Assembly (NCBI GenBank): GCA_965279305.1
Contig: OZ257143.1
Span: forward strand, 840,001-872,000
Source of the DNA: Gammaproteobacteria bacterium
GTDB taxonomy: Bacteria; Pseudomonadota; Gammaproteobacteria; JBIOEC01
Reading direction: 5' to 3'
Length of the DNA stretch: 32,000 nucleotides
Both the position numbers and the translations under genes were made by a program. Of this stretch, positions 1-32,000 are shown one piece after another. Every line of letters begins with the position of its first letter. Position 1 is the stretch's first letter. Below the pieces are notes generated by a model. It searched no databases, was not told the origin of the DNA, and saw only the letters and a program-made list of their open reading frames with translations.

Positions 1-849
1 TAATTTGCTTACGCCATCATATTGTACTTGCGACAGTTTTAATTGGATTTTTTCATGATTTTTAGGAATAGAAGAACCTTTTAAATCACCGTCTACGGTT
101 AAGTCATTAAATTCATAATACTTTTTATCAGGATCGACATTAGCTTTTGTTGTAATATCCCAGTAGCTTGTTACTTGAGTAGCAGGAGCAACTACTTTTC
201 CGCTAATAGTAATAGGAAACTCATGGTTAAAACCTAAGTTATCAGCATTCACTGAAAGTTCAGAGATATTCCACTGTTGATTTTTTTGTTGGTCATCCCA
301 AACTACTGATGAATTTTCAAGCTCTAATTCCCCTATATTGAAATTAAAAGAGCTTGATTGATCAGAAGCATTACTTGCTGAACTATTAATAGAATGATCA
401 GTGCTGCTCGATGTTGTTGATGCAGCTTTAACGTTAGAGGGGGCCCCTAACAAATCATCCCAATTGGTTTTCCCATTTGACAAGGTGGTTAAGTGAATAA
501 CGGCACCATCAACAGAAAGATCATTTAACACCACTGAGCGGGAAAAAATTAAAGGCATAATAGCTAAATCAAAATTAAGGGTTTCAATGCTAGCAAAAGT
601 AGCAGGAGAAAAACCGCTACGATTAGAAAGACTTACTTGAGAGGCTTCTATGCCTACGCCAGGAAAGAAACTCCATTTTAATTCACCTGCAATAGTGAGA
701 TCGCGCCCTGTAGAGGTTTTTACGCTTTCAATTATTTTGGTTTTGTAGGTGTTGGGATCAATAAATCGAGTAACAGTAAAAAGACCAGCCCAAAAAATTA
801 AAAAAGCAGATAATACGCCAACAACACCATAGGTGATTTTCTTATTCAT
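1..849 (-). CDS. AsmA-family protein, N-terminal part (gene continues beyond the left window edge)
   Basis: Absent from the ORF track because it has no stop inside the window. The reverse complement from ATG (849-847) reads MNKKITYGVVGVLSAFLIFWAGLFTVTRFIDPNTYKTKIIESVKTSTGRDLTIAGELKWSFFPGVGIEASQVSLSN...LSVDGAVIHLTTLSNGKTNWDDLLG. That is an N-terminal membrane anchor followed by the typical AsmA N-terminal region. I read the frame by eye to position 1 without meeting a stop. Confidence 0.7.
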   Translation of the reverse strand, partial: MNKKITYGVVGVLSAFLIFWAGLFTVTRFIDPNTYKTKIIESVKTSTGRDLTIAGELKWSFFPGVGIEASQVSLSNRSGFSPATFASIETLNFDLAIMPLIFSRSVVLNDLSVDGAVIHLTTLSNGKTNWDDLLGAPSNVKAASTTSSSTDHSINSSASNASDQSSSFNFNIGELELENSSVVWDDQQKNQQWNISELSVNADNLGFNHEFPITISGKVVAPATQVTSYWDITTKANVDPDKKYYEFNDLTVDGDLKGSSIPKNHEKIQLKLSQVQYDGVSKL

Positions 850-871
850 AAGTTCCCTCTTTTATAAACAG

Positions 872-2125
872 TTATTGTATTAAAGTAGAAGCTAAAGTAG
901 GTAACCACTTTAACTTGTCCATGACTTCACAAGCAATTACTACAACTCCGCATAACACAACGGCTAGCAATAAAGGCGTACCGCCAGGCACGCGAAATGC
1001 CACTTTGGCATTTTTATTTTGACGAATTCGCCACACAAATAATGCCGGTAGAATAATACAAGTAATGGCAACGAAAATACCCGCAAAGCCTAAGGCTAAT
1101 CTAAATCCTTGTGGATAATAAAGCGCAAAAGCTAAAGGAGGAATAAATGCTAATAAAATACTTTGTACGCGAGTGCTAGAGCTGCGATCTTTTCGCGCAT
1201 CCAGTAAAAAATCAAATAATCCTAAGCCCACACCTAGAAACGAAGTGGTGATAGCGATATGTCCAAAAAAGTTCATTCCTGCCGATAACCAAGAATTTTG
1301 AACAATATAGCTCATGGTCAGTAATAATGTGCCCACATCATCTTTTTTCTCGGCAATAGCGTCTTGTAATACTTGAGTGAAACTCATATCGCCTACTAAG
1401 GGAACTATGCCTAATACACCAGCTAACCAAAGCAAATAAATAACCAAGGGAATAAAACTACCAATCACAATTGCTTTGTTAATCGCGCTCACATTGTTTT
1501 GGTTATAAGAAACTAATGAGGGCACTACCACATGAAACCCAAATGAGGTAATTAAAATAGGCACGGCTGCTAGCAAATAGAGTTCGCCACCAGAGGGGCT
1601 AACGAGCTGAGAAAAATTAACATAAGGTGTAACTAGCGACATGGTGAAAATAAAAATAATGCCTTTCATACTCATCAGTACGCGATTAACCATATCAACA
1701 GAATGTGCACCCCAGAAAATAAAACTACCAAATACGCCTAAGAAAATTAAACAACTAATCCATTGAGGCAATTCAATATCGAGAAAAGTATAAAGGGAGG
1801 TAGATAAAATGGATCCGCCGCCAGAAATATAAGCGGCATTTAAAGCGTATAACAATCCTAAAAAGGCTAGCCAACAAACGCCTTGTCCTATAGGGCCTAA
1901 TGTGGTTTTAGCAATACTAATAAAGCCGTTATGGCCTACAGGAAATGCAAGTGAAGCTTCAGCGGTGAGTAATGCGGTTATGCACATTAAAGCCCATAAA
2001 GAGATCATTAAAATAGCAGCATGAGAAAACCCGGCGGCGGCTGACACAATAGGAGTGGCTAACATGCCTGCGCCAATGGCAGTACCCATTACAATTAAAA
2101 TACTACCCAGGGTTTTATTAGACAT
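872..2125 (-). CDS. Aromatic amino acid permease, HAAAP family (TyrP/Mtr-like)
   Basis: 417-aa polytopic membrane ORF. The N-terminus MSNKTLGSILIVMGTAIGAGMLATP matches the conserved start of tyrosine/tryptophan-specific HAAAP transporters. Confidence 0.85.
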   Translation of the reverse strand: MSNKTLGSILIVMGTAIGAGMLATPIVSAAAGFSHAAILMISLWALMCITALLTAEASLAFPVGHNGFISIAKTTLGPIGQGVCWLAFLGLLYALNAAYISGGGSILSTSLYTFLDIELPQWISCLIFLGVFGSFIFWGAHSVDMVNRVLMSMKGIIFIFTMSLVTPYVNFSQLVSPSGGELYLLAAVPILITSFGFHVVVPSLVSYNQNNVSAINKAIVIGSFIPLVIYLLWLAGVLGIVPLVGDMSFTQVLQDAIAEKKDDVGTLLLTMSYIVQNSWLSAGMNFFGHIAITTSFLGVGLGLFDFLLDARKDRSSSTRVQSILLAFIPPLAFALYYPQGFRLALGFAGIFVAITCIILPALFVWRIRQNKNAKVAFRVPGGTPLLLAVVLCGVVVIACEVMDKLKWLPTLASTLIQ

Positions 2126-2185
2126 AGAAGCCTCTTTTTCGCTATTTCTTAGATTCTAACATAAAAAATCGCATAAAAAACGAGG

Positions 2186-3553
2186 CTATTTATGTTTTTT
2201 CCAATATTCTGTATTTAAATTTTTAACCAAATTAGACAGTAGTAATAATGAAAGTAAATTAGGGATAGCAATTAAAATATTCGCAATATCCGCAAAACTC
2301 CATACTAATTCGATAGAGGTAACAGCACCTAAAATAACAATAAAAGTAAAAGCAATACGATAAGGCGTTACCCAGCGAGTGCCCCATAAATATTCCACAC
2401 TACGATCGCCATAATAACACCAGGTTAACATCGTAGAGAAAGCAAAAAACGCTAAACTAAATCCTACAATCGCCGCACCTAATCGGCCTGAAACTGGGCC
2501 TAAGCTTTGCAAGCCTTGTTCAAATGCAAAAGCAGATAAGCTAGCGCCATTTAAACCATCCATTAATCCCGCACCCCAGGCGCCTGAAATAATAATCACG
2601 AGTGCAGTCATTGTAGAAATTAAAATGGTATCGATCCAAGGGCCTACCATAGCAACAAGTCCGGCTTTTACTGGATCATTAGTACGCATAGCAGCGAGTG
2701 CAATAGGTGATGTGCCTAAACCTGCTTCGCTAGTAAATAAAGCACGAACCACACCGTATTGAATAACAGCACCTAAGGTACCGCCACTCACAGCAGAAGG
2801 TGAAAATGCATCGGTGAAAATAACGCCGAATGCCGCAGGGATCATTTCATAATTTAAAAATAAAATTAATATACCCGCGAGACAATAACTCACGGCCATA
2901 AAAGGAACAATAATTTCGGCTACTTTACCAATACGTTTTACGCCGCCGAGAACTACAGCGCCTAAAAGAATAGCAACCACAACACCTACCCATAAACGGT
3001 AGTCATTAGCGCTAGGAATTAAATAAACTAAACCATCAATTAATGAATGCGCTTGCACCATTCCGCCGGTAGTAATGGTTCCTAAAATCATAAACACGGC
3101 AAAAACCGCACCCATCTTAGGCCAATTTAATGCGTTCTTTAACGTGTACATCGGGCCGCCAGACATTTCGCCTTTTGAATTGACTTCGCGGTATTTATTT
3201 CCCAATGTTGAATCCGCAAATTTTATAGACATGGCAAATAATGCGGTAACCCACATCCAAAATACGGCGCCAGGTCCACCAAATACAATAGCAGTAGCAA
3301 CACCAGCAATATTTCCGGTGCCTATGGTTCCTGAAAGAACGGTAGTAAATGCTTGGAAGGCAGAAACGTCACCTTTTTCGTTGGGCTTTTCCTCTTTATT
3401 GACGACAAGTTTGAGCGCAGTTTTGATATGAGTGAATTGAATGCCGCGTAAAAGCCAGGTGAAATAAATTCCTGTGCCTACCAGTAAACAAATAAAAGGC
3501 CAGGCGCGCGCTTGCTCGGCAAACCAATGAACATAAAGAGAAAAGTTTTCCAT
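2186..3553 (-). CDS. Alanine/glycine:cation symporter (AGCS family)
   Basis: 455-aa polytopic ORF containing the AGCS signature stretch LSGTIGTGNIAGVATAIVFGGPGAVFWMW. Confidence 0.9.
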   Translation of the reverse strand: MENFSLYVHWFAEQARAWPFICLLVGTGIYFTWLLRGIQFTHIKTALKLVVNKEEKPNEKGDVSAFQAFTTVLSGTIGTGNIAGVATAIVFGGPGAVFWMWVTALFAMSIKFADSTLGNKYREVNSKGEMSGGPMYTLKNALNWPKMGAVFAVFMILGTITTGGMVQAHSLIDGLVYLIPSANDYRLWVGVVVAILLGAVVLGGVKRIGKVAEIIVPFMAVSYCLAGILILFLNYEMIPAAFGVIFTDAFSPSAVSGGTLGAVIQYGVVRALFTSEAGLGTSPIALAAMRTNDPVKAGLVAMVGPWIDTILISTMTALVIIISGAWGAGLMDGLNGASLSAFAFEQGLQSLGPVSGRLGAAIVGFSLAFFAFSTMLTWCYYGDRSVEYLWGTRWVTPYRIAFTFIVILGAVTSIELVWSFADIANILIAIPNLLSLLLLSNLVKNLNTEYWKKHK

Positions 3554-3614
3554 AGCGGGCTCCTTGCGATAGAGAGAACAGCCATGCTAGCACAAATTAA
3601 TATCGCAACAAAGG

Positions 3615-4388
3615 CTAAATGATGCAGCAGCGAAGCTCAAAAGGAATGTCGCCTTGGCAGGGTTGTGAACGCTCGGAGAGCGGCATAAATTCCCAGAAAC
3701 GTATGCTGGTCCTAAATTTTCCACCACTCATTTCGGGGTATACGCCCAGCTTTGAATTTAGCTTAATTTGTATAAGAGGGCAGTACACATTGGCATCTAG
3801 GTTTTTTTGGTAAAAACCCTGGTAAGCCACTTCGGGTTGGTAATAGCTACGATTGCGGGTGAGGTGTAAAAGCAGCGTTAAGGCCTCGGATAAGGGCATA
3901 AAAGCTTCTAGCCAATGGTCAAATTGGGCTTTGCGCTGAGTCATGGGCGTATGCAGCCAATAATGATAAGCCGGGGTATCAAAGCTGCAAGTAGCCCCTG
4001 GAATAGCCAAGCGTTGGCGAATATTATTGAGCAGCTCATCGCCTCTGAGTACCTGGGCAACCCGGTTGCCTTGCTGCTGTAATAAGCGGATATATTGCTG
4101 TAATTCATTCAAAATTTGATTAAGCTGCTTGGGGTTAATATCATCATGGCCTTGTAGCTTAGAAAGGCTTTGTGAATGGCGTTCCATCTCTTTGCAGACT
4201 TCGTTTTTGATATCGCTGCGCTCAAATAGGGTAAAAAGCTCTACCATGGCCATCAAAGCCGTGCTACTTTCTTCTGGGCTTTCTAGCTCACGGAAGAATT
4301 CGAGCTGTTTTGCCAGGTGTTCCACCCTTAAAAGCATGCGTATACGCTCGGTTAGGGGTTGCTCAAAGGTAATGGATGAACTATTCAC
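3615..4388 (-). CDS. zapD: Cell division protein ZapD (YacF family)
   Basis: FEQPLTERIRMLLRVEHL near the N-terminus parallels the ZapD N-terminus, and the gene lies on the same strand downstream of coaE as in enterobacteria. The track start at 4436 is a TTG. GTG at 4388 with GAGGAG 9 nt upstream gives 257 aa, close to the ~250-aa family length, so I prefer it. Confidence 0.8.
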   Translation of the reverse strand: MNSSSITFEQPLTERIRMLLRVEHLAKQLEFFRELESPEESSTALMAMVELFTLFERSDIKNEVCKEMERHSQSLSKLQGHDDINPKQLNQILNELQQYIRLLQQQGNRVAQVLRGDELLNNIRQRLAIPGATCSFDTPAYHYWLHTPMTQRKAQFDHWLEAFMPLSEALTLLLHLTRNRSYYQPEVAYQGFYQKNLDANVYCPLIQIKLNSKLGVYPEMSGGKFRTSIRFWEFMPLSERSQPCQGDIPFELRCCII

Positions 4389-4490
4389 AAAAAAGGGCTC
4401 CTCAAACTGGCTGGGATTGTGCCCCCATCTTACCAAAGCTAGCCCCGATTTTGTACTGTATGTATCCGTACCGGTTCAGGCTTATTTAGT

Positions 4491-4519
4491 TTGATAGATA
4501 AGTTAAAGTAGGGTATAAT
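4491..4519 (+). promoter_or_regulatory. Sigma70-type promoter for the LRR/ankyrin gene
   Basis: TTGATA (4491-4496), a 17-nt spacer, then TATAAT (4514-4519). AGGAAGAG lies about 9 nt before the ATG at 4558. Confidence 0.5.
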
Positions 4520-4557
4520 AGACCCAGCCTTATTTTATAGATTAGGAAGAGATTTAT

Positions 4558-6690
4558 ATGATAGATTTTAAAGAACTTATAGATGCCATCCGCGAAAACC
4601 CTGCCGAATTCTCAGGCACGCTCGATTTTTCGCATGAAGAACCTATAACCCTAGAAGAGTTGCGTGAATTGGCCGAATTACTCCCCTTAACCAAGATTGA
4701 TTGCCTGAATTTTAAAGATTGTGATATAGACGATGCCAGGGCTGAGATTATAGCGGCAGCACTCCCTAGAACCCGTGTTTGTAAGCTGGAACTACAGAAG
4801 AACCGCATTGGGAATCAAGGGGCTATAGCAATTGCCGCTGCGTTACCGCAAAGCCATAACTTGACTCACTTGAATTTACGCTACAACCAAGTCGGAGATG
4901 TGGGTATTAATGCATTGGCTGATGCGATATTGCGCACAAGACTGATTAAGCTAAGTACTTCAGGTAATGAAAACACTACCAATGAGCCTAGAAAAAGACT
5001 GTTAGAAAATTTGGATAATAATTATGAACGTGTCAAAAAGTTTACTCAGGTAATTATTCATAATGACGTTAAAATGGCTCTCAAACTATTGAATGAAAGC
5101 GTTCCTTTTTCTCTTCCCTATGGATCAAATACTCTTCATCTATTAGGAGGCGATCTGCATTTTTTTATGGCTCAATTGTTATTGCACGATGCTTATAGCA
5201 AGGGATATTTGCCATCACTGTTGAAGTGGAATGATCCTGATGCTTCAGATAACGAGTCTGATGATGAGGCAATGTCTACGAAAAATTTGATAGCTAAAGA
5301 TAACTCAAATGCAAAAATACTTCCGCTATTAGAAGCGGCAGAAAGAAGGGAGCCTATGATAGCGCCTGATATGGCAAAAGCTCCTCGCGTTATTCCTTAT
5401 TTACATATCGATACCAAAGATAAAACGTTTGATCAAATTATCGCAGAGATTAGTGAAAATCCTGAAGCTTATACAGGAACGCTGGATTTAAGCCGTGTTG
5501 AGCTTAACATGTATGGCTTTAATAAGCTTTGTGATTTATTACCTAAAACTCAATTTACTGCTCTTTCTCTTAGTCTATTCTCACTTTCTGACGATATGAC
5601 AAGAATATCCGTAGGTAATATTTTGAAAAATACTAGAAGTATTGTTCAGATGGATCTTAAATTGACGATAATGAATCTTGTGGTTGTTTGTAATCTAATT
5701 TATGAATGTAAAAGATTGGGATCTAATCTAGTTAAATTAAATGTTAGTTGTGTGAAGATAAATGATGCTGTTATTAATAGGGACAGAGATTTTAATCTTC
5801 TAAGTAATCTTGTTGAATTCACGGCAACGAATGTTGAGGGTGAAAGTTTATTTTACTCATATAAAGATAACATTGGATCCGTTTTAAAAAATGGAAGAGA
5901 TTTAGCGCAACAATTATATGATGCCGCTGAATCAGGCAATGTGTATAAAGTAAAAGAATTGTTAGATATGGGCGTTTCTCCTTGTAGTCGTTATGCTAAA
6001 AGAGATCAAAATGAATTTGGTTCTACTGTTTTAGATACAGCATTAAGAACGGGCAATTTTTTATTAACCCAGTTGATATTGCATAAAGCACAAAAAGCCG
6101 GTTATCTTTACACCTTATTAAGTTTTATTGTGCGTGAAGCTTCAGGAACGCCTACATTTGTTCCAAAACCTAAAATAGTAGAATTGCTGCAAAAAGCAAT
6201 GGGTGGAGAAATTATTGATGAACCAATTCTTCCTTTATTACAGGAAGTAGATAAACCTATGGCATCACCAGGGGTATTAGCAGCACCTGAACCTATTATT
6301 GAAATAGCTGTTCCCGATGCTTTATATCATCAATTATCGGAAACCGATGCCAGATCAGATGTTGATAATTCAAGTACCAAAGCAGTTGTAGATCGTTTCT
6401 ATGTTCCCACTCCAGAGCCAGAAGAACGTGCCGAATTGGTAGTAGATGAAATAAAACCTGTAGTTGAAGCAGCAGCTGCTCCTGTGGTTTCTACTTTATT
6501 ATCCAGCGCAGTAGATGTTACTGCAAGTGCTGCAGTGAGTATGGTTGAAAGCGTATTTTTATGGTGGACAACACCTCCTCAAAAACCTGTGCCTGTAGTT
6601 AAAGATCCTGAAACAGCAGGGCAGGAGATGCAAGTGCGTGGTGCTGCACCTTTGGTTAGAGCAGATTCTTCTGATTTAAACCCTAGCTAA
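4558..6690 (+). CDS. Eukaryotic-like protein: RNI/ribonuclease-inhibitor-type leucine-rich repeats plus ankyrin-like repeat, present as two tandem modules, with a Pro/Glu/Ala-rich C-terminus
   Basis: LRR consensus is visible in CKLELQKNRIGNQGAIAIAAALPQSHNLTHLNLRYNQVGDVGINALADAIL. An ANK-like segment is LYDAAESGNVYKVKELLDMGVSP...GSTVLDTALRTGNFLLTQLILH. The N-terminal module (MIDFKELIDAIRENPAEFSGTLDFS...) is repeated at about aa 290 (KTFDQIIAEISENPEAYTGTLDLS...). The stop overlaps convergent coaE by 15 nt. Confidence 0.75.
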   Translation: MIDFKELIDAIRENPAEFSGTLDFSHEEPITLEELRELAELLPLTKIDCLNFKDCDIDDARAEIIAAALPRTRVCKLELQKNRIGNQGAIAIAAALPQSHNLTHLNLRYNQVGDVGINALADAILRTRLIKLSTSGNENTTNEPRKRLLENLDNNYERVKKFTQVIIHNDVKMALKLLNESVPFSLPYGSNTLHLLGGDLHFFMAQLLLHDAYSKGYLPSLLKWNDPDASDNESDDEAMSTKNLIAKDNSNAKILPLLEAAERREPMIAPDMAKAPRVIPYLHIDTKDKTFDQIIAEISENPEAYTGTLDLSRVELNMYGFNKLCDLLPKTQFTALSLSLFSLSDDMTRISVGNILKNTRSIVQMDLKLTIMNLVVVCNLIYECKRLGSNLVKLNVSCVKINDAVINRDRDFNLLSNLVEFTATNVEGESLFYSYKDNIGSVLKNGRDLAQQLYDAAESGNVYKVKELLDMGVSPCSRYAKRDQNEFGSTVLDTALRTGNFLLTQLILHKAQKAGYLYTLLSFIVREASGTPTFVPKPKIVELLQKAMGGEIIDEPILPLLQEVDKPMASPGVLAAPEPIIEIAVPDALYHQLSETDARSDVDNSSTKAVVDRFYVPTPEPEERAELVVDEIKPVVEAAAAPVVSTLLSSAVDVTASAAVSMVESVFLWWTTPPQKPVPVVKDPETAGQEMQVRGAAPLVRADSSDLNPS

Positions 6691-7278
6691 TGTTGTATAT
6701 TGCTGATGCAATTTCTCTACCTGTTTTTTTAGGTTCTCGCGATTAGGGTGCGTATTATCAATAATATCATCTGCCTGCGCTAAGCGTTCTTCTCTCGAAA
6801 TTTGTTGTGCCATAATTTGCTTAGCATTATCGGCATTTACTTGATCTCGCTCTACAATTCGCTCTACTTGTTGTTCAGGGTGTGAATCCACAACCAAGAT
6901 TCTATCTAAGTCATAATCATATTCGCTTTCTAATAACAACGGTATTACCAAAATACAGTAATCCGCTTTTAGTGCAGCGGTTAATTGATTAACCTGATCA
7001 CGAATCAGCGGATGCAATAACTCTTCTAACCATTTTTTTTCAGCAGGATTAGAAAAAATAATATGACGTAATTCCCTACGGTGTAATTCGTGAGTAGTGG
7101 GATCGATAATCGATTGACCAAAGTGGGCAATAATGGTTTCCCAGGCAGTAGATTGAGGTGTTACTAAAAGTCTCGCTAGTTGATCGGTATCAATAATAGG
7201 CACACCTAAATCAGCAAATAATTCTGCTACGGTGGTTTTACCACTGCCAATACCTCCTGTTAATCCAATCTTCAACAT
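6676..7278 (-). CDS. coaE: Dephospho-CoA kinase
   Basis: MLKIGLTGGIGSGKTTVAELFADLGVPIIDTD contains the P-loop and matches the canonical CoaE N-terminus. 200 aa. Confidence 0.92.
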   Translation of the reverse strand: MLKIGLTGGIGSGKTTVAELFADLGVPIIDTDQLARLLVTPQSTAWETIIAHFGQSIIDPTTHELHRRELRHIIFSNPAEKKWLEELLHPLIRDQVNQLTAALKADYCILVIPLLLESEYDYDLDRILVVDSHPEQQVERIVERDQVNADNAKQIMAQQISREERLAQADDIIDNTHPNRENLKKQVEKLHQQYTTLARV

Positions 7279-7279
7279 A

Positions 7280-8047
7280 CTATCCCCACAATAATAAATA
7301 TGCGCCCGCTATGGCTAAAAAAGTACCTAATGGCAATGGCGTAGTGCGCGTTAACCTTTTACGAAAATGCTGCGACAAGGCAAACACCAGGCCTAAGCCA
7401 CTCGCGATTACCACCAATAAAGGTAATGCTGCCCATCCTAACCACGCGCCCAATGCCGCTAACAATTTAAAATCACCGTAACCTAAACCATTTCTTTTAG
7501 TAATAAACTGATGTACCCAAAAAATAATCCATAAACTTAAGTAACCAACCATAGCACCAATCACTGCATCCGGCAAAGGCACAAATAGGCCATTTAAATT
7601 AATCAATAAACCTAACCATACTAAAGGCAACGTGATGATATCTGGCAACATATGGTAACGAAAATCCAATACCAATAAAATAAGCAAATTACATAATAGA
7701 AATACGGAGGCGAATGCTTTTAGCGTAATTCCATCCTGAAAATAAACTGCCACAAAAATAACCGCGGTGATTAATTCAATAGCCGGATACATCCATGAAA
7801 TAGGATTTTTGCAATGTCGGCAACGGCCACGTAACTGAATATAACTAAATAAAGGAATAAGATCATAAAAACGCAACGGCGTAGCACAGTGCGAACAATG
7901 CGAATGTGGCCAGGCAATATTAAACGCTTTTCCCTCATGAGCTTGATGCATAGCAGCAAAACCTAACATACGAGGTAAGCGATCGATAATCACATGCAAA
8001 TAGCTGCCTACCACTAAACCGGTCAGAATAACAAAGAAGATAATCAT
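7280..8047 (-). CDS. pilD: Prepilin peptidase / N-methyltransferase (A24 family)
   Basis: Paired Cys motifs CSHCATPL...GRCRHCKNPI, a polytopic C-terminal peptidase region (GYGDFKLLAALGAWLG), and a position after pilC. Confidence 0.9.
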   Translation of the reverse strand: MIIFFVILTGLVVGSYLHVIIDRLPRMLGFAAMHQAHEGKAFNIAWPHSHCSHCATPLRFYDLIPLFSYIQLRGRCRHCKNPISWMYPAIELITAVIFVAVYFQDGITLKAFASVFLLCNLLILLVLDFRYHMLPDIITLPLVWLGLLINLNGLFVPLPDAVIGAMVGYLSLWIIFWVHQFITKRNGLGYGDFKLLAALGAWLGWAALPLLVVIASGLGLVFALSQHFRKRLTRTTPLPLGTFLAIAGAYLLLWG

Positions 8048-8048
8048 A

Positions 8049-9089
8049 TTAATGTCCTATCATCAGTCCCATATTAAATAAGGGTAAATAAAGCGCAATC
8101 ACTATTCCGCCAATCATAATACCTAATATGATCAATAAGAGAGGCTCCAGCAAAACGGTTAAACGATCCGTTAGCACTTGTAGCTGTTGCTGGTAATAAA
8201 CCGCTGTATCATATAATAGAGTATGTAGCTTGCCAGTATATTCTCCCATTTTCCATAAGTGAATAGCGAGAGCAGGAAAAAGTTGGGTTTGCTCTAATGC
8301 ATAAGAAAAGGATTGCCCTTGATGAATTAAAGTCAGGGCAATATTTAAACGTTGCTTTACAAAAGGGTTATATAAAGTATTTATGCTTGCTTCATATGCC
8401 TTTATGATAGGAATGCCCGCAGATAACAATATAGACAAAGTTCCTGAAAATAAAATAAGGGTGCTATAGCGAGAAAATAAACTTATATGGCTTTTCCAGT
8501 ATTGCTGTGAAGTCCATAATAAAAACTGAGGAGAATAACGAGCGAGTAAGCAAAAACCAGAACCTGCCCCTATTAAAATAATCAAAATAGGAATAATAGC
8601 GCTGGTTACCATCGATGATATGGCTAGTACCAATCGAGTAGGAGCAGGCAAAGGATGGTTTAACTGTGAAAATACGCCAGCCATTTGAGGAATGGCATAA
8701 ATAAATAATAAAATTAATACGCCAAACCCTGTAAGTAATACTAAACAAGGGTAAATGAAAGCTTTAATCATTTGTACTTTTAATTGCTCTCGTCTTTTCT
8801 TTTCTATAATAATGTTTTCTAACATGATGGATATTTTTCCTGATTTCTCCCCAGTGGTAATCAAATGGCAATAAGTGCTATCAAAAATTTGACCATGCTT
8901 TTTTAACGCTAGTGAAAGAGGGGTTCCGTTATTTATTTCGACATATAGTTCGTTTGAAAGTTTTTTTAAATAGTGATGTGGGCATGATAAAGAAAGCAAA
9001 TACAGCGCTTGGTTAAGTGGAATATGTGCATTAAGCAGTAGTAATAATTGTTGTGACCAAGAGATTATTAAAGCAGGTGACAGTTTCAT
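8049..9089 (-). CDS. pilC: Type IV pilus platform protein (GspF/PilC family)
   Basis: 346-aa membrane ORF with a duplicated GspF-type domain (...GEKSGKISIMLENI... and ...MGEYTGKLHTLLYD...). Its start overlaps the pilB stop by 1 nt (TAATG). Confidence 0.85.
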   Translation of the reverse strand: MKLSPALIISWSQQLLLLLNAHIPLNQALYLLSLSCPHHYLKKLSNELYVEINNGTPLSLALKKHGQIFDSTYCHLITTGEKSGKISIMLENIIIEKKRREQLKVQMIKAFIYPCLVLLTGFGVLILLFIYAIPQMAGVFSQLNHPLPAPTRLVLAISSMVTSAIIPILIILIGAGSGFCLLARYSPQFLLWTSQQYWKSHISLFSRYSTLILFSGTLSILLSAGIPIIKAYEASINTLYNPFVKQRLNIALTLIHQGQSFSYALEQTQLFPALAIHLWKMGEYTGKLHTLLYDTAVYYQQQLQVLTDRLTVLLEPLLLIILGIMIGGIVIALYLPLFNMGLMIGH

Positions 9090-10753
9090 TAAAGTACCCG
9101 ATTAAGTTCGGCTGAGTTAATAATGCCTTGGGCTATTTTTTTTAAACCTGCTGATTCTAAGGAGTTTTCATTGTCGATATATTGATGAATTTTATGATAA
9201 GAGTGAGATTCTGAAATAATGCGTTGCCATTTTTCATTAATATTTAATACCTCAAAAATACCGGTTCGGCCTTTATATCCATCATGACAGTGAGGGCAGT
9301 TTTTATAAATGTAAAAAGGCTCGGAGACTTGTGCCAATGTAGCGTTTCTTTCTGTATGACAATACGTACAAAGACACCGAACTAATCGTTGCGCCATAAT
9401 TAATTTCAAACAGCTAGCCAATTCAGCGCCACTAATCCCTAATTGCTGCATACGAATTAATGTGGATGCAGCATTTTGAGTGTGTAAGGTAGATAATACT
9501 AAATGTCCTGTTTGTGCTGCTTTGCACGCTACTTGAGCCGTTTCAGCATCTCGAATTTCTCCTATCATAATAATATCGGGATCTTGCCTGAGTAAACAAC
9601 GCAGAACCTGCGCAAAATCTAATCCTATGCTAGGTTGTATGGCTACTTGGTTAATGCCGTTTAATTGTATTTCAACGGGATCCTCTACCGTACTAATATT
9701 TCGTTGCCCATTATTTAAATAATTTAATAAGCTATAAAGGGTTATGCTTTTGCCGCTGCCTGTAGGGCCTGTAATTAAAATAAGACCAGAGGTTCGCTCT
9801 AAAGAATGCTCTAATTGTTGCTTTTGATATGCTTCTAAACCTAGATTTTCTAGTGAAAATGTTTGAGTAGGCGTATTTAACAATCGCAATGCTAATTTTT
9901 CCCCGTGGATCACCGGGCAAACACTAACTCTTATATCCACGGAGTGACCTTGGCGTGTGGTAAACTCAAATCGCCCATCTTGGGGTAACCGCCGTTCGGC
10001 AATATTCAGCTCTGCCATCACTTTAATGCGTGCGGATAATTGAGGTGCCACATGAGAGGGTGGACTCGCATAATCAATTAAGATCCCATCTTGACGTAAA
10101 CGAATTCGGTAAAAAAGTGCGTAAGGCTCAAAATGAATATCGGATACTTTTTGATCAACAGCATCTTGAAGCAACTGATAGATATAAGCAGTAACCGGTG
10201 CGTCTTGATGGTGAGGCTGATGAATAGGGGATGCATGAGTTTCTATAATAGGTATGGATTTTAATGAGGCTTCTCGCTCTGATTTTTCATTACGATCGAT
10301 TAGATGAGTAATGGCTGTTTGCAAATGGTTGGCATCGACTATAGTAATAATGCACGTTTGGTTAAACAGAAAGCTAAAGTCTTCAATGGCATGATGATCG
10401 CTAGGATCGGCCATGGCGATCACCAAATGATCTTCACGCTGATATAAGGGCAATACATAATGTTGTTTGATCAGCGGTAAGCAGATATATTTTTGGGGTA
10501 AAAGATCCAAATCATAAGTGGTTAAATCGTAAATAGAAAGATGGTATAACTCAGCGGCGCACGCTAAAATAGCGGCACTGTCGATATGCCTCTGTTTTAC
10601 AAGGTAATGGATCAATGGTGTGTTTTCTTTTAATGCTTCTGACTGAATCTCAGGTAATAATGAAGATGAAAGCAAACGCTTTTTAATTAAATAAAGCACC
10701 AAACGGGTAGGCGCAACAGAAGAAGATAATAATGGGGATAATGCAGAAGTCAT
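9089..10753 (-). CDS. pilB: Type IV pilus assembly ATPase (GspE/PilB family)
   Basis: Walker A GPTGSGKS, the EDPVE Asp box, MIGEIRD (Walker B region), a TLHT His box and a C-terminal Cys cluster (CxxC...CPHC). Confidence 0.92.
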   Translation of the reverse strand: MTSALSPLLSSSVAPTRLVLYLIKKRLLSSSLLPEIQSEALKENTPLIHYLVKQRHIDSAAILACAAELYHLSIYDLTTYDLDLLPQKYICLPLIKQHYVLPLYQREDHLVIAMADPSDHHAIEDFSFLFNQTCIITIVDANHLQTAITHLIDRNEKSEREASLKSIPIIETHASPIHQPHHQDAPVTAYIYQLLQDAVDQKVSDIHFEPYALFYRIRLRQDGILIDYASPPSHVAPQLSARIKVMAELNIAERRLPQDGRFEFTTRQGHSVDIRVSVCPVIHGEKLALRLLNTPTQTFSLENLGLEAYQKQQLEHSLERTSGLILITGPTGSGKSITLYSLLNYLNNGQRNISTVEDPVEIQLNGINQVAIQPSIGLDFAQVLRCLLRQDPDIIMIGEIRDAETAQVACKAAQTGHLVLSTLHTQNAASTLIRMQQLGISGAELASCLKLIMAQRLVRCLCTYCHTERNATLAQVSEPFYIYKNCPHCHDGYKGRTGIFEVLNINEKWQRIISESHSYHKIHQYIDNENSLESAGLKKIAQGIINSAELNRVL

Positions 10754-10824
10754 GCCAATTCCTTCACTTCTTTTTAAAAGTATATTAATGTAATATTAAG
10801 ATAAAGTAAATGGGTATTTGAAGC

Positions 10825-11640
10825 ATGAAAAGATATCGCTCATTTTTAAAATGGCCGGGCAATAAATATCGCGTACTGGATAAAATTTGTGAGCGTCTTC
10901 CTTCTGGGCAGCGGTTGATTGAACCCTTTGTGGGCTCCGGCGTTGTTTTTTTAAATACTAACTATTCTAAATATTTACTCTCTGACGTAAACGAAGATCT
11001 GATCCGGGTTTATCAAATTCTTCAAACCTCAGGCGATGAGTTTATCAAATACACCAAAAAGCTTTTTACTCGCGCTAATAACCAATCGCATGTGTATTAC
11101 AAACGTAGGGAGCAATTTAATAAAACCAAAGACGAGTGGAAGAAAGCAGCGTTGTTTATTTACTTAAATAGACATGGCTATAATGGTTTGTGTCGTTATA
11201 ATCGTTCTGGGCAATTTAATGTGCCTTTTGGGCGTTACGCAGCCCCTTATTTCCCTGAGGCTGAAATGAAATTCTTTCATCATAAATCGCAGGACAATGT
11301 CCGCTTTATGTGCGCTGATTTTAATACCAGTTTGAAAAGTGCAAGAGCCGGTAATGTTATTTATTGTGATCCACCTTATGTACCGCTAACATTAACAGCG
11401 AATTTTACCAGTTATAGCCAATTGCCTTTTTCATTAGTAGAGCAAAAAAAACTGGCAGAATCAGCAGAGCTTTTATCTAAAAAAGGGGTTTCTGTTTTAA
11501 TATCTAATCATGACACCCCTTTTGTGAGAGAAGCCTATCAAAATGCACAGCTAGAATTTTTTTCAGTAAGCCGTACTATTAGTTGTAAAGGTGCAAGCCG
11601 ACTTCCAGCTCCTGAACTACTTGCCTTGTTTACTCAATAA
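10825..11640 (+). CDS. dam: DNA adenine methyltransferase (GATC-specific Dam family)
   Basis: FLKWPGNKYRVLDKI, EPFVGSGVVFLNT, YLNRHGYNGLCRYNRSGQFNVPFGRY and the catalytic DPPY are near-collinear with E. coli Dam. 271 aa. No adjacent restriction enzyme gene. Confidence 0.92.
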   Translation: MKRYRSFLKWPGNKYRVLDKICERLPSGQRLIEPFVGSGVVFLNTNYSKYLLSDVNEDLIRVYQILQTSGDEFIKYTKKLFTRANNQSHVYYKRREQFNKTKDEWKKAALFIYLNRHGYNGLCRYNRSGQFNVPFGRYAAPYFPEAEMKFFHHKSQDNVRFMCADFNTSLKSARAGNVIYCDPPYVPLTLTANFTSYSQLPFSLVEQKKLAESAELLSKKGVSVLISNHDTPFVREAYQNAQLEFFSVSRTISCKGASRLPAPELLALFTQ

Positions 11641-11711
11641 AATTGACCAATCTGTGCGCTCAGGACTACCTGAATAACATCATTTCTCGCATATACCCTT
11701 ATTTTTCGGAA

Positions 11712-11720
11712 TGATATAAT
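11712..11720 (+). promoter_or_regulatory. Extended -10 promoter (TGaTATAAT) upstream of the receiver gene
   Basis: TG at 11712-11713 and TATAAT at 11715-11720, about 30 nt upstream of the ATG at 11750. No good -35, which an extended -10 tolerates. Confidence 0.4.
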
Positions 11721-11749
11721 TATTTTTTTAACAAAAGTAGGTCGCACTT

Positions 11750-12127
11750 ATGTCAATAAAAACGTTATATGTAGAAGATGATAGTGCAAATAAAGCGGTC
11801 ATGACAGAAATGTTAGCCGCTATTGGGCAGAAAAATTTAACGGTAGCAAGTTCAGGAAAAGAAGCATTAGAAATTATTGAAAATCCCAAAAGTGAATTCG
11901 ATGTGATTATTATTGATTTAGGATTGCCTGATATGACAGGTATTGAGTTAGCAAAAAAAATACGTATGGGAAATTCAAAATCAAAAGAGATTCCTATGGT
12001 AGCTATTAGTGGAAATAATATTCCTGATGCTAAAGATAAAAGTATTAGCGCAGGAATTAATGGGTTTTTAAAAAAGCCCATAGATAAAGAATTACTACGA
12101 ATTGTCCTTGAGCGCTTACTCTCTTAA
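11750..12127 (+). CDS. Stand-alone response-regulator receiver domain (CheY-like)
   Basis: Acidic pocket YVEDD, phospho-acceptor IIIDLGLPDMTG, AISG and FLKKP Lys. 125 aa with no output domain. No histidine kinase in the window. Confidence 0.85.
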   Translation: MSIKTLYVEDDSANKAVMTEMLAAIGQKNLTVASSGKEALEIIENPKSEFDVIIIDLGLPDMTGIELAKKIRMGNSKSKEIPMVAISGNNIPDAKDKSISAGINGFLKKPIDKELLRIVLERLLS

Positions 12128-12141
12128 TTTATATAAATTTT

Positions 12142-13140
12142 ATGAAAATAATTGGATATACAAAAGTATTGTCAGAAGCTGGGGAAGACCATTTTGTTCG
12201 CTCTGAAACAGAGATCGGAGTTCCAGGTGAACATGATCTTTTAGTGGAAGTAAAAGCTATATCGGTGAATCCTGTTGATATAAAGATGAGAAAAAAGACA
12301 GATCCAAATAGTGAGGTTATAGTGCTAGGTTGGGATGCTTCTGGAATAGTTTCTAAAATTGGTAGTAAAGTCAGCTTGTTTAAAGTTGGAGATGAAGTTT
12401 TTTATGCGGGCGCCATCGATCGCCCAGGAACGAACTCTCAATTCCATTTGGTAGATGAAAGAATAGTTGGAATTAAACCTAAAAAATTAAATTATGCGGA
12501 AGCGGCAGCTCTTCCTCTAACATCAATTACTGCTTGGGAGGGATTATTTGATCGCTTAAGTCTCAAGGCTGATGACAGTAATGTTTTATTGGTAATGGGA
12601 GGTGCTGGAGGAGTTGGATCTATGGTAATTCAGTTGGCAAAAGCACTTACCAATCTTACTGTTGTTGCTACTGCCTCCAGAGAAAAAAGCAAAGAATGGT
12701 GCTACAAAATGGGAGCAGATTACGTTATTAATCACCATCACCCAATAAAGCAACAATTAGATGATTTAAAAATATCTGATCCAGATTTTGTTTTCTCTAC
12801 CACCAAAACCGAAGAAAACTTTAATGAAATTTCGGAGGTAATTGCTCCAGAAGGAAAGCTATTGATCATAGATGACCCAAAAAATATTGATATTTCAATT
12901 TTAAAGAAAAAATCCATATCTCTATGTTGGGAGTTTATGTTTACCCGATCTTTATTTAAAAATAACATCATTAAGCAGCATATTATATTAAATAAAGTTT
13001 CCAGTTTAATCGATAGTGGAAAGATTAAAACATCTTTGAATGAAAGGTTTTCACCTATTAATGCGGAAAATTTAATAAAAGCCCATAAAAATATTGAAAC
13101 TGATAAAACCATTGGAAAAATAGTGATAGAAGGTTGGTAG
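12142..13140 (+). CDS. Zinc-binding alcohol dehydrogenase family / quinone-oxidoreductase-like MDR protein
   Basis: GEHDLLVEVKAISVNPVDIKMR and GDEVFYAG in the GroES-like domain, and the Rossmann motif VMGGAGGVGSMVIQLAK. 332 aa. Confidence 0.85.
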   Translation: MKIIGYTKVLSEAGEDHFVRSETEIGVPGEHDLLVEVKAISVNPVDIKMRKKTDPNSEVIVLGWDASGIVSKIGSKVSLFKVGDEVFYAGAIDRPGTNSQFHLVDERIVGIKPKKLNYAEAAALPLTSITAWEGLFDRLSLKADDSNVLLVMGGAGGVGSMVIQLAKALTNLTVVATASREKSKEWCYKMGADYVINHHHPIKQQLDDLKISDPDFVFSTTKTEENFNEISEVIAPEGKLLIIDDPKNIDISILKKKSISLCWEFMFTRSLFKNNIIKQHIILNKVSSLIDSGKIKTSLNERFSPINAENLIKAHKNIETDKTIGKIVIEGW

Positions 13141-13151
13141 GTTATATTAAA

Positions 13152-14792
13152 ATGAGTAAAAAAGAAAAGACACCTTGTTTAATTATCGATAAGGATCGAT
13201 TTGCTAATTTTGCCCTTGAGCATATACGCGAAAGCTTATATTGTTGCTGGGTAAGATATATCCTCGATTTAGGATTAGATGATAAGGACTATACTCAGAG
13301 TTGGTCTATTGGAATAGATGAAGAAGGTGTTATAGAGAAAATTGAGTGCTGGATAGCAATCCTTGCAGAAATTAATGATGTTTTCCATGAAAATATAAAA
13401 AAAATTAGAAGCCAAATAAAAAATATTACACATGGAGATGTAAATGAAAAGTTAATTAATTATAAAGGAGCCATAGCTTTTTTGCTTGAACAAGCAAGGT
13501 TAGTTTCTAAAGATCCACAGAGCTTTTCAAAAACCAATATTATTTCATTAAATGACACTGTCATAATACAAATTGAAATTATAGGTCAAATTAATTCTTA
13601 CCTAGAGGCTGTGAGAAAAATTTTGAGATTTAATAGGGATAATAATCGGTACCCTTCATTGAATGAATATTGTATTCTTTTTTCAGCATTTTATCTGTTT
13701 GATGAAGGTGTAAAGGGAGATGTGATCCCCGTGTCTCTAAGAAATACTGAGTTTAGAAAGAGACAAACGTTAATGTCTATAACGGATCCTGGATTAGGTC
13801 ATGTATATGGAACTTGCCTAAATAATGATTTTTTTGATGGTGTTATTGTCCATGTTGAGCATCTTGAAAGAGGAATAAATATCCCCAGGGCACAAATTGA
13901 ACCTTATAGAATTCCCGAACCCAAAATGATATCGCGTATTTGCTTTTTATCAAGCGAAAAAGCCCCTGTATCGACTTATGTGGGGCGTCCTATTTTTGAA
14001 GGTAATGTAGAAGACTCAATGCTTAAAACGGTTAGAACTATGTCTGCAGCTTGTAATTCGTTTTTTATGGATGGAGTTTCCGAGTGTAAATTTTCTGTTG
14101 AAGGCATGACCAGTTCACAAGCAATACGGTTCTTGAGACTTATTACTAAAAATGTTAAAAGAAACAAAAAAACACAAGCTATTTCAGCTGCTTTTTGTTT
14201 AAACCTACCTATATTAGATGATAGAACTACTTCGCATAATATGATAACTGATAAATATGAAATAGGTCTACTTGGTATTCAAATTGTTGCATCTAGTGGC
14301 ATTGATAAGGTCACTTGGGATGGAACTGCGGATACTTATCCCAGTCAATGTGTTATTGATCAGTTGGGTTTTAAAAATGCAATAAATTTAGTTCATAAGG
14401 CACATGAGCTTGGATTGATTACTTATTTTAGTGCTGGGTTTAAATTAGATAATATAAAGAAAGCAGTTTTAACTGGAGTAGATGGAATTGGTGTAGGAGG
14501 GGCTCAGATCCTTCGATATATGGATTATTCGAATGGAAATCATGGTCCCTTTAAAAAAGATAATATCTCTAAAATACTAAAAGCACGTAATGAAGCAGAG
14601 GAAAGCATTATGGGTAAATCAATCAAATTATTGGCTAAGTTAGATTTTTTGTTTTCGCAGGGTAATTTAAATTTCGAACAAAATTATATTAGAAAACATG
14701 TTTTTGAAAGCATACAGAGTGAAAACATACCTGACTTGGAGTACTTTCTAAATGATTTTGAGAATAAACCTATCAGTATAACTTGTGTATAG
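13152..14792 (+). CDS. Hypothetical protein; the C-terminal ~200 aa resemble a TIM-barrel (possibly DUF556/MfnB-like), the N-terminal ~300 aa are unassigned
   Basis: A long uninterrupted ORF in very AT-rich DNA. The track start at 13134 is a TTG overlapping the upstream gene, so ATG at 13152 (MSKKEKTP) is preferred. The C-terminal pattern KVTWDGTAD...LVHKAHELGLITYFSAGFKLDNIKKAVLTGVDGIGVGGAQILR resembles a phosphate-binding beta/alpha barrel. This comes from memory of motif patterns, not from a search. Confidence 0.55.
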   Translation: MSKKEKTPCLIIDKDRFANFALEHIRESLYCCWVRYILDLGLDDKDYTQSWSIGIDEEGVIEKIECWIAILAEINDVFHENIKKIRSQIKNITHGDVNEKLINYKGAIAFLLEQARLVSKDPQSFSKTNIISLNDTVIIQIEIIGQINSYLEAVRKILRFNRDNNRYPSLNEYCILFSAFYLFDEGVKGDVIPVSLRNTEFRKRQTLMSITDPGLGHVYGTCLNNDFFDGVIVHVEHLERGINIPRAQIEPYRIPEPKMISRICFLSSEKAPVSTYVGRPIFEGNVEDSMLKTVRTMSAACNSFFMDGVSECKFSVEGMTSSQAIRFLRLITKNVKRNKKTQAISAAFCLNLPILDDRTTSHNMITDKYEIGLLGIQIVASSGIDKVTWDGTADTYPSQCVIDQLGFKNAINLVHKAHELGLITYFSAGFKLDNIKKAVLTGVDGIGVGGAQILRYMDYSNGNHGPFKKDNISKILKARNEAEESIMGKSIKLLAKLDFLFSQGNLNFEQNYIRKHVFESIQSENIPDLEYFLNDFENKPISITCV

Positions 14793-14863
14793 TTTATTGT
14801 CGGATACTTCTTGCGTCCTTATAAAAGCTAGTGAATAATGTAGCGATATATAGGGACAACATC

Positions 14864-16267
14864 ATGCAAAGATTATTAATTGGCTTTATTCTATTAGGCA
14901 TTAGCGCTTTAAATATTTCTCATTCTGCACAAACTCCAACCACTTCCAGCGTTCCTACAGGCGAAGAGACTTATCAACAATATTGTGCAGGTTGCCATGA
15001 AACCGGAACTGCTAATGCACCTCGCCGCTCTGATACCGCCTTTTGGAAAAAACGTTTGCAAGAAACAGGAAGCCGCAGCGTGCTCACGAATGTAGTGATC
15101 AGTGGTAAAGGTGCTATGCCGCCTAAAGGTGGCTGTACTAACTGCACAGAAGAAGAATTAAATAATTCAGTAGCTTATTTAGTTGGCGCTACTTCAGCTA
15201 CCGCGAGTGAAGCTCCTACCGCATTACCTATTGAAAAACTGATCCTCCCTAAAGGATTTCAAATTAAAGTATTAGCCGATCAATTGCCTGGGGCGCGCTT
15301 TATGACTTTAGGTGATAAAGGCACTCTTTTTGTAGGAAGCCGTGGTCATGGAAATGTTTATGCAGTAACCCAAGATCAAAATGGAAAAGTTCAGAAAAAA
15401 ACATTACTCAGCGGATTAGACGAACCGAATGGCGTGGCTTTTTATAAAGGGGCTTTATATGTAGCTGAAATAGGGCGCATTACTCGCTACGATAATATAG
15501 AAGAAAAATTAGATAAACCTCCAGCAGCGGTATTAATCACGGATAAATTGCCGCGTATGCGCTGGCATGGATACAAAGTGATTAATATTGGTCCGGATGG
15601 TTTATTGTACGTAGCGCTGGGTATGCCTTGTAATACCTGTAATTATCGTGACACTAACCCTGTGTTGGGTACTATCATGCGCATGAAACTTGATGGTAGT
15701 GAAATAGAACCTTATGCGATTGGTATTAGGAACAGTGTTGGGTTTGATTGGCATCCTATTACTAAAGAAATGTGGTTTACCGATAACGGTCAAGATTTAA
15801 TGGGTGATGAGTTACCCCCTGATGAAATTAATTACGCGCCTAAAGCAGGTATGGATTTTGGCTTTCCATATGTATACGGAAACAATATACCAACACCCGA
15901 TTACACCAAAGAAAAAATGGATGTATCTAAATTTACGGTTCCCGCCTGGGAACTGCCCGCCCATGTTGCACCATTGGGGCTTACTTTTTATACGGGTGGG
16001 CAATTCCCTAAAGCGTATCAAGACCAGATATTCGTAGCTTTACATGGTTCTTGGAACCGTAGTAAAAAAATAGGATATGAAGTAGTGATGTTAACCTTGG
16101 ATAAAAACAAAATCACAAAAATGGAGCCTTTTGTAAAAGGCTGGTTACAAGGCGAAAACGTTTGGGGGCGCCCAGTAGATATGATAATAAAACCTAATGG
16201 CGCCATGCTGATTTCAGATGATCTGAATGGTGCTATATATGAAGTTACATATGCTGAGCCTAAGTAA
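14864..16267 (+). CDS. Periplasmic cytochrome c5-like domain fused to a PQQ-dependent sugar (glucose/sorbosone) dehydrogenase beta-propeller
   Basis: Signal peptide MQRLLIGFILLGISALNISHSA. Heme site CAGCHE followed by GAMPPKGGCTNC (c5-type Met ligand and Cys pair). This is followed by sorbosone-dehydrogenase-family blocks (EPNGVAFYKGALYVAE, MWFTDNGQD, HVAPLGLTFY, GSWNRS). ATG at 14864 is preferred over the GTG at 14831. Confidence 0.8.
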   Translation: MQRLLIGFILLGISALNISHSAQTPTTSSVPTGEETYQQYCAGCHETGTANAPRRSDTAFWKKRLQETGSRSVLTNVVISGKGAMPPKGGCTNCTEEELNNSVAYLVGATSATASEAPTALPIEKLILPKGFQIKVLADQLPGARFMTLGDKGTLFVGSRGHGNVYAVTQDQNGKVQKKTLLSGLDEPNGVAFYKGALYVAEIGRITRYDNIEEKLDKPPAAVLITDKLPRMRWHGYKVINIGPDGLLYVALGMPCNTCNYRDTNPVLGTIMRMKLDGSEIEPYAIGIRNSVGFDWHPITKEMWFTDNGQDLMGDELPPDEINYAPKAGMDFGFPYVYGNNIPTPDYTKEKMDVSKFTVPAWELPAHVAPLGLTFYTGGQFPKAYQDQIFVALHGSWNRSKKIGYEVVMLTLDKNKITKMEPFVKGWLQGENVWGRPVDMIIKPNGAMLISDDLNGAIYEVTYAEPK

Positions 16268-16372
16268 AACTGAGCCTTTAACTGACCAGGTGGTATCTTT
16301 ATTTTGATCAGTGTACTTTTATAGGACGAAGTGATATTTTGTATTTTTAGGCTTTAAGAAGTGGAGTGTTTT

Positions 16373-17878
16373 ATGGTTATTCACCAATTTATTTTTTCTG
16401 AGTTGCGCCACCAGTTTAATACGAATTTCTCTCCTATCCTTCCTCTTTTGCTTGAATATGAATTACTCCTTTTAAAGCAAAGTCTGTTTTCTAGCGAAAA
16501 TACATCTGAGAATAAAATACGCTATCGTGAAGGTATAATGGCCGCATATACCAGATATATTGATATCGCAGAAGATTTATCCTATGAAGTAGAAATGTCT
16601 GCTGGGAATAGAGAAGCTCATTTAAGAGGGAAAGAAGAGGAAATATTATTACTTGCCAAACCTTATTTCGATTATGAGGTTGCTCCCAGTGCAAATTTTA
16701 AGTTACTGTTAGAAGAGTTAAAAAGCTTAGTTGAAGAAGCACGTGTAAAATTAGAAAAAACTATTAATGAGCCTATTAATACGACCCAATATTCTCAACT
16801 GAGAGTTTCTATTCATCCTCATAATCAATTTGCTATTATTGAAGCAGTCACTTTCTCCAAAATTCCATTTTTACAAGCCTGTGCTTCAGGAGATGAAAAT
16901 TCTCTTATAGCTGCTTTTGCTAAAGCGAATAATCCCGGAAGGTTTCGTTCGTCAAAAGCTCTTGTAGAAGCACTTGTTTCTACCAAAGAAGAAAAAGCAC
17001 TTGATGAAAAAGCAGATATTTATTATGGCATTCATTTAGCGGTCATTTTTCGTCGCCCTGAATCGTTAGATATTTTATTGAAAAATGGTTACCCCGTTAA
17101 TCAGCCTTCAGAAACGAAAAAAGTAACGGCACTGCATTTAGCTTGTGAAATGGGTGATATGGATTTAGTCACAAAATTATTGAATGCGGGTGCGGATATT
17201 CATGCACTAGATGCCGATAACCTGAGTCCTTTGCATTATGGATTAAGAGGGCATGCGAACTCTAAACTAATAAAATTGTTATTAGAAAGAAATGCAGATG
17301 CCTATACTGTAGATAGCAATAATAGAAATGTATTACATATTCTTGCTACTAGAAATATTCCGTGGGACTCTAATCATCAAGTGACTGGAATGGTAGAAAA
17401 TGCACTCCAAGATCAGCTAGACATTGCCCAATTTTTTCTTCGAGATGATATGCACAAAAATCGTTTGTTAACTCAAATGACTTCAGATACAGGTTTCACT
17501 CCGAGAAATTATGCTTTAAAGTACCAAGCTCCTTTGCTCCTGCCTTTATTTAGCGAGGGTCTAGCTCCTGTACCTGGGATAGACGATCAACCTGAATCAA
17601 ATTTACAAATGCAGGCCACATTAATTGAAAGGCTAGTTCAACCTTATAAGAGTAGAAAGTTAGACAGAAATACCTTTGTGAGAGATACCATTGGCGATAA
17701 AGATCTAGCGCGCGTTAAACGAGCTCTGATAAAAAGCTATCAACAGACACCAGAAGATGGAATGGTAGCTGTGATGGCGGAGATGAAGCTAATGCCAGGC
17801 CGTCAAGTGCAATTATCTGATTTACGTAAGTCTTACTTGCCACCCGGAGCAGCACAACCCCAAGCTCAGCCCTCTTAA
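16373..17878 (+). CDS. Ankyrin-repeat protein (candidate translocated effector)
   Basis: ANK repeats: GIHLAVIFRRPESLDILLKNGYPVN, VTALHLACEMGDMDLVTKLLNAGADIHALD, LSPLHYGLRGHANSKLIKLLLERNADAYTVD and RNVLHILA. GGAG lies 6 nt upstream of ATG 16373; the track GTG at 16361 falls inside that SD. Confidence 0.8.
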   Translation: MVIHQFIFSELRHQFNTNFSPILPLLLEYELLLLKQSLFSSENTSENKIRYREGIMAAYTRYIDIAEDLSYEVEMSAGNREAHLRGKEEEILLLAKPYFDYEVAPSANFKLLLEELKSLVEEARVKLEKTINEPINTTQYSQLRVSIHPHNQFAIIEAVTFSKIPFLQACASGDENSLIAAFAKANNPGRFRSSKALVEALVSTKEEKALDEKADIYYGIHLAVIFRRPESLDILLKNGYPVNQPSETKKVTALHLACEMGDMDLVTKLLNAGADIHALDADNLSPLHYGLRGHANSKLIKLLLERNADAYTVDSNNRNVLHILATRNIPWDSNHQVTGMVENALQDQLDIAQFFLRDDMHKNRLLTQMTSDTGFTPRNYALKYQAPLLLPLFSEGLAPVPGIDDQPESNLQMQATLIERLVQPYKSRKLDRNTFVRDTIGDKDLARVKRALIKSYQQTPEDGMVAVMAEMKLMPGRQVQLSDLRKSYLPPGAAQPQAQPS

Positions 17879-17910
17879 ATAGAGCTGTTCAAGCTAGTAC
17901 ATCGTAGCTA

Positions 17911-17939
17911 TTGAGTTTCCAGCCGTCAGGCCGTATAAT
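17911..17939 (+). promoter_or_regulatory. Sigma70-type promoter for the 487-aa gene
   Basis: TTGAGT (17911-17916), a 17-nt spacer, then TATAAT (17934-17939), 27 nt upstream of ATG 17967. Confidence 0.45.
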
Positions 17940-17966
17940 AGTCAAAAAACTAACTACGGCCTTTTT

Positions 17967-19430
17967 ATGCGTTTATCTGCCAGCCAACAAATTCTAGCCA
18001 TCAATTACTTTCTGATGCAAAACCGCTATAACCTCATGGTATGGGGCTTGGCTTTGCATACCCTAGACGTTATCCAATACGCACATAAGCGCATCCATCA
18101 TAAAGAAGCCATCCAACAATTACTAAAAGACTTATTTAAACAAACCTTATCCGAAAATTGGCTTAAATATATAAAGGGTTTAAATGCCGAAGAAGTGTTT
18201 GGAAGAGATTTTTTTGACGTCAATATTTTTCCGAAAATAGCACCGATTTCCAACTTAAAACACCCTAATGAATTTTATGATAATTGGAAAACTGCTCAAT
18301 GGAGTGGAAGAGATCTATTTTCTAATCATCTCAGAAATGTAATTATGTACGTTGAATCGAAGCATTTAATTTCGCTACGTAAAACCAATGAAATTCCAAC
18401 CAATATAGTAGGCACGTACAGACAAGTATGGAATGAAAGCTTTTTATATTTCCCAAAAAATAACGCTTCAAAATTTGAGAAAATTTACTTAAATACTTTC
18501 AAATATCCAAATGATTATGGAATAAAAGCTATTATATTTTTTTCTTTTGTGATTGGATTTGTTTTCTGGCTCAATAGAAGGTTTAATGAAAAATTTCCAC
18601 TCTATAACTCGTATGTTGCTATTTTTTTAAGTGCCCTTGCAATTAGATTATTATACATATTTTTTAAATATGGATCGTTACCTTCTTATATCAATATAAA
18701 TCTTAATTTAGTAAAATCCTTTGCAAATAAACGTGTCGAAGATCTGGAAGCTGCTTTTGAACCTGAAATGCATATAATTGGCCTTATCCAAAAAATAATC
18801 GATGATTTAAGACCAAAAGAACCGACCAAAAAACCAAAGCAAATTTCAGGGGCAGTGTCTCATTCTAAAGTCACATCGTCTCGCTTACAATTTCCTCATT
18901 ATCCTGTTTCCACAGCTGAAGCTCCCGCAGAAAGAAGAATATATCGTTTATTTAAAAGAGCAACTCCTGTAACAGTAGAAGCCCCTCGGCCTATTCAAAA
19001 GAAAGAAATTGAAATATTTCATTTTGTGGATTCCTCAGGAAATCAAAGAAGAGTTTATCCTTTTGGAAAAGTATTTGTAGCGGATTTATTACCAGACGAT
19101 GCAAAAGAAGCAGGCACTCGCATTACCAGCTTACTTGAAAAAGTATTACAAGATGGCCGCATCATACCAAAAACGCGAGTGGGCCAAACAGGTTTAAAAA
19201 TATATTCCAACAAAGAAACTGATGAAGGTGCACTTGCTGTACTCAAACTAGACAGAAGATTACGTTTTGCCTGCGATGCAGAGCGAGTAACCGTAACTAG
19301 TTCCATCAAAGGAGAAATCCCCGCTGCACTCGTTTATATCCCAGGCCTTTGCATAGTAAAAAATGGCGCAGAGCAACTCGCCGCCCCAAGACCTCAGAAT
19401 AATCCCGCTCCCGCCGCCCGAGTTAGATAA
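17967..19430 (+). CDS. Hypothetical protein with a central pair of hydrophobic helices
   Basis: 487-aa ORF with no recognisable domain. Two TM-like segments (IKAIIFFSFVIGFVFWL and VAIFLSALAIRLLYIFF) lie mid-protein. The tail is Pro/Ala-rich (AAPRPQNNPAPAARVR). Confidence 0.6.
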   Translation: MRLSASQQILAINYFLMQNRYNLMVWGLALHTLDVIQYAHKRIHHKEAIQQLLKDLFKQTLSENWLKYIKGLNAEEVFGRDFFDVNIFPKIAPISNLKHPNEFYDNWKTAQWSGRDLFSNHLRNVIMYVESKHLISLRKTNEIPTNIVGTYRQVWNESFLYFPKNNASKFEKIYLNTFKYPNDYGIKAIIFFSFVIGFVFWLNRRFNEKFPLYNSYVAIFLSALAIRLLYIFFKYGSLPSYININLNLVKSFANKRVEDLEAAFEPEMHIIGLIQKIIDDLRPKEPTKKPKQISGAVSHSKVTSSRLQFPHYPVSTAEAPAERRIYRLFKRATPVTVEAPRPIQKKEIEIFHFVDSSGNQRRVYPFGKVFVADLLPDDAKEAGTRITSLLEKVLQDGRIIPKTRVGQTGLKIYSNKETDEGALAVLKLDRRLRFACDAERVTVTSSIKGEIPAALVYIPGLCIVKNGAEQLAAPRPQNNPAPAARVR

Positions 19431-19432
19431 AC

Positions 19433-19657
19433 TCAACACGAAAAAGTATTTTTCTTCTTGATATAGTGAGAGTAGAAAAAGAGCATTCTTGAAAATAAAG
19501 GATACTTAGGCAGTTCATATTCACTTTTAATCCATCTATCCAACGTAGTTCTAGATACCCCTATAGACCGAGAGATTTCTCTAAGGGTATATCCAGAATC
19601 CTTTAACTCCTCAAGCATCTGCCGCCAATTGCCTAAAATAATAGGATCTCGTTTCAT
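19433..19657 (-). CDS. Small HTH protein, possibly the N-terminal remnant of a transposase or recombinase
   Basis: Residues ~10-50 (WRQMLEELKDSGYTLREISRSIGVSRTTLDRWIK) form a typical HTH. The remaining ~25 aa are low-complexity and the ORF abuts the convergent gene, consistent with truncation. No catalytic domain or inverted repeats were seen. Confidence 0.35.
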   Translation of the reverse strand: MKRDPIILGNWRQMLEELKDSGYTLREISRSIGVSRTTLDRWIKSEYELPKYPLFSRMLFFYSHYIKKKNTFSC

Positions 19658-19924
19658 GGTTATACCTTCCTTTGTAAGTATTCTGACGATTAATGTTCTG
19701 TATGCTTAAGCAGTTTATCTGGTCATAATTTTCATTTAATTGAAATTAATGTTGATGTATTTTAAAAATATACCATATAATGAAAATATTCAAGAGGTTA
19801 TTAAAAATATCGCATATATGGAATTTTTTGAATCTTTAAGGAAAAATGTATTCATTTAATGGTAAAAATATAAGCCTATGTTAGAATTAGTTTTACGATT
19901 TGGCATAATTTGCTGGGAAGCTAG

Positions 19925-20602
19925 ATGAATACACAAGAAAATCTTAGAGCCTCAGAATCTGAGGAAACAAGCATTGGTAGCATTTTAAAAAGACTGATGA
20001 TGGCTCGCTCTATAAAGTTATATGAATTGAGCGACAAGACAGGAGTGGCTATAGGCAACTTAAGTCGTATTCTAAATGACAAAGAAGCTAATCCTACCCT
20101 AAATACTTTGACCCCGTTAGCCGAGTTCTTTGGGGTTTCATTAGGACAACTTGTAGGAAATGAAGCCCTTTCTGATACTGGAGCTTGTAATCTACTCTTA
20201 GAGAATAAGACTAAATGGTTAAAAATCCCTCTCATTCTTTGGGGTAATGTAAGAGATTTTCTTCAAAATAAAAAAAACCTCGATTTTTACAAAGATCTTA
20301 TTTTATCTGATATAGAACTAGATGAAGCTTCATATGCCTTAATGGTAGAAGAAGACGATTGGAACTACTTTACTAAAGGAACTGTACTAGTAATAGATCC
20401 TGTGGTGGAACCCAAAGTTAGAGATTTTATAGTGGTGTCAAAAGATCATAAATCAAAACCATCTTTAAAGCAGTTATTAGCAGATGACGAAGGGGAAATG
20501 TATTTAAAATCCATGAATAATGAGATTGGAAAAATTATACCCTTAGATAAAAGTGCAGTAATTTATGGGGTAATGAGACAGGCAAGAAAAGACTATAAAT
20601 AA
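19925..20602 (+). CDS. CI/LexA-like repressor: XRE-type HTH plus S24-peptidase-like C-terminal domain
   Basis: N-terminal HTH SIGSILKRLMMARSIKLYELSDKTGVAIGNLSRILNDKEANPTLNTLTPLAEFFGVSLGQLVG. The C-terminal region aligns by eye with the lambda CI/LexA S24 fold (GTVLVIDPVVEPKVRDFIVV...SLKQLL). Confidence 0.75.
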   Translation: MNTQENLRASESEETSIGSILKRLMMARSIKLYELSDKTGVAIGNLSRILNDKEANPTLNTLTPLAEFFGVSLGQLVGNEALSDTGACNLLLENKTKWLKIPLILWGNVRDFLQNKKNLDFYKDLILSDIELDEASYALMVEEDDWNYFTKGTVLVIDPVVEPKVRDFIVVSKDHKSKPSLKQLLADDEGEMYLKSMNNEIGKIIPLDKSAVIYGVMRQARKDYK

Positions 20603-20603
20603 T

Positions 20604-21251
20604 ATGCTTGATATTAAACCAAATAACTTGAAATATTTACTTTTTTTCGGGATGTTGCAAGTTTCAATCAGTATAACTGCTTGTGTTGTGGCATATAGAT
20701 TTGTTGGAATAGGAAGTTTAATTTTACCAGGGCCGCCTTTTATATTTCCCTTAAGTTATGTTGTTAGTGATATTGTTGCTGAGTTATATGGCCCAAAATT
20801 GGCAAAAACTATAATTATAATTTCTCTTTTATGTGAGTTTTTTTTTGCTATAGTTGTGAAAATTATTATTAGACTACCTAGTCCCGATTTTTGGGTACAT
20901 GAGGAAAATTATTTTATTATTTTTGATCCTTTACTAGGTTTTATCGTTGCAGGAACTATTGCTGTTTTAGCCAGTTCATGGATTAATGTAAATTTTTTAC
21001 AAAAATTGAAAATTAAATGGAACGGAAGAAGATTTGTTTTGAGAAGTATTAGCTCATCTGCTTTAGGAGGTTTTTGTCTTGTTGGGCTCACAATGATTTT
21101 TGGTTATTCTACAGAGGTTTCTATTTCGCAGTTATTTAACATGGGAGCTTCTGTTTATTTATTAGAGCTTATGTATGCTGTTGCGTTTGCTATTCCAGCC
21201 AGATATGTTATAGGGTATATACGATTAAAAGAAAGGCATAATGAAAATTAA
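20604..21251 (+). CDS. yhhQ: Queuosine-precursor (preQ0/preQ1) transporter, YhhQ/VUT (DUF165) family
   Basis: 215-aa polytopic protein with the family motif PGPPFIFPLSYVVSDIVAELYG. It starts 1 nt after the repressor stop. Confidence 0.75.
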   Translation: MLDIKPNNLKYLLFFGMLQVSISITACVVAYRFVGIGSLILPGPPFIFPLSYVVSDIVAELYGPKLAKTIIIISLLCEFFFAIVVKIIIRLPSPDFWVHEENYFIIFDPLLGFIVAGTIAVLASSWINVNFLQKLKIKWNGRRFVLRSISSSALGGFCLVGLTMIFGYSTEVSISQLFNMGASVYLLELMYAVAFAIPARYVIGYIRLKERHNEN

Positions 21252-21274
21252 TATTTATAAATGGTGAGGAAAAG

Positions 21275-21814
21275 ATGAAAGATAGGATAGGAGATTTGGT
21301 CAGAAAATATGAAATGCTGTCTCATCCTGAAGGCGGGTTTTATAAAGAAACATACCGTTCAAATCGACAGGTAATTTTGGATGGCGAAACTTATCCAGCT
21401 GGAACGGATATTTTTTATCTATTGAGAAATTTCAAGCATCTTGGCGATTTTTCTGCTTGGCATAAATTAAAAGGAGTAGATGAAACATGGTTTTTCCATG
21501 AAGGAAGAGATTTAACTATCTATATGATTGATCTAGAAGGAAAGCTTGCGAAACTGATATTAGGTCAAAGTGATGCTGCAAATTACCAAATTCATATACC
21601 CAGGGATACTTGGTTTTCAGCAGTAGTGGAAGGAGATGACCCATCAGGATATTGCTTAGTATCTTGTGCTGTATTTCCAGGATTTGATTTTAAGTGTTTC
21701 GAATTAGCAGATAGAGATAAACTTGGGCATGAGTTCCCGCAACATCAAGAAATTATTGAAAGACTTACAAGAAAAGGACATCTTACAAAAAATACATTGA
21801 GCTCTCCAGCTTAA
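21275..21814 (+). CDS. Cupin-fold protein, DUF985 family
   Basis: The N-terminal motif LSHPEGGFYKETYRS is characteristic of DUF985 cupins. 179 aa. Confidence 0.75.
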   Translation: MKDRIGDLVRKYEMLSHPEGGFYKETYRSNRQVILDGETYPAGTDIFYLLRNFKHLGDFSAWHKLKGVDETWFFHEGRDLTIYMIDLEGKLAKLILGQSDAANYQIHIPRDTWFSAVVEGDDPSGYCLVSCAVFPGFDFKCFELADRDKLGHEFPQHQEIIERLTRKGHLTKNTLSSPA

Positions 21815-21836
21815 CTATAAATTTTGTTAAAATATT

Positions 21837-22433
21837 CTATTTTTTTATAAAAATATTTAATACTTTTTTTAAAAAAGGTATCGCTTTTTTGCGAGAGTTT
21901 AGACTTTCTTGTTCGTCAAGAATTTCTTCCATGCCTGCATAATAAGCAATTTGTATTTTATCATTTACATTTAACTGATGAAATATTTCTGGTTTTTTTA
22001 TTATGATCCCTGCGGGGAGGTTAATGATTTTTTCTCCTTTATCCAAGGGGATGCTAATCGAAAAGCTTAATTTATGTGTGGAAGGTTCTAGGTTAATGGA
22101 TTTTATATGATATTTTTTGAACTTGATAAGTTTCAAATTGTCAGTAACAGTTATTTTGTTTTTTGATAAAGACTGGTATTGTTCTATTTTTGCTTTTTCA
22201 GTTTCTGACATATTCTCATAAATGAAAGTAATAGAAGGGTCATGGAGAAGATCATCGAGAGAGTAATGTAAAGTGATATTTTTACCTACAATTTGAATTT
22301 CAAAAATAAAGCTACAATTTTTTTTTGTTTCGATACTAGCTATACGATAAACGGGAAGAGACGAGTTGATTTTTTTTACTTCGTTAAAAGTATAAGTTAA
22401 ATTGGAAAAGGCTTTCTTCAGAACTTGAATCAT
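21837..22433 (-). CDS. Hypothetical Lys/Ile-rich protein
   Basis: ATG 22433 is preceded by AAGAGGG 6-7 nt upstream, so I prefer it to the track start at 22523. No recognisable domain. The DNA is very AT-rich. Confidence 0.5.
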   Translation of the reverse strand: MIQVLKKAFSNLTYTFNEVKKINSSLPVYRIASIETKKNCSFIFEIQIVGKNITLHYSLDDLLHDPSITFIYENMSETEKAKIEQYQSLSKNKITVTDNLKLIKFKKYHIKSINLEPSTHKLSFSISIPLDKGEKIINLPAGIIIKKPEIFHQLNVNDKIQIAYYAGMEEILDEQESLNSRKKAIPFLKKVLNIFIKK

Positions 22434-22555
22434 GATAACCCTCTTGATATTCCCTGCTATTTTATAGCATGAAGAGTATTTTTTATACTTGTTTTTTGCT
22501 GAAAGGGACGTGAGATATGTCATACAAAGCGCACATGTTTTATAGAAGATATAAC

Positions 22556-23401
22556 TTATAACGTACTTAAATCGGGAAGTATCGTTATTCGTTGATGATT
22601 TTTAGTAGGTATACGCTTTCTTTGAGCTTCTATTAGTTCTGAGTCGATCTGTGAAAGCACTACCCCATTACCTTCTGTAAGGTGTGCAATAACTTGTCCT
22701 GAAGGCGAAACAATTAAACTATTACCGTAGGTTTCTCGAGAGCTGCCGTGTTTTCCCCATTGTGCTGAACAAATAACGTAGCTAAAGTTCTCAATAGCTC
22801 GTGCTCTTGCTAAGATCTCCCAGTGTTCTTTTCCTGTTTGAAGAGTAAATGCAGATGGGATAACAATTATATCAGCTCCCAGATTAAACAAAGTTCTATA
22901 TAATTCTGGAAAACGTATATCATAGCAAACGGATAATCCAATGCGGCCAAGGGGTGTATCAACTACAACAATTTTATCTCCAGGCATTGTAGTATCAGAT
23001 TCTCTGTATGATTCAGATGGGCTAAGAGTCACATCGAATAAATGAATTTTGTCATATCTCGCAACTTGCGTACCTTTATCATTAAATACTAAACATGAAG
23101 CATATGTTTTATTTGGATCATTGCTTTCTAGGGGTATGGTGCCTCCTATTATCCAGATCCCTAATTCACGTGCTTGTTCTGATAAAAAAGTCTGTATTTG
23201 TCCAGAGCCTTTTTTTTCCTTAATTAGTAATTTTTTTGAAGCAAAAGAGGGACCACTGCCTAATAAAGGAAACATTTCGGGTAATACCGCAAGGGTTGCT
23301 CCTTTATCAGATGCTTCTTTTAGTAGTGTTTGTGCCAAATCTAAGTTTTTAGATAAATCCATCCCTGAGTTCATTTGTATAGCCGCTATTTTTTTTAACA
23401 T
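22556..23401 (-). CDS. Carbon-nitrogen hydrolase (nitrilase superfamily, omega-amidase/Nit-like)
   Basis: The Glu-Lys-Cys triad is in context: LAVLPEMF, RYDKIHLFD and GLSVCYDIRFPELYR. 281 aa. Confidence 0.88.
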   Translation of the reverse strand: MLKKIAAIQMNSGMDLSKNLDLAQTLLKEASDKGATLAVLPEMFPLLGSGPSFASKKLLIKEKKGSGQIQTFLSEQARELGIWIIGGTIPLESNDPNKTYASCLVFNDKGTQVARYDKIHLFDVTLSPSESYRESDTTMPGDKIVVVDTPLGRIGLSVCYDIRFPELYRTLFNLGADIIVIPSAFTLQTGKEHWEILARARAIENFSYVICSAQWGKHGSSRETYGNSLIVSPSGQVIAHLTEGNGVVLSQIDSELIEAQRKRIPTKNHQRITILPDLSTL

Positions 23402-23544
23402 GGTAAATTTGATGTTCTTTGGGTTCCGTACAGATTGCTATATCTATAGCGACAATACAACCCTCTAGCTTCTTGCGCAAAAATTGGGTACACTAACCGC
23501 CTATTTTGGTAACCTGCCTCAGTCATGAGGTAGGGACTCATTAT

Positions 23545-23620
23545 GGGTGCTTAGCTCAGCTGGTAGAGCGTCGCCCTTACAAGGCGAGGGTCGGGGGTTC
23601 GAGCCCCTCAGCACCCACCA
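23545..23620 (+). tRNA. tRNA-Val (anticodon TAC)
   Basis: A manual cloverleaf fits in 76 nt with encoded CCA. Parts in order: acceptor GGGTGCT, TA, D-stem GCTC, D-loop AGCTGGTA, D-stem GAGC, G, anticodon stem TCGCC, anticodon loop CTTACAA, anticodon stem GGCGA, variable GGGTC, T-stem GGGGG, T-loop TTCGAGC, T-stem CCCTC, acceptor AGCACCC, A, CCA. Confidence 0.93.
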
Positions 23621-23656
23621 TTGCGTTACTATTAATAGTGTTAGACCTAACCGTGT

Positions 23657-23733
23657 GGAGTGGTAGTTCAGTTGGTTAGAATACCGGCCTGTCACGCCGG
23701 GGGTCGCGGGTTCGAGTCCCGTCCACTCCGCCA
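23657..23733 (+). tRNA. tRNA-Asp (anticodon GTC)
   Basis: A manual cloverleaf fits in 77 nt with encoded CCA. Parts in order: acceptor GGAGTGG, TA, D-stem GTTC, D-loop AGTTGGTTA, D-stem GAAT, A, anticodon stem CCGGC, anticodon loop CTGTCAC, anticodon stem GCCGG, variable GGGTC, T-stem GCGGG, T-loop TTCGAGT, T-stem CCCGT, acceptor CCACTCC, G, CCA. Confidence 0.93.
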
Positions 23734-23740
23734 ATTATAT

Positions 23741-23768
23741 AAAAAAGGCACCTTTAGGTGCTTTTTTT
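23741..23768 (+). terminator. Rho-independent terminator after tRNA-Asp
   Basis: An A-run, stem GCACC, loop TTTA, stem GGTGC, then a T7 run. Confidence 0.65.
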
Positions 23769-24091
23769 ATATATTTCTGTTAGAGATTACGAGAACCCGC
23801 GACTTCAATAGTCGGGTTCGACAAAATTGCCAGGAGCAATTTTGGACGCGCAAAGCGCGCCCGCAGGGCGAAGGCCAGATGGCCTGAGTCAATCCTGTCC
23901 ACTCCACCACACTATAAAAAAGGCACCTTTGGGTGCTTTTTTTATATAGTTCTGTTAGAGATTACGAGAACCCGCGACTTCAATAGTCGGGTTCGACAAA
24001 ATTGCCAGGAGCAATTTTGGACGCGCGAAGCGCGCCCGCAGGGCGAAGGCCAGGATGGCCTGAGTCAATCCCGACCACTCCACCACACTAT

Positions 24092-24118
24092 AAAAAGGCA
24101 CCTTTAGGTGTTTTTTTT
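24092..24118. terminator. Third copy of the hairpin, placed to act as a bidirectional terminator (also ends the minus-strand operon)
   Basis: An A5 run, GCACC, TTTA, GGTGT, then a T8 run. It lies 12 nt beyond the stop (24131-24133) of the last minus-strand gene, and on the minus strand the hairpin is followed by T5. Confidence 0.55.
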
Positions 24119-24130
24119 ATAACCCCATTT

Positions 24131-24757
24131 TTAGGCTGGGCTTGGGCTATCCATTTTTTGTGGTGCTGGAGCTGTTTCTCTTCGTAGAATTGCTGAGCCA
24201 TAGCGGACTGCAATTGCTGCAGGGAAGAGGCTGAAACTCATTGCTAGCTGATAGCCTGTATTGGCGAATACATTTTGGCTATTTAAAGCGCTAGGTAGTA
24301 TGGCTGCTGTTGCAACGATGATACCCGTTAATATTCCAAGCGCATTATCTAAAGTTGAGAGGCGGATATAGATGTTTTTGTTCTGCTTTATTTCTTCTTG
24401 AGATGGCATGGTAACAACACCGATAATGGCCATTACAATGGCAATTCCTGCTGTTACTAGGCCTGCTATTACTGCTAATGTGTCAGAAACAATAGGAAAA
24501 GAGTTTATAAACGTTAGCCAAAGACCCAATGCCAATAAACCTACCGCAAGCGTACCCATAAATCTTGCGTATTGTTGTGCTCTAGAAAGAGGTAGTGTGG
24601 AGCCTGTTTCTTTAGCCTTGGAGACGGCAGTGACAGAAGTCGTAGTGCCATAATCTTGTGGGGCTACGGGAAGTAGCACAGTACGGGCAGTACTTGGAGA
24701 AAATACGGTATTGGGAGCATTATGTTCTTGTATATTTAATTTTGCAGTTATTGTCAT
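24131..24757 (-). CDS. Membrane protein with two hydrophobic hairpins (4 TM)
   Basis: 208 aa. TM pairs are FMGTLAVGLLALGLWLTFI / TLAVIAGLVTAGIAIVMAIIGVV and ALGILTGIIVATAAILPSAL / YQLAMSFSLFPAAIAVRYG. AAGAGG SD lies 5-6 nt before the ATG. No known domain. Confidence 0.65.
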   Translation of the reverse strand: MTITAKLNIQEHNAPNTVFSPSTARTVLLPVAPQDYGTTTSVTAVSKAKETGSTLPLSRAQQYARFMGTLAVGLLALGLWLTFINSFPIVSDTLAVIAGLVTAGIAIVMAIIGVVTMPSQEEIKQNKNIYIRLSTLDNALGILTGIIVATAAILPSALNSQNVFANTGYQLAMSFSLFPAAIAVRYGSAILRRETAPAPQKMDSPSPA

Positions 24758-24821
24758 AAAAACCTCTTAAACTTCATTATTTATTTACATTAATATAAAA
24801 TTAAATTTAGGTCAACTTAAT

Positions 24822-32000: not shown

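Follow-up and report, generated by a model that had tools for sequence, protein, structure and literature searches.

The window analysed here, by which we mean the whole stretch of 32,000 nucleotides, comes from an uncultured, AT-rich gammaproteobacterium that is probably host-associated. It carries on its plus strand a tRNA-Val gene (TAC), presumed to be the first gene of the transcription unit, followed by a tRNA-Asp gene (GTC). Past the tRNA-Asp gene, Tandem Repeats Finder identified a single array at 23738-24121 with a period of 175, 2.2 copies and 95% matches (score 712). Pairwise alignment resolved it into two 176-nt units, at 23734-23909 and 23910-24085, and a partial third copy of 40 nt that holds the terminator only, which bears out the ~2.2 tandem 176-bp copies that a preliminary description of this locus had read from the sequence. 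The features are as follows, where R1 is the covariance model described below.

23545..23620, plus strand, tRNA-Val (TAC) (ARAGORN; Rfam tRNA 70.7 bits)
23657..23733, plus strand, tRNA-Asp (GTC) (ARAGORN; Rfam tRNA 70.4 bits)
23736..23773, plus strand, terminator-like hairpin T1: A-tract, GGCACC-TTTA-GGTGC, T-tract (consensus scan, both strands)
23793..23819, plus strand, unit 1 hairpin P2: GAACCC..GAC / GTC GGGTTC (RNAfold)
23813..23894, plus strand, unit 1 conserved core (R1 79.0 bits, E 4e-20, all model pairs standard)
23817-23820 with 23869-23872, plus strand, unit 1 possible long-range helix, UUCG with CGAA
23822-23844, plus strand, unit 1 hairpin 1, loop CAGGA
23847-23859, plus strand, unit 1 hairpin 2
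23860-23868, plus strand, unit 1 CCC-GCA-GGG hairpin
23873-23884, plus strand, unit 1 hairpin 3, loop AGAT
23892..23909, plus strand, unit 1 tRNA-like tail ATCCTGTCCACTCCACCA with CCA end, 13 of the last 15 nt as in tRNA-Asp
23913..23946, plus strand, terminator-like hairpin T2, a copy of T1 with loop TTTG (consensus scan, alignment)
23968..23994, plus strand, unit 2 hairpin P2 (RNAfold)
23988..24070, plus strand, unit 2 conserved core, hairpin-1 loop CAGGA and hairpin-3 loop AGGAT (R1 86.3 bits, E 4e-22)
24068..24085, plus strand, unit 2 tRNA-like tail ATCCCGACCACTCCACCA (13-mer search, alignment)
24092..24118, plus strand, terminator-like hairpin T3, partial third copy (sequence reading, alignment)

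Each unit is built, in this order, of a short spacer, the hairpin P2 with the T-arm-like GGUUCGA as its 3′ strand, a core of ~85 nt, GAGU(C)A, the tail and a terminator. The core consists of three covarying hairpins and a small CCC-GNA-GGG hairpin. The preliminary description had proposed a four-hairpin unit; the hairpins that it listed were recovered both by RNAfold and by the covariance model, but the unit holds more helices, including CCC-GNA-GGG and the possible UUCG/CGAA pairing. The latter has its UUC in common with P2 (GAACC/GGUUC), so that the two may be alternative states. The 3′ strand of P2 is the conserved GGTTCGA block, and relatives show a homologous GAGAACC...GGTTCGAC arrangement. 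In an outer helix, P1, the tail pairs with a strand upstream of GAUGAGAA. In both window units P1 amounts to 3 bp, GAU/AUC (GAUU/AAUC if shifted by one), whereas it has 10 bp in E. coli; an anchored search found P1 of >=7 bp in 29% of the relatives, and its signal was clear in only ~30% of units and in none of those in the window.

The sequence copied into the unit tails is the 3′ end of tRNA-Asp (...GAGTCCCGTCCACTCCGCCA), and a tail spans the upstream tRNA from the 'AUCC' of its T-loop through CCA. The CCA ends fall at 23733, 23909 and 24085, a spacing of exactly 176 nt that had already been noted. Compared to the genuine tRNA-Asp end, the tails carry 3-4 mismatches over ~20 positions, one of the mismatches being a G-to-A change of the discriminator base. 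When the last 13 nt of tRNA-Asp were searched for with up to 2 mismatches, 3 sites were detected in the 32-kb window, namely the tRNA and the two tails, against 0.19 expected by chance and with none of 100 shuffles giving 3. The two units differ in the first four bases past the CCA (23734-23737 vs 23910-23912) and otherwise in six places: the terminator loop (23756/23931), the unpaired spacer (23774/23949), the hairpin 2 loop (23852/24027), a one-base indel in the hairpin 3 loop at 24053, and two tail positions (23896/24072 and 23898/24074). These differences agree with the earlier observation, which had placed changes between copies in loops, unpaired spacer and tail.

The consensus scan for terminators picked up two of the three terminator-like hairpins, and the third was read directly from the sequence. 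T1 could terminate transcription in both directions. The claim that each unit has its own terminator is right at the level of sequence, with T2 and T3 following units 1 and 2. T3 lies 13 nt from the stop codon of a convergent ORF (24131-24757, minus strand), which it probably serves too.

The preliminary description had named no known family that fits. Such families exist, as the unit is distantly related to RtT (RF00391) and to sX4 (RF02223). The Rfam scan that it had suggested, run as a 326-nt search, gave full-length matches to the RtT model (positions 1-130) at 23769-23909 (18.2 bits, E 0.37) and at 23940-24085 (17.0 bits, E 0.77). Both scores lie under the RF00391 gathering threshold of 45 bits, so that by this operational rule the units are not RtT members. 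Under the same model the E. coli RtT copies reach 133-137 bits, and the threshold is also reached in the non-enteric loci L036, L071, L022, L023 and L053. The Rfam sX4 model, which scores 89-187 bits on the Xanthomonas locus L004, gave no match in the window with an E cutoff as loose as 10. A blastn search with one unit was run against 5,426 E. coli genomes and matched the terminator hairpin only, by chance, the similarity to RtT being too low for blastn. Another Rfam candidate, TD-2 (26.6 bits, minus strand), was rejected as a chance match, since it covers only the terminator hairpin and is far below threshold; far sub-threshold matches of the terminator hairpin to STnc130, STnc370, SpF25, FtrA, Thr_leader, RNAI and several miRNA and snoRNA models were set aside likewise.

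The covariance model R1 rests on 28 cores from other organisms, with the window left out. It matched the two window cores at 86.3 and 79.0 bits, scores that are inflated because the patterns used to find the relatives had come from the window and E. coli, and everything else in the window at no more than 7 bits. Both window cores keep all R1 base pairs. The same model gave 52-59 bits on E. coli RtT and 39-46 bits on the Xanthomonas sX4 units. We consider it very probable that the array consists of two tandem copies of a divergent RtT-type, tRNA-linked structured RNA element attached to tRNA-Asp; this degree of confidence applies only to what the element is and to its being a structured RNA linked to a tRNA.

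Relatives were collected with a pattern scan of the genome set, at which 'A' was excluded at one position against flooding by enterobacterial copies, and which did not return the source organism. The scan yielded 81 loci, of which ~13 were dropped as chance matches in coding DNA or as ordinary tRNAs. The alignments, the invariant blocks of which are in A2 and A3 partly by design since the relatives were picked with window and E. coli patterns, gave the following values.

A2: 91.5% of cells paired, 14 compensatory pairs, covariation 0.323, best slid control 0.08
A3: 95.0% of cells paired, 20 of 25 pairs compensatory, covariation 0.505, best slid control 0.084
A4 (members selected by hairpin 1 alone): 96.9% of cells paired, 17 compensatory pairs, covariation 0.362, best slid control 0.045

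Across ~200 relatives, 95-97% of the pairs are kept and 17-20 of the 25 pairs show compensatory changes, with the slid controls far lower. The structural constraint that had been suggested from two copies is supported in this way, as is the main point of the second reading in the preliminary description, a tandem small structured RNA. G·U pairs are far commoner than A·C pairs (49:13 and 94:13). This locates the structure on the tRNA strand, from which an RNA would then be made. The core is a conserved structured RNA on the tRNA strand. RNAalifold, run on a plain MAFFT alignment, missed hairpin 2 owing to variation in hairpin length, and a hand-written structure followed by model-based realignment recovered it.

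The linkage to tRNA genes was found throughout the relatives. All 100 first units, counted as those with a tRNA 20-110 nt upstream, are on the strand of their tRNA. The distance from tRNA to core is ~45-95 nt in unrelated genomes; core 1 of the window begins 79 nt past tRNA-Asp, and the corresponding distance for E. coli RtT is 80-83 nt. At least 10 kinds of tRNA lie upstream of cores (Ser, Gln, Tyr, Arg, Glu, Lys, Phe, Val, Leu and Asp). Tails are identical to the last 15 nt of their own tRNA at 15 of 15 positions in 45 of 96 cases, and at 13 or more in 64 of 96. The layout of tRNA, terminator and core is present in 44 of 100 related loci. The homology, the tRNA linkage and the identity of the tails are in this sense direct observations. 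The relatives are soil, marine and sediment bacteria, conservation of the core spans Gamma- and probably Betaproteobacteria, and most relatives score under the threshold of standard Rfam annotation.

Knowledge of RtT goes back to the sequencing of the tyrT locus, and the element is commonly regarded as an enterobacterial oddity. The 178-bp RtT repeats of the E. coli tyrT-tyrV locus were reportedly described by Bösl and Kersten in 1991, the year in which RtT is said to have been named. As in the window, the E. coli element lies directly 3′ of a tRNA gene and on the same strand, its units are tandem and of nearly the same length (178 vs 176 bp), and they end in a copy of the final ~19 nt of the tRNA, CCA included, although the E. 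coli tails are exact and those in the window imperfect. The order of blocks is also shared: GAGAA-C..CGAC ... GGTTCGAC, a 37-nt gap with two hairpins, CCCGnAGGGCGAAG, a hairpin, then TGAGT(c)AATCC and the tRNA tail ending in CCACCA; and one covariance model, R1, matches both. On the other hand, the tRNA is tRNA-Tyr in E. coli and tRNA-Asp in the window, the hairpin sequences are entirely different, and P1 is 10 bp in the former and 3-4 bp in the latter. The window has GGA loops and an intrinsic terminator after the tRNA and every unit, both absent from E. coli RtT, whereas the tpr ORF of the latter is missing from the window. The sX4 units of Xanthomonas campestris pv. vesicatoria share the core (GGTTCGAC ... 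CCCGnAGGGCGAAG ... GAGTGAATCC plus a tRNA tail, in tandem), but their core gap is 31 nt vs 37 in the window and their loops are without GGA; they follow a tRNA-Ser gene, and the Rfam sX4 model includes the tRNA-Ser itself.

We know of no established function for any member of the RtT family. Expression, on the other hand, is on record: rttR carries a small-RNA annotation in E. coli K-12 and is cited as the product of a tyrT repeat unit (PMC3318445), RtT is listed for Xanthomonas among widely conserved RNAs of which the majority are strongly expressed, and sX4 was detected there on Northern blots (PMC3300014), and in Herbaspirillum sX4 is expressed beside trnG/tufB (PMC6337395).

Units whose ends nearly copy a tRNA 3′ end from the T-loop onwards, a common integrase target, could also be taken for reiterated att-type junctions of an element integrating at the tRNA-Asp 3′ end and bordering an island with the downstream genes, which was the first reading of the preliminary description. 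Such a direct repeat is what attL and attR have in common with the window. Moreover, synteny with the closest relative (L083, hydrolase 93% identical) ends exactly at the boundary between the hydrolase gene and tRNA-Val, and the downstream genes, which encode a Sel1-kinase and an FG-GAP protein, look accessory. However, no integrase, recombinase or transposase domain was detected by Pfam in the 20 window ORFs scanned, and the 13-mer search, with up to 2 mismatches, did not find the tRNA-Asp end again in the 8 kb by which the window extends downstream. attL and attR stand kilobases apart and enclose an element with an integrase, whereas the repeats of the window are 176 bp apart and enclose a conserved RNA. 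This layout, unlike that of att repeats, recurs in many genomes and with ten kinds of tRNA, always keeping a fixed distance from the tRNA and lying on its strand, a pattern that independent integration scars would not yield. In addition, the general pattern is nearly missing from 2.9 million viral contigs, where it was found at 2 loci only, both of the E. coli tyrT type. We regard the att reading as largely refuted and highly improbable. The contigs of the hydrolase's relatives (93%, 70% and 68% protein identity) have no tRNA beside the hydrolase, so that a comparison of the array in close relatives was impossible on these three contigs; an exact-protein look-up returned no identical protein on record for the flanking hydrolase. 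A different kind of mobility concerns the origin of the unit and not its present function, and is compatible with the RtT-type interpretation: the core would be a past or present mobile cassette which enters the tRNA T-loop between GGTTCGA and ATCC, by gene conversion via the near-universal T-loop sequence or by an unknown enzyme, and the window units would descend from a colonised second copy of tRNA-Asp. Removal of the core restores a complete cloverleaf tRNA at 9 loci (Tyr, Gln, Glu, Gly, Ser(GCT) and Val), tRNA genes interrupted in the T-loop are present for example in L123 and L145, further tRNA bodies are fused straight to GGTTCGAC in the metagenome set, the same core is joined to the tails of at least 10 tRNA identities, and cores stand head to tail with no intervening tails at L005, L009, L010, L062, L139 and L163. 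Nevertheless, we saw no associated enzyme, terminal inverted repeats or target duplication; copies within one genome have diverged (for example L003 and L026 of Bowmanella denitrificans), which argues against recent spread; the strand-specific G·U pairs reflect selection at the RNA level, needless for a purely selfish DNA element; and the fused forms could also arise by deletion from the tRNA T-loop to the GGTTCGA of a downstream unit. Such an origin seems quite unlikely to us.

That the unit is simply functionless pseudo-tRNA debris, a dead tRNA-Asp 3′ half with its terminator that was duplicated neutrally, would fit the 2.2 copies at 95% identity, as expected of unequal crossing-over, as well as the near loss of P1, the drift of the tails from tRNA-Asp and the terminators, which may block expression. 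The sequence of the core, however, is not that of tRNA-Asp; compensatory changes accompany its conservation over the taxonomic range given above, the window cores keep all pairs of R1 and outscore the expressed E. coli RNA under that model, and the differences between copies avoid the stems, all of which make neutral debris very unlikely. A small basic peptide has next to no probability. Inside rttR of E. coli, a 29-aa 'protamine-like protein', Tpr, is annotated. Its ORF starts at the ATG of GGATGAGAA and stops at the TGA of CTGAGTAATCC, each of which lies in a conserved block, and mechanically called ORFs of 40 and 61 aa with TTG starts do cross the window units. Yet the window reads ACGAGAA at this point and so has no ATG; an ATG is present in only 13 of 56 units, from which the ORFs vary in frame and in length (6 to >41 aa), and the ORF ends at the conserved TGA in the E. 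coli unit only. Hairpin lengths vary by non-multiples of three, and the substitutions follow compensatory pairing. We therefore rejected a Tpr-like ORF.

Returning to the units as RtT-type RNA elements, no promoter-like site for them was found by a consensus scan of the sequence, and only ~25 nt separate a unit from the preceding T-run. What looks like a strong intrinsic terminator separates tRNA-Asp from unit 1, and another separates the two units. With a terminator before each unit and no promoter-like site, expression of the units would depend on read-through. Perhaps they are transcribed from the tRNA-Val/tRNA-Asp promoter through a leaky terminator and then cut out and trimmed by the tRNA-maturation nucleases, a step proposed because each unit is tRNA-like at its end (a stem followed by ...NCCA). 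The products would be stable RNAs of ~140-175 nt. The copy number may shift by unequal crossing-over, for which the tRNA 3′ end, the tails and the terminators would serve as direct repeats, and the same exchanges may hold the tails close to the tRNA sequence. For these steps of read-through, processing and recombination, we see the chances as roughly even. A functional RNA reportedly released in a comparable manner is 3′ETS-leuZ, said by Lalaouna et al. in 2015 to be a sponge for RyhB and RybB: it is freed by tRNA processing from the 3′ side of a tRNA transcript, and the likeness lies in the biogenesis that we infer for the window units. There is no similarity in sequence or structure between the two, and 3′ETS-leuZ pairs with sRNAs, whereas no such target is known or predicted for the window units.

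As for what the RNA might do, it may act as a protein decoy, either for a CsrA/RsmA-type protein that binds GGA, with hairpin loops 1 and 3 as its sites in this subfamily, or for a factor that recognises tRNA 3′ ends; such a role is speculative and, in our judgement, doubtful. The window copies could also be decaying, their tails being off tRNA-Asp at 3-4 positions. The first of these candidates takes up the second reading of the preliminary description, which had called the unit CsrA-sponge-like. Tandem multiplication of the GGA loops would then titrate the repressor in the manner of CsrB or RsmY/Z. About half of the copies in the genome set have GGA in the loops of hairpins 1 and 3 (C-N-GGA in loop 1 in 59 of 119 copies, A(N)GGA(N) in loop 3 in 57 of 119, both in 49), as do most copies of the AAAAU-type subfamily. 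In the window, 3 of 4 such loops carry it (CAGGA, CAGGA and AGGAT), the fourth being degraded to AGAT; tandem arrays increase the number of sites, and GCAGGAUGC resembles the CsrA SELEX consensus, ACARGGAUGU with GGA in a loop. Repeated GGA in hairpin loops followed by an intrinsic terminator is also the plan of CsrB, CsrC, RsmX, RsmY and RsmZ. The known sRNAs that sequester CsrA or RsmA are, however, independently transcribed, typically under GacA/UvrY, and offer roughly 5-20 sites, whereas the window has only 3 intact ones, no promoter of its own is evident, and no homology to the five RNAs was detected with Rfam. GGA is missing from these loops in the E. coli and Xanthomonas branches (CA/GCA, CGCAG etc.), so that CsrA binding is not a function of the whole family, and here the family differs from CsrB and its kin. 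Alternatively, the AUCC that is invariant in the tail could be a pairing partner of the GGA loops, or these loops could act like a D-loop docking on the GGUUCGA block. We take a CsrA/RsmA sponge to be unlikely.

A broader reading unites RtT, sX4 and the window units as branches of a single, much larger family, so far undescribed as such, in which a cassette of ~85 nt settles between GGUUCGA and AUCC in the T-loop of duplicated tRNA genes and gives rise to tRNA-tailed regulatory RNAs, the largest subfamily, with two GGA loops per unit, sequestering proteins of the CsrA/RsmA type. We hold this combined proposal to be decidedly improbable; were it true, tandem amplification would set the dose of a CsrA antagonist coupled to tRNA, and hence to growth rate.

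Judged from its sequence, the window array adds a new variant to an RNA family that is known but little understood, and the RtT architecture now appears behind tRNA-Asp as well, in an uncultured gammaproteobacterium. A tail that copies the neighbouring tRNA and a large subfamily with conserved GGA loops offer experimental handles on this family. For annotation, repeats of a tRNA 3′ end within a few hundred bases past the tRNA should not be taken as the border of an island unless an RtT-type element has been checked for.

The preliminary description reported tandem 176-nt units with degenerate tRNA-Asp ends and terminators behind the tRNA-Asp gene of the window, and Tandem Repeats Finder, an alignment of the units and a 13-mer search all bore this out.

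23545-23620, + strand, tRNA-Val (ARAGORN, Rfam)
23657-23733, + strand, tRNA-Asp (ARAGORN, Rfam)
23738-24121, tandem array, period 175, 2.2 copies, 95% matches (Tandem Repeats Finder)
23734-23909, unit 1, 176 nt, in register with the tRNA CCA (unit alignment)
23910-24085, unit 2, 176 nt, in register with the tRNA CCA (unit alignment)
the 40 nt after unit 2, partial third copy, terminator hairpin only (unit alignment)

Within the window, the terminal 13 nt of tRNA-Asp are repeated solely at both unit ends, with 1 and 2 mismatches, where 0.19 occurrences are expected by chance. Two of the three terminator-like hairpins were detected by a consensus scan, while the third (24092-24118), with the stop codon of a convergent ORF 13 nt away, was read off the sequence. 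Excluding the first four bases past the CCA, units 1 and 2 show six differences, three in hairpin loops, one at an unpaired spacer base and two in the tail, as previously described.

No known family had been named earlier, but the RtT/sX4 family fits, as seen from Rfam alignments, covariance scores and a common block plan. At permissive E-values, the Rfam scan that had been proposed gave full-length alignments of the RtT model (RF00391, positions 1-130) to 23769-23909 (18.2 bits) and 23940-24085 (17.0 bits), but both scores are far lower than the gathering score of 45. The four RtT copies of the E. coli K-12 tyrT-tyrV locus score 133-137 bits; three of them stand at 178-bp spacing, and each closes with the 3′-terminal 19 nt of tRNA-Tyr.

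Block plan of E. coli RtT and of the window units
5′ block: GAGAAGCTTCGAC in E. coli, GAGAACCCGCGAC in the window
T-arm-like block: GGTTCGAC in both
Gap with two hairpins: 37 nt in both
Central block: CCCGnAGGGCGAAG in both
Third hairpin: found in both
3′ block: TGAGTAATCC in E. coli, TGAGTCAATCC in the window
End: tail of the neighbouring tRNA closing in CCACCA in both

The hairpins occupy equal positions but are wholly unlike in sequence, which is why blastn of the window unit against E. coli did not detect the RtT similarity. Among the RtT characters tested, only two are absent from the window units, an above-threshold Rfam score and a long outer helix (theirs has just 3-4 bp), and the units were therefore called a variant and not a plain member. 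The array thus quite probably belongs to the RtT/sX4 family as a divergent variant on tRNA-Asp, with a terminator in each unit and a sub-threshold score in Rfam. No new kind of system is involved.

Scanning one genome per species with the pattern GGTTCGAC-N(30-44)-CCCGBAGGGCGAAG returned 81 loci, ~68 of them true relatives, in Xanthomonas, Pseudoxanthomonas, Bowmanella, Lacimicrobium, Alteromonas, Microbulbifer, Sedimenticola, Steroidobacter, Dokdonella, Rudaea, Arenicella, Enterobacter, Escherichia albertii and many uncultured Gammaproteobacteria. Several non-enteric loci (L036, L071, L022, L023 and L053) attained the Rfam RtT threshold, the Xanthomonas copies are annotated under a separate family, sX4 (RF02223), and most window-type loci fell under every Rfam threshold. 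A covariance model of the ~85-nt conserved core, R1, was seeded with 28 aligned cores, window excluded, and a hand-written five-helix structure (91.5% of cells paired, compensatory change at 14 pairs). With filters off, R1 matched the window just twice, at 23988-24070 (86.3 bits, E 4e-22) and at 23813-23894 (79.0 bits, E 4e-20), the next one down scoring 7 bits; on the fetched loci it gave 52-59 bits for E. coli RtT and 39-46 bits for the Xanthomonas sX4 units. As one model scores all three, the window units, RtT and sX4 are branches of a single family. A second, independent set was collected from metagenomes with the window's 30-nt hairpin 1 alone (78 contigs; soil, marine and sediment samples), and here the blocks fixed by the genome-scan pattern do change, in paired fashion (GCCC-GNA-GGGC to GUCC..GGAC or GCCU..GGCC; CGAAG to CGGAG or CGAGG).

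Several R1 matches (36-43 bits) in Bowmanella denitrificans locus L026 are opposite in strand to its tRNA-Glu/Ala cluster, probably because hairpin 1 is nearly palindromic and some copies are inverted. Those listed here lie near or overlap - strand matches.

493-575, + strand, R1 match in L026
1385-1468, + strand, R1 match in L026
1623-1706, + strand, R1 match in L026

A tRNA gene stood 20-110 nt upstream of 100 model matches, on the same strand in 100/100. These first units follow tRNA-Ser (46), Gln (18), Tyr (15), Arg (9), Glu (4), Lys, Phe and Val (2 each), Leu (1) and, in the window, Asp (1). Irrespective of tRNA type, the tail past the core copies the tRNA next to it, beginning at the T-loop ATCC and running through CCA; it matches the last 15 nt of the tRNA exactly in 45/96 units and at 13 or more positions in 64/96 (13/15 in the window). 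An outer helix of at least 7 bp between the upstream strand and the tail forms in 29% of units, compared with 7.9% when tails are swapped among units, and the upstream strand co-varies with the tRNA-specific sequence (for example GGGGAAGGAT/ATCCTTCCCC, AGGTGGAT/ATCCACCT and GGCGGGAT/ATCCCGCC). Between tRNA and core, an intrinsic-terminator-like hairpin with a T-run is present at 44 of the 100 loci, as in the window. At locus L024 (7127-7392), the trailer and terminator start past the tRNA reappear past the element tail, base for base over the flank read, so that the order tRNA end-terminator occurs both before and after the element.

Conserved pairing with compensatory change upheld the earlier suggestion of a structured RNA, and covariation across homologs exceeded the slid controls. 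Both alignments were fitted to the covariance model, a bias in favour of its structure, although a plain MAFFT alignment had agreed beforehand.

Model-fitted core alignments
A3: 107 distinct rows, 95.0% of cells paired, compensatory change at 20/25 pairs, covariation 0.505, best slid control 0.084
A4: 90 distinct rows, 96.9% of cells paired, compensatory change at 17/25 pairs, covariation 0.362, best slid control 0.045

In the two alignments G·U outnumbered A·C pairs by 49:13 and 94:13, an asymmetry that RNA from the tRNA strand would predict and that neither a DNA hairpin nor the opposite strand would; the core is therefore most probably an RNA of the tRNA strand. The long-range UUCG/CGAA helix alternates between U-A and U·G (41:32 and 48:24). 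It and P2 (GAACC/GGUUC), the hairpin upstream of the core, are mutually exclusive because both need the same UUC (window 23793-23822 with 23869-23872, and 23968-23997 with 24045-24048). The alternation favours the long-range helix in relatives whereas RNAfold favours P2 in the window, and the two may form a two-state switch.

The E. coli tpr ORF starts at the ATG of GGATGAGAA and stops at the TGA of CTGAGTAATCC. A similar coding role was rejected, as that ATG is present in just 13/56 units, ORF frames and lengths are inconsistent and the window has ACGAGAA. Expression of relatives is on record. In E. coli, rttR is an annotated sRNA (annotation of the K-12 locus; PMC3318445). In Xanthomonas, RtT is listed with the widely conserved RNAs, the majority of them strongly expressed, and sX4 was detected by Northern blot (PMC3300014); in Herbaspirillum, sX4 is expressed beside trnG/tufB (PMC6337395).

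When the core was excised between GGTTCGA and ATCC, a complete cloverleaf tRNA was regained at nine loci (Tyr, Gln, Glu, Gly, Ser(GCT) and Val), and the core therefore occupies the T-loop position.

tRNA genes with the ~85-nt core in the T-loop (core-less cloverleaf accepted by ARAGORN)
L123, 65-161
L145, 1180-1266
L118, 4330-4425
L031, 4723-4812
L043, 177-266
L070, 143-232
L037, 6974-7057
L026

The interrupted genes are Gly-TCC, Ser-GCT, Val-GAC, Tyr, Gln and Glu, and those of L123 and L145 appear to have an intact acceptor stem and CCA. Additional tRNA bodies joined to GGTTCGAC occur in the metagenome set, and most units, including the window's, have a short 5′ strand and hairpin P2 in place of the tRNA body. 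Two candidate origins of this arrangement are a cassette colonising T-loops, given a low probability, and local loss of the DNA separating a tRNA from a unit downstream of it. In six loci, cores follow head to tail with no intervening tRNA-like tail (...GAGTAC|AAAATTG...), and thus the core can be repeated alone, independently of the tRNA-end unit.

Head-to-tail cores
L005, 109-485
L009, 3188-3443
L010, 4955-5037
L062, 650-755
L139, ~11492-11576
L163, 2091-2173

The units had also been read as att-type junctions from integration at the tRNA-Asp 3′ end, bordering an island. Support for this comes only from the repeated tRNA end and from synteny with the closest relative (L083, hydrolase 93% identical), which stops exactly at the hydrolase/tRNA-Val boundary. 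However, Pfam found no integrase or transposase domains among the 20 window ORFs scanned, no distal repeat was found within the window, the pattern is nearly absent from viral contigs, and what lies between the supposed junctions is a conserved RNA, present behind many tRNAs. Integration is accordingly a highly improbable source of the units; the repeats are not integration scars, and the tRNA locus may be a genome-rearrangement breakpoint. When window 23401-23545 is compared with L083 2377-2415, the common gene order ends exactly at the point at which tRNA-Val, tRNA-Asp, the array and the kinase/FG-GAP genes follow in the window; L083 has no tRNA there, and a methyltransferase lies 38 nt from its hydrolase.

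Other features of the window are as follows.

4558-6690, + strand, leucine-rich-repeat protein, eukaryote-like
16361-17878, + strand, ankyrin-repeat protein, eukaryote-like
26263-28074, - strand, Sel1-repeat protein fused to a Ser/Thr kinase domain, eukaryote-like
28087-31296, - strand, 1069-aa protein with FG-GAP, PT-repeat and cadherin-like matches
29096-29367 and 30595-30987, repeats inside the last ORF (Tandem Repeats Finder)

These repeats, a 12-nt unit GTTGGTGCATCA (x17.8, 98% identity) followed by 15- and 30-nt variants, and a 216-nt unit (x1.8), are likely a site of length variation. The eukaryote-like proteins and the AT-rich genome (32-47% GC) suggest a host-associated, Legionellales-like gammaproteobacterium.

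Transcription of the array units would start at the tRNA-Val/tRNA-Asp promoter and reach them by read-through, since a consensus scan found no promoter-like site for them and the T-run lies only ~25 nt before the unit. The units would then be freed and trimmed by tRNA-maturation nucleases, given that every unit has a tRNA-like end. Unequal crossing-over between the direct repeats (tRNA end, tails and terminators) would change the array size and maintain the likeness of the tails to the tRNA.

Overexpression of rtT RNA in E. coli reportedly changes the amino-acid starvation response (Bösl & Kersten 1991). This effect is echoed in a preprint (bioRxiv 10.1101/2024.07.17.603846). GGA loops are nearly constant in the window's subfamily (CAGGA, CAGGA, AGGAT and one degraded AGAT in the window itself); hairpin 1 carries C-N-GGA in 59/119 copies, hairpin 3 A(N)GGA(N) in 57/119, and 49 have both, whereas these loops have no GGA motif in the E. 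coli and Xanthomonas branches. Because such loops fit the CsrA/RsmA binding motif, the CsrA sponge proposed earlier is a reasonable, if speculative, candidate role for the window's branch only, and the loops might just as well base-pair with the tail's invariant AUCC. The GGA loops and the tRNA-matched tails give experimental handles on the old, small question of what the RtT family does.
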